Shown: positions 1 through 64,000 of the stretch, piece by piece
Layout of the letters: each line of letters starts with the position of its first letter
Position numbering within the stretch: the stretch's first letter is position 1
Assembly (NCBI RefSeq): GCF_963975745.1
Contig: NZ_CAXBIB010000007.1
Location: 33,340-97,339, forward strand
Length of the DNA: 64,000 nt
DNA from: an uncultured Parvibaculum sp.
GTDB taxonomy: Bacteria; Pseudomonadota; Alphaproteobacteria; Parvibaculales; Parvibaculaceae
Direction of reading: 5' to 3'
Program-made: the position numbers and the translations under genes
Notes under the pieces: model-generated
Database searches by the model: none
What the model was told of the DNA's origin: nothing
What the model saw: only the letters and a program-made list of their open reading frames with translations

Positions 1-8646: not shown

Positions 8647-9754
8647 GCCACTTCTGGTGCTGGTGGATCGCGCCTTCGAGATGGCTGAGGCGGCCGGGCG
8701 CAGCAGTGGCGCTCTGAAGGCCCTTCTGCACGCCGTCGCAGGCAACGATGTCTTCCATATGCACGGCGAAGGTGCCTTCGCGCAGGAAGGTCTTCAGCGT
8801 CTCCACGTCCGGCACGTCAAGCGAGGACGGATGCGCGAGGAGATAGACGGTGAGCTTGAAACGATCGACGCCACCGATCTCCATGCGGTACCAGACGACG
8901 CTGTCGGCAAGCACCGCAAGCAGCATCGAGGGATAGACGTTGAAGACCGAGAAACCGCGCCGCGCATGATCGGGGATGCCGTCGAGCGGCTTGAAAAGCG
9001 TGTCTGACAGGCCGTTGTCCCTGTGCGGCATGCGCAGCGCCGCATAAGGCGCATTGGTCTCCTCGGCCCGGGAGATCGCGGCCGGGTAATTCGGCTCGAA
9101 GGTTTCGGGATGGATGGCGAAGTGGTGATAGGCCTCCATGAAATTGTCGACCAGCACCTTCCAGTTGTAAGGCTGGTCGAACTCGATCCGGCCGACGATT
9201 TCCATCTCGTCCATCTTCCAGGGCGCGAATTCCTCGGCGAGCGGCGCGAGCGACTGCGCGAGCGGCGCGGCATCGCCGCCCAGATTGACGAAGATGAAGC
9301 CGTTCCAGACCTCGCAGCCGAAGGACGGCAGCGAACAATTCTCATGCTCGAAGCCTTCCGCCTTGTCCATCAGGGGCGCGGCCATCAGCGAGCCGTCGAG
9401 CGCATAGGTCCATTTGTGGTAGGGACAGGAAATCGTGCCGCCGCTCTCCGCACCGCTGCCGAGCAGCATCCATCGGTGACGGCAGACGGCGGAAAGCGCG
9501 CGCACTTCGCCCGCCTTGCCGCGCACGATCAGCAGCGGCTCGCCCGCGACGTCGATGCGGAAGCGGTCGCCGGGATGAGGGATTTCCGAGGCGCGGCCGA
9601 CCGCGACCCAGTGGCGCCGGAAGACGCGCTCGCTCTCGAGCGCGAAGATCTCGGGCGCGGTGTAGAAGGCCGGCGGCAGCGTCGAAGCCTTTGCGAGCGG
9701 CGGCGCAACGGCAGCCTCTCCAGCCTCGAGCAGGGCCTGGGTTTCGGGGGTCAT
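8621..9754 (-). CDS. Rieske [2Fe-2S] non-haem-iron oxygenase, alpha-subunit type
   Basis: Rieske motif CRHRWMLL...(17 aa)...CPYHKWTY, and a mononuclear-iron block NFMEAYHHFAIHPETF. The ORF-track start at 9763 is TTG; I prefer the ATG at 9754 (MTPETQ). Confidence 0.85.
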   Translation of the reverse strand: MTPETQALLEAGEAAVAPPLAKASTLPPAFYTAPEIFALESERVFRRHWVAVGRASEIPHPGDRFRIDVAGEPLLIVRGKAGEVRALSAVCRHRWMLLGSGAESGGTISCPYHKWTYALDGSLMAAPLMDKAEGFEHENCSLPSFGCEVWNGFIFVNLGGDAAPLAQSLAPLAEEFAPWKMDEMEIVGRIEFDQPYNWKVLVDNFMEAYHHFAIHPETFEPNYPAAISRAEETNAPYAALRMPHRDNGLSDTLFKPLDGIPDHARRGFSVFNVYPSMLLAVLADSVVWYRMEIGGVDRFKLTVYLLAHPSSLDVPDVETLKTFLREGTFAVHMEDIVACDGVQKGLQSATAAPGRLSHLEGAIHQHQKWLMAELARP

Positions 9755-9860
9755 GCGGGGCAATCCTTATTTTCAACCGTTCGGTCGAAATTAGGTGGCG
9801 GCAGCACGGCTGTCAATGCCGGCGCCCCCGCCCTGCGGCCGGATGCATTGCGCGCTCGAT

Positions 9861-9879
9861 CCCGGGCCCAAGGCCCGGG
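9861..9879 (-). terminator. hairpin CCCGGGCC-CAA-GGCCCGGG downstream of the P450 stop
   Basis: An 8-bp GC stem read directly, about 40 nt after the P450 stop codon on the minus strand. No clear U-tract. Confidence 0.3.
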
Positions 9880-9915
9880 ATGACGCGTCTGGTCCGGTAA
9901 GGCGGGTGCCCGTTT

Positions 9916-11232
9916 CTAGGCCCGGACGACCACCGGCAATTCGGTGATGCCGCGGATGAAGTTGGAGCGCAGATATTTCGGCGCGCCGACGACCTCGACC
10001 TTCTTGAAGCGCTTGAGGATCTCTTCCCAGAGGATGCGCAGCTGCATCTCGCCGACGCGGTTGCCGATGCAGCGATGAATGCCGAAGCCGAAGGAAAGGT
10101 GATGCCGGGCACCTTCGCGATCGATCAGGAACTCATTGGCGCGCTCGATCTTCTCGTCGTCGCGGTTGCCCGAGACGTACCACATCGCGACCTTGTCCCA
10201 CTTCCTGATCTGCTTGCCGCCGAGCTCGGTATCTTCCAGTGCCGTGCGGCACATATGCGCGACCGGGCTCTGCCAGCGGATGATCTCCGAGACCATGTTG
10301 GGAATGAGGCCGGGATCGGCCATCAGCTTGGCATATTCAGCCGGGAACTGGTTGAGCGCCAGCACGCCGCCGGTGATCGAATTGCGCGTCGTGTCGTTGC
10401 CGCCGACGATCAGCAGCAGCATGTTGCCCAGATATTCGTTGGGCGGCATGTTTTTCGTCGACTCGCCATGCGCCAGCAGCGAAATGAGATCGGAACCCGG
10501 ATTCTTCAGCCGGTCCTTCCAGACGCCGTCGAAATATTCATAGCAGGTCCAGAGTTCCTTGAAGGCGTCTTCCGGCGTCTCGAAATATTCGGGATCGCCG
10601 ATCCGCTCGACCGTGTCCGACCAGTGGATCAGCTTGTGGCGGTCTTCCTGCGGCACGTTGAAAAGCGTGGCGAGCGTCCGGCCCGTCAGCTCGACCGAGA
10701 CCTCGCGCACCCAGTTGAAGGTTTCGCCCTGGGGCAGCGCGTCGAGGATGATCCCCGCACGCTCGCGGATCAGCGGCTCGAGTTCGGCAAGATTCTGCGG
10801 CGTGAACATCGGCTGCACGACCTTGCGCTGCACGTCGTGCTTGGGCGGGTCTTCCATGATGAACATCGGCAGATAGGTCAAGGGATCGGGCTCGCCCTCG
10901 ATGCGCTGGCCGCCAAGCCGGATGCCGCCATTGCGGATGTCGGAGGAAAAAATCTTGTGACTGGTGTCGACATGCATGATGTCGTCATATTTCGTCACCG
11001 ACCAGTAGCGGCCATAGGGACCGTTTTCGGAAAGATGGACCGGGTCTTCCTTCCGCAGCCGTTCGAAATAGGGCAAGGCCTTGTTGGCGGCGAAAAGATC
11101 GTCATGTGCAGGATCGAGCTCTTCGAGCGGGATCGACCAGGGATCCCGGTTGACGTCGATCTTCCACTTGGCCGCCATGTCGGCATTCTTGCGGGTGTAA
11201 TCCCGGCCAGGCGCCACATTTTCTTCGCTCAT
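9916..11232 (-). CDS. cytochrome P450, CYP153-like (alkane/terpene hydroxylase family)
   Basis: Haem-ligand motif FGFGIHRCIGNRVG. The I-helix LLIVGGNDTTRNS, the EIIRWQSP (ExxR) block and the C-terminal LRILWEEILKRF match my recollection of CYP153 proteins. GGAGA lies upstream of the ATG at 11232. Confidence 0.9.
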   Translation of the reverse strand: MSEENVAPGRDYTRKNADMAAKWKIDVNRDPWSIPLEELDPAHDDLFAANKALPYFERLRKEDPVHLSENGPYGRYWSVTKYDDIMHVDTSHKIFSSDIRNGGIRLGGQRIEGEPDPLTYLPMFIMEDPPKHDVQRKVVQPMFTPQNLAELEPLIRERAGIILDALPQGETFNWVREVSVELTGRTLATLFNVPQEDRHKLIHWSDTVERIGDPEYFETPEDAFKELWTCYEYFDGVWKDRLKNPGSDLISLLAHGESTKNMPPNEYLGNMLLLIVGGNDTTRNSITGGVLALNQFPAEYAKLMADPGLIPNMVSEIIRWQSPVAHMCRTALEDTELGGKQIRKWDKVAMWYVSGNRDDEKIERANEFLIDREGARHHLSFGFGIHRCIGNRVGEMQLRILWEEILKRFKKVEVVGAPKYLRSNFIRGITELPVVVRA

Positions 11233-11303
11233 CGACTTTCTCCCTGAATTTCCTGCCTCCCTTCTACATCTAATGCGCGGAAAAGCGGAATCGAGTCCCG
11301 GAC

Positions 11304-11996
11304 TCAGGACCAGGAAAAATCGGCCGCTTCGGCTTTCACGGCCTCGACGCTGCGTCCGCCCGCCAGCACGCCGCGCGTCAGCAGCGTTGCGACCGTGTCG
11401 GCCGTGGCCGCGATGCGGGCCCGGTTGCGACGTTCGGCCCAGGTGACCGAATATTCGGTGGCCGCCAGAAGCGCCTGCGCCACGACCGGCACATCGCAGG
11501 CGGCGAATTCGCCCCCGGCCACGCCTGCCTCGAGCCGCGCCGCAAGCCAGCCGATCAGCTGCTCGCGCTGCCTTGCATAGGCCTGCATCCGCGCATCGCC
11601 GAGATGGCCATGATTGATCAGCCAGGTGCAGTCATAGGATGCCGCACAGAGCAGTTCGACATCGCAACGCAGATAGAGAAAGAGACGTGCGGCCTCGGAA
11701 AGATCGGCCGCTTCGAGCCGCGCCTGCGTCGCCAGCGCCGGACCGAGCACGTCCTCGATCATCGCGTAGACGATGTCGTCCTTGGACGGAAAATAATAAT
11801 AGAGCGAGGCCTTTTTCAGTCCCGCCTCGGCGGCGATTTCGCGCACCGAGGCACCCGCGATGCCCTTCTCGCGAAAGAGCCGGGCGGCCGCCGCAATGAT
11901 GTCGGCTTTCGGGTCGGCGGCGGCGGGGGCCGCGATGGCACGCGGGCGGCCGACGGCACGGCTTGCCGGTTTCCGTTTGCCGTTGCTGGCTTTCAC
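11304..11996 (-). CDS. TetR/AcrR-family transcriptional regulator
   Basis: HTH block IIAAAARLFREKGIAGASVREIAAEAGLKKASLYYYFPSKDDI. The ORF track extends this to 12584, which would overlap the sulfatase gene. I use the in-frame GTG at 11996 (VKASNGKRK). Confidence 0.8.
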   Translation of the reverse strand: MKASNGKRKPASRAVGRPRAIAAPAAADPKADIIAAAARLFREKGIAGASVREIAAEAGLKKASLYYYFPSKDDIVYAMIEDVLGPALATQARLEAADLSEAARLFLYLRCDVELLCAASYDCTWLINHGHLGDARMQAYARQREQLIGWLAARLEAGVAGGEFAACDVPVVAQALLAATEYSVTWAERRNRARIAATADTVATLLTRGVLAGGRSVEAVKAEAADFSWS

Positions 11997-12129
11997 GCTC
12001 AATTCGCCCTGCCCTTCCGCCGGAGACGGCGGAAAAGCTAGCACAGGAACGCACCGGATGGACAAGGCGCGGCCCTGTCCGCCTGTACGCCGTGCCGAAA
12101 GGCGATCGGCTTCGTGCGCCGCGCAGCCC

Positions 12130-13794
12130 TCAGTTCGGCCAGTAGATGTATTCGTCGTCTTCCGCCTGCGGCTCGCGCAGGCTCTTGTCGATCGAGACCG
12201 GCATCTCGACGCGCGAGGGCCAGGCGGGTTCGGCCTGTTCGGCATTATGCGCATCGAGCAGTGCCGCAAGCTCGGCGACCTTTTCCGGCATCGCGGCGGC
12301 GAGATTGTTCTGCTCGGTGCGATCGTTTTCGAGATCGAAGAGCCAGACGGCGTCGGGCCGCTCGGTGCGCTGCAGTTTCCAGCCGCGATGCAGCACGGTC
12401 TGATAATGCCCGCTGCGCCAGAACAGCGTTTCATGCAGCGGGCTTTCGGCGTCGTCGAGCACCGCCAGCAGATTGCGCCCGTCGACGACACGATCGCGCG
12501 GCACCTCGGCGCCGGCGATGGCGGCCGCGGTCGCATAGATGTCGAAATGATGCACCGGATGATCGTAGGTGAGGCCGGGTGCAATCTTTGCCGGCCACTT
12601 CACGAAGAAGGGCACGCGGATGCCGCCACCGAAAAAGGTCGCCTTCCAGCCGCGATAGGGATCGTTGATCTCCGGCAGGCCGATGTAATGCGCACCGCCA
12701 TTGTCGGAGGTGAAGATGACGACCGTGTTGTCCTCAAGCCCGTTTTCCTTGAGCGCCGCGAGCACCTCGCCGACGCCACGGTCGAGCGCGCGGATCATCG
12801 CCGCATAGACGCGCAGCGTATGGTCCTCGATATGGGACAGTGCGTCGTAGTCTTCCTGCGTCGCCTGCAGGGGCGTGTGCGGCGCCCAATGCGCGAGATA
12901 GAGGAAGAAGGGACGGTTCCTGTTGGCCTCGATCGCCTTGACCGCCTGATCGGTGAAATAGTCGGTGAGATAACGGTCGGGTGCGAAGCGCGGCCCGCCG
13001 TTCTTGCGCACGGCAAAGCGCATATTGGCCCAGAGGAAGCGGTCGATCGGATCGAAATCGTTGCGCGCCTCGACGGAGGCCGGGTCGTCGAGATCGAGAT
13101 AGAGGCCCGATGCCATCAGCAGGCTTTCATCGAAACCCTGGTCGTAGGCGGCCATGCCGTTGGTCTCGCCGAGATGCCATTTGCCGATATGGAGAGTGCG
13201 GTAGCCGGCCTCCTGCAGCAGATTGCCCATCGAGATCTCGCTCTGGGGCATGCCCATTTCGGTGAAATGAAGCTCCTCGCCCGGCGCATCCCGCAGCACG
13301 GTGCGGCGCAGCGCATTCTCGTCTTCGGCCGCAAAGCGCGTGGTGATCTGCGCCATGCCGGGCGGCATCGGCGTGAATTCGAAGCCGAAACGCGTCGGGT
13401 AACGCCCCGACATCATGGCCGCGCGCGAGGGCGCGCAGGTACCGCTGCCCGAATAGCCATGCGAGAGCACGAGGCCCGATTTCGCGATCGAGTCGATATG
13501 GGGCGTCGGGACCGTGCCGCCGGCGACACCGCCGCCATTGAAGGTGATGTTGTTCCAGCCGAGATCGTCGGCGACGATCAGCACGATATTGGGCGGGCGG
13601 CTTTCGGCCGGCGCCGACGGCGCATCCGGGCCGGACTGCCATTCGACCGCCTGGTTGGGACCGATCGGGTCGCGCCAGTCCATGATCATGGCCGGAAGCT
13701 GGATCGCATAGCGATCAAAAGCGAACCAGCCGGCTGCCAGCACCACGACGAGCGACCCGCCTGCGACTGCCCAGCCCCGTTTTCCGATTTTCAT
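12130..13794 (-). CDS. sulfatase (arylsulfatase-family, formylglycine-dependent)
   Basis: NIVLIVADDLGWNN plus the sulfatase signature CAPSRAAMMSGRYP (C-x-P-x-R). N-terminal membrane/signal segment WAVAGGSLVVVLAAGWFAF. I prefer the ATG at 13794 (MKIGKRG), which follows a G-rich SD. Confidence 0.85.
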   Translation of the reverse strand: MKIGKRGWAVAGGSLVVVLAAGWFAFDRYAIQLPAMIMDWRDPIGPNQAVEWQSGPDAPSAPAESRPPNIVLIVADDLGWNNITFNGGGVAGGTVPTPHIDSIAKSGLVLSHGYSGSGTCAPSRAAMMSGRYPTRFGFEFTPMPPGMAQITTRFAAEDENALRRTVLRDAPGEELHFTEMGMPQSEISMGNLLQEAGYRTLHIGKWHLGETNGMAAYDQGFDESLLMASGLYLDLDDPASVEARNDFDPIDRFLWANMRFAVRKNGGPRFAPDRYLTDYFTDQAVKAIEANRNRPFFLYLAHWAPHTPLQATQEDYDALSHIEDHTLRVYAAMIRALDRGVGEVLAALKENGLEDNTVVIFTSDNGGAHYIGLPEINDPYRGWKATFFGGGIRVPFFVKWPAKIAPGLTYDHPVHHFDIYATAAAIAGAEVPRDRVVDGRNLLAVLDDAESPLHETLFWRSGHYQTVLHRGWKLQRTERPDAVWLFDLENDRTEQNNLAAAMPEKVAELAALLDAHNAEQAEPAWPSRVEMPVSIDKSLREPQAEDDEYIYWPN

Positions 13795-13827
13795 GTGCCC
13801 CCCCGACCGACGCGTGATCAAAGATTC

Positions 13828-13842
13828 TAATGTTACACATTA
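13828..13842. promoter_or_regulatory. AT-rich inverted repeat TAATGT-TAC-ACATTA in the sulfatase/fadB-like divergent intergenic region (candidate operator)
   Basis: Read directly. It is the only strongly AT-rich patch in the 195-bp divergent region 13795-13989. Confidence 0.35.
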
Positions 13843-13989
13843 ACAAGTCAACCTCCGCCGGCCGTACGCTGTTCAGCCGCCAACCGGAGCCGTCGATGGC
13901 TGCACAGCGCCGCGTCTGGCGCGGTCCGGGCCCGCCGCTATAATCCCGGCCTCAAAACACCAGAAGAACAACCGCCGGGAGGCCCCTCC

Positions 13990-16068
13990 ATGACCAAGAT
14001 CAACGATGTCGCCACGCTGGAAAAAGACGGCGAGGTCGCCGTCCTGACGCTGAACTCGCCGCCCGTCAACGCGCTTTCGGCGCCGGTGCGCGAAGGCATC
14101 ACCAACGGCATCAAGCAGGCGATCGACGACGCGGACGTCAAGGCGATCGTGCTGATCTGCGACGGGCGCACCTTCATCGCCGGCGCCGACATCACCGAAT
14201 TCGGCAAGGCGCCGAAGGGTCCGAGCCTGTTCGACGCGCAGGCCATGATCGAGAACGCACCGAAACCGGTCATCGCCGCGATTCACGGAACGGCGCTGGG
14301 CGGCGGCCTCGAAGTGGCACTGACCTGCCATTACCGCGTGGCGGTGCCCTCGGCCAAATGCGGATTGCCGGAAGTCAATCTCGGCCTGCTGCCAGGCGCC
14401 GGCGGCACGCAGCGCCTGCCGCGCATCGTCGGTGCCGAAAAGGCGCTTGAGATGGTAACCAGCGGCCAACATGTCGGCGCCAGGAAGTGCCTCGAAATGG
14501 GTCTGGTAGACGAACTGGCCGAGGAGGGCAAGCTGCGCGAGGGCGCCGTCGCCTTCGCCAACAAGATCGTTGCCGAGAAGCGGCCGCTGAAGAAGGTGCG
14601 CGACCTCAACGACAAGGTCGAAGCGGCCCGCGGCAAGCCGGAAATCTTCGCCGATTTCCGCAAGGCCAATGCCCGCAAGTTCCGCGGCTTCCTGGCGCCC
14701 GAATACAACATCCAGTGCATCGAGGCGGCGGTGAACCTGCCCTTCGACGAAGGCATCAAGGTCGAGCAGAAGCTCTTCCGCGAACTGGTGACCGGCACGC
14801 AGTCGGCCGCACAGCGCCATGTCTTCTTCGCCGAACGCCAGGTGTGGAAACTGCCGGACGTGCCGGCCGACACGCCGACGATCCCGGTCGAGAAGGTCGG
14901 CATCATCGGCGCCGGCACGATGGGCGGCGGTATCGCCATGAACTTCCTCAATGTCGGCCTGCCCGTCACCATCGTCGAGACCAAGCAGGAAGCACTCGAC
15001 CGCGGCGTTGCCACGATCCGCAAGAATTACGAAAACTCGGCGAAAAAAGGCCGCTTCCCGATGGAGGAAGTCGAGAAGCGCATGGGCCTCCTCAAGGGTT
15101 CGCTCGACATGAAGGACCTTGCCGACAGCGACCTCGTGATCGAGGCGGTGTTCGAGAACATGGACATCAAGAAGCAGGTGTTCGGCAAGCTCGACGAAAT
15201 CGTCAAGCCGGGCGCAATCCTGGCGACCAACACCTCGGCCTTGAACATTGACGAGATCGCGACCGCCGTGAAGCGGCCGGAAGCGGTGATCGGCCTGCAC
15301 TTCTTCTCGCCGGCCAATGTGATGCGCCTGCTCGAAGTCGTGCGTGCCGACAAGACCTCGAAGCCCGTCATTGCGACCTCGATGCAGATCGCCAAGAAGA
15401 TCGGCAAGATCGCCGCGCTGGTCGGCGTCTGCCCCGGCTTCGTCGGCAACCGCATTCTGGCCCAGCGCCAGCGCGAGGCCCAGAAGCTGATCCTCGAAGG
15501 AGCGATGCCCTGGGATGTCGATCGCGTGCTCTACGATTTCGGCCTGCCGATGGGCCCCTTCGCAATGTCGGACCTTGCCGGCCTCGATATCGGCTGGTCG
15601 AAGGAGAAGTCGAAGGGTGAAACGATCCGCGACGTGCTTTGCGAGATGGACCGCCGCGGCCAGAAGACGGGCGCCGGCTTCTACGACTATGACGAAAACC
15701 GCAACGCGAAGCCCTCGCCGGTCGTCGAGAAGATCATTCTCGACTTCGCCCAGAAGAAGGGCATCAACCGCCGCAAGATTTCCGATGAGGAAATCCTCGA
15801 GCGCTGCATCTATCCAATGATCAACGAGGGCGCCAAGATTCTCGAAGAGGGCAAGGCGATCCGTTCCTCCGACATCGACATCGTCTGGATCAACGGCTAC
15901 GGATTCCCGGTCTATCGTGGCGGTCCGATGTTCTATGGCGACACGGTGGGCGCCGACAAGGTGCTGGCCAAGATGAAGGAATTCCAGGCGCAGATGGGCG
16001 ACGACTTCAAGCCCGCCGCACTTCTGGAAAAGATCGTCGCCGAGGGCAAGAAGTTCTCCGACTTCTGA
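13990..16068 (+). CDS. bifunctional enoyl-CoA hydratase / 3-hydroxyacyl-CoA dehydrogenase (FadB/FadN-like)
   Basis: N-terminal crotonase fold (FIAGADITEF, IAAIHGTALGGGLEVAL) followed by an NAD-binding dehydrogenase (VGIIGAGTMGGGIA). GGGAGG SD before the ATG. Confidence 0.9.
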   Translation: MTKINDVATLEKDGEVAVLTLNSPPVNALSAPVREGITNGIKQAIDDADVKAIVLICDGRTFIAGADITEFGKAPKGPSLFDAQAMIENAPKPVIAAIHGTALGGGLEVALTCHYRVAVPSAKCGLPEVNLGLLPGAGGTQRLPRIVGAEKALEMVTSGQHVGARKCLEMGLVDELAEEGKLREGAVAFANKIVAEKRPLKKVRDLNDKVEAARGKPEIFADFRKANARKFRGFLAPEYNIQCIEAAVNLPFDEGIKVEQKLFRELVTGTQSAAQRHVFFAERQVWKLPDVPADTPTIPVEKVGIIGAGTMGGGIAMNFLNVGLPVTIVETKQEALDRGVATIRKNYENSAKKGRFPMEEVEKRMGLLKGSLDMKDLADSDLVIEAVFENMDIKKQVFGKLDEIVKPGAILATNTSALNIDEIATAVKRPEAVIGLHFFSPANVMRLLEVVRADKTSKPVIATSMQIAKKIGKIAALVGVCPGFVGNRILAQRQREAQKLILEGAMPWDVDRVLYDFGLPMGPFAMSDLAGLDIGWSKEKSKGETIRDVLCEMDRRGQKTGAGFYDYDENRNAKPSPVVEKIILDFAQKKGINRRKISDEEILERCIYPMINEGAKILEEGKAIRSSDIDIVWINGYGFPVYRGGPMFYGDTVGADKVLAKMKEFQAQMGDDFKPAALLEKIVAEGKKFSDF

Positions 16069-16093
16069 GCGCTCGCCGGATGGAAACGAAAAG

Positions 16094-16126
16094 CGGGGCG
16101 GCCATCGGGCCGCCCCGTTTGCATTT
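16094..16126 (+). terminator. rho-independent terminator after the fadB-like gene
   Basis: 10-bp stem CGGGGCGGCC / GGCCGCCCCG with loop ATCG, followed by TTTGCATTT. A second perfect 16-bp palindrome GCCGCGCCGGCGCGGC sits at 16127-16142. Confidence 0.6.
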
Positions 16127-16186
16127 GCCGCGCCGGCGCGGCACCATCGCCGGCAACAACAAGAATCCTGCAGGGAGGAACGGCAG

Positions 16187-16555
16187 ATGAGCGCCAATGA
16201 AAAGATCATCCGCGATTTCGTCGATGCCTGGCCGCGTCTCGATGTCGACGAGATCACCGGCTATTTCGCCGCGGACGGCGTCTATCACAACATGATGCTC
16301 GATCCGGTGGCAGGCCAGACGGCGCTGAAGGGCTTCATTGGCGCCTTCATCGCCAACTGGTCGGATGTGAAGTGGGAGATCCTGACACTGGTCTCGAAAG
16401 GCGACACGGTGATTGCCGAGCGCGTCGACCGCATGAAGGTCGACGGCAAGCCGGTGGCGCTGCCCTGCTGCGGCGTCTTCGAAATGGAGAACGGCAAGAT
16501 CAAGGTCTGGCGTGACTATTTCGACCTCGCGACCTTCTCGAAAGCCGCGAACTGA
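16187..16555 (+). CDS. limonene-1,2-epoxide-hydrolase-like (SnoaL/NTF2-fold) protein
   Basis: VYHNM, AERVDR and GKIKVWRDYFDL align with the Tyr/Asn, Arg-x-Asp and Asp catalytic positions I recall for Rhodococcus LEH (MYQNM, TERVDV, WRDYFDL). AGGGAGG SD. Confidence 0.7.
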   Translation: MSANEKIIRDFVDAWPRLDVDEITGYFAADGVYHNMMLDPVAGQTALKGFIGAFIANWSDVKWEILTLVSKGDTVIAERVDRMKVDGKPVALPCCGVFEMENGKIKVWRDYFDLATFSKAAN

Positions 16556-16562
16556 CCTTGGC

Positions 16563-17306
16563 CTAGAAGTCCCAGCCCGGCCCCGGGATCGCGCGATAGG
16601 CCTGGGTCAGTGCATCCGACCATGAACGGCGCAGATCGGCGAAATAGGGATCGTCATCCTTGATGCGCCGCTGCAGCGCGACCTTCAGTGCCTTGCGGCG
16701 ATAAACCATCAGGTCGATCGGCATGCCGACCGAGAGGTTGGAACGCATGGTCGAATCCATCGAGATCAGCGCCAGCTTCAGCCCGTCGCCGAGATCGGTA
16801 TCGTAGCTGAGCGCGCGGTCGATGATCGGCTTGCCGTATTTGTGCTCGCCGATCTGCAGATAGGGCGTGTCCTCGGTCGCTTCGATGTAGTTGCCGGCCG
16901 AATAGACCTGGAACAGGCGCAACTCGCCATTGCCGACCTGGCCGCCCAGAAGAATCGAAACGTTGAAATCGCCGGCCTGCGCCTCGAGCGAGGGGCCGTC
17001 GGTGCGATAGACGTCGCGCACGGCCTGCCCCATCAACTGCGCGGCGCGCACCATGGTCGGCACGGTGTGCAGCGTTTCGAGCTCCTCGCCGTCGCCGAGC
17101 CTGACACCCTGCTCGACCGCCCGGTTGACGGCCGCCTGGCTGACCGCGAGATTGCCGGCCGTCATCAGCCCGATCACCCGGTCGCCCGGATGTTCGATGA
17201 CGGTCAGCTTGCGGAAGGTGGAGATGTTGTCGACGCCCGCATTGGTGCGGGTATCGGCCAGCATCACAAGGCCGCCTTCGAGCCGAAGCGCGACGCAATA
17301 GGTCAT
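16563..17306 (-). CDS. Anbu-type proteasome beta-subunit homologue (Ntn hydrolase)
   Basis: The protein begins MTYCVALRLEGGLVMLADTRTNAG, so Thr directly follows Met (Ntn nucleophile, no propeptide). It is the last gene of the ATP-grasp/alpha-E/transglutaminase operon. The ORF-track N-terminal extension to 17771 overlaps the transglutaminase gene and is Arg/Ala-rich. Confidence 0.8.
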   Translation of the reverse strand: MTYCVALRLEGGLVMLADTRTNAGVDNISTFRKLTVIEHPGDRVIGLMTAGNLAVSQAAVNRAVEQGVRLGDGEELETLHTVPTMVRAAQLMGQAVRDVYRTDGPSLEAQAGDFNVSILLGGQVGNGELRLFQVYSAGNYIEATEDTPYLQIGEHKYGKPIIDRALSYDTDLGDGLKLALISMDSTMRSNLSVGMPIDLMVYRRKALKVALQRRIKDDDPYFADLRRSWSDALTQAYRAIPGPGWDF

Positions 17307-17364
17307 CGAACTCTCCCGGTTCCGCCCGGCCGACAGCCGGGCCCCCCTGTTGCTTGTTGCCGTG

Positions 17365-18183
17365 TTACTGCTGCGCGGCGCCTGCATCCACCTTGAGGCG
17401 AACCTTGAGCGTTTCCTCGCCGCCGCCGCGCCGCCGACCCCGGACGGGCGATGCCTCCAGATAGTCGAGACCGCAGGCGACCCGGACATGCGCCGCAGTC
17501 GGACAGATGCGATTGGCGACGTCGAAGCCGACCCAGCCGAGGCCATCAATACAGGCTTCGGCCCAGGCATGGCTAGCCTCATATTCAGTATCGCCCTCGA
17601 ACCAGAGATAGCCGCTGACATAGCGCGCCGGCAGGCCGAGATGGCGGGCCGCCGAGAGAAAGACATGGGTGTGGTCCTGGCAGACGCCATAACCATGCGC
17701 CAGCGCCTCGGCGGCCGTTGTCGCCGCATGGGTTTCGCCGATCCGGTAGTCGACTCCATCGCGCACCGCATCCATCAGCCGGTGGGCGAGATCGATGGGC
17801 GTGCCGTCCGAGGCCGCCTTTGCGGCAGCGGCCAGCGCGCGGATCGCGGCATCGGGCGCCGTCAGTTCGGTCTGGCGCAGGAAGAAGAGCGGCGGCAGCG
17901 GCTCGGCTGTGCCGGCAACGATGCCGCCCGTATCCGATGTCTCGACCTCGCCCGCAACGCTGATCGTCAGCGCCTCGTGCAACTGATCGAGATAGAGCAT
18001 CTGCAGCACGTTGCCATAGGCATCGCGGCTTTCGCGGATGCGGCCGGCCGGCAGGGCGGCGACGCGCCAGGACAGGACCGTCTGCCCGGCATGGCCAAGC
18101 GGCACGAGCCGGAGCGCCTGCACCGAGTAATTGGCGGGGCCCTCGTAGCGATAGGTGGTGTCCTGGCGGATCAGAATGCGCAT
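17365..18183 (-). CDS. transglutaminase-like cysteine protease-fold protein
   Basis: N-terminal MRILIRQDTTYRYEGP (Bact_transglu_N-like) and the core GVCQDHTHVFLSAARHLGLPARYVSGY, which contains the catalytic-Cys context. Confidence 0.85.
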   Translation of the reverse strand: MRILIRQDTTYRYEGPANYSVQALRLVPLGHAGQTVLSWRVAALPAGRIRESRDAYGNVLQMLYLDQLHEALTISVAGEVETSDTGGIVAGTAEPLPPLFFLRQTELTAPDAAIRALAAAAKAASDGTPIDLAHRLMDAVRDGVDYRIGETHAATTAAEALAHGYGVCQDHTHVFLSAARHLGLPARYVSGYLWFEGDTEYEASHAWAEACIDGLGWVGFDVANRICPTAAHVRVACGLDYLEASPVRGRRRGGGEETLKVRLKVDAGAAQQ

Positions 18184-18196
18184 GAAAAATAGTCTA

Positions 18197-19138
18197 TCAC
18201 ATCAGATAGACGCGGCTGATTTCGGTGCCCAGCCTGTCGTTCTGCTCGATATGTTCGCTGAGGAACTCGTGCAGGCCCTGGCGGAACACATCCTCGACCC
18301 GGCCGAAGCGCAGCCGCGAATAGATCTGCCCGGCGACGCGATGTGCCTCGTTGCGCTGGCCATACTCCTCGCCGAGCCGGTCGAGGCAGTCCTTGATCTC
18401 GGCCGAACAGCTGATCAGCGAGCGTGGCATTTCCTCGCGCATGATCAGGAATTCGGCGATCAGCCAGGGCTTCAGTCCTTCGCGATAGACCGAATTGTAG
18501 CTGCGATAGCCCGAAACGGCGCGCAGGATCGAGGCCCATTGATAGTAGTCGACACCGCCGCCGACCTCGGCATGTTCGGGCAGCAGCAGGTGATACTTGA
18601 CGTCGAGAATGCGCGCGGTGTTGTCGCTGCGTTCGATGAAGGTGCCGAGCCGGGTGAAATGGTAGCGATCGCGGCGCAGCATGGTGGCGACCGTGCCGCC
18701 ATAGAAGAGCAGCGAGCGGTCCTTCACCCAGTCGAGAAAGCGATGCAGGCTGCTGCCGCGCACCCGCGCCTCGTTCCAGCCCGGCAGTTCGAGCCAGGTC
18801 GTGTTGAGGCTCTCCCATTGCTCGGTCGTCAGCGAGGTGCGCACGCCGCGCGCATTGCGCCGCGCGGTTTCGATGCAGGAACGGATGCTCGACGGATTCT
18901 CGGGATCGAAGGCGAGATAGGAAATGACGTTCTCGGGCGTCGCCTCCTCGTGCCTGGCATAGAATTCCTCCTCGCAACCCGAAACGACGACGGCCGAGTG
19001 CCATTCGCTGCCATCGGCATCGGTGCCCGAGGGCATCAGCGACAGCCGGTCGGTCACGCGCAGGATGCGGGCGAGACTTTCGGCGCGCTCCATGTAGCGG
19101 GCCAGCCAGTAGAGACTGTCGGCGGTGCGGCTCAGCAT
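18197..19138 (-). CDS. alpha-E domain protein (COG2307-like)
   Basis: I prefer the ATG at 19138, giving MLSRTADSLYWLARYMERAESLARIL, the typical alpha-E N-terminus. This leaves 4 nt to the upstream stop. Confidence 0.85.
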   Translation of the reverse strand: MLSRTADSLYWLARYMERAESLARILRVTDRLSLMPSGTDADGSEWHSAVVVSGCEEEFYARHEEATPENVISYLAFDPENPSSIRSCIETARRNARGVRTSLTTEQWESLNTTWLELPGWNEARVRGSSLHRFLDWVKDRSLLFYGGTVATMLRRDRYHFTRLGTFIERSDNTARILDVKYHLLLPEHAEVGGGVDYYQWASILRAVSGYRSYNSVYREGLKPWLIAEFLIMREEMPRSLISCSAEIKDCLDRLGEEYGQRNEAHRVAGQIYSRLRFGRVEDVFRQGLHEFLSEHIEQNDRLGTEISRVYLM

Positions 19139-19142
19139 GGCG

Positions 19143-20561
19143 TCATCCCTTGAGCACCCAGGTGTCCTTGGTGCCGCCGCCCTGGCTCGAATTGACGACC
19201 AGCGAGCCCTCGCGCATGGCAACCCGCGTCAGCCCGCCCGGCACGACGCGGATTTCGGCGCCGGACAGGATGAAGGGGCGAATATCGACATGGCGCGGCG
19301 CGACGCCCTCGTCGACAAAGGTCGGACAGGTCGACAGCGCCAGCGTGGGCTGGGCGATGTACTTGCCGGGCTTCGCCCGAACGCGTAACGCGAAGTCGGC
19401 AAGCTCGGCCTTGGTCGCCTTCGGCCCCACCAGCATGCCATAGCCGCCCGAGCCGTGAATCTCCTTGACCACCAGTTCATCGAGATGCTCGAGCACATAG
19501 GCGGCGTCGTCCGGCTCGCTGCAGCGCCATGTCGGCACGTTCTTCAGGATGGGCTGCTCGCCGAGATAGAACTCGATCATTTTCGGCACATAGGTGTAGA
19601 TCGACTTGTCGTCGGCAATGCCGGCGCCCACCGCATTGGTCAGATTGACGTTGCCGGCGCGATAGGCGCTCATCAGCCCGGCCACGCCCAGCGCCGAATC
19701 CGGCCGGAAGGTCAGCGGATCGAGAAACTCGTCATCGACGCGGCGATAGATCACGTCGACGCGCTTCGGCCCCTGTGTGGTGCGCATGTAGACGACATCG
19801 TCCATCACATAGAGATCGGGCCCTTCGACCAGCTCGACCCCCATCTGGTCGGCCAGGAAGGAATGCTCGTAATAGGCGCTGTTGTAGATGCCGGGCGTCA
19901 GCACTGCGACGGTCGGCTCGCCGACGCAGTTGCGCGGCGCAATCGATGTCAGCGTCCGCATCAGCTCGTCGCAATAATGGTCGACCGGCGCGACATTGTA
20001 GCGCGAGAAGAGATCGGGAAAGAGCCGCATCGTGATTTCGCGGTTCTCCAGCATGTAGGATACACCGGACGGGGTGCGGCAATTGTCCTCGAGCACGTAG
20101 AATTCGTCCGGCCCGACGCGTACCATGTCGATGCCAGCGATATGGGTGTAGATGTCGTGCGGCAGTGCGACGCCCTGCATCTGGCAGCGCCATGCTTCGT
20201 TCAGCAGGACCTCCTCGCGCGGCACATGGCCGGCGGCGAGAATGTCCTGCGCACCATAGACATCGGCAATGAAGGCATTGAGCGCCTTGACGCGCTGTAT
20301 GAGGCCGTCGGAAATCTGCTTCCACTCGGCCGCCTCGAGAATGCGCGGGATGATGTCGAAGGGAATGATGCGCTCCGGATCGCCTCCCTCGCCATAGACC
20401 GCGAAGGTGATGCCGGCCCGGCGAAAGAAGGTTTCCGCCTCTTCGCGGCGCAACGTCAGAATCTCGGTCGGCGTCTCGTCGAGCCAGGCTTGCAGTGTCC
20501 GATAGGCCTGCCGGACCTCCGCGCCCCGGGATCCCATTTCGTCAAAGAAGGCCGACGCCAT
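19143..20561 (-). CDS. circularly permuted type-2 ATP-grasp protein (COG2308-like amidoligase)
   Basis: 472 aa and first in the four-gene operon. Its length and conserved blocks (FDIIPRIL, YVLEDNCRTPSGVSYMLENR, PGGLTRVA) match my recollection of this family. AGGAG SD. Confidence 0.85.
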   Translation of the reverse strand: MASAFFDEMGSRGAEVRQAYRTLQAWLDETPTEILTLRREEAETFFRRAGITFAVYGEGGDPERIIPFDIIPRILEAAEWKQISDGLIQRVKALNAFIADVYGAQDILAAGHVPREEVLLNEAWRCQMQGVALPHDIYTHIAGIDMVRVGPDEFYVLEDNCRTPSGVSYMLENREITMRLFPDLFSRYNVAPVDHYCDELMRTLTSIAPRNCVGEPTVAVLTPGIYNSAYYEHSFLADQMGVELVEGPDLYVMDDVVYMRTTQGPKRVDVIYRRVDDEFLDPLTFRPDSALGVAGLMSAYRAGNVNLTNAVGAGIADDKSIYTYVPKMIEFYLGEQPILKNVPTWRCSEPDDAAYVLEHLDELVVKEIHGSGGYGMLVGPKATKAELADFALRVRAKPGKYIAQPTLALSTCPTFVDEGVAPRHVDIRPFILSGAEIRVVPGGLTRVAMREGSLVVNSSQGGGTKDTWVLKG

Positions 20562-20714
20562 GATGCTCCTGTCGTTTGCGGCGAATTTTTTCGCCCCCTG
20601 ACCCTACAGGGACAGCAAGAGAGATGCCATGCCGGGAAATGCGACGTTTGCGGCATTGGCACCGGAAAATGGACAACTGCCGTCGAAAAAACAGGCAATC
20701 TGCCCAAATGAACT

Positions 20715-21998
20715 TCAGTGGCGGCGCAGTTTTTCGAGCAGCGCAGGTGTCGGATAGCCGTCGGCCGGCAGACCGGCCGAAACCTGATAGGCCCGGATCG
20801 CCTTGCGCGTGTTGAAGCCGATAATGCCGTCGACGCCGCCGGTATCGTAGCCGCGCGCAGACAGCAGGCGTTGCAGGTCCATGCGTTCGGTGCGGCCGAG
20901 CGGCCGGTCGCTGCGCGGCCAGTCGGCCACGATCTCGCCGCGCCCTTTGTAGCGATCGGCCAGAAGATGAACGGCCAGCGCATAGGAGGTCGCCGCATTG
21001 TAGGCAAGGACCGTGCGGAAATTGTGCATCACCAGAAAGGCCGGGCCGCGATGGCCGGAGGGCAGGAAGATCGATGCCTTTTCCTCGGCCTCGCCGCCGG
21101 GAAAGGGCCGCCCGTCGACACGCGCAACGCCGGCCCTGGCCCATTCGGCCTGCGGCCTGGATATCGACATGTCGGCATCGGCATAGGCAAAGCCTTGCGG
21201 AAGCCTGACCTCGTAGCCCCAGACGGCGCCGCCGCGCCAGCCGGAATTCTGGAGATAGTGGCCGGCCGATGCCAGCGCATCGGCATGCGAGTTCCAGATG
21301 TCGCGCTTGCCGTTGCCGTCGAAATCGACCGCATGGGCATTGTAGGTCGTCGGAATGAACTGCGTCTGGCCCATGGCGCCAGCCCAGGAACCGAGCATGT
21401 TTTCCGGCTCGATGTCGCCTTTCTGGATGATCTGCAAGGCCGCAATCAGCTGCGTGCGGCCATAATCCGTGCGCCGCCCCTTGTAGCCCAGCGTCGCCAG
21501 CGAGCGCACCACGCTCATATTGCCCTGGAAGGAGCCGTAATTGGATTCAAGGCCCCAGATCGCGACCAGCACATGCCGGTCGACGCCATAGGCCTTTTCG
21601 ATGCGCTCGAGCAGCGCCCTGTTATCGGCCAGCAATGCCTTGCCGCGGGCGACCCGCGTCTCCGACAGCGCACTTTCGAGATATTCCCAGACCGGCCGGG
21701 TGAACTCGGGCTGACTTTCATTGGCCTCGACCACGCGCGGATCGGGACCGACCCCGCGCATCGCGCGGTCGAAAATCTGCGGCGCGACGCCCGCCTTGAG
21801 CGCCGCCTCGCGAAAACCGGTCAGCCAGTCGGCAAACTGCACGTCATCGACCTGGGCGGCCGGACTGCCCGGCGGCGGCAACGGCAGACCGGGTTGCGCA
21901 TCGGCGGCACAGCCGGTCACCGCAAGACCCAGCAGCGCGAGGGCCGCTGCGGCAACGCGCAACGGGCGCCGGACGGCTGGACGGACAGAAATGGGCAT
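20715..21998 (-). CDS. lytic murein transglycosylase (MltB/SLT_2-like) with C-terminal peptidoglycan-binding domain; probable lipoprotein
   Basis: GSWAGAMGQTQFIPTTY core, and a C-terminal PG_binding_1-like LLSARGYDTGGVDGIIGFNTRKAIRAYQ. The start at 21998 gives MPISVRPAV...LLGLAVTGC, a lipobox-like sequence. Confidence 0.85.
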   Translation of the reverse strand: MPISVRPAVRRPLRVAAAALALLGLAVTGCAADAQPGLPLPPPGSPAAQVDDVQFADWLTGFREAALKAGVAPQIFDRAMRGVGPDPRVVEANESQPEFTRPVWEYLESALSETRVARGKALLADNRALLERIEKAYGVDRHVLVAIWGLESNYGSFQGNMSVVRSLATLGYKGRRTDYGRTQLIAALQIIQKGDIEPENMLGSWAGAMGQTQFIPTTYNAHAVDFDGNGKRDIWNSHADALASAGHYLQNSGWRGGAVWGYEVRLPQGFAYADADMSISRPQAEWARAGVARVDGRPFPGGEAEEKASIFLPSGHRGPAFLVMHNFRTVLAYNAATSYALAVHLLADRYKGRGEIVADWPRSDRPLGRTERMDLQRLLSARGYDTGGVDGIIGFNTRKAIRAYQVSAGLPADGYPTPALLEKLRRH

Positions 21999-22033
21999 CG
22001 AGGACTCCAAGGCATATCGTTCGACAGACGCTA

Positions 22034-24019
22034 TCACGGCCCGGTTAAAAATCGAGCGACCGCGACGCCGCCAACCTCGAGGACCGCGCCCCCGAGCCGG
22101 AACTCCCTATCGGTCAAATAAGGCGAGATGTCGACCGGCCCCGGCCCGTAGTTGAAGATGAATTGGAAGGGACCGCGCCGCCGCGTCCTGAGGCCAGCCG
22201 GCAGCGCGGCGACGGCAAGACCTGCCTCCTGCGCCAGCCGTTCGACCACCTGTTGCAGCAGGCCGGCATCGGGCGCGCCGGCCAGGTAGTGCGCGCGGCC
22301 ACTCCGCGTCCATGCCGGATGCCCGTCCGCCGTCTCGGCGAGGACTTCCGTGCCCGGCGCCGTGACGACGAATTCGCGCCAGCGGTCGAAACTGAAGCTC
22401 TCATTGCCGATTCGCACCGGAACAGCCGAGCCGGGCCGGAAGCTCTCGACCCGTGTCACCTTGAGACCGAGCAGATCCTGAAGCGGTCCCGGCGCCAGAT
22501 TGTCGGGGATGCGGTGCGCGGCGGTTCGGCTGCCCGTACGCGGTGCGATCAGCAAGTGCCCCCGGCAATTGGCAAGCGATGCGGCCAGCACATCCGGCAC
22601 ATGCGGCATCGGCGGCACCAGCACCAGCGCGTAGGACGCAAGATCGGCATGCGGACCGACCACATCGATGTCGAGGCCCAGACGCCGCAGCGCGCGGTAC
22701 ATCGCAAAGGCCTGCTCGATATAGGTGAAGTTGCGGCCCTGGGGCTGCACGCGCAGGAACCATGCCGCTTCGTAGGAGAAGACCAGCGCGACCTTTGCCG
22801 GCGCGGGCGCCCCGAGCGGGCCCAGCGCAGCGAGATCGGCCGCCAGCTGCTCGACCTCGTGAAGCGCGCGGTCGGGCGTGTCGTCCGGCAGATTGAGGCC
22901 GGCATGAAACTGCTCCTGCGCAAAGGGCGCCTGCCGCCAGCGGAAATAGGAGATCGTTTCGGCGCCATGGGCAAAGCCTTCGAGGCCCCAGAGGCGGACG
23001 AGACCGGGCGCGGCATCGGTATTGTATTGCGCCCAGTTGACCGGCCCCGGCTGCTGCTCCATCACCCAGAAGCGCCCACGCCCCGCGCCGCGATAGAGAT
23101 CGTGATGAAAACCCTGCAGATCGGGATCGCCGGTGCGCGCAAAGGCCGCCTTGTGCGACGCTTCGCCCGGAAAGACGTCGAGACTGCCCAGCGGATAGGA
23201 ATCCCAGGTCGCAATGTCGAGATCCTTCATCACCTCGTAGTGATCGAAATCGAGAAAGAAGGTCATGAAATTGTGCAGGATGTCGCGTCCCGGCGAGAGC
23301 GCCCGGATGATCGCCGTCTGCACACGATTGAAGGCCGCGACCTGGTCCGATGCATAGCGATGGAAATCGACGCGATGTGCCGGATTGGTTTCGGTGACGG
23401 CGCCTGCCGGCAGATCGATCTCGGCAAAGTCGCGATATTCCATGCTCCAGAAGACATTGCCCCAGGCTTCGTTGAGCGCGTGGATGTCGCCATAGCGCTC
23501 CTTCAGCCAGTGGCGAAAGCCGATCAGCGCTTCATGCGACCAGGAAAGCACCGTGTCATGGCAGCCATATTCATTGTCGGTTTGCCAGGCGACGATACCG
23601 GGATGCCGACCGAAGCGTTCGGCAAGCGCGGTCACGATCCGGGCGCATTCGTGGCGGTACCCCGCATGTGAAAAGCAGTAATGCCGGCGCGAGGCGAAAC
23701 CGCGCGCGCGGCCGCGGGCGTCGACCGGCAGCATGTCGGGCATCTGGTCGACCAGCCATTTCGGCGGCGTCGCGGTCGGCGTGCCGAGCACCACTTCGAG
23801 CCCCGCCGCATGCAGCGTATCGAGGGCACGGCCCAGCCAGTCGAAGTCGAGATGGCCGGGCCTGGGTTCGAGCCGCGACCAGGCGAATTCACCGATCCGC
23901 ACGCGCGTGATGCCCGCCGCGCGCATCCGCCGTGCATCGTCGGCCCACATCGCCTCCGGCCAGTGCTCGGGGTAGTAGCAGACACCGATCGTGACGTCGG
24001 TGGCGCGTGGTTCGGCCAT
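22034..24019 (-). CDS. beta-galactosidase, glycoside hydrolase family 42
   Basis: N-terminus IGVCYYPEHWPEAMWADDARRMRAAGITRVRIGEFAWSRLEP and WQTDNEYGCH are typical of GH42. Confidence 0.9.
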   Translation of the reverse strand: MAEPRATDVTIGVCYYPEHWPEAMWADDARRMRAAGITRVRIGEFAWSRLEPRPGHLDFDWLGRALDTLHAAGLEVVLGTPTATPPKWLVDQMPDMLPVDARGRARGFASRRHYCFSHAGYRHECARIVTALAERFGRHPGIVAWQTDNEYGCHDTVLSWSHEALIGFRHWLKERYGDIHALNEAWGNVFWSMEYRDFAEIDLPAGAVTETNPAHRVDFHRYASDQVAAFNRVQTAIIRALSPGRDILHNFMTFFLDFDHYEVMKDLDIATWDSYPLGSLDVFPGEASHKAAFARTGDPDLQGFHHDLYRGAGRGRFWVMEQQPGPVNWAQYNTDAAPGLVRLWGLEGFAHGAETISYFRWRQAPFAQEQFHAGLNLPDDTPDRALHEVEQLAADLAALGPLGAPAPAKVALVFSYEAAWFLRVQPQGRNFTYIEQAFAMYRALRRLGLDIDVVGPHADLASYALVLVPPMPHVPDVLAASLANCRGHLLIAPRTGSRTAAHRIPDNLAPGPLQDLLGLKVTRVESFRPGSAVPVRIGNESFSFDRWREFVVTAPGTEVLAETADGHPAWTRSGRAHYLAGAPDAGLLQQVVERLAQEAGLAVAALPAGLRTRRRGPFQFIFNYGPGPVDISPYLTDREFRLGGAVLEVGGVAVARFLTGP

Positions 24020-24094
24020 GGATTCCCCCCCCGGTTTTCTCTAACTTGCCGGAAACGGCGGCAGGACCGCAAGGCGGCACGGGAAGGACGACGG

Positions 24095-25408
24095 ATGACC
24101 AGAGTTTGCATGATCGGCGCGGGCAGCACGGTCTTCATGAAGAATCTGGTCGGCGACATCCTGTTGAACGATGTTTTCGCCGATTGCGAGATCGCGCTTC
24201 ACGACATCGACGAGGCCCGCCTGAAGACTTCGGCGATCGTTGCGGCCAAGATCGCCGACAGCCTCTCGGTCTCCCCCACGATCACTGCAACGACCGACCG
24301 GCGCGAGGCGTTGAAGGATGCCGATTTCGTCATCGTGATGATCCAGGTCGCCGGCTACAAGCCCGGCACCGTCACCGACTTCGAAATTCCGAAGAGATAC
24401 GGCCTTCGGCAGACCATTGCCGACACGCTGGGTGTCGGCGGCATCATGCGCGGGCTGCGCACTGTGCCGGTGCTGCTCGAGATCGCAAACGATATGCGCG
24501 AACTCTGCCCAAAGGCGTTGATGCTGCAATATGTCAATCCGATGGCAATCAATTGCTGGGCGCTGAACCGCATGGCGCCCGACATCCGACATGTCGGCCT
24601 CTGCCACTCGGTCCAGGGCACCGCCTGGGAACTCTCGAAGGATCTCGGTGTCGACTACAAGTCGCTGCGCTACCAATGCGCCGGCATCAACCACATGGCT
24701 TTCTACACGCGGTTCGAACACGAGCGGCCCGATGGCACGCGCGAGGACCTCTATCCGCGATTGAAGGAAATTGCCGCCTCGGATGCCGAACCCGAATGGA
24801 ACAAGGTACGATACGAGGTGCTGCGTCGAACCGGCTATTTCGTCACCGAATCGAGCGAGCATTTTGCCGAATATGTGCCCTGGTTCATCAAGCGCGACCG
24901 GCCGGAGCTGATCGAGAAATTCAATATACCTCTCGACGAATATATCCGCCGCTGCGAGGAACAGATTTCGGCATGGGATGCCCAGGAGCGCGATCTTGTC
25001 TCGGCCAACCGCCTGGAGGTCAAGTTCTCGGGCGAATATGGTGCCAAGATCATGCGTGCCGTCGTTTCGGGCAAGCCGGCCGTCATCAACGGCAATGTCG
25101 CCAATCACGGCCTGATCGATAACCTGCCGGCTGGCGCCTGCGTCGAGGTGCCGTGCCGCATCGATGCGAACGGGGTGACACCAACGAACGTGGGCACGCT
25201 GCCGCCGCATCTGGCCGCATTGATGCAGACCAACATCAATGTGCAGGCGCTGACGCTGGAGGCGCTGGCAACCGGCAAACGGGAGCATATCTACCACGCT
25301 GCCATGCTGGACCCCCATACCGCCGCCGAATTGTCGCTCGACCAGATCTGGAATCTCGTCGACGACCTGATCGAGGCGCATGGGGACTGGCTGCCGCGCT
25401 TCCGCTGA
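24095..25408 (+). CDS. GH4 alpha-galactosidase/alpha-glucosidase (NAD/Mn-dependent)
   Basis: The start at 24095 gives MTRVCMIGAGSTVFMKNL (Rossmann fold) after a GGAAGGA SD. GLCHSVQGT is the GH4 Cys-His site. The ORF-track start at 23681 overlaps the divergent GH42 gene. Confidence 0.85.
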   Translation: MTRVCMIGAGSTVFMKNLVGDILLNDVFADCEIALHDIDEARLKTSAIVAAKIADSLSVSPTITATTDRREALKDADFVIVMIQVAGYKPGTVTDFEIPKRYGLRQTIADTLGVGGIMRGLRTVPVLLEIANDMRELCPKALMLQYVNPMAINCWALNRMAPDIRHVGLCHSVQGTAWELSKDLGVDYKSLRYQCAGINHMAFYTRFEHERPDGTREDLYPRLKEIAASDAEPEWNKVRYEVLRRTGYFVTESSEHFAEYVPWFIKRDRPELIEKFNIPLDEYIRRCEEQISAWDAQERDLVSANRLEVKFSGEYGAKIMRAVVSGKPAVINGNVANHGLIDNLPAGACVEVPCRIDANGVTPTNVGTLPPHLAALMQTNINVQALTLEALATGKREHIYHAAMLDPHTAAELSLDQIWNLVDDLIEAHGDWLPRFR

Positions 25409-25533
25409 CGCCCCCCCCGAAAAAGACAGCCATCTACCGATTTTTGTGTCATTTGGGCGACGCAAATATAAAATCCCGACGCGGTTGGCGGCGGGGGCAG
25501 AAGCCGATTCGCACGGCGAAGGGGGAAATCGAC

Positions 25534-27228
25534 ATGGAATTCGCACTGTCCAGAACCTGGCAATGGAAAACGCTGCTGATCTGGACAGGATTATCCGCCC
25601 TGCTCTTCGCCTCCTGGTGGCCGATCGACATCACGCGCGCGTTCTGGGATGCCTTCGACCTATGGGTCTTCCGGGCGGCAAACGCGACCGTCGCCTGGGA
25701 GCCGATGGCGATCATCTGGGCGCTGTCGGGCGACCGGCGCTTCGACTATTTCTCGGCGCTGATCATTTTCGGTATCTATCTTGCCTATATTTCGCGCGGC
25801 GATCTGGCGCGGTTCCGCGACGGTGTGGCCTTCGGCATCATGACAGCCGTGGTCCTGCTGGTGGTGATCGTTCTGCAACGCGAGATCATCGCCTTTCCGC
25901 GTCTCTCGCCCTCGCTGGCGCTCGACAGCTATCACTCGATCCAGACCCTTGTCCCCTGGTCGCTCGCCAAAGAAGGGTCGAACTCGAGCTTCCCCGGTGA
26001 CCATGCGACCGTTACGATGATCATTGCCGTGTTGTGGTGGGTGGGATTCAACTGGCGTCTCGGCCTGCTGGGATTCGTTCTGGGTTTCCTCTTTGCCATG
26101 CCACGCATCGCGGCCGGCGCACACTGGGCCACCGATGTGGTCATCGGCGGCGGGTTCGTGACGCTGCTGACAATCGGCCTGGTGCGGGGCACGCCCTTCG
26201 GTTGGTGGATATATGGCTTTGCGGTGCGTCAGACCGAGGCCGCACTTGCCCTCTGGATCGGCACTGTCGACAAGCTGAACGTCGCCCATCACGACAACGT
26301 CAATCCGACGCGACAGGTTCTGCGCGGCATGTGCATCGGCGCCGCCGATCTGGTGCCGGGCGTCAGCGGCGGCACGATGGCGTTGATCCTTGGCGTCTAC
26401 AAGCGATTGATTGCAGCCATCGCACATGTCGACATGGCGTTTCTGCGCCAGCTGGGACAGCGGGAAATCATGGCGGCGCTGAGACGGATCGACTTTCTGT
26501 TTCTGCTACCGCTGGGGATCGGCGCCGTTCTCGCCATTGTCATTTTCACCCGCATCGTGCCGCTCTCGGTACTGGTCACTGAATTTCCCGAAGCCACCTT
26601 CGGCTTCTTTTTCGGCCTGATCGCGGCTTCGGTGGTCGGCCTTGTCTCGCATGTCGACAATGGCAGCCGGCTGCACTGGATCTGGCTCGTTCTCGGCGCC
26701 GCGTTCGGCCTCGCCGTATCGATTCTCGTGCCGGTCCGCACACCCGACGATATCTGGTTCATTTTCCTCTGCGGCATGATCGCCATCGCCGCCATGCTTG
26801 TTCCTGGTATTTCAGGATCATTCGTACTTCTGATCCTCGGGAAATATACCGATACGATCGATGCATTGGGGCGGCTCGATTTTTCGTTCCTCGTGCCGCT
26901 GGCTGCAGGTGTCATTGCAGGAGCGCTCGCATTCTCGCGCGCCATCTCCTGGCTGCTGACGCACTATCAACGCCAGACGATGCTGACGGTGATCGGCATT
27001 CTGGCTGGCTCCCTGCTGGCCGTGTGGCCGTTCAAGGAGCGTGAATACGCCCTGATCGACGAGAAAATGCGCCTGGTCGCATCGCATCCCTACTTTCCCG
27101 ACCAGTTCGACAGCGGCGTCACCGCTGGCCTGATCGCCATGGTGGCGGGCGCCCTGCTCTTCCGGCTACTCGACCGTCTGGCGCAGAAATCGGAAGAGGA
27201 AGAGGCGGAGCAGCGGCAACAGACGTGA
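25534..27228 (+). CDS. fusion membrane protein: N-terminal PAP2 phosphatase-like domain plus C-terminal DUF368 (PopT-type polyprenyl-phosphate transporter family)
   Basis: ATG at 25534 (MEFALSR) after a GGGGGA SD. PAP2-like motifs SFPGDHA and PRIAAGAHWATDV (R-x5-H-x3-D). DUF368 duplicated motifs LVPGVSGGTMALILG and LVPGISGSFVLLILG. The protein is hydrophobic throughout. Confidence 0.75.
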   Translation: MEFALSRTWQWKTLLIWTGLSALLFASWWPIDITRAFWDAFDLWVFRAANATVAWEPMAIIWALSGDRRFDYFSALIIFGIYLAYISRGDLARFRDGVAFGIMTAVVLLVVIVLQREIIAFPRLSPSLALDSYHSIQTLVPWSLAKEGSNSSFPGDHATVTMIIAVLWWVGFNWRLGLLGFVLGFLFAMPRIAAGAHWATDVVIGGGFVTLLTIGLVRGTPFGWWIYGFAVRQTEAALALWIGTVDKLNVAHHDNVNPTRQVLRGMCIGAADLVPGVSGGTMALILGVYKRLIAAIAHVDMAFLRQLGQREIMAALRRIDFLFLLPLGIGAVLAIVIFTRIVPLSVLVTEFPEATFGFFFGLIAASVVGLVSHVDNGSRLHWIWLVLGAAFGLAVSILVPVRTPDDIWFIFLCGMIAIAAMLVPGISGSFVLLILGKYTDTIDALGRLDFSFLVPLAAGVIAGALAFSRAISWLLTHYQRQTMLTVIGILAGSLLAVWPFKEREYALIDEKMRLVASHPYFPDQFDSGVTAGLIAMVAGALLFRLLDRLAQKSEEEEAEQRQQT

Positions 27229-27300
27229 GTCAACCAAAAAACCCGACGTTTAGATTAGCTTAAGAAGACCTTAATCGGCGGCATGCTTCAATGCAGGAGC

Positions 27301-28881
27301 ATGTTAACAATCTATAATTGCATCATCATTGAGCACGACCCGAGCCTCGTTGCTCTGGCGGTCTTCGTCTGTCTGTTCGCCAGCTATACGGCCCTCAGAC
27401 TGCTTGTCCATGCCGGCGAAACCGGATCCCAGGGCCGCACGCCCTGGGTACTTGCCGGCGGCGTCGTTGCGGGCAGCGGCATCTGGGCAACCCATTTCAT
27501 TGCGATGCTGGCCTTTCGCCACGGCGAGCCTGTCGGTTACGCGCCGGGCCTTACGATCGCCTCCCTGTTCATTGCATTGGCATTGACGACCCTCGGCTTT
27601 TTCATCGCTGCCCGCATGAGACCGGCGGGTATCGGCGGCGCCATCGCAGGCCTGTCGATAGGAGCAATGCACTATGTCGGCATGGCCGCTGTCAGCCTGC
27701 AAGGCCATCTCGTCTGGGACCGCGCGCTTGTCGCCGCTTCGGTCCTTCTTGGTGTGAGTCTGACCGCGGCAGCACTACAAACGACATTCTCGAAGCCCGG
27801 GCTCGTGGGACGCCTTGCCGGCGCCGGTCTTCTGGCGCTCGCGATCTGTGCCCTTCATTTCACCGGCATGGCAGCTGTCTCGATCGTGCCCGACCCTGGT
27901 ATCGCGCTAATCGAAAACACTGTGAATCCACATTCGCTGGCAATTCCGATTGCGGCAATCACGGTATTGATTGTCGCGCTGGCCTTTGCCGGATCGGCTG
28001 TCGACAGCCACCTCGCCGACCGCGCGGTAAAGGAGGCCGAAAAGCTTCGCATCTATGTGGCAGAACTTGAGGACACCAAGCGCAAACTCGAAATCACATC
28101 CAGGGATCTGCTGGTAGCGCTGGGCGCAGCTGCCTCGGCCGATCAGGCCAAGTCCCAGTTCCTGGCGACGATGAGTCATGAACTACGAACGCCGCTCAAC
28201 GCGATACTCGGATTTTCGGAGATCATGGCAGCGGAGACTTTCGGGCCGCTCGGCAGCGCACGCTACAAGGATTATGCCGACGACATCCTCAAAAGCGGCA
28301 AGCACCTGCTTTCGCTGATCAACGATGTTCTCGACTTCACCCGTGTCGACGCTGGCGCATTGCAGCTCAACGAGGAGACTGTCGATATTGCCGATGCCAT
28401 CGGCGATACCGTGCGCATGATCGAGGCCCAGGCCAAAGCCGGCGGTGTTAGGTTGCATGTCGGGACGGCCGGAGCGCTGCCGCACATCCGTGCCGACCAC
28501 CGGCGTGTCCGGCAGGTTCTGTTGAACCTGCTGTCGAACGCCGTCAAGTTCACGCCGCCCGGCGGGCAAGTGCGCGTTACCAGCGCTGTTGAAGACGGAG
28601 CGCTTGTCATCCGCGTCAGTGATACCGGCATCGGCATCGCGGCCGAAGACATCCCGACGGCACTCGAGCGGTTCGGCCAGATCGACTCCGATCTCGCCCG
28701 CAAATACGAAGGCACAGGCCTCGGACTTCCCTTGACAAAATGCCTGATGGAATATCACGACGGTTCGCTGGAAATCGATAGCACAAAGGGGCGTGGCACG
28801 ACGGTCAGTATCCTCTTCCCGGCCGGGCGCGTGCTGGCGGGGCCGCCGGCACGCCTTCAGCAAGTGCGCAGCCTTTCCTGA
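27301..28881 (+). CDS. MHYT-domain sensor histidine kinase
   Basis: Three MHYT-type repeats (WATHFIAMLAF, GAMHYVGMAAV, ALHFTGMAAV). H-box SHELRTPLNAILGFSE. N/G boxes LLSNAVKFTPPGG, DTGIGI and GTGLGLPL. An alternative ATG lies at 27283. Confidence 0.85.
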   Translation: MLTIYNCIIIEHDPSLVALAVFVCLFASYTALRLLVHAGETGSQGRTPWVLAGGVVAGSGIWATHFIAMLAFRHGEPVGYAPGLTIASLFIALALTTLGFFIAARMRPAGIGGAIAGLSIGAMHYVGMAAVSLQGHLVWDRALVAASVLLGVSLTAAALQTTFSKPGLVGRLAGAGLLALAICALHFTGMAAVSIVPDPGIALIENTVNPHSLAIPIAAITVLIVALAFAGSAVDSHLADRAVKEAEKLRIYVAELEDTKRKLEITSRDLLVALGAAASADQAKSQFLATMSHELRTPLNAILGFSEIMAAETFGPLGSARYKDYADDILKSGKHLLSLINDVLDFTRVDAGALQLNEETVDIADAIGDTVRMIEAQAKAGGVRLHVGTAGALPHIRADHRRVRQVLLNLLSNAVKFTPPGGQVRVTSAVEDGALVIRVSDTGIGIAAEDIPTALERFGQIDSDLARKYEGTGLGLPLTKCLMEYHDGSLEIDSTKGRGTTVSILFPAGRVLAGPPARLQQVRSLS

Positions 28882-28899
28882 CCATGAAACAGCCAGCCT

Positions 28900-29949
28900 T
28901 CAAAGCGGCACGCGCCATGCGCCGGGATTGTCCACGGCAACGCGCGACCACCATTCGGGTGAATCGCCAGCCAGCAGGGCAACGATACAACCGCCAAATC
29001 CCGCACCGGTCAGACGCGCGCCAACCGCACCAGCATCGCGCGCGCTCTCGACGAGACGGTCGAGCGCCGGCGTCGAGACCTCGAAGTCCTGCGCCAGAGA
29101 AGCATGACTTTCATTCATCAGCCGGCCGAAACCGGTGATGTCCGCTGCCTGAAGCGCCGTGGCTGCGGCGAGCACCCGCGCGTTCTCGGTCACGACATGG
29201 CAGGCATATTTCAACATTGTGTCATCGGACAGGGAAGCAATCCGGGAAGCATCGGCATCGCGCAAGGCTGTCACGCCGAGACGACGCGCCGCCTCGACCG
29301 TCGCAGCACGTCGCGCATTATAGGCGCCGTCAGCTAGGCGGCGCGGTTCGCCACAATGAACGATCTCAAAATGAAATCCAGGCGGCACCGGAACGAGCTG
29401 GCCTGTGCTCGTTCGGCAGTCGAGGAGCAGTGCCTGACCGGACCGGCCCATGGCGCTCGCCATCTGGTCGAGAATGCCGCATTGAACACCGCAATAGTTA
29501 TTCTCGCCAGCCTGTGCGAGGTGTGCAATCCGGCTGTCGGAAACCGCCTGTCCGGTGAGAGACAGCATCGCCCGCAGCGTGGCGACCTCAAGCGCGGCCG
29601 ACGATGAAAGTCCGGCCCCTGACGGCACGGACGAGCGCACCGTCATCTCGACGGGCGGCACCGTGAATCCGGCTTTCACAAGTTCGGCAAGCGGGCCGGC
29701 GACATAATCGCTCCAGTTGCCACGCGGCGGGCCAAACGGATCAAAGTCCAGCGTGTCCTCCATCTCCTCACTGTGGACGCGAAAGCCATCTGCCGGCGCC
29801 AGCGCGACATGCGTTTCGAGCGGCAGCGGCATTGGTAGGCAGAAACCTTCCGCATAGTCGGTGTGATCGCCGATCAGATTGACCCTTCCCGGAGCCGAGG
29901 CCCGGGCAACGGACCCGCGGCCGAACACGCGCATGAATGCATCACTCAT
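28900..29949 (-). CDS. galK: galactokinase
   Basis: Galactokinase signature GRVNLIGDHTDY and GHMP motif PSGAGLSSSAAL. The start overlaps the galT stop (ATGA). Confidence 0.9.
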   Translation of the reverse strand: MSDAFMRVFGRGSVARASAPGRVNLIGDHTDYAEGFCLPMPLPLETHVALAPADGFRVHSEEMEDTLDFDPFGPPRGNWSDYVAGPLAELVKAGFTVPPVEMTVRSSVPSGAGLSSSAALEVATLRAMLSLTGQAVSDSRIAHLAQAGENNYCGVQCGILDQMASAMGRSGQALLLDCRTSTGQLVPVPPGFHFEIVHCGEPRRLADGAYNARRAATVEAARRLGVTALRDADASRIASLSDDTMLKYACHVVTENARVLAAATALQAADITGFGRLMNESHASLAQDFEVSTPALDRLVESARDAGAVGARLTGAGFGGCIVALLAGDSPEWWSRVAVDNPGAWRVPL

Positions 29950-30980
29950 GCGCCTGTCTCCGGATCGACCGCCTTCAGACGTGCCGCCGCCTGTTCAGGC
30001 AGCACGTCGACCAGAAAGACGCCCGCACCCTGTTCGACACCCGCCAGGAATTTCAGCTTGTCGTGGTCGCGTCGGAACGGCCGGATCTCGATCGTCATGT
30101 GGAAGCTTTGTTCGAATCCGCGCGGCGCCGCCTGCACAGTCAGAATGTAGGGCATGGGGCGACTGAAAAGTCCATCAAGCCGCCGAATGGCCCTGCGCAA
30201 CAACCGCGCCAGTGCCTCCGTTTCGACCGGAGAAAGCGCATCCGGACCGGCGACCCGACGGCGCGGTGCAAGCCAGGTCTCGAAGGGATACATGGCGAAG
30301 GGCGGCACGAACGAGACGGCGGCGTCCTCGGTGTCGATCGCCAATTCGTGCGGCGCCGCATCGATGAGGCGGGCAACAATCGGGCTCTCCTGTTGTGCCT
30401 TGGCCGCGCGCAACACACGCTGCGGCACGAAGGGGAAGGCGTATATCTGTCCATGCGGATGATGCAGCGTGACACCGATCTCCTCGCCCCGGTTTTCGAA
30501 GGGAAGCACGCAAGAAAGCCCTGCCTCGTCACGCAGCGCCTTGATCCGCGCGCCCCAGACCTCGATCAGCAGCGCCAGCCGGTCGACCGGAAGCGTGCCG
30601 AGTCCACCTGCATGATCGGCAGAGAAGACCACTACCTCGCACCGTCCTTCGGCCGGGGCAGCGACAATACCCGCTATGTCGGGAGGAGCCGCCTGTGCTG
30701 CGATCAATGCCGGAAAGCGGTTCTCGAAGACGGCGATTTCGAATTCGGCAAACGGAATTTCGCCAATACGCCCTTCACCCGCGGGACACAACGGACAGGC
30801 TGCCCGATCTGGCAGGAAGGTGCGCCCCTGCCTAGCGCCGGCATAGGCCACCCACTCACCAAGAAATGGATGCCATCGCAGATGCGGTGGCGCCGCAGGC
30901 GGCTCGGACGGCAGGACCGGAAGCGGCGGCGCATCATGCGCCTTGCGTCCGTAAAGCAGCAACTCGCGGCCACCCGGCAT
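29946..30980 (-). CDS. galT: galactose-1-phosphate uridylyltransferase
   Basis: Zn site CPLCPAGEG and active-site HHPHGQIYAFP (HPH). The ORF-track start at 31007 is TTG; the ATG at 30980 (MPGGRELLLYG) is preferred. Confidence 0.9.
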   Translation of the reverse strand: MPGGRELLLYGRKAHDAPPLPVLPSEPPAAPPHLRWHPFLGEWVAYAGARQGRTFLPDRAACPLCPAGEGRIGEIPFAEFEIAVFENRFPALIAAQAAPPDIAGIVAAPAEGRCEVVVFSADHAGGLGTLPVDRLALLIEVWGARIKALRDEAGLSCVLPFENRGEEIGVTLHHPHGQIYAFPFVPQRVLRAAKAQQESPIVARLIDAAPHELAIDTEDAAVSFVPPFAMYPFETWLAPRRRVAGPDALSPVETEALARLLRRAIRRLDGLFSRPMPYILTVQAAPRGFEQSFHMTIEIRPFRRDHDKLKFLAGVEQGAGVFLVDVLPEQAAARLKAVDPETGA

Positions 30981-31085
30981 CGAATGTCGTCTTAGAGTAA
31001 ACAACAACGGCTCCGCTCTTGCATTAACCCGGCATTAACCAGAATCGAACCGTCAGGCCGGGACAGCGCTATTCTGGCGCACAAT

Positions 31086-32693
31086 TTGCGCTCTCACGAA
31101 GCAATTGTCGCATTCGGACACATTGTTGGCGTGAGTATCGTGACCGCACTGAACAAACAGATTCCTGCATTCGAGGCCGCAACTCCCGTCGCCTCGCCCC
31201 TCCCCGCATTGGCGGACGCCGCCACGCGCGAGCAGAGCGCGGGCTCGCGGCTGACGCCGCTGGCCGACCGTTTCATGCTGCTGATGGGCGATCTGGGTGC
31301 ACTGGTCCTGGCGCAGTTGATCGCCGGCTTTATCGCCTTTGGCGTCAATATCCAGCTTTTCAACACCGAATTCGGCGCTTTGGAAGCCGACGAGCTTGCC
31401 AGCCGTCTGGTGCGCATCGGGCTCCTGCTGATGCTTCCGGTTCTCTGGTGGGCAGCCAAGGGCCATTATTCGAAGCGCACGCCCTTCTGGGCCGAAGCCA
31501 AGGAGATCGTCAAGGCGATCGCCCTGGTCGCGCTGATCGACGGGTTCCTGCTTTACCTGACCAAGGACTATTTCTCGCGCCTCTGGATGCTCCAGGCCTG
31601 GGCCTGGGCGCTGATCCTTGTGCCGTTGGCGCGTATCGCCATGAGACATGTCCTGAAGCGATACGGCGGCTGGACCGCGCCGGTCCTGCTGATTGGTTCG
31701 AAAGAGAACACCGATGAGGCCGCGCAGGTGCTCGAATCGGAACCCTATCTGGGCTACGAAATCGCCGGCACGATCGACCTTGCCGAACTGACCTCCGAGG
31801 CCAATGCCGCCAATCCCGGCAGCCTTCTCTACCGGGCCGGCGGCCAGCTCTCGGCAGCACTGAAACTCGCCTGTGCGGGCTATGGCGCACGCTTCGTGGT
31901 GCTGGCCCCTTCGCCCGAGGAAATGGCCGGTCTCGACCATGTCCTGCGCGCGCTGCACCGTGCCCGCATCGCCTTCTCGATCATCCCGCCGGTCAAGGGG
32001 ATCGGCGTCATGGCGCTCGAAACCGGCAACTTCTTCAGCCATGATCTTGTCATGCTGACGCTGGCCGACAATCTGAACCGGCCGATGGCACGCATCGTCA
32101 AGCGCAGCTTCGATCTCGCCGTCGCCTCGTTGGCGCTGGTGGTGCTTTCGCCCTTCTTCTGGGCCGTATCGGCACTGATCCGCCTGGACGGAGGTCCGGC
32201 CTTTTACGGCCACCGCCGCGTCGGCGAGAAGGGGCGCGAATTCATGTGCCGGAAGTTCCGGACCATGCATGTCGACAGCGACGCCATTTTGAAGGAAATC
32301 CTCGAAAAAGACCCGCTTCGCGCGGCCGAATGGGCCCGCGACCAGAAGCTGCGCAACGACCCCCGCATCACGCCGGTCGGTCATTTCCTGCGCAAGACGA
32401 GCCTCGACGAACTGCCGCAACTGATCAACGTGATCCGCGGCGAGATGAGCCTTGTCGGCCCGCGGCCGGTGACCTATCCGGAAGTCCTGCGCTATGGCGA
32501 GGATGCCGAATACTACCTCTCGGCCAAGCCCGGAATTACCGGCCTGTGGCAGGTCAGCGGCCGCAACGACACGACCTATCTGCGCCGCGTTCAGCTCGAC
32601 GCCTGGTACGTGAAGAACTGGTCGCTCTGGCAGGATATCGCGATCATGTTCAAGACGCTGCCCGCAGTGCTGCTCCGCCAGGGCGCCTGCTGA
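31086..32693 (+). CDS. polyprenyl-phosphate hexose-1-phosphate transferase, WbaP-like (initiating enzyme)
   Basis: Several N-terminal TM segments and the C-terminal Bac_transf block [10 protein letters not shown]...[21 protein letters not shown]...[12 protein letters not shown]. The start is uncertain (TTG 31086, GTG 31131, or a later ATG). Confidence 0.85.
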
Positions 32694-32858
32694 ACCGGCC
32701 TTAACCGGCCCAGGCGGCGAAATCGACAGATCCGGCGCCCGGCAGGTCGTCGGGTCTTCTGCGCCTGAATGACAGGATATCAACAGAATCAATGACTTGA
32801 CAAAAGGGCATGCCCGGCACGCCACCGTCGGCCCGCTGGTAATCCGAACCCTTGGTAA

Positions 32859-34660
<1,802 letters not shown>

Positions 34661-34733
34661 CCCGCAGGAGCAGAACCACCGATCCGTTTGCTGACCAGGC
34701 TCCATTCTTCCAGATACTGCTGAGGATCAATTC

Positions 34734-35783
34734 ATGATTCGGCGATACGGCAAACCGAGCGGGCCATTGCTGAGCCTCAAGTCGCACTTCTTCAGTGACA
34801 ACGAAAGGTTGCTGGATGAACAGCGGCAGCTCGCCGCCCTCTATGCACAACAAGCACGCCGGACGCGTTGCAAGGCGTGCGACAACCCGATTGACAAAGT
34901 CGCCTTTTCCAAGCTCGGCGTCGACTACATGATCTGTCCGCGCTGCGGTCATCTCAATGGCGCGTATGAGGACAGCGACGCCTTTTGCGCCGCCGTTTAC
35001 ACAGATGCCTCCGGCGCGGCATATGCCCGCGCCTATAGCGCCGCCGACCGCGAAGCGTATCGCATCCGCACCCGCGACATCTACGTTCCGAAAGCAAAAT
35101 TTCTCGTCGAATCCCTTGCCACACTCGGCGAGGATCCCGGGACACTTTCCTATGCGGATCTCGGTGCCGGCTCCGGATATTTTGTCGCTGCCTTGCGATC
35201 GACAGGTCTCGTAACCGTGCGTGGGCATGAAGTATCCGCGACCCAGGTCGCGCTGGCCAACGATATGGCTGGCGAGGAGCTGGTCGAAATGCATGCGCTT
35301 GACGAGACGGTGGCGCTCGCAGGACAGCTTCAGGCGAACGTCGTTTCATTGATCGGTGTTCTGGAGCATCTGCAGCAACCTCGACAGCTGCTGGCAGCAC
35401 TCAGGTCCAATCCATCGGTATCATATGTCTATATTTCGGTTCCGCTGTTCAGCCCGAGTGTATTCTTCGAGCTAGCGTTCCCCGAGGTCATGCAACGGCA
35501 TCTGTCGGGCGCCCATACTCATCTTTACACCGAGTCATCGCTTGAGTGGACCTGTCGCGAATTCAGTCTGCGGCGCATGGCTGAATGGTGGTTCGGCAGC
35601 GACATCGTCGATCTCTATCGCGGCATTCTGATACGACTGGCACAAAACGAGGCGACGGCAGAGTCGGCCGCCATCTGGCAGGAAATGCTGAAGCCGGCCG
35701 TCGACGGGATGCAGGAAAGTCTCGACAGCAGACGACTTTCCTCCGAAGTGCATATGCTTCTGAAATTCGAGAGCGGAACCTGA
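34734..35783 (+). CDS. class I SAM-dependent methyltransferase with N-terminal 4-Cys zinc-ribbon
   Basis: CKACDN...CPRCGH, then SAM motif I YADLGAGSGYF. GC is visibly lower than in neighbouring genes. Confidence 0.65.
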   Translation: MIRRYGKPSGPLLSLKSHFFSDNERLLDEQRQLAALYAQQARRTRCKACDNPIDKVAFSKLGVDYMICPRCGHLNGAYEDSDAFCAAVYTDASGAAYARAYSAADREAYRIRTRDIYVPKAKFLVESLATLGEDPGTLSYADLGAGSGYFVAALRSTGLVTVRGHEVSATQVALANDMAGEELVEMHALDETVALAGQLQANVVSLIGVLEHLQQPRQLLAALRSNPSVSYVYISVPLFSPSVFFELAFPEVMQRHLSGAHTHLYTESSLEWTCREFSLRRMAEWWFGSDIVDLYRGILIRLAQNEATAESAAIWQEMLKPAVDGMQESLDSRRLSSEVHMLLKFESGT

Positions 35784-36650
35784 ATGAAAGCACTCCTTCT
35801 CGGCAGCACCGGTCTTCTCGGCCAGGCCATCGCGCCGGAATGGCGCCGACGCGGTCACACGGTCCTTGAGGCGGCGCGTCATGATGCACCGATCGCGCTC
35901 GATATTGCCGACGAGGCCGCATTGGCCGCAACGCTCGACGCCGAAGCACCCGATATCGTCGTCAACGGCGCCGCTCTCACGGATATCGACGCCTGCGAAC
36001 GCGACCCCGGAGCCGCGTGGCGCATCAATGCCCGTCCGCTTGCCTTTCTGGCAGACTGGTCGTCGCGAACCGGGAGAGTGCTGCTCCATGTCTCGACCGA
36101 CCATTACTACCTGGATGGCGGCGCCGCGCCCCATGACGAGGGGGCACCGGTTTCCCTCGTGAACGAATATGCCCGCGCCAAATATGCCGGCGAGGCTCTT
36201 GCCCTGACGACGCCGCATGCGCTGGTCTTGCGCACCAGCATCGTCGGCATTCGTCGATGGAAGCACCCGACTTTCGCCGAATGGGCCATCGACGTCGTAT
36301 TGCATGACCGTCCCGCAACACTCTTCAACGACGCATGGTCGTCCTCCATCGATGTCCGGACATTTGCGGGCGCGGCGCTCGACATGGTCGAGGCTGGCGC
36401 GACCGGGCTCTTCAACCTCGCCGCCAGCGTCGTCTATACAAAGGAGGCATTTCTTCGTGAGGTCGCACGCCAGCTCGATGTTAGGCTGACATCTGCGGTT
36501 GCGGGCTCCGTCGGCGAACTCTCAACAAGGCGCGCCGGCCATCTCGGCCTTGACGTCGGGCGCGCCGAGCAGGTTCTTGGTTACCATCTGCCGACGCTCG
36601 AAGAGGTCGTTGCCTCGGTCCTGAACCAGTACAGGGAAGGTCGTCCATGA
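35784..36650 (+). CDS. RmlD-like SDR sugar-nucleotide reductase
   Basis: LLLGSTGLLGQA Rossmann motif and YARAKYAGE (YxxxK). It starts immediately after the upstream stop (TGAATG). Confidence 0.7.
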   Translation: MKALLLGSTGLLGQAIAPEWRRRGHTVLEAARHDAPIALDIADEAALAATLDAEAPDIVVNGAALTDIDACERDPGAAWRINARPLAFLADWSSRTGRVLLHVSTDHYYLDGGAAPHDEGAPVSLVNEYARAKYAGEALALTTPHALVLRTSIVGIRRWKHPTFAEWAIDVVLHDRPATLFNDAWSSSIDVRTFAGAALDMVEAGATGLFNLAASVVYTKEAFLREVARQLDVRLTSAVAGSVGELSTRRAGHLGLDVGRAEQVLGYHLPTLEEVVASVLNQYREGRP

Positions 36651-37732
36651 ACTACCAGACCGCGCTCCGCATCGGAACCCGCGACATTTCGCTCGAATCG
36701 CCGACCTATTTCATCGCCGATCTTGCCGCCAATCACGATGGCGACCTGGGGCGGGCAAAGGATCTGATCTGGCGCGCGAAGGAAGCCGGCGCCGATTGCG
36801 CCAAGTTTCAGCACTTCCTGGCCGAGCGGATCGTCAGCAAGGTCGGTTTCGAAGGATCGGCAAGCCAGGTTTCGCATCAGGCGAAATGGAAGAAGTCTGT
36901 CGTCGAGGTCTACGACCAGTATCACACGCGCCGCGACTGGACGGAGGAACTGCTCGATACCTGCCGGAAGGCGGAGATCGACTTCATGACGACTCCTTAT
37001 GATGCCGAGGCGATCGACATGTTTCGCGAAATCGTGCCGGCCTACAAGATCGGGTCGGGCGACATCACGCATCACGCCGCCATCGCACAGATGGCGAGAA
37101 CCGGCAAACCCATATTGCTGGCATGCGGTGCGGCAACCATGCAGGAGGTCGAGGCAGCCGTCGGCCTGATCCTGCAATACAATGGCGCGCTCTGTCTTAT
37201 GCAATGCAACACCAACTACACCGGCAATCCCGAGAACTTCAAATATGTCAACCTGCGCGTCCTGCAGACCTTTGCTGCCCGCTGGCCGGGCATGGTGTTG
37301 GGTTTTTCCGATCATACGTCCGGCCATTCGGCGGTGCTGGGTGCCGTGACGCTCGGCGCACGCATCGTCGAAAAGCATTTTACGGACGACACCTCACGCG
37401 AGGGACCCGACCATTCCTTTGCACTCGACCCGGTGACATGGCGTGCCATGGTCGACGCAACCCGCGAACTTGAATTGGCCCTCGGCGACGGCATCAAGCG
37501 GATCGAGGCCAACGAGACGGAAACGGTCGTGATCCAGCGTCGGGCGCTGCGGTTGCGGAACGCCTCGCCGGCAGGGACGGTTCTCTCGGAAGATCACCTG
37601 GAGGCCTTGCGGCCTTGTCCCGAAGGTGCCATCCCGCCCAGTGCGATTGCCGGCATTCTGGGAAAGCGCCTGACGACGAAAAAGGAAGCGGGAAAGGAAC
37701 TGCTGTGGAGCGATATCGGACCGCAGTCCTGA
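36647..37732 (+). CDS. NeuB-family nonulosonic acid synthase (NeuB/PseI/SpsE-like) with C-terminal SAF domain
   Basis: YFIADLAANHDGDLGRAKDLIWRAKEAGADCAKFQHF, KIGSGDITH and FSDHTSGH blocks. ATGA overlap with the upstream gene. Confidence 0.85.
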   Translation: MNYQTALRIGTRDISLESPTYFIADLAANHDGDLGRAKDLIWRAKEAGADCAKFQHFLAERIVSKVGFEGSASQVSHQAKWKKSVVEVYDQYHTRRDWTEELLDTCRKAEIDFMTTPYDAEAIDMFREIVPAYKIGSGDITHHAAIAQMARTGKPILLACGAATMQEVEAAVGLILQYNGALCLMQCNTNYTGNPENFKYVNLRVLQTFAARWPGMVLGFSDHTSGHSAVLGAVTLGARIVEKHFTDDTSREGPDHSFALDPVTWRAMVDATRELELALGDGIKRIEANETETVVIQRRALRLRNASPAGTVLSEDHLEALRPCPEGAIPPSAIAGILGKRLTTKKEAGKELLWSDIGPQS

Positions 37733-38388
37733 TCCCGGCCTATCGGGAAGCCGAAACGATTGCAGGCGTCGTCGCCGCGGCCGTCCGACAGGCACGAGTC
37801 ATCGTGATCGATGACTGCTCGCCTGACGACACGGGCGAGATAGCAGCCGCCGCCGGCGCCACCGTGGTCCGCAATACGACGAATCTCGGATATGACGGGT
37901 CTTTGAACCGGGCCTTCGAAAAGGCACAGGAATTGGGTTTCAAGTTTGCCATCACAATGGATGCGGATGGCGAACACGATCCGGCATTGATCGCGAGATT
38001 CCGGGACATTCTCGAAACACAGCATGTACCGCTCGTCCTCGGCGTCAGACCGCGCAAGCAGCGTCTGGCCGAGACGATCATGGGGCTCTATGTCAAGATA
38101 CGTTTCGGCATTGACGACGTACTCTGCGGCATGAAGGGCTATGACCTGCGCCTCCTGTCCGAAAATGGTGGATTCGATCACACCGGCTCGATCGGCACGG
38201 AACTCGCCGTCAATTCGCTTCGGCGGGGCGCTTCATTTCGTCAACTGCCCGTCAACGGCACACCACGCAGGGATGCTCCGCGTTTTGACCGGCGATGGCG
38301 CGCGAACTGGCGCATTCTGGGCGCCTTGGGCCGCCTGATCGGCCAGGACATCACAAAGGCCTGGCACTCGGCATCAACGCCGGTGTGA
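37705..38388 (+). CDS. family-2 glycosyltransferase
   Basis: AVLIPAYREAETI...VIVIDDCSPDDT...MDADGEHD (DxD-type). The ORF-track start (TTG 37615) lies deep inside neuB-like. I use the in-frame GTG at 37705, but the start is uncertain. Confidence 0.7.
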   Translation: MERYRTAVLIPAYREAETIAGVVAAAVRQARVIVIDDCSPDDTGEIAAAAGATVVRNTTNLGYDGSLNRAFEKAQELGFKFAITMDADGEHDPALIARFRDILETQHVPLVLGVRPRKQRLAETIMGLYVKIRFGIDDVLCGMKGYDLRLLSENGGFDHTGSIGTELAVNSLRRGASFRQLPVNGTPRRDAPRFDRRWRANWRILGALGRLIGQDITKAWHSASTPV

Positions 38389-38691
38389 CGCCGTCCGGCG
38401 CACCCTCGTCCGGAAAATTGACTGCACCCTGACGCTCGCCGCCGATCTTCCGGCAGATTCCGCATCAATGTTTCACGGTTGTGCCCGATTTCGCGGCAGG
38501 CGGACCGGTCGCCAATGCCGATCCAGTTCGTCAACAAATCCTTACCCACAAGATCGAACTTGGTTAAGCGCGCTTTATCGCATGATCGCCAATCATGCGC
38601 CGGGGAAAGACATATCTGAGCGTCCGCCAACTTATGCAGCCCATCATCTCAGGCTGCAACTCGTTCCATGCGGACAGAGGGGGATAAATCG

Positions 38692-41310
38692 ATGACACCG
38701 GAAATCCGGCAGCATGTGCAGAGCTCCTTTGCAGCCGTGGCGCCGATCGCGGACCAGGCGGCGGAGCTCTTTTACGGTCGCTTGTTCGAAACCGCGCCCG
38801 AGCTCCGGCCGCTCTTCAAGGGTGACCTGAAGGAACAGGGCCGCAAGCTGATGAAAATGCTCGCATTGGCGGTCAACGGCCTGAACGATCTCGATCGTCT
38901 GGTACCTGTTGTCGAAGAACTTGGACGCCGGCACGCCGGATACGGCGTCAAGCCGGCGGATTACACGGCCGTCGGCAACGCGCTTCTCTGGACACTCGAG
39001 AAGGGGCTGGGGGAGAAATTCACACCCGACGTTCGTGCTGCCTGGGCCGCGGTCTACGAATTGCTGTCGAGCGTCATGATCAAGGCCTCGCATTCACACC
39101 CATCAACCAATGTTGCCACTCGACCAGAACCAGAGAAGAAAACGATGCACAATATGATACATCGCTTCAAGAATATGTCTCTTGCCGTCAAGATTCCGGG
39201 CCTCGTCGCAACGGCCGCATTGCTGTCGGTCGTCGCAGTCGGAACGATGAGTTATTTTCAAGCGGCAGACGCATTGCATGTCGAAGCCGAAGTTCGATAC
39301 GAGGCACTTGCCCAGGCCCGGGCAGATGCCCTTCAGTCCTACCTTGGCAGCATACGGGAAGATCTTGCCGTTACAGCGACCAGCAGTACGGTCGCCGATG
39401 CACTCGTCGCATTCGACCAGGGCTTCCGCGAGATCAACCGGGACGGCCGCGGTACGCAGGTCCTGCAGGACCTCTATATTCAGGCGAACCCCCATCCGAC
39501 AGGCGAGAAACACAAGCTCGATCAGGCCGCCGACGGCTCAGCCTACAGCATCGCACACGGTGCCTATCATCCCTGGTTCCGTCAGTTCACTGAGTTGCGC
39601 GGCTACTATGACGTCTTCCTGATCTCACGCGGCGGCGACATCGTCTATTCGACTTTCAAGGAACTTGATTTCGGAACGAATCTGAAGTCCGGCGAGTGGA
39701 AGACGAGCGATCTCGCCACGGTTTTCAATACCGTGAGCAATGGCGCCACGGCCGGCAAGATCGCCTTTGTCGACTTTGCACCTTACGCCCCGAGCAACGG
39801 CGCCGCGGCCAGCTTCATCGCCACGCCGGTCATGCGCAATGGCCGCCTCCTCGGCGTGCTCGCCTTCCAGATGCCGATCGAGCGCATCAATGCCGTCATG
39901 CAGTCATCCGCAGGCATGGGCGAAAGCGGCGAGACCTATCTGGTCGGCGGCGACTATCTGATGCGCAGCGACTCCCGTTTCTCGGAGACCTCGACGATTC
40001 TCGAAACCAGGATCGAGGGCGAGACGGTCAAGGCTGCGCTGGCCGGCGAAAGCGGCATCAGGGACATTCTCGACTATCGGGGCGTCCCGGTACTCTCGGC
40101 ATATCGTCCTTTCGATTTCGAGGGCGTTCGCTGGGCGGTCATTGGCGAGATCGACATTGAAGAGATGATGATTCCGGCCAACAGGATGCGGAACAATGCC
40201 GCGCTCATCGGCCTTGGCGTACTGGTCATACTCGCCGCCTTCGGTCTGTTCGTTGCCCGCGGCATTACACGGCCGATCACCGCCATGACCGATGCCATGA
40301 ACGTGCTGGCAGGCGGCAATCACGCAGTCGAGATCCCGGCGACGGAGCGCGGCGATGAAGTGGGTCTTATGGCCAGGGCCGTACTTGTGTTCAAGGAAAA
40401 TATGATCCGGGCGAAAGAGCTCGCCGAAAAGGAAGCGGCCGCTCAGGAGCAGCGCGAGCGCCGGGCACGCATCATCGACGATCTCACCCGCTCGTTCGAC
40501 AGCGATGTCAGCGCGGTCCTGAAAACGGTCGCATCGGCCGCCACCGAACTGCAGGCCACGTCGCAGAACATGTCGGCGATCGCCGAGGAAACCTCGCGTC
40601 AGGCCGTTGCCGTCGCCGGCGCGTCCGACCAGGCCTCGGGCAATGTGCAGACTGTCGCCTCCGCAACCGAAGAGCTCTCCTCGACCGTTGCGGAAATCGG
40701 CCGACAGGTCACCCAGTCGGCCGAGATTGCCGCCCTGGCGGTCAGCGAAGTCACGCAAACCAACGATACGGTGAAGAGCCTCGCCGAGGCCGCACGGCGG
40801 ATCGGCGATGTGGTCCAGCTGATCAACGACATCGCCGCGCAGACCAACCTGCTGGCGCTCAACGCAACGATCGAGGCGGCACGCGCCGGAGAAGCCGGCA
40901 AGGGCTTCGCGGTCGTCGCCTCCGAGGTGAAATCCCTCGCCAACCAGACCGCTCAGGCGACCGAGGGCATTACCGCGCAGGTCGATGCCATTCAGAACGC
41001 GACCGAGGGCGCCGTGACGGCCATGGGCAGCATTGGCGAGATCGTCGGCCGCGTTGCTGAAATCGCAACAACCATTGCCTCGGCTGTCGAAGAGCAGCAG
41101 GCGGCAACGCAGGAAATCGCGCGCAATGTCCAGCAGGCCGCACAGGGCACGCAGGAGGTGACGCTCAACATTGCCGGCGTGACGGAGGCCGCGGGGTCGA
41201 CCGGTGTCGCGACCGGCCAGGTCCTGAGTGCCGCGAATGAACTGTCGCAGCAGTCGGAAAGCCTGAGCGCCAGGGTCGATTCCTTCCTGAGCTCCATCAA
41301 GGCCGCCTGA
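38692..41310 (+). CDS. methyl-accepting chemotaxis protein with N-terminal globin domain, periplasmic Cache-type domain, HAMP and MCP signalling domain
   Basis: Domains, in order:
- ATG at 38692 preceded by GAGGGGG.
- Globin block [28 protein letters not shown]...[15 protein letters not shown].
- TM1 [16 protein letters not shown].
- Cache-like [27 protein letters not shown].
- TM2 [19 protein letters not shown].
- HAMP.
- Highly conserved MCP hairpin [31 protein letters not shown]. Confidence 0.85.
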
Positions 41311-41345
41311 TCCGTCCAAGAGACGAAGACGATTGCATTCGATTG

Positions 41346-41369
41346 CGGGGTCCGGCACGCCGGACCCCG
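41346..41369. terminator. GC hairpin between convergent genes (CGGGGTCCGG-CACG-CCGGACCCCG)
   Basis: Read directly, 36 nt after the MCP stop. No strong U-tract. Confidence 0.4.
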
Positions 41370-41446
41370 TGACCGCATGAGGGCGGCTTCGGCCAGATAC
41401 ATCGGAAACGCCCGCATCCAGATGCTCGTGGCAAACGAACCGGATG

Positions 41447-42316
41447 CTAAGGACGAAAGGTCTCGCCGCAAGTGCGGCTTGCGTCGTCCGGAAGCGCCCA
41501 TTCGCGCCAGGGCAACGCCAGGCGGTCCATCTGTACGGCAAGGCTGACGGTGTTATCGGGCGTGCTGCAGACATCGGCGCCACCTTCGACGAACAGGCGC
41601 AAGGTCGTCAGATGGTCCGGACGCCGCGGCGCATCGTCAGGCGCATACTCGTAGCCCTGCAACGCCGCAACGGCAGGGCGCAACGGCCATGGGTCGATGC
41701 CACTCTCCAGGCGGAATTCGGCATAGAGAGCGATCGCGGCGGCATCGCCGCCGCGCGCCGCATCACGCATCAGTCGCTCATCCGGCATGAGTCCCGCCGC
41801 CAGCAGACGGCGCAGCGCCGCCAGCCGATCGGCATCGCCGCCCGGCGCCACGGGACGGCCTTCGTGATCGAGACCGAACCAGTACTGCACCGCATCGAGG
41901 CCGCACCATGTCGGTTCGGCCAGTATATCCGGATGCATTTCGATCAGCGTTTCGCGATCCGCCGGAGAAGCTGTCGCAATCCTCGCAAAGAAGTCGGCCG
42001 ACTGCTCGCAACGTCTCTGTTCGAGAAACTTCAACCCGCCCCAGATACCCGCACCGCCAAAGGCAATGGCCAAAACCATCGCCGGCAGGATGCCTGACGG
42101 CCGAATTCCGTCACGCAGGACAATCCAGGCGCACAGGCAAAGCACCAGGACGGCCCAGACACCGAGCACGGCAACGCCATAGAGCGCCAGCGAAAGCCCA
42201 TCCCAACCCGTCACCAAATACTCACCCGCCACAAACAGGACACCGGCGACAAGCAGGAGCGGGATCGAGATGGAAAGCAGGATCAGAAGATCCCGCGGTA
42301 TTGATCGGCCCTGCAT
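41447..42316 (-). CDS. hypothetical membrane protein
   Basis: Four hydrophobic segments at the N-terminus (LLILLSISIPLLLVAGVLFVAG...). I prefer the ATG at 42316 (MQGRSIP) after GGGAG. The soluble C-terminal part has faint ankyrin-like LxxGADV strings. Confidence 0.5.
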   Translation of the reverse strand: MQGRSIPRDLLILLSISIPLLLVAGVLFVAGEYLVTGWDGLSLALYGVAVLGVWAVLVLCLCAWIVLRDGIRPSGILPAMVLAIAFGGAGIWGGLKFLEQRRCEQSADFFARIATASPADRETLIEMHPDILAEPTWCGLDAVQYWFGLDHEGRPVAPGGDADRLAALRRLLAAGLMPDERLMRDAARGGDAAAIALYAEFRLESGIDPWPLRPAVAALQGYEYAPDDAPRRPDHLTTLRLFVEGGADVCSTPDNTVSLAVQMDRLALPWREWALPDDASRTCGETFRP

Positions 42317-42458
42317 GACTCCCTGCCCCCCGCCCCATTTTCGATGCAGATCTATAACAGCCATCCTGATCGGTGGTCCATTGCGACGCTGGCGTTATCC
42401 AGGGCAGCCTGAGGGCTAGGAACGAGCAGCTGTGCCGCGAGAAGATCCCCCATCTCGC

Positions 42459-42917
42459 TCAACTGGCGCGGTCCGGCACGACAAGCTGGACGTCGCCGTC
42501 AAAGGCAAGCCGCGCTGCCACCATGCGATTCCGCCGGACAAGGAATGCGGCGACCAGAACGCCGAAAAGAGTTCCAACAAGAATCCCAAGCCCGTTCGCC
42601 GCAAGATCGCCAAAGGAGGCCGAGCGTGTCGGAAAGAAAGCCTGGACAAGCTCGATCGCGCCACTCATCAGAAAGAGGGCGGAGGCCGCGGCAAGCCGTG
42701 ACGCGAAGCGCAGAAGCAGCGGCGGCGCAAAGACCGCCAGAAGCGCCCAGGCCGAGAAATGCACGAGCTTGTCGGCATGAGCCAGCGGGATATGAAAGGA
42801 TGACGGCCCGAGATTGGGCAGCAACGAGCCGGCGAGAACGGCGAGCCCGAGAGCAAGCCAGATCAGCGCAAGCGCCACCCGGATGCGGCGAAGTATGTGG
42901 GGATCGCTAAGGGACAT
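42459..42917 (-). CDS. VanZ-like family membrane protein
   Basis: DKLVHFSAWALL and AIELVQAFFPTRSASFGDLAANGLGIL resemble the VanZ family signature. The start at 42917 (MSLSDPH) avoids overlapping manC. Confidence 0.6.
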   Translation of the reverse strand: MSLSDPHILRRIRVALALIWLALGLAVLAGSLLPNLGPSSFHIPLAHADKLVHFSAWALLAVFAPPLLLRFASRLAAASALFLMSGAIELVQAFFPTRSASFGDLAANGLGILVGTLFGVLVAAFLVRRNRMVAARLAFDGDVQLVVPDRAS

Positions 42918-43012
42918 TGAGAGACTTCTCGTGACGGCATCGTGCCGGGACAAATGATCGAGACCGTTCCGGCCGGGCGACATGCCACCCGACACAATAC
43001 CGGGCGAGCGTC

Positions 43013-44458
43013 TCACTCCGCCGCCGGCTCCTTGATGTCGCGGCCATAGACGTCGTCAAAACGAACGATATCGTCCTCGCCGAGATAGGCGCCCGACTGC
43101 ACCTCGATGATCGAGAGCGGCTCGGTACTGGGATTCTCGAGCCGGTGCTTCGTCCCGAGCGGAATATAGACCGACTGGTTCTCTTCAAGCATCCGGACCT
43201 CGTCGCCAACCGTCACCTGCGCCCGGCCCTTGACGACAACCCAGTGCTCGGCGCGCTGATGGTGCAGCTGCAGGGAAAGTGCTGCGCCCGGATGCACCAT
43301 CAGATGCTTGACCTGATGTCGCGCGCCAGCGTCAAGGCTCTCATAATAACCCCAGGGCCGATGAACGCGACGATGCGCATTGTGCTCGTTACGGCCGGCA
43401 CCGGCAATCCGTTCGACGATCCTCTTGACGTCCTGCACGCGGTCGCGTGCGGCAACCAGAAGTACGTCGCCGGTCTCGACAATAACGAGATTTTCGACGC
43501 CGAGCGTCGCGACAAGCCCGGACTCCGCCCGGATATAGCTGCCCTCTGTATCCTCGACAATCACATCGCCGACCGTGACATTGCCGTCCTTGTCCTTCGC
43601 GCCGATCTCCCATAGCGCGCCCCATGAACCGATATCGCTCCAGCCCATGTCGACCGGAATGACTGCGGCGGCGTCCGTATGCTCCATCACCGCATAGTCG
43701 ATCGAATCGGACGGACAGGCGGAAAAGGCATCGGCATCGAGGCGCAGGAAATCGAGATCCTGCGCCGCCTTTGCGACGGCATCGACCGCATGCGCCGCGA
43801 TCTCGGGACAATAGAGCCGCATCTCCTCAAGCAGACGGTCAGCGCGGAACATGAAGATGCCCGCATTCCAGTCATAGCCGCCCTCGGCGAGATAACCCTC
43901 GGCCGTGGCGCGGTCGGGTTTCTCGACGAAACGCGCGACCGAATAGCCCGCACCGCCGGCTAGCGCTTCGCCGCGCTTGATATAGCCATAGCCGGTCTCG
44001 GGCCCTGAGGGGACCACGCCGAACGTGACGAGCCGGCCCTCGGCCGCAAGACGCGCGCCAGCCGCAACAGCGCCGTGAAAGGCCTCGACATTGCCAATGT
44101 GATGATCGGCCGGCAGCAGCAGCACTACGCCCTGCGGATTGCGGGCGCGAACAAAGGCAGCGGCGGCGGCTGCCGCCGGCGCCGTGTTGCGGCCCTCGGG
44201 TTCAAGGATATGGGCGAGCGCCCGGAGGCCGGCCTCCTGGAGCTGTTGCGCAATGATGAAGCGCTGCGCGTCATTGGAGATGATGATCGGCGCGGCAAAC
44301 CCGGCCCGGCCGTCGACCCGCAACGCGGTCTCGATCAGCATGGCGCGCTCGGAAACCAGCGGCAGCAGCTGCTTGGGATAGAGAGCGCGCGAAGTCGGCC
44401 AGAGACGCGAGCCGACGCCACCGGAAAGGATCACCGGATAGATGGTGACGCTGCTCAT
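43013..44458 (-). CDS. manC: mannose-1-phosphate guanylyltransferase / mannose-6-phosphate isomerase (type II PMI-GMP)
   Basis: YPVILSGGVGSRLWPTSR nucleotidyltransferase motif and a C-terminal cupin (HRPWGYYESL...HHQRAEHWVVVKG). ATG at 44458 (MSSVTIY). Confidence 0.9.
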   Translation of the reverse strand: MSSVTIYPVILSGGVGSRLWPTSRALYPKQLLPLVSERAMLIETALRVDGRAGFAAPIIISNDAQRFIIAQQLQEAGLRALAHILEPEGRNTAPAAAAAAAFVRARNPQGVVLLLPADHHIGNVEAFHGAVAAGARLAAEGRLVTFGVVPSGPETGYGYIKRGEALAGGAGYSVARFVEKPDRATAEGYLAEGGYDWNAGIFMFRADRLLEEMRLYCPEIAAHAVDAVAKAAQDLDFLRLDADAFSACPSDSIDYAVMEHTDAAAVIPVDMGWSDIGSWGALWEIGAKDKDGNVTVGDVIVEDTEGSYIRAESGLVATLGVENLVIVETGDVLLVAARDRVQDVKRIVERIAGAGRNEHNAHRRVHRPWGYYESLDAGARHQVKHLMVHPGAALSLQLHHQRAEHWVVVKGRAQVTVGDEVRMLEENQSVYIPLGTKHRLENPSTEPLSIIEVQSGAYLGEDDIVRFDDVYGRDIKEPAAE

Positions 44459-44594
44459 CGTCGATGTCTCCGCCTCTTGTTCCAGCCTCGTCACGCAACG
44501 CACGCATGTGCTGGGGCCATCCAGCCTTCACGGCAATGCTAACGACGCCGCAGAAGACGATCCAGACAAAGACCGGCCAAGGGTTAACGCCTGC

Positions 44595-45668
44595 TCAGGC
44601 GCGCAGCCCGCCATTGACGGCAACACTGTCGGAAACGCGCCGCATATCGGCCTCGACCATCTCGGCCACCAGCTCGACAAAGCTGGTCTTGTGAACCCAG
44701 CCGAGCTCGTCGCGTGCCTTGGCGGCATTGCCAACCAGCGAATTGACTTCGGCAGGACGGTAGAAGGAGGGGTCGACCTCGATCAGCGTCTGTCCGGACT
44801 TCCGGTCGATACCCTTTTCCTCCAGGCCCGAACCGTCCCATTCGATGGGGCGGCCGACGGCCTCGAAAGCCAGCTGGACGAAATCGCGCACCGAATGCTC
44901 CTCGCCCGTGGCCAGCACATAATCGTCGGCGCGGTCCTTCTGCAGCATCAGCCACATGCCTTCGACATAGTCGCGCGCATGGCCCCAGTCGCGGCGCGAA
45001 TTGATGTTGCCGAGATAGAGCTTGTCCTGAAGGCCATGATGAATGGCCGCCGCAGCGCGCGTGATCTTGCGACTGACAAAGGTTTCGCCACGATTGGGGC
45101 CCTCATGATTGAAGAGGATTCCGTTCGAGGCGTGAAAACCGTAAGCCTCGCGATAATTGACGACGGTCTGGAAAGCGAAATGCTTCGAAATGGCATAGGG
45201 GCTGCGCGGCCGGAATGGCGTTGTCTCGCTTTGCGGCGTTTCCTGCACATTGCCGAAAAGCTCCGAGGTCGACGCCTGGTAGAAGCGAATGCTCTCGCCC
45301 ATATCGAGCAGGCGGATCGCTTCAAGAAGCCGAAGGACCCCTGTCGCATTGACGTCGGTTGTGTATTCGGGTTTGTCGAAACTGACTTTCACGTGACTCT
45401 GTGCAGCCAGATTGTAGACCTCGTCGGGCTTCACTTCCTTCAGGACACGGAAGAGGCTCGAACCGTCGGTCATGTCGCCGAAATGCATCCGGAGCTTCGA
45501 ATCGACACCGCGCTCCTCGCCATAGAGATGCTGAATCCGGTCGGTATTGAACGAGGAGGAGCGGCGCATCAGGCCATGCACTTCATAACCCTTTTCGACC
45601 AGCAGGTCGGCCAGATAGCTGCCATCCTGGCCTGTAATGCCCGTGATTAACGCGACCCGCTTGGTCAT
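44595..45668 (-). CDS. gmd: GDP-mannose 4,6-dehydratase
   Basis: [32 protein letters not shown]...[10 protein letters not shown]. The ATG at 45668 gives 357 aa. The ORF-track N-terminal extension is low-complexity. Confidence 0.9.
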
Positions 45669-45926
45669 GCCCGACTTTCTCCCGCACTTGCCGATCAATG
45701 CCGGCCCCGATCGATGGATCGGGATTGGATGGACTGAATGAATGGACTGGTGACGCTGCGCCCGGCCCGTAACGGCCTCTAGATACATGGATTTTGCCGG
45801 AACGGGAACAGGGGCCGGAGCTTCGGCTTGCAGCCGGCCGCGACCCGTGCCAGAAGTGGGCCGGGATTTCAAAAATAGCCACTGTTATTAACGACTTAGA
45901 CGACACCCCTCGCGGATCAGCCACCC

Positions 45927-46805
45927 ATGCCCCAGATGCCCCGCAAAGCCGTTTTCCCGGTCGCCGGTCTCGGCACCCGCTTCCTGCCCGCAACCAAGGC
46001 AGTGCCGAAGGAAATGCTGACCGTGGTCGACAAGCCGGTGATCCAGTATGCCGTCGAGGAGGCGGCCGAGGCCGGCATCGAGCACTTCATCTTTGTGACG
46101 GGTCGCGGCAAGGGAGCGATCGAGGATCATTTCGACATCGCCTATGAGCTCGAGGCGACCTTGAAGGCGCGCGGCAAGACGGCCGAAATCGCGCAGCTTG
46201 AGGCAAGCCGACCGGCCGCCGGCACGGCAAGCTTCGTCCGCCAGCAGGAACCGCTGGGCCTTGGACACGCCGTCTGGTGCGCGCGCGACATTGTCGGCAA
46301 CGAGCCCTTCGTCCTGGCGCTGCCCGACATGCTGATCCTTAGCCCCCGCGGCTGCTTTGCCCAGATGATGGATGTCTATCGCGCCCATGGCGGCAATGTG
46401 ATCGCGGTCGAGGAAGTCCCGCATGAGCATGTCCATCGCTACGGTGTCGTGGCGCTGGAACAGAAGCTCGACGAGAGGACCCACCGGATCGCCGGCATGG
46501 TCGAAAAGCCCAAGCGCGAAGAGGCGCCGTCCAATCTGATCATTTCCGGACGCTATATCCTGCAGCCTGAAATATTCGCCCGGCTCGAAACCCAGAAGCC
46601 CGGCGCCGGTGGCGAAATCCAGCTGACCGACGCGATGATTGCACTGGTGGCCGAACAGGCCTTCCATGCCTACCGCTTCGAGGGCACGACCTATGATTGT
46701 GGCGACAAGATCGGTTTCCTGGCGGCCAATGTGGCGCTCGCCCTGTCGCGCCCCGACATCGAACCGGCATTCAGACCGCTCCTGGAGCGCCTGATCGGGC
46801 GCTGA
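45927..46805 (+). CDS. galU: UTP-glucose-1-phosphate uridylyltransferase
   Basis: [35 protein letters not shown] is the GalU signature. Confidence 0.9.
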
Positions 46806-46866
46806 GATCGGGGGTTTTTCCCGTCTATAAAAAGGCCGGGGGAAGAAGGAAGGGAAAAAGCGAGGC

Positions 46867-47436
46867 ATGCTCGAAATCGAGGAAACCGCCATCCCCGGCG
46901 TCCGTATCGTCAAGCCGCGCCGCTTCGGCGATGCGCGCGGCTATTTTTCCGAGACCTTCAACCGGCGCGCCATGACGGCAGCCGGCATCGACATCGACTT
47001 CATTCAGGACAATGAGTCGCTCTCGGCCGCACCCGGTACGATCCGGGCTCTTCATTTCCAGGCACCGGATTTCGCACAAACCAAGCTGGTGCGCGTCCTG
47101 ACCGGCGCGGTCCTCGACGTGGCCGTCGATATCAGGCGCGGATCGCCGACCTATGGGCATCATGTCGCCGTGACGCTGAGCGCCGAGGATGGACGGCAAC
47201 TCCTGGTGCCCAGAGGCTTCGCCCATGGATTCTGCACGCTTGTGCCGGATACCCGCGTATTTTACAAAGTGGACGCGTATTACTCGCAATCGCATGATGC
47301 GGGGATAATATGGAATGACCCCGATATTGCGATCGACTGGCCGGTCGCGCCGGACAAGGCCACATTGTCGGAAAAGGACATGCGGCTTCCGCGTCTGGCC
47401 AACATGACATCGCCTTTCGTCTATGGCACGGATTGA
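46867..47436 (+). CDS. rmlC: dTDP-4-dehydrorhamnose 3,5-epimerase
   Basis: [19 protein letters not shown] and GFAHGF blocks; 189 aa. Confidence 0.9.
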
Positions 47437-47476
47437 ACGGGGCAAAAGCAGGCGAGAGACCAAGGGGGATTGTTCG

Positions 47477-48538
47477 GTGCGTTTTGCAGTAACAGGGGGT
47501 GCGGGGTTCATCGGTTCGGCGGTTATCCGCCGGCTGATCGGTCAAACCGAGCACGAAGTGCTGAACATTGATTGCCTGACCTATGCGGGCAATCTCGATT
47601 CACTGGCCGACGTATCGGAGAATGCCCGCTACCATTTCTCGCAGACCGATATTCGCGACCTGCCGGCGCTGCGTCGGGCCATTGAAGATTTCCGTCCCGA
47701 CATCATCATGCATCTGGCCGCCGAAACCCATGTCGACCGTTCGATCGACGGCCCGGCCGCCTTCATCGAAACCAATGTCGTCGGCACCGCCAATCTGCTG
47801 GAAGTCGCGCGCGCCTGGTGGGAAAGTCTCGATAACGCGGCGAAGGCGCGCTTCCGCTTTCACCACATCTCGACCGATGAGGTCTTCGGCTCGCTGGGAC
47901 CGACAGGTGCCTTTACCGAAGAAACGCCTTATGCGCCCAACTCGCCCTATTCCGCATCGAAGGCGGGGTCGGATCATCTGGTGCGCGCCTGGCGCGAAAC
48001 CTTCGGTCTGCCGGCCCTAGTCAGCAATTGCTCGAACAATTACGGTCCCTGCCAGTTCCCCGAAAAGCTGATCCCGCTGATGATCCTGAACGCGCTGGAG
48101 GGAAAACCGCTGCCGGTCTATGGCTCCGGCCTGCAGATACGCGACTGGCTGCATGTGGACGATCATGCGGACGCGCTGATCGCCATTGCGACAAGGGGCC
48201 TTGTCGGCGAGAGCTACAATGTCGGCGGCAATGCCGAGCGCACCAATATCGATGTCGTGCGGACCATCTGCCGCCTGCTCGACGAGATGCAGCCACAATC
48301 GCCCTATTGCCCGCATGAGCAGTTGATCGCCCATGTTGCCGATCGCCCGGGCCATGATGCCCGCTATGCGATCGATGCCGCGAAAATCGCCCGCGACCTC
48401 GGCTGGAAGCCGCGGGAGAATTTCGAAAGCGGGCTACGCAAGACGGTCGAATGGTACTTGCAGAACCGCGACTGGTGGGAACGCGTTCGCTCCGGCCTTT
48501 ATCGCGGCGAGCGCCTTGGTCTGATCGACGCGGATTGA
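47477..48538 (+). CDS. rmlB: dTDP-glucose 4,6-dehydratase
   Basis: GTG at 47477 after AAGGGGGA gives [16 protein letters not shown]. Also [11 protein letters not shown] and [11 protein letters not shown]. Confidence 0.9.
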
Positions 48539-48544
48539 ACGCAC

Positions 48545-49459
48545 ATGACCGAACCGCGATCGAGACGCCTGCTGGTGACCGGCGCCGGCGGCCAGGTGGG
48601 AGGGAAGCTCGTTGCACAAGCGGCCGCGCATGGCTTTGCGGCCATCGCAACCACGCGCGCGGAGCTCGACATCACCGATCGGGCGGCGATCGAGGCGGCG
48701 ATCGCATCGCTGAAACCCGACGCCGTGATCAATGCGGCCGCCTATACGGCTGTCGACCGCGCCGAAAGCGAGGCAGAGCTCGCCCGGGCCATCAACGCCG
48801 ATGCACCGGGCCTGTTGGGTGCGGCCTGCGACAGGGCCGGCATTCCGCTGCTGCATATCTCGACCGATTATGTCTTTGACGGCTCGGCCGCGCGCCCCTG
48901 GCGGGAAGACGACCCGCTGGCCCCGCTTGGCGTCTATGGCAGGAGCAAGGCCGAAGGCGAAGCCGCACTCCGCAAGGCCACGGAAAACCACATCATCCTG
49001 CGCACGGCCTGGGTGTTCAGCCCTTGCGGCAGCAATTTCGTGAAGACGATGCTGCGCCTCGCAGCCGAACGGGACGAGCTGACCGTGGTCGACGACCAGA
49101 AGGGCTCGCCCTCCGCGGCCATCGATATCGCGCAGGTTCTGTTGACGCTGGCCCGACTGTCGCTCGACCGGCAGGCCGCCGGCGAAGCGCCGCCACGCGG
49201 CACCTGGCATTTCTGCAACAAAGGCGTGACCAGCTGGTATGAGTTCGCCTGCGCGATCATGACCGGCGCCGCCCAGCGGCACGCGCCTGCAGCCCGCGTG
49301 CGGCCGATCCCGACATCGGCCTATCCGACCCCGGCCCGGCGCCCGGCCAATTCGGCGCTCGACTGCGCGAAGCTCACCAGGGATTTCGGCATCGTTCCGC
49401 GGCCTTGGGAAGAAGCCCTCGATGACGTACTCGACAGGCTTCTCGCGCCGCCCCACTGA
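48545..49459 (+). CDS. rmlD: dTDP-4-dehydrorhamnose reductase
   Basis: [33 protein letters not shown], and its position inside the rml operon. Confidence 0.9.
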
Positions 49460-49488
49460 CCCTTACGACGGAAAAAGGCACAAGGCAT

Positions 49489-50358
49489 ATGAAGGGCATC
49501 ATCCTGGCAGGCGGCAGCGGCACGCGGCTCTACCCCGTGACCCGCGCGGTCTCGAAGCAATTGCTGCCGGTCTATGACAAGCCGATGATCTACTACCCGC
49601 TGACGACGCTGATGCTGGCCGGCATTCGCGACATTCTGGTGATCACGACGCCTGAGGATGCCGCCGCCTTCAAAAATCTGTTGGAAGACGGCAGCCAATG
49701 GGGCATTTCGATTTCCTATGCCGTGCAGCCGAAACCCGAAGGTCTCGCACAGGCCTTTATCATCGGTCGCGACTTCGTCGGCGGCGGCCGCTGCGCCCTG
49801 GTGCTGGGCGACAATATCTTCTACGGCAACGGCCTGTCGGCCATTCTCCAGCGCGCCGCACGGCCGGGCAAGGGCGCGACGGTCTTCGGCTACTGGGTCC
49901 GCGATCCGGAACGTTATGGCGTTGTCGAATTTGACGACGCCGGCAAGGCGATCTCGATCGAGGAAAAGCCGGAAAAGCCGAAATCGAACCATGCGGTGAC
50001 GGGGCTCTATTTCTACGATTCAGACGTCTGCGACATGGCCGCCGAAGTCCGGCCCTCCGCGCGCGGCGAGCTTGAAATCACGACGCTCAACGAAATGTAT
50101 CTGAAGCGTGGCATGCTGACGGTGGAACTGCTGGGCCGGGGCTTTACCTGGCTCGACACCGGCACGCATCAGTCGCTGCTGCAGGCGGCGCAATTCGTCG
50201 AGACGATCGAGGAGCGCCAGAACCTGAAGATCGGCAGCCCCGAGGAAGTGGCCTTCCGCATGGGCTATATCGATGCCGAACAATTGCTGGCAGCCGCCCG
50301 CGGCGTCGGCAAGAGCAGCTATGGCACCTATCTGCGCGCGCTGGCGAAGGGCCGGTGA
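49489..50358 (+). CDS. rmlA: glucose-1-phosphate thymidylyltransferase
   Basis: [38 protein letters not shown]. Confidence 0.9.
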
Positions 50359-50430
50359 TCATGTCTGGACCGTCAGGGCAGGTCCATTGTTCCGCCGGGA
50401 TGGCCGGTCGATGAGTTTCGGGAGCGAGAA

Positions 50431-51762
50431 ATGAAAGTTGCGATGATCGGCACCGGCTATGTGGGCCTGGTCTCGGGCGCCTGTTTTGCCGATCTCGGGC
50501 ATCACGTCACCTGCGTGGATACCGACGCCGCTAAGATCGCGAAGCTCCGCCGCGCAGAAATCCCGATCTATGAGCCCGGTCTCGAAGACATCGTCGCGCG
50601 CAGTGTCGAAGCGGGCAGGCTTTCCTTCACCATGGACGCCACCGGAGCCGTGCCGTCATGCGACGCGATTTTCATCTGCGTCGGCACGCCGCCGCGCGAG
50701 GATGGCGATGCCGACCTCTCCTATGTCTATGCCGCCGCGCAAGGCATCGCGGCGCATCTGAACGGATATACGGTCATTGTCGACAAATCGACCGTCCCTG
50801 TTGGCACCGGCGACGAGGTCGAACGGATCATTCGCAAAGCCAATCCGGAGGCCGATTTCGACGTGGCGTCGAACCCCGAATTCCTGCGCGAGGGCAACGC
50901 GATCGACGATTTTATGCGGCCGGACCGGATTGTCATCGGCACGAACGCCCCGCGTGCCCGGGAGGTCATGCAGGCGCTTTACCGGCCGCTGATGCTCGCC
51001 GAAACGCCCATCCTGCACACGAGCCGCGCCACGGCCGAACTGACCAAATATGCGGCCAACGCCTTTCTGGCGATGAAAGTGACCTTCATCAACGAGATCG
51101 CCGATATCTGCGAGCAGGTCGGTGCCGACGTGCAGGACGTCTCGCGCGGCATCGGCCTCGACAGCCGCATCGGCACCAAATTCCTGCAGGCGGGGGCGGG
51201 CTTCGGCGGCTCCTGCTTCCCGAAGGACACGCTGGCGCTGACAAGCACCGCAAGGAAGGTCGGCCGACCGACCCAGATCGTCGAAGCGGTGATGGCGGCC
51301 AATGCCGAACGCAAGCGGCGCATGGCCGACAAGATCGTCGCGGCCTGCGGCGGCACTATCGCCGGCAAGGTACTCGGGGTGCTCGGTGTCACCTTCAAGC
51401 CCAATACCGACGACATGCGCGACGCGCCAAGCCTCGACATCTTGCCCTTGCTGCAGCAGGCCGGCGCACGAATCCGCGCCTATGACCCGGAGGGTATGAG
51501 CGAGGCGCGGAAATATCTGAGCGATATCGAATGGAGCGCCGATGCCTATGGCGTGATGCCCGGCGCCGACGCCTTGCTGATCCTGACCGAATGGAACGAA
51601 TTCCGCGTTCTCGATCTCGACCGCGTGCGACGCGAGTTGAAGCGTCCGCTGATGATCGACCTGCGCAACATCTATACGCCCGGCGATATGGCCGAGGCCG
51701 GCTTCGAATATCACTCGGTCGGGCGGCCTTCGCCTGCTCGATCGACCCGACGCGGCGGGTGA
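50431..51762 (+). CDS. ugd: UDP-glucose 6-dehydrogenase
   Basis: MKVAMIGTGYVGLVSG and the catalytic GFGGSCFPKD. Confidence 0.9.
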   Translation: MKVAMIGTGYVGLVSGACFADLGHHVTCVDTDAAKIAKLRRAEIPIYEPGLEDIVARSVEAGRLSFTMDATGAVPSCDAIFICVGTPPREDGDADLSYVYAAAQGIAAHLNGYTVIVDKSTVPVGTGDEVERIIRKANPEADFDVASNPEFLREGNAIDDFMRPDRIVIGTNAPRAREVMQALYRPLMLAETPILHTSRATAELTKYAANAFLAMKVTFINEIADICEQVGADVQDVSRGIGLDSRIGTKFLQAGAGFGGSCFPKDTLALTSTARKVGRPTQIVEAVMAANAERKRRMADKIVAACGGTIAGKVLGVLGVTFKPNTDDMRDAPSLDILPLLQQAGARIRAYDPEGMSEARKYLSDIEWSADAYGVMPGADALLILTEWNEFRVLDLDRVRRELKRPLMIDLRNIYTPGDMAEAGFEYHSVGRPSPARSTRRGG

Positions 51763-52188
51763 AAGCGTACCTGCGCCTGTCAGCCGCAGAGAACAGCGCC
51801 TGAAGGACCTGCCGACAAAAACCCATCGGACACAATGCCCGGACGCCCCGACATGGCGCCGCAGGCGCTTCGTATCGTGCGGCAAGGGACCGTCGATCAT
51901 ATCGACGAATTGCATGCTGGCACAGCGGACATTGCACCTGCCGGCCGAACCGGACGCTCGCTCTCGAGACGCGCATCCGTTCTGTGGCCATCTGACCGTC
52001 TGCAGATCATATGACAGACGTCCGGACTGTCGGCACTTCAATCCAGGACACGCCTGAAATCGGATATGGCAGTCAACCGAATGTCGATACCGGAATGTCG
52101 GGATGCATCGCCGCCGTTTCTGCGGCCTCAAAATGTGTTCCAGCCTGATACAGGTGATGTTTTGCAGGAGAAAGAAGCCGAAGCTTCA

Positions 52189-52208
52189 CCCCCCCGGGGG
52201 GGGGGGGG
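52189..52208. repeat. abutting homopolymers C7 then G13 (self-complementary junction), followed by phased A-tracts to 52236
   Basis: Read directly: tcaCCCCCCCGGGGGGGGGGGGGcAAAAAAgcAAAAAcgAAAAAcaacccc. Confidence 0.9.
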
Positions 52209-52363
52209 CAAAAAAGCAAAAACGAAAAACAACCCCATGCACTCTCCCGCATGTTCACGGGAGCTGATGTTTTTATTGGATCAGATGCAGCGAATCGCTC
52301 GATCCTGAGATCGGGAAGGGGAGTCGGACGGCCAGCGACAATCGATGACAAGGAACCGTTGCA

Positions 52364-53059
52364 ATGAAAGCCGACGCACAGAAGAAACCCAACACACAGA
52401 AGTCCCCCAAGCCCAAAGCCAGGAAAAAGACACCGAAGAGTCCGGAACACGCGCGCTTTTACCAGGACTGTCTGGACATAGAGACCGCGCGCAGGAATGC
52501 CTTCAAAGCCACGGGCATGACCGAGGCACAGCTCCAGACAATATTGAATCCCATCTGCCGCGCCGTGGCAGACGGGCAGTTATTGCCACCGGGGGACCTT
52601 ATCGACGCAACTAATCTCGTCTCGGAGTTCGCGCCAAAGACAGCCTACGAACGCATGATCTGCGGACAATTGCTGTCGACTTATTTTTTCATGAACGTGA
52701 ACATGCATCTCGGCATGCGTGCGAGTCTCGTGCCCATAAGAACCAGCTTGTTCCAGACCGCCACGAAACTTGGCCACCTCAACAAGGGTTTGCTGGAAAT
52801 GCTGCACCGGCTTCAGAACGGAGAAGACCGCAAGGTCATCGCCTTCGAATACAACCATGTAACTCGCAAGGAGGCCGGGCCAGACGCGCACGCGAAACCA
52901 AAACAGGGCAAGCGCAAGCAGGAGGGACGCCCGGTCAACGGCAGCCCCGCCATGAACGGGCATGCCATGAACGGACATGCCTTGAACGGGCACGGATTGA
53001 ACGGGCACGCTCGGAACAGGCGCAAGCCCAAATGTGCTCAGAGGATCATGGCGTCGTGA
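52364..53059 (+). CDS. hypothetical protein with Lys-rich N-terminus and C-terminal (A/G)(M/L)NGH pentapeptide repeats
   Basis: The ORF has protein-like composition. N-terminus KKPNTQKSPKPKARKKTPKSP. C-terminal repeat AMNGHAMNGHALNGHGLNGHA. No family recognised. Confidence 0.45.
   Translation: MKADAQKKPNTQKSPKPKARKKTPKSPEHARFYQDCLDIETARRNAFKATGMTEAQLQTILNPICRAVADGQLLPPGDLIDATNLVSEFAPKTAYERMICGQLLSTYFFMNVNMHLGMRASLVPIRTSLFQTATKLGHLNKGLLEMLHRLQNGEDRKVIAFEYNHVTRKEAGPDAHAKPKQGKRKQEGRPVNGSPAMNGHAMNGHALNGHGLNGHARNRRKPKCAQRIMAS
52949..53008 (+). repeat. four tandem 15-bp units (GCC ATG AAC GGG CAT consensus) inside the CDS, with degenerate flanking units
   Basis: Read directly: gccatgaacgggcat / gccatgaacggacat / gccttgaacgggcac / ggattgaacgggcac. 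Confidence 0.85.
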
Positions 53060-53328
53060 CCATCGAAGGGAGAGCCTCCGAAAGCCCGGGAGAGACGCCG
53101 GCGCTTTGCGGCGCAAGGACAAGAAACGGCCTGCCCTGCAGAAACCCGCCGGTCAATGGCAAGCGCCGCTGCCGCATGCATGGCGGCGCGGCAGGGAGCG
53201 GGGCGCCCAAAGGAAACCAGAACGCCTTGAAAACCGGTTTCTACAAGCGGCAATACATTGACCTGCGGCGCCAGTCAAAGCGGGCCATGCGCGAAGCACT
53301 GATGTCACTCGGCAGAAAACGCTGGTAA
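53032..53328 (+). CDS. HGGxSTG-like small protein (phage/plasmid-associated)
   Basis: CGARTRNGLPCRNPPVNGKRRCRMHGGAAGSGAPKGNQNALKTG resembles the C-x-A-x-T-x(3)-x-P-C...C-R-x-H-GG motif family. The start is uncertain, since it overlaps the upstream ORF by 28 nt. Confidence 0.55.
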   Translation: MCSEDHGVVTIEGRASESPGETPALCGARTRNGLPCRNPPVNGKRRCRMHGGAAGSGAPKGNQNALKTGFYKRQYIDLRRQSKRAMREALMSLGRKRW

Positions 53329-53459
53329 CCCGGTTTCGGCAGTGCGGCTCGGCCAACAATGCATGATCCGGCCGCATCGGTCGCGATCGATTGACTTGAT
53401 CGATCAACGATCAGACGGCAGCGCCCGTGGCCGCCCCGACAATCCGCAGCCCCTGCCGC

Positions 53460-53714
53460 CTAGAGATCGATGACCGGTGTCGCCTTGAGGCGCACGCCCG
53501 GGCCGCCGGCTTCATCGGCCACGACAAAGACCACCCCGGCCGCCTCCAGCGTCTGCTGCAGCCGCCAGATATTGGCGACCGTGCCTTGCGCCAGGCCCGC
53601 GCCCTTTTCCATCCTCTGAACGGTCGACAGGCCGAGGCCCGCCTTGCGCGCCAGATCCTCGCGCGACCACTCTATAAGACCTCTTGCGGCTCTAATTTGA
53701 GATGAAAACAGCAT
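53460..53714 (-). CDS. XRE/Cro-CI-family helix-turn-helix regulator
   Basis: IRAARGLIEWSREDLARKAGLGLSTVQRMEKG is a classic HTH_XRE block. The gene is divergent from the phage-like genes across an AT-rich region. Confidence 0.75.
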   Translation of the reverse strand: MLFSSQIRAARGLIEWSREDLARKAGLGLSTVQRMEKGAGLAQGTVANIWRLQQTLEAAGVVFVVADEAGGPGVRLKATPVIDL

Positions 53715-53807
53715 TTAATGCTCATTTTTTATCTTTTAATGAACTGTTTCTGTTGTTTTTTAATCAGATAATGATAGAATACGGCCGAATTCGAACAAAA
53801 ACAGGTC
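53715..53807. promoter_or_regulatory. AT-rich divergent promoter/operator region (repressor versus early genes)
   Basis: 93 bp that are strikingly AT-rich for this genome, with repeated TTAATG/TTAATC/TAATGA strings and a TAGAAT -10-like hexamer. Confidence 0.45.
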
Positions 53808-54473
53808 ATGCCCATGCTGTATCCTGATTCCACACCGCCGATCCAGAACGATGCGATCCCGATCAAGAAAGATCACCCTGCAGCCTCACCAGTCGTTGCT
53901 CACGATGCCGCTGGAGCATGGGACCGCCCGGATGCCGCAGGAGCTATCTCCGGCCCACCTGCGCCGCAGGCAAGCCCGGCGGTCTCGGCCGAGCTCCATA
54001 CGCATCTTTACCTCAAGGAACGTCTTGAGGCCGAGTTTCCGGATCTCGATGACGAGACGCTGGCCGATACGCTGGAAGGCGAGACGCGGCTCAACGAGAT
54101 GCTGGCCGCGGTGCTGCGCTCGCGCGAGGAGGATATGGGGCTTGTCACGGGCCTCAAGGCGCGGATCGAGGCGCTGAAGGCCCGGCTCGACCGCTTTCAG
54201 GAACGCGCCGAACGCAAACGGGCGCTTGTGACCGAGGCCATGGCGCGCGCGGCCATCAAGCGGCTGCTGGCGCCCGATTTCACCGCTTCCCTGCGCATGG
54301 TGCCGCCCGGGCTGGTCATCGAGGACGAGACCGCGATCCCCGATGAATTCTGGAAACCGCAAGCCCCGAAGCTCGACCGCAGCGGTCTCGGCGACGCGCT
54401 GCGCAGCGGACGCACCGTCACCGGCGCAACGCTCGGCACGGCGCGCCCCTCGATCAGCATCCGCATCGCCTGA
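53808..54473 (+). CDS. siphovirus Gp157-like protein
   Basis: Coiled-coil centre (LKARIEALKARLDRFQERAERKR) and the C-terminal ...DETAIPDEFWKPQAPKLDRSGLGDALRSGRTVTGATL resemble the Gp157 family as I recall it. Confidence 0.65.
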   Translation: MPMLYPDSTPPIQNDAIPIKKDHPAASPVVAHDAAGAWDRPDAAGAISGPPAPQASPAVSAELHTHLYLKERLEAEFPDLDDETLADTLEGETRLNEMLAAVLRSREEDMGLVTGLKARIEALKARLDRFQERAERKRALVTEAMARAAIKRLLAPDFTASLRMVPPGLVIEDETAIPDEFWKPQAPKLDRSGLGDALRSGRTVTGATLGTARPSISIRIA

Positions 54474-54487
54474 AGGGAGACACCATC

Positions 54488-55357
54488 ATGGCACTGACCC
54501 GCAACCAGCGCATCGCCCTCGACGCCGCCCCGCCGGCCGACGCCATCAGGACGCGTCAGGAAGGCGGCCGGGCCCTTTCCTATCTCGAAGGCTGGTATGT
54601 GATCCGCGAGGCCAACCGCATTTTCGGCACCGATCACTGGGACCGGATCACCCTCTCGAGCCAATGTGTCTGGCAGGGCCAGCATCGCGGCGAGGCCGCC
54701 TGCACCTATACGGCCCGGGTCCGTCTCTGCATCCGGGTCGGCCATGAAAGCCTGGTGCGCGAGGGCTCGGGCGTCGGTCACGGGCAGAACCTGCATGCCG
54801 GCGAGGCCCATGGTCAGGCCATCAAGGCCGCCGAAACCGATGCGACCAAGCGGGCGCTGGCAACACTGGGCGCTCCTTTCGGGCTCAGCCTTTACGAGAC
54901 ACACGCGCCGGATTTTCCGGCGGCGCATGGCAGATCCGCAAGCATGCCCGCATCAAAACCGGACGCGGCGACAATGCCGGCGACATTGCAGCGGCAGGAT
55001 GCGCCCGTCGCGCGCGAGGATTACTGGATGATGCGGGATGCGGCCGGCGAGCTGATGGCCGTCTTCAAGAGCCCGATCCTTTGTTGTTCGGCGCTGCGTC
55101 GCGCGATCGAGGCGGCAGGCTCGGCGCAAGGCCTCGAGGCCCTCTACAACCAGAACCGGCGCCTGCTGACACGGCTGCGCGCCGAACGTCCCGATCTGCG
55201 CAGCGACCGCGATCAGCACTATGCCGAAATCCTGAGCGCACTGTTCCGCACACGGCTGAAGCGGCTGGCGGCCCGGAATGACATACCGGAAACAACGGCA
55301 CGCGCGGTCGCGCCGATTGACCTGTCAGACGGACTGGCACCGGGCGCCGCCGACTGA
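54488..55357 (+). CDS. Rad52/22-family single-strand annealing recombinase
   Basis: ALSYLEGWYVIREANRIFG...WDR...REGSGVGHG...AIKAAETDATKRALATLGAPFGLSLY matches the Rad52_Rad22 core. GGGAGA SD. Confidence 0.75.
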   Translation: MALTRNQRIALDAAPPADAIRTRQEGGRALSYLEGWYVIREANRIFGTDHWDRITLSSQCVWQGQHRGEAACTYTARVRLCIRVGHESLVREGSGVGHGQNLHAGEAHGQAIKAAETDATKRALATLGAPFGLSLYETHAPDFPAAHGRSASMPASKPDAATMPATLQRQDAPVAREDYWMMRDAAGELMAVFKSPILCCSALRRAIEAAGSAQGLEALYNQNRRLLTRLRAERPDLRSDRDQHYAEILSALFRTRLKRLAARNDIPETTARAVAPIDLSDGLAPGAAD

Positions 55358-55418
55358 AGCGCACAAGGTCCGGGGGGCGCCGCTCCGCCTGCCCGCAATC
55401 GCCCCGCGCCTTGTCGCG

Positions 55419-55462
55419 CATCTGTATCACACCGCATCTGTGTCACGTCACTTGTGTATCAC
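55419..55462 (+). repeat. three 12-bp direct repeats at exact 16-bp spacing (iteron-like)
   Basis: CATCTGTATCAC (55419), CATCTGTGTCAC (55435) and CTTGTGTATCAC (55451), read directly. Confidence 0.85.
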
Positions 55463-55700
55463 GTCATGTGCCCCGCAATTGCCAGGGGCCGGCGCGCCAT
55501 CCCGGCACTCGAACGCTCACAATGGAAGCCGCGACACAACAGCTTGCGTTGTCATACTCCGCATTACAGCCGTCTTGACGATACGAAACGCCCGCGGGCC
55601 GCGCCGACGGACCACCTCTTGCGATCTGCGGCGAAATAGCACCCGCCTGTCGGGCACAATCGAATAGTAAATCATTGTTACGGAGAACCACCGCGTTAGG

Positions 55701-57101
55701 ATGAAGCGCTGCCAGGTTGATCATCATCTCGAAAGACCAGGGGATGACGGGGGAATGGGGAACATGCCCGACAGGGCCGATACGATAAACACCGGCACCG
55801 ACGCGGCACTGCCAGAAGTGGAGCGGCGGGACCGGACGTTGGCGGGCTTCCTGCGGCGGTCGATCTTCCGCAACCGCGTCCAGCTCCTTGGCGGGGTGCT
55901 CTTTGCCATCCTGCTGCCGCTTGTATTCCGCTTCAACCTGTTCGACGTCCCGCTGACGCAATCGAGCCTGACCAACACGATCATCGGTGCGGCAATCGCC
56001 TTGACGCTCGGCTTCTTCTTCTATCGGCGGTTGACGGACTATCCGGGCACCGAAGGCATTTCCTATGCGGTACCGGTCTTTGCCCTGACCTATGCCGGCA
56101 TCCTGGTCCTTTTCGTCTTCCTGCGCCTCGACTACAGCCGCTATCTCTTCGGCGCGAGCTATCTGATGGCAGTCATCTGGTTTACTGCCCTGTCGATCGC
56201 CATGGTGCGGCTGCGGACCTACCGGATCGGCATCGTACCGGGCGGCAGCGTCGCCAGTCTGCCCGATCCTGGTTCGGTCCGCTGGGAAAGGCTGAGCGAA
56301 CCCCGCGCCCTGCCGCACGGTCTCAATGCAGTTGTCGCCGATCTGCGCACAGATTTTTCGCCGGAATGGGAGCGTTTCATCGCCGAAACGGCGATCGCCG
56401 GAACGCCGGTCTTCCATGTCAAGCAGCTGCAGGAAACGCTGACCGGCCGCGTCGAGATCGAGCATCTCTCCGAAAACACGCTGGGCGCGCTCAACCCCAA
56501 CGACCTTTATCTGAAGATCAAGCAGGCGATCGACTGGCTGGGCGCGCTCATCGCGCTACTGGTGACCTTGCCGCTGCTGGCGGCGATCGCGGCCGTCATC
56601 CGCCTTGAATCGAAAGGGCCCGCCCTGTTCAGGCAGGCCCGGATGGGCTACCGCGGCAATGTTTTCACGGTCTACAAGTTCCGCACCATGACGACGGAAC
56701 GTGACAGTACCAGGTCGGCACGTGAGCAGGCGATGACACAGGACGCAGACCAGCGCATCACCCGTTTCGGCCGCTTCCTGCGCCGCACCAGGCTCGACGA
56801 ACTGCCGCAGATGATCAACATCCTGCGCGGCGAGATGAGCTGGATCGGCCCACGCCCGGAAGCGGTGCCGCTATCGGAATGGTATGAGCAGGAACTGCCC
56901 TTCTACCGCTACCGCCATATCGTGCGGCCGGGGATTTCGGGCTGGGCCCAGGTGATGCAGGGTCATGTGGCCGCGCCAGATCAGGTGCTTGAGAAGCTCC
57001 ATTACGACTTCTACTACATCAAGAACTTCTCGCCCTGGCTCGATCTTTTGATCGTGTTGAAGACGATCCGCACCATGCTGACGGGCTTCGGGGCGCGCTA
57101 G
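55701..57101 (+). CDS. polyprenyl glycosylphosphotransferase (exopolysaccharide/O-antigen initiating sugar transferase)
   Basis: N-terminal TM segments, then the Bac_transf block VYKFRTMTTE...DELPQMINILRGEMSWIGPRPE...GISGWAQV. The start is uncertain (ATG 55701 or a downstream ATG). Confidence 0.85.
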   Translation: MKRCQVDHHLERPGDDGGMGNMPDRADTINTGTDAALPEVERRDRTLAGFLRRSIFRNRVQLLGGVLFAILLPLVFRFNLFDVPLTQSSLTNTIIGAAIALTLGFFFYRRLTDYPGTEGISYAVPVFALTYAGILVLFVFLRLDYSRYLFGASYLMAVIWFTALSIAMVRLRTYRIGIVPGGSVASLPDPGSVRWERLSEPRALPHGLNAVVADLRTDFSPEWERFIAETAIAGTPVFHVKQLQETLTGRVEIEHLSENTLGALNPNDLYLKIKQAIDWLGALIALLVTLPLLAAIAAVIRLESKGPALFRQARMGYRGNVFTVYKFRTMTTERDSTRSAREQAMTQDADQRITRFGRFLRRTRLDELPQMINILRGEMSWIGPRPEAVPLSEWYEQELPFYRYRHIVRPGISGWAQVMQGHVAAPDQVLEKLHYDFYYIKNFSPWLDLLIVLKTIRTMLTGFGAR

Positions 57102-58339
57102 GCGGCGGAGCGCCGCGTCGCAACGTCCTGCAGAATGTCCAGCATGCGGCCCGCCAGCACCCGACGGTCATAGCGGGCGGCGGCGGCCGGCCCGTTGCCG
57201 CGAAGCCTTTGCAGGGTCTCGGGCTCCGAGACAAGCGTCCGAAGGACGCGGCAAAGATCGTCGTAATCTTCTGGTTCGAAACTCAGGCCGACCTGTTCCT
57301 GTGTCACGATCATCGCTGACTCGCCGCGCACGCCATGCAGCACCGGAATCCCCATGCCCATGCATTCGAAAAGCTTCGAGGGGATCACTGTTTCGAAAAG
57401 CGGCGTCCGGCGCAGATGGATGATCGAAGCGTCGAGCAACGACCAGTAACGCACGACCTCGTCCTTCGGCACGGTATCGACGAATATCACATTGTCGAGC
57501 CCTTCCTTGCCTGCGCGCGCAACAAGGGCGGCCTTGCTCGATCCGTCGCCCAGGAACAGGAAACGGAACCGGTCGCCATCGGGTTCTGCCCTGATCTTGC
57601 CGGCCGCATCAAGAATCGTCTCCAGCGCATGCGCCATGCCATGCGTGCCGATATAGCCGGCGACGAACTTGCCCTCGAGGCCGAGCTCGGCCGCAAGCCC
57701 CGAATCCTTTTCGCGCGGAGCAAAACGGCTGGTATCGACGCCATTGGTCACGACATGGATCTTCGCGCCGTCGATACCGCGCGCAATCAGATTGTCGCGA
57801 AAGGCATGCGTGACCGCCACGATGGCGCTCGCGCGGCGGTAGAGAAAGAGCTCGAGCTTCTCGAGGAGATCGAGCGCCCGCGAGGAGCGCATGGCACCAA
57901 CGGTACGGATCGATTCCGGCCAGATGTCGCGCAGCTCGAAAATCCAGGGCCGCCGCTTGAGCAGGGAGGTCATGAAGGCCGCGACCGCCGTGAAGAACTG
58001 CGGCGAGGTTCCGATGATGATATCGACCTTGCGCACGAAGAGCGCGGCGAAGAACGCCGACAGCATGAAACTCAGATAGTCGAGTATCCGCTTCAGAAAG
58101 CCTTCATTGGCGGTGATATAGGTCCAGACCCGGATCACGCGGATGCCGGACATCTCTTCAGCCTGCCAGAGACGGTTGCGATAGCCGCCGAATACCTCTC
58201 CCTTGGGAAAGTTCGGCACGCCGGTAATGACCGTCACCCGGTGCCCGGCCTTCACCCATTCACGGCAATGCTCGAATGTGCGGCTGGCCGGCGCATTGAC
58301 CTCGGGCGGAAAATTGTCGCTGAGAAAGAGGATATGCAT
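57098..58339 (-). CDS. family-4 glycosyltransferase, WbuB-like
   Basis: MHILFLSDNFPPEVNAPASRTFEHCREWVKAGHRVTVITGVPNFP is the WbuB/WcaI-type N-terminus. The C-terminal half is GT1/GT4-like. Confidence 0.85.
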   Translation of the reverse strand: MHILFLSDNFPPEVNAPASRTFEHCREWVKAGHRVTVITGVPNFPKGEVFGGYRNRLWQAEEMSGIRVIRVWTYITANEGFLKRILDYLSFMLSAFFAALFVRKVDIIIGTSPQFFTAVAAFMTSLLKRRPWIFELRDIWPESIRTVGAMRSSRALDLLEKLELFLYRRASAIVAVTHAFRDNLIARGIDGAKIHVVTNGVDTSRFAPREKDSGLAAELGLEGKFVAGYIGTHGMAHALETILDAAGKIRAEPDGDRFRFLFLGDGSSKAALVARAGKEGLDNVIFVDTVPKDEVVRYWSLLDASIIHLRRTPLFETVIPSKLFECMGMGIPVLHGVRGESAMIVTQEQVGLSFEPEDYDDLCRVLRTLVSEPETLQRLRGNGPAAAARYDRRVLAGRMLDILQDVATRRSAA

Positions 58340-58344
58340 GCGCC

Positions 58345-60003
58345 TCAGGACCGCCCGTCATGCCAGGCGAAGACGATCTCGCTCTGCCCGCCATGGAGAG
58401 CGACGGCGAGGCACTGGCTGGCGCAGGCCTCGCCGAAGCGCGGATGCCAGGTCGCCGGCTCGATCCGCGCCCGTCCGCGGCGGACCTGCCAGGAAAAACG
58501 CTTGCCGTTCGGGGTCAGCCCCTCGCCGGCCGAAGGATCGGATGCCGGCACAAGCGTCACCCCGGGATGAACATGAAACCGCGCCTCGGCCGGCAGGGTG
58601 CCAGTGCCGATACGGTCGCTGATGGCAAGCGAGCCGTCATCCATGCGCCAGCGCCGTTGATGCAGGGGCGCGCCGGGCAGGCGCCGATAGCCGTCATGCG
58701 TGCCCTGGGCGATCGGCGCTTCGCCCGTCGTCACCACCATATCGCGCAGCCGTGCCCGCCGGGCGACCCGGAAGCCGCCCCAGACTTCGGAGGAATCCCG
58801 GCCGTCGATGATCACCGTGTTATGGGCGGCCGTGCCGCGTTGCCGGAGGCGCTCATCGCTGTCGCCATAGCAGGAGGTTCCGGAATTGACGAGGACCCGC
58901 TCGCCGAACAGGGACAGCTCGAAACTGAGCGTATCGGCATGGGCATGACCCGGCAGATAGTCGGGGCCCACCGGGGCCATGTCGAGAAGCGCGACGGCCG
59001 GCCCGCATGAGAGCCGCGCATAGCCGCTCGCCGCGCGCCATTGCGTCGGCGGCAGGCGGTCGACCGCCTCGAAACCGAGACGCCCGGCATAGGCATCGAG
59101 TTCGGCATTGTCGGGCGCGATGCCGAAAGCCGCATCGTTGAAAAAGGAAATCCCGCCATCGGGATGGCTCATCGCATCAAGCCAGCCCCGCATCGCCTCT
59201 ATCCGTTCGCACCAGCAATCGACCTGCGTCTGCTGCGCCGGCACCAGCCCCGCCCGGTAGCAGGCGGCGATGTTGACCAGATCAAGCAGATCCTCGAGCG
59301 CCAGCGCATGATACATCGGGCTCCGCTCGAAATGGCCGCCATCGGCCAGGATCTGCTCGGGAAGCTCGCGTGCCAGGATCGCAAGGCCCGTCTCCAGCCA
59401 GCTCTCGGCCTCCGCGCCCTCGAAGAACAGACCGGCAAAGACCAGCGCCTTGGCGTTCGAGAACAGATGATTGCCGAGCAGATGATATTCGAGCCGGCGC
59501 GACAGCCAGCGCGCCTGGACGGCAAGGCTCTGCACCGCCGCCGCTGACAACATGTTGCCGGCACGCGCCCATTTGATCCAGTTGACGATCCGGAGCGAGG
59601 TCGGATAGGGCTCCCAGCCACTGCCGCGGCCGGGTGAATTCTGCGCAAGCCAGTCCGCGATCAGCGCGACATGCCAGCCGGCCCGCTCCGGTGCCCCGGT
59701 CGCATTGAGATCGTCGAAATAATGCTGGTTGTAGCGCCAGAGCTTGTCGCGGGCCGGGCCGTCCCAGCCGATTTCGGCAAGCGTGCCGGTCTCGCCGAGA
59801 AAACGGAACGCGCCGGGCCCGGCAAGGCTCGGCGCGCGCGCCGCTGGCGCGACCCAGGCACCCGAGGGCGCGCGCAGGTCCGGCGCCGGCGCGGCATCGA
59901 CCCGCGGGCGGACGAGCCGGAAGCGGACCCGGCCATAGACCTGCACAGGCCGCAAATGGCGCAGCGTGTGCCAGTAGAGAGATGCGGTCCGCAGCACGCT
60001 CAT
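58345..60003 (-). CDS. heparinase II/III-like family protein
   Basis: N-terminal LYWHTLRHLRPVQVYGR and the central block DYLPGHAHADTLSFEL match the heparinase II/III-like proteins found in glycan biosynthesis loci. ATGA overlap with wecB. Confidence 0.75.
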   Translation of the reverse strand: MSVLRTASLYWHTLRHLRPVQVYGRVRFRLVRPRVDAAPAPDLRAPSGAWVAPAARAPSLAGPGAFRFLGETGTLAEIGWDGPARDKLWRYNQHYFDDLNATGAPERAGWHVALIADWLAQNSPGRGSGWEPYPTSLRIVNWIKWARAGNMLSAAAVQSLAVQARWLSRRLEYHLLGNHLFSNAKALVFAGLFFEGAEAESWLETGLAILARELPEQILADGGHFERSPMYHALALEDLLDLVNIAACYRAGLVPAQQTQVDCWCERIEAMRGWLDAMSHPDGGISFFNDAAFGIAPDNAELDAYAGRLGFEAVDRLPPTQWRAASGYARLSCGPAVALLDMAPVGPDYLPGHAHADTLSFELSLFGERVLVNSGTSCYGDSDERLRQRGTAAHNTVIIDGRDSSEVWGGFRVARRARLRDMVVTTGEAPIAQGTHDGYRRLPGAPLHQRRWRMDDGSLAISDRIGTGTLPAEARFHVHPGVTLVPASDPSAGEGLTPNGKRFSWQVRRGRARIEPATWHPRFGEACASQCLAVALHGGQSEIVFAWHDGRS

Positions 60004-61097
60004 GCCGGCTGCAACAGCCGTTCGAGATGCTGCACGATGCGCGGACCGGTCTGGCCGTCCCAGAGTTCGGGAATGCCGCCCTTCTTCCAGTCGCCGGCAA
60101 ACAACCGGTCGAGCGCCGGCGCAAGCCGCGCCGGATCGGTGCCGATCAGCTCGTTGGTGCCGATGCTGACCGTCTCGGGCCGCTCGGTCGTGTCGCGCAA
60201 GGTGAGGCAGGGCACGCCGAGCACGGTGGTTTCCTCGGTGATGCCGCCTGAATCCGTGATCACGGCTTTCGCATGTTGGACGAGATAGTTGAACTCGAGA
60301 TAGGGCTGGGGCTCGACCAGATGAAAGCCGGCCGGCGCCGCGCCCAGCGCCTCGAGGGTCCGGGCGGTGCGCGGATGAACCGGGAAGACGACCGGCAGCC
60401 CGCGCGTCGCCGCACCGATTGCGCCCAGCAGGCGAGTGAAGGCCCCGCCCTCATCGACATTGGCCGGCCGGTGCAGCGTGACCACGAAATAGCCCCCGGC
60501 CTCAAGCCCATATGCGTCCCAGAAACCCGGCTTCTGCAACCGCGGCAGATTGGTGAGCAGCGTGTCGATCATCGTGTTGCCGACAAAGAAGAGCCGTTCG
60601 TCGCCGATGCCGGCGCGGCGCAGATTGTCGTTGGCGATTGTGCTGGTGGTGAAGAAGAAATTGCTGATGGCGTCGGTCACCATCCGGTTGATCTCCTCGG
60701 GCATGCTCCAGTCGCCCGAGCGGATGCCGGCCTCGACATGCGCGACCGGAACCTGCAGCTTCTGCGCCGCAATGGCGCAGGCCATGGTCGAGGTGACGTC
60801 GCCCACCACCAGGCAGAGCCGGCTCGGCGCCTCGATGAGCAGCTTTTCGTAGCGCGTCATGATCGCCGCCGTCTGCTCGGCCTGCGTACCGGAGCCGACC
60901 TCGAGATTGACATGCGGATCGGGAATGCCGAGCTGAGTGAAGAAATCGCCCGACATGCGCGCATCGTAATGCTGCCCGGTATGGACAAGCCGGTAGCGCA
61001 GGGGACCGCCTTCGGCCATGCGCTGGTCCAGCGCGCGAATGATCGGCGCGATCTTCATGAAATTGGGCCGCGCTCCGGCGATGATGTCGATCAGCAT
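60000..61097 (-). CDS. wecB: UDP-N-acetylglucosamine 2-epimerase (non-hydrolysing)
   Basis: ATG at 61097 gives MLIDIIAGARPNFMKIAPI. Also VHTGQHYD, HVEAGIRS and ITDSGGITEE. Confidence 0.9.
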   Translation of the reverse strand: MLIDIIAGARPNFMKIAPIIRALDQRMAEGGPLRYRLVHTGQHYDARMSGDFFTQLGIPDPHVNLEVGSGTQAEQTAAIMTRYEKLLIEAPSRLCLVVGDVTSTMACAIAAQKLQVPVAHVEAGIRSGDWSMPEEINRMVTDAISNFFFTTSTIANDNLRRAGIGDERLFFVGNTMIDTLLTNLPRLQKPGFWDAYGLEAGGYFVVTLHRPANVDEGGAFTRLLGAIGAATRGLPVVFPVHPRTARTLEALGAAPAGFHLVEPQPYLEFNYLVQHAKAVITDSGGITEETTVLGVPCLTLRDTTERPETVSIGTNELIGTDPARLAPALDRLFAGDWKKGGIPELWDGQTGPRIVQHLERLLQPA

Positions 61098-63232
61098 GAT
61101 CCGTCCGCGAGGCTCGCGGCGATCTCGATCGTCGCGCGGCTGACTTCGAAGATCTCGGCAGCCGGGATCGGCGCCGGTCCGCCCGCGCGCACCGCCTCGA
61201 CAAAGGCCTTGGCGCAAGCTCCCTGCCCCTTGTCCTGGCGCCAGAGGTTCATCCGCGAGAAGCCCTTCCAGCCCCAGCCGCGCAGGCGCCGGAAATTGTC
61301 GAGCTGCAGCACCCGGCCGGCGGCGAAGACCTCGAGCCGCTCCTTGGGGAAGCCCTTGTCGCCATTGGCGAGATAATGGATCGTGCCGACCGAGCCGTCG
61401 GCGAATTCGAGCGTGATCACCGCCTTGTCGTCCCGGATCGCAAGCGCCGGATGCCGGCCCAGCGCCACCGCGTGATGACGCAGGATCGGCGCCCCGGCGA
61501 GATGGCGCAGCAGATCGATGAAATGACAGGCCTCGCCGACGATACGGCCGCCGCCGACCGCCCGGGCTTGCGTCCAGTGATCGGCCGGAATGGCGCCGGC
61601 ATTGACCGTCATGATGAAGCTCTTGGGTTCGGCGACCTGGTCGAGCAGTGATTTGATCCTGATCGCCTGCGGCGCGAAGCGGCGGTTGAAACCGAGCATC
61701 AGCAATTGCGCAGGCCGCGCCACCGCCTCGGCCTCGATCGCCTCGAGTTCCGCCAGCGTCAGGCAGAGCGGCTTTTCGCAGAAGACATGCTTGCCGGCCC
61801 GGAACGCCGCCAGCACCTGAGCCCCATGCGCATCGTGGCGCGTGGCGATGACCACGGTGTCGACCGCCGGATCGGCCAGCGCGGCGGCGCTGTCGGTGGC
61901 GGCGGCGGCGAAGCCGTATTTGCGTCCGAAATGCACCGCGCTGACGCCGCCGGCGCTGACCACCGTCTGCAGCGAGGCGCCGGCCGCCTTGAAGGCGGGG
62001 ATCAGCACCCGGCCGGCATAATTGCCGGCGCCCAGAAAACCGACGCCGGCCTTGCCGGGCGCGGCGGCGCGGGGCCCAAGCGCAACCTGGCGCGCGGGCG
62101 GCGCTTCACGTTCCGCCGCATCGGCGCCCGGATATTGCAGCAGGATGCCGAGCGACGGCGCGCCGGACGAAAGCAGCGCATAGGCCTCGGGAGCCGCCGC
62201 GAGCGGGAAGCGATGCGAGATCAGCGGCGCGACATCGAGTGTGCCCGCCGCCATCATGTCGAGCGCCGCCTCGAAATTGCGTTGCTCGGTCCAGCGCACG
62301 AAGCCGACCGGATAATCCTGGCCGCCCTCCTCGTAAGCCGGGTCGTAGCGGCCCGGCCCGTAGGAACAGCTGACCTGGAAGCTCAACTCCTTCTCGTAGA
62401 AATCGGCCCGCGACAGCTTCAGCCCGGTGACGCCGACCAGCACGATGCGGCCGCGTTGACGGCAGATCTGCGCCGCCTGGTGCACCGGTTCGTCGCTTTT
62501 GGTCGAGGCCGTGATGATGACGGCATCGACGCCGCGCCCGCGAGAGAAGGCCTGCGCGGCGGCCAGCACATCGCCGCCGGCGCCGGGATTGACGGTCTCG
62601 GCCCCGAACTGCCGCGCTAGCGCCAGCCGCGCCTCGTTGAAATCGATGCCGAGCACGCGGCAGCCCTGCGCCTTCAGCATCTGCACGGTCAGAAGGCCGA
62701 TCAGGCCGAGCCCGGTGACGACCACGCATTCGCCGAGCGTCGGCGCGGCGAGACGGATGCCCTGCAAGCCGATCGCGGCCAGCACGGTGAAGGCGGCCTG
62801 CTCGTCGCTGACACCGTCGGGAATGCGCGCGCAGAGATTGAGAGGCACGCTGACGATTTCGGCATGGCGCCCGTTGCTGGCAACCCGGTCACCGATCGAA
62901 AAGCCCACCACGCCGGCGCCCACCTCGGCGACGCGGCCGACGTTGCAATAGCCGGGCGCCAGCGGCTGATCGAGCTTGCTCTGCACCGCCTCGAAGGTGG
63001 CGGCCAGCCCGTCGGTGCGCGCCTTGTCGAGCACCATGCGCACCTTGTCGGGCTGCTGGCGCGCCTTGTCGAACCAGTTGGCCTGGCCGAACTCGACCAG
63101 CATGCGCTCTGTGCCGGCGGAAACCAGAGAGGCCGCCGTGCGGATCAAAAGCCGCCTCGCCGCCCCGCGCGGGGCGGGTACATCGGCAAGCTCTATCGTG
63201 CCGTTCTTCAGGGACTGGAGGAGTTGTTTCAT
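61091..63232 (-). CDS. two-domain oxidoreductase: N-terminal Zn-type MDR dehydrogenase plus C-terminal Gfo/Idh/MocA
   Basis: MDR-type VVTGLGLIGLL Rossmann in the first half. Second Rossmann VGFLGAGNYAGRVLIPA plus EKPL (FCEKPLCLT) typical of Gfo/Idh/MocA. Confidence 0.8.
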   Translation of the reverse strand: MKQLLQSLKNGTIELADVPAPRGAARRLLIRTAASLVSAGTERMLVEFGQANWFDKARQQPDKVRMVLDKARTDGLAATFEAVQSKLDQPLAPGYCNVGRVAEVGAGVVGFSIGDRVASNGRHAEIVSVPLNLCARIPDGVSDEQAAFTVLAAIGLQGIRLAAPTLGECVVVTGLGLIGLLTVQMLKAQGCRVLGIDFNEARLALARQFGAETVNPGAGGDVLAAAQAFSRGRGVDAVIITASTKSDEPVHQAAQICRQRGRIVLVGVTGLKLSRADFYEKELSFQVSCSYGPGRYDPAYEEGGQDYPVGFVRWTEQRNFEAALDMMAAGTLDVAPLISHRFPLAAAPEAYALLSSGAPSLGILLQYPGADAAEREAPPARQVALGPRAAAPGKAGVGFLGAGNYAGRVLIPAFKAAGASLQTVVSAGGVSAVHFGRKYGFAAAATDSAAALADPAVDTVVIATRHDAHGAQVLAAFRAGKHVFCEKPLCLTLAELEAIEAEAVARPAQLLMLGFNRRFAPQAIRIKSLLDQVAEPKSFIMTVNAGAIPADHWTQARAVGGGRIVGEACHFIDLLRHLAGAPILRHHAVALGRHPALAIRDDKAVITLEFADGSVGTIHYLANGDKGFPKERLEVFAAGRVLQLDNFRRLRGWGWKGFSRMNLWRQDKGQGACAKAFVEAVRAGGPAPIPAAEIFEVSRATIEIAASLADGSC

Positions 63233-64000
63233 ACGAATTGCCCGGCGCGCCGCAGAAGCGCTTCTTTCTCGGTGCGGCTAGGATAATTGATCAGAACGGC
63301 ACGGTATTTTCCCTTGAACACAAACAGACTGCCAGCCGCAGCACCGACGATGCCTTCAGCTGCAAAAAGTTGTTCAATGTCCGAGAGTGACCCTGCCCCC
63401 CCAAGAAACGTGACCGGCAAACGAACACACTCGCGCAAACGCTCTACAAGCTCCATATCGTATCCCTGCATCGTGCCATCCCGATCGACCGAATTGAGAA
63501 CAATCTCGCCAGCACCAAGATCCTGCAACCGCTCAGCAAAAACAAATGGATCAAGACCTGCCCGAACCGTTGCATTGTGCGTGACGACTTCCGGTCGTCG
63601 CATCAAACCAGTATATTTGACATCGAGCACCGCAACGATGCTCTGGCTGCCGACACGCGCCGCCGCGGATGAAACGAGTTCGGGCTCATGCACCACCGCG
63701 GCGCTGAGCGCCACTTTCTCGACGCCGAGACCGATGATCCTCTCGATCTGTTCATGCGTCCTGATACCACCGCCATAGCAAAGTGGCATACGGCACTCAT
63801 TGGCGAGATTCGCAATCATGCGATAATCCGGCTCCCGTCCGAGGCGCGTCGCATCAATATCGAGGACGACGAGTTCGTCCACCTCCTTTTCATTGTAGAT
63901 GCGAACCGCATTGATCGGATCGCCGACATATTTCGGCTCCGCGAACTTGATCGTTTTCACAAGGCCCCGATCGTGGACCAGCAGACAGGGTATAAGACGT
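63229..64000 (-). CDS. HisF-like imidazole-glycerol-phosphate-synthase cyclase subunit paralogue (WbuZ-type), 5' end outside window
   Basis: CYGGGIR and GAGEIVLNSVDRDGTMQGYD blocks. The reading frame stays open upstream of the ORF-track Met to the window edge (...LIPCLLVHDRGLVKTIKF). ATGA overlap with the downstream gene. Confidence 0.8.
   Translation of the reverse strand, partial: RLIPCLLVHDRGLVKTIKFAEPKYVGDPINAVRIYNEKEVDELVVLDIDATRLGREPDYRMIANLANECRMPLCYGGGIRTHEQIERIIGLGVEKVALSAAVVHEPELVSSAAARVGSQSIVAVLDVKYTGLMRRPEVVTHNATVRAGLDPFVFAERLQDLGAGEIVLNSVDRDGTMQGYDMELVERLRECVRLPVTFLGGAGSLSDIEQLFAAEGIVGAAAGSLFVFKGKYRAVLINYPSRTEKEALLRRAGQFV

Follow-up and report, generated by a model that had tools for sequence, protein, structure and literature searches.

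The gene cluster described here is almost certainly an Anbu-1-type operon of the canonical form already published, found in a Parvibaculum-type alphaproteobacterium, and it probably has its own sigma-54 promoter, as predicted from the sequence. The explanation that we favor as a whole, with somewhat better than even confidence, is a canonical Anbu-1 operon with its own sigma-54 promoter that would be induced by starvation and would couple ligation to hydrolysis. New at this locus are the predicted sigma-54 promoter, the lack of support for a link to the cell envelope and the glutamine tail of the transglutaminase-like protein. The cluster lies in a window of 64,000 nt (the whole stretch of DNA that was analysed). 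Its four ORFs are all on the minus strand and are separated by gaps of exactly 4, 13 and 58 nt, listed here in the order of transcription:

19143 to 20561, minus strand: circularly permuted ATP-grasp (cpATP-grasp) ligase of the COG2308 type, 472 aa (PF14403, 1.8e-165; PF04174, 6.8e-151)
18197 to 19138, minus strand: Alpha-E protein, 313 aa, all-helical ATP-grasp partner (PF04168, 3.8e-100, full length)
17365 to 18183, minus strand: transglutaminase-like cysteine enzyme, 272 aa, with Bact_transglu_N and Transglut_core domains (PF01841, 6.5e-23; PF08379, 1.1e-19)
16563 to 17306, minus strand: Anbu-1-type Anbu (ancestral beta subunit), 247 aa, a proteasome-like Ntn hydrolase (PF00227; PDB Anbu chains)

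The first-pass annotation had named these families in this order with these gaps, and the ORF coordinates bear it out to the base. All four proteins were placed in their families by HMM search (Pfam PF14403/PF04174, PF04168, PF08379 with PF01841, and PF00227) and the structures agree (PDB 3N6X and 3ISR, and Anbu entries 5LOY, 5NYJ and 5LOX). The quartet is, as had been claimed, a conserved and previously described system (Valas and Bourne, 2008; Iyer et al., 2009; Fuchs et al., 2017; Piasecka et al., 2018; Vielberg et al., 2018), whose exact four-gene order is defined in the literature (PMC6376114, PMC5666114). The further claim that it has no established substrate agrees with the literature. 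Anbu homologs turned up in 119 of the 401 genomes sampled from the phylum; since the operon is also of the canonical published type, the cluster is already known and ordinary. Of 40 alphaproteobacterial Anbu loci, 32 preserve the order ATP-grasp, Alpha-E, Anbu, and in 26 of these a transglutaminase gene stands in between. The canonical operons of P. aeruginosa, Y. bercovieri and P. putida (PP_2685-PP_2688) share these four families and their order, all on a single strand, with Thr1 directly after Met, the Anbu-1 S1 pocket and no adjacent AAA+ ATPase. Nothing essential differs at this locus, where the host is an alphaproteobacterium (Parvibaculum). No AAA+ unfoldase gene adjoins Anbu here: the flanks are an SLT_2 transglycosylase gene upstream and a convergent LEH/SnoaL-like gene downstream. 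A search with the PADLOC models (E up to 0.01) returned no defence-system family for any of the four proteins.

The transglycosylase stop and the ATP-grasp start are 153 nt apart. This leader contains no small ORF and carries the following features:

20614 to 20629, minus strand: predicted sigma-54 (-24/-12) promoter box TGGCATCTCTCTTGCT, 52 nt upstream of the cpATP-grasp ATG
20678 to 20706, minus strand: GGCA-GAT-TGCC hairpin followed by a T-run, overlapping a TGCC-N12-GGCA dyad, just past the transglycosylase stop

The predicted box reads TGGCAT-N5-TTGCT and is on the right strand in the right place, with its -24 GG and -12 GC elements spaced exactly as in the sigma-54 pattern TGGCAC-N5-TTGCW; an AGGAG Shine-Dalgarno sequence precedes the cpATP-grasp ATG. 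Scanning both strands of the 64 kb window with TGGCAY-N5-TTGCW gave this box as the sole match (0.14 expected). The intergenic alignment of seven Parvibaculum loci shows diverged flanks around a core, this box, that is invariant in all seven. Of 32 further Anbu operons from alphaproteobacteria, 12 carry a sense-strand box no more than 350 nt from the ATG and none has one in antisense orientation, against a background rate of 0.01-0.02 per 350 nt; no recognisable box was found in the remaining 20. Four of 17 loci of other classes also have a box. The genome encodes rpoN, and inside the cluster no site resembling a sigma-70 promoter was detected. We infer that all four genes most likely share a transcript that begins at the operon's own sigma-54 promoter and does not come from read-through of the transglycosylase gene, both the transcript and its start being predictions.

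The hairpin next to the transglycosylase stop was flagged in part by the terminator-like scan (20692-20706). Its fold is weak (-5.9 kcal/mol, z -0.04), so some read-through from the transglycosylase gene is possible. The sequence block at 20678-20706 is conserved in Parvibaculum, and a similar dyad with an A/T-rich spacer lies upstream of the sigma-54 boxes in 8 of 19 loci, by a pattern defined post hoc. The element may act as a weak terminator, as a binding site for an activator, or in both ways. The first-pass annotation had placed a lytic transglycosylase and galactosidases upstream on the same strand. This holds for the transglycosylase (SLT_2/PG_binding_1) and for one GH42 beta-galactosidase; another glycosidase gene, GH4 at 24095-25408, lies on the other strand. 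From these neighbors a link to envelope or stress turnover had been called conceivable. In an envelope-turnover unit of this kind, the four genes would be tied to the transglycosylase and the beta-galactosidase and read from a common upstream promoter. The shared strand, the short distance of only 153 nt, the weak hairpin and the conservation of the transglycosylase neighborhood in six Parvibaculum loci speak for such a unit, but neither a transglycosylase nor a GH42 gene adjoins the Anbu operon in any of 41 loci from other alphaproteobacteria. The synteny is therefore limited to the genus and the envelope link is not supported. In addition, the conserved sigma-54 promoter separates the operon from these neighbors, no export is known for any of the four proteins and Anbu needs a free cytoplasmic N-terminus. 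We consider the envelope-turnover unit very improbable.

An inducing condition is already known for homologous clusters. In P. putida, nitrogen limitation raises PP_2686-2688 11-37 fold, and NtrB/NtrC is given as the regulator of PP_2685-2688 (PMC7801951). At least one of the clusters that consist of cpATP-grasp, Alpha-E and transglutaminase genes and lack Anbu, I35_5080-83 of B. cenocepacia, depends on sigma-54 and NtrC (PMC5491218). The sigma-54 box found here fits the nitrogen-limitation induction published for Pseudomonas and Burkholderia. The P. putida mutants of the cluster are viable and its expression is unchanged under many stresses. In marine metagenomes the abundances of the cluster's domains co-vary with urea-metabolism domains (PMC3597751). 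The matching promoter at this locus had been missed in the first-pass annotation. No NtrC-type dyad (TGCACC-N5-GGTGCA type, at most one mismatch) was found within 570 nt upstream of the box, or upstream of any of the 19 alphaproteobacterial sigma-54 boxes; as positive controls, the dyad was found at glnK of the same genome and upstream of the boxes in beta/gamma-like Anbu loci. In this respect the locus differs from the beta/gamma-like Anbu loci that were inspected. A GAFTGA loop is present in NtrC, FlbD and a third, unclassified activator of this genome, while NtrX is without GAFTGA. By analogy with P. putida and B. cenocepacia, nitrogen limitation or some related starvation signal would most likely induce the operon, and the activator would be an enhancer-binding protein. 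We give even chances to nitrogen-limitation control in this organism.

The cpATP-grasp protein matches PDB 3N6X from end to end (1.4e-203). The Alpha-E gene follows directly downstream with the gap of 4 nt. Its product shows invariant motifs in 34 homologs (R14-Y15-x-E17-R18, E169-R170-x-D172-N173-T174-A175-R176 and M237-P238-R239-S240-L241) and its AlphaFold2 model is all helix (pLDDT 82.7, pTM 0.83); neither sequence search nor fold search found a PDB relative. The Yersinia ATP-grasp releases phosphate from ATP (PMC6376114). In the transglutaminase-like protein the noted cysteine context GVCQDH is present, with Cys168 as the cysteine, and the predicted triad Cys168/His205/Asp221 aligns with the catalytic residues of PDB 3ISR. 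Anbu begins with M-T-Y-C as had been read from the sequence, so that Thr1 directly follows Met without a propeptide. It matches the PDB chains 5LOY, 5NYJ, 5NYF, 5NYW and 5LOX with E values of 7e-87 to 5e-66, in line with the earlier statement that Anbu structures exist. The best match is 5LOY, the Anbu-1 consensus protein, and the alignment begins at the Thr. Numbered from Thr as residue 1, Anbu has D17 and K32, in agreement with the Asp17 and Lys32/33 signature, and all five Anbu-1 S1 pocket residues (T20, F30, T48, L52 and S55) (PMC5666114). One more element lies in the spacer of 58 nt between the transglutaminase-like gene and Anbu:

17324 to 17342, minus strand: GC-rich hairpin with an 8 bp stem (centroid structure)

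The potential for this hairpin is kept in five of six Parvibaculum loci with differing sequences; it has no T-run and is thus no classical terminator.

In the proposed mechanism, the ATP-grasp/Alpha-E pair would use ATP to activate a carboxylate as acyl-phosphate and form an amide bond. Amide bonds would next be transferred or cleaved by two enzymes, the transglutaminase-like protein with its Cys-His-Asp triad and Anbu with its Thr1. With these steps in sequence, the module would couple ligation to hydrolysis in a peptide or protein turnover that recycles nitrogen. The scheme "ligate, modify and degrade" of the first-pass annotation is a hypothesis taken from the literature, and a ligate-then-hydrolyse role in nitrogen recycling is offered tentatively at less than even odds. 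Results in vitro speak against it: Anbu had no peptidase activity, formed no stable complex with its partners and did not stimulate the ATP-grasp (PMC6376114). Small-molecule nitrogen scavenging is a less probable reading: the ATP-grasp would join an amino acid to a nitrogen-rich metabolite (a polyamine or gamma-glutamyl compound) and the two hydrolases would free ammonia or amino acids. The E. coli Puu putrescine pathway follows the same logic of activation by ligation and subsequent hydrolysis. The depositors of 3N6X, the nearest ATP-grasp of solved structure, labelled it a putative glutathionylspermidine synthase. Homologous clusters are co-regulated with urea and nitrate scavenging genes (PMC7801951, PMC5491218), and the metagenomic co-variation with urea genes points in the same direction. 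Standard peptide substrates are not cleaved by Anbu in vitro, and some Ntn hydrolases are amidases or glutaminases (PMC6376114). Against this reading, the active site and S1 pocket of Anbu are still those of a proteasome-like enzyme, and peptide-based proteasome inhibitors bind to it (PMC5666114), the assembly described for Anbu is an open split ring of 12-14 subunits with an inner cavity, unusual for a small-molecule amidase, no transporter or oxidoreductase gene is found within the operon, and the ATP-grasp is not stimulated by glutamine or glutamate (PMC6376114).

The operon can be compared with two known proteolytic systems. HslV and Anbu are homologous Thr1 Ntn hydrolases, and both are encoded in this genome; unlike HslVU, Anbu lacks an unfoldase partner, and the two differ in their regulation according to the literature. 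The Pup-proteasome of actinobacteria consists of the ligase PafA, the deamidase Dop, the modifier Pup with a C-terminal Gln and the 20S proteasome, and it has a reported role in survival of nitrogen starvation. The Anbu operon likewise combines an ATP-dependent amide ligase with a proteasome-family hydrolase and encodes a protein with a conserved C-terminal Gln. Unlike in the Pup system, the ligase is an ATP-grasp and not of the glutamine-synthetase-like PafA/Dop fold, there are no alpha subunits and no AAA+ unfoldase, and Anbu is described as an open split ring instead of a closed barrel. The operon encodes no small disordered modifier ending in Gly-Gly-Gln/Glu; the Gln-ending protein is the 272-aa transglutaminase-like enzyme, which ends in AAQQ:

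17368 to 17373, minus strand: last two codons of the transglutaminase-like gene, C-terminal Gln-Gln (protein end ...DAGAAQQ)

Among the other Anbu-linked homologs from alphaproteobacteria, 26 of 31 end in Gln (27/32 counting this locus), and the terminal Gln also occurs in 11 of 15 canonical operons of other classes. In total, 38 of 47 canonical four-gene operons have it versus 2 of 54 transglutaminase-like ORFs at Anbu-less loci, in counts that ignore kinship, and the Anbu-linked small transglutaminases may be one subfamily. The Anbu-less clusters (for example B. cenocepacia I35_5080-83 and the Burkholderiales loci L011-L083) encode an ATP-grasp with 63-67% and an Alpha-E protein with about 40% sequence identity, and their transglutaminase is often larger than 1100 aa or located upstream. 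The distribution of the Gln favors a Pup-like or auto-tagging reading, in which the C-terminal Gln would serve as a handle that is deamidated or activated and then ligated or extended by ATP-grasp/Alpha-E, to be recognised or cleaved by Anbu. The residues ahead of the terminal Gln are variable and Q-rich, and the S1 pocket of Anbu-1 proteins is narrow and amphiphilic, with Thr/Ser as hydrogen-bonding residues (PMC5666114). In the published pull-down the transglutaminase carried a C-terminal FLAG tag, which would mask such a tail (PMC6376114). However, the Gln sits on an enzyme of 272 aa whose triad is intact and not on a small disordered tag, and the terminal Gln is missing in 9 of the 47 canonical operons. 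On balance we regard tagging as unlikely, slightly more so than small-molecule scavenging. The terminal Gln of the transglutaminase-like protein nevertheless offers a testable handle.

The minus-strand gene order cpATP-grasp, Alpha-E, small transglutaminase-like protein and Anbu is that of the published Anbu operon (PMC6376114, PMC5666114), and the locus is a canonical copy of this known and very common system. An ORF check returned the four minus-strand frames exactly at the places and with the gaps (4, 13 and 58 nt) reported in the first-pass annotation:

19143-20561, minus strand: circularly permuted ATP-grasp protein, 472 aa (Pfam CP_ATPgrasp_2/1, 1.8e-165)
18197-19138, minus strand: Alpha-E protein, 313 aa (Pfam Alpha-E, 3.8e-100)
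17365-18183, minus strand: transglutaminase-like protein, 272 aa (Pfam Bact_transglu_N and Transglut_core)
16563-17306, minus strand: Anbu, 247 aa (Pfam Proteasome)

The Alpha-E and Anbu starts were taken as the first Met fitting the family within a longer open frame. Pfam and PDB matches place all four proteins in the families proposed from the sequence. ATP-grasp aligned end to end with PDB 3N6X (1.4e-203), the transglutaminase-like protein matched 3ISR across the catalytic core, and Anbu matched all solved Anbu chains (E 5e-66 to 7e-87), with the Anbu-1 consensus protein 5LOY as the top match. The M-T-Y-C start of Anbu and the GVCQDH context of the transglutaminase, both pointed out earlier, are present, together with D17 and K32 in Anbu and Cys168 (within GVCQDH), His205 and Asp221 in the transglutaminase-like protein. 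All five Anbu-1 S1 pocket residues (T20, F30, T48, L52 and S55; criteria of PMC5666114) are found in the window's Anbu. None of the four proteins matched an NCBIfam model or a PADLOC defence model. An Rfam search of 16000-21200 gave two sub-threshold matches, both outside the operon, and no glutamine riboswitch.

From sequence and conservation we infer a dedicated sigma-54 promoter for the operon. The intergenic region upstream of the ATP-grasp gene (153 nt, with no small ORFs in this leader) contains the following element:

20614-20629, minus strand: TGGCATCTCTCTTGCT, a -24/-12 element of the sigma-54 type, exactly spaced; the ATG lies 52 nt downstream

It is the single match to TGGCAY-N5-TTGCW on both strands of the 64 kb window, where 0.14 were expected. 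In six further Parvibaculum loci for which upstream flank was available, the box lies 49-60 nt 5' of the ATG, and it forms the invariant core of the Parvibaculum intergenic alignment (mean column identity 65%). Among Anbu operons of other alphaproteobacterial families, TGGYA-N6-xTGC was found on the sense strand at most 350 nt from the ATP-grasp start in 12 of 32, and on the antisense strand in 0 of the same 32 (background 0.01-0.02 per 350 nt). Outside the Alphaproteobacteria, 4 of 17 loci also carry a box. The gene rpoN is present in the genome, and the four-gene cluster itself yielded no sigma-70-like site. Sigma-54 dependence of the operon is thus well supported as a prediction, and the predicted promoter spans several alphaproteobacterial lineages. 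It points to rpoN and to nitrogen or starvation signals as the first candidate for the inducing route. Genome-wide, 15 strict sigma-54 boxes were found and none precedes an obvious nitrogen gene, so that a regulon could not be drawn.

A nitrogen link has been reported for related systems. Nitrogen limitation raises expression of the homologous P. putida genes PP_2686-2688 by 11-37 fold, and NtrB/NtrC are the assigned regulators of PP_2685-2688 (PMC7801951). The B. cenocepacia relative, which lacks Anbu, is sigma-54 and NtrC dependent (PMC5491218), and in marine metagenomes the operon domains co-vary with urea metabolism domains (PMC3597751). In the window's genome only four enhancer-binding proteins were found: NtrC (TIGR01818, 720 bits), NtrX, FlbD and one unclassified response-regulator type. 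NtrC, FlbD and the unclassified activator carry the GAFTGA loop; NtrX does not (NtrC and NtrX at C1:154228-159711, a contig of the same genome). The loop is absent from Caulobacter NtrC, unlike the NtrC found here. With so few candidates, the activator of the Anbu operon should be easy to find by deletion.

In beta/gamma-like Anbu loci, NtrC-type dyads such as CGCACCATGGCAGTGCG and CGCACCAGAATGGCGCA precede the boxes by 70-120 nt. No NtrC dyad was found within 570 nt upstream of the box in the window, and none was seen upstream of 19 alphaproteobacterial boxes (2 matches vs 4.5 expected); glnK of the window's own genome has a canonical NtrC dyad. Control by NtrC in this lineage is therefore not well supported, and the Anbu operon activator in Alphaproteobacteria may be a protein other than NtrC. 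A different dyad, TGCC(G) and (C)GGCA separated by an A/T-rich spacer, recurs upstream of the Anbu-operon sigma-54 boxes in five alphaproteobacterial lineages, where the enteric-type NtrC dyads are absent; its pattern was defined post hoc and is enriched:

20678-20706, minus strand: TGCC-spacer-GGCA dyad, also found at comparison loci L006, L007, L009, L010, L123, L137, L140 and L142

The window's copy overlaps a weak terminator-like hairpin, and use of the dyad as a marker defined no regulon in the window's genome. It may be an activator binding site or only a terminator remnant.

Upstream of the operon are a lytic transglycosylase gene (SLT_2 and PG_binding_1) and then a GH42 galactosidase gene:

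20715-22037, minus strand: SLT_2/PG_binding_1 transglycosylase, with a lipobox-like LAVTGC after the signal peptide

The first-pass annotation had placed galactosidases upstream on the same strand and called a link to envelope or stress turnover conceivable. The placement holds for one glycosidase only (GH42); the GH4 gene runs divergently. The envelope link is not supported: both genes adjoin the operon only in Parvibaculum (0 of 41 other alphaproteobacterial Anbu loci), and the conserved promoter lies between them and the operon. A shared function of the operon and these envelope genes is the least likely of the readings considered. The longest frame of the transglycosylase overlaps the GH42 beta-galactosidase stop by 4 nt, an unusual pairing kept in several Parvibaculum loci.

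ATP-grasp enzymes form amide bonds by way of an acyl-phosphate. Enzymes with the transglutaminase fold act on amide bonds through a Cys-His-Asp triad, either transferring the acyl group or hydrolysing the bond, and Anbu is a Thr1 Ntn hydrolase. The operon may encode a starvation-induced module in which ATP-dependent ligation is coupled to amide hydrolysis in nitrogen recycling. Anbu-1 binds proteasome inhibitors; no Anbu peptidase activity on standard substrates and no stable Anbu complex with the operon partners were detected (PMC6376114, PMC5666114). A search of later literature found no assigned Anbu function. A small-molecule scavenging pathway is a rival explanation to the ligation and hydrolysis module. 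Structures of Anbu, a relative of the proteasome, have been solved, and the sigma-54 route together with a glutamine tail in the transglutaminase-like protein make the substrate question more testable.

The transglutaminase-like protein of the window ends in ...AAQQ (QQ codons at 17368-17373, minus strand). A terminal Gln (QQ, DQ, EQ or AQ) is found in 26 of 31 other alphaproteobacterial Anbu-linked homologs and in 11 of 15 canonical operons of other classes; the ten residues before it are variable and Q-rich. Over all canonical Anbu operons the count is 38 of 47, about 80% (L005-L010, L077 and L122-L201), vs 2 of the 54 transglutaminase-like ORFs at control ATP-grasp/Alpha-E loci lacking Anbu, these being raw counts uncorrected for phylogeny. 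By this comparison the Gln tail appears to track Anbu presence, which suggests that it is a handle for ligation or deamidation or that Anbu docks on it. One specific possibility is that the Anbu substrate handle is encoded in the operon itself. The tail would be deamidated or ATP-activated and then ligated by the ATP-grasp/Alpha-E pair, and the Anbu-1 S1 pocket would read or cleave it. Such self-tagging would resemble the Pup cycle, but it would use other folds and be under the control of a sigma-54 promoter; we consider it improbable. In the published pull-down the transglutaminase was FLAG-tagged at its C-terminus (PMC6376114), so that a Gln tail would have been masked. If the tail does act in this way, the C-terminal tag would partly account for the earlier in vitro failures. 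The tail offers a concrete biochemical handle on Anbu and a reason why tagged constructs may have failed.

Two hairpins were found at gene junctions within the operon. The terminator-like hairpin at 18192-18211 (Alpha-E/transglutaminase junction) is strain-specific and not conserved, and was rejected as a signal. The second precedes Anbu:

17324-17342, minus strand: GC-rich hairpin with an 8-bp stem, in the 58 nt between the transglutaminase-like gene and Anbu

Five of six Parvibaculum loci retain its pairing with differing sequences. Published RNA-seq of P. putida shows much weaker induction of Anbu than of the three genes ahead of it. Together these may reflect processing or partial termination before Anbu. 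At the other end of Anbu lies a convergent gene:

16187-16555, plus strand: LEH/SnoaL-like gene

Its end and the Anbu stop (16563) are 7 nt apart, which leaves no space for an intergenic terminator, so that a 3' overlap between the two transcripts is probable.

Alpha-E has invariant Arg/Glu-rich motifs in an alignment of 34 homologs. No PDB relative was found by sequence. The AlphaFold2 model is all-helical and confident (pLDDT 82.7, pTM 0.83) and has no PDB fold neighbor at E up to 0.001, and therefore gave no functional lead. The modeled fold appears to be unrepresented among solved structures.

Of 401 genomes sampled across the phylum, 119 (about 30%) have an Anbu homolog, as do 54 of 301 sampled Alphaproteobacteria, roughly a fifth. 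The window's genome, that of a Parvibaculum-type alphaproteobacterium, carries a single Alpha-E gene and encodes HslV as well as Anbu. Of two genomes from the same family (G010 and G195), one has an Anbu 53% identical to that of the window and the other has none; Anbu proteins from other families reach 65% identity. Such scattered occurrence suggests that Anbu has been lost and laterally transferred. Eight of 40 alphaproteobacterial loci have Anbu with no ATP-grasp within 4.7 kb (three of the eight end at a contig edge), and some operons consist of ATP-grasp, Alpha-E and Anbu only. These natural variants without transglutaminase or without ATP-grasp (L125, L130, L135, L138, L145, L150, L178 and L180) are useful for comparison.
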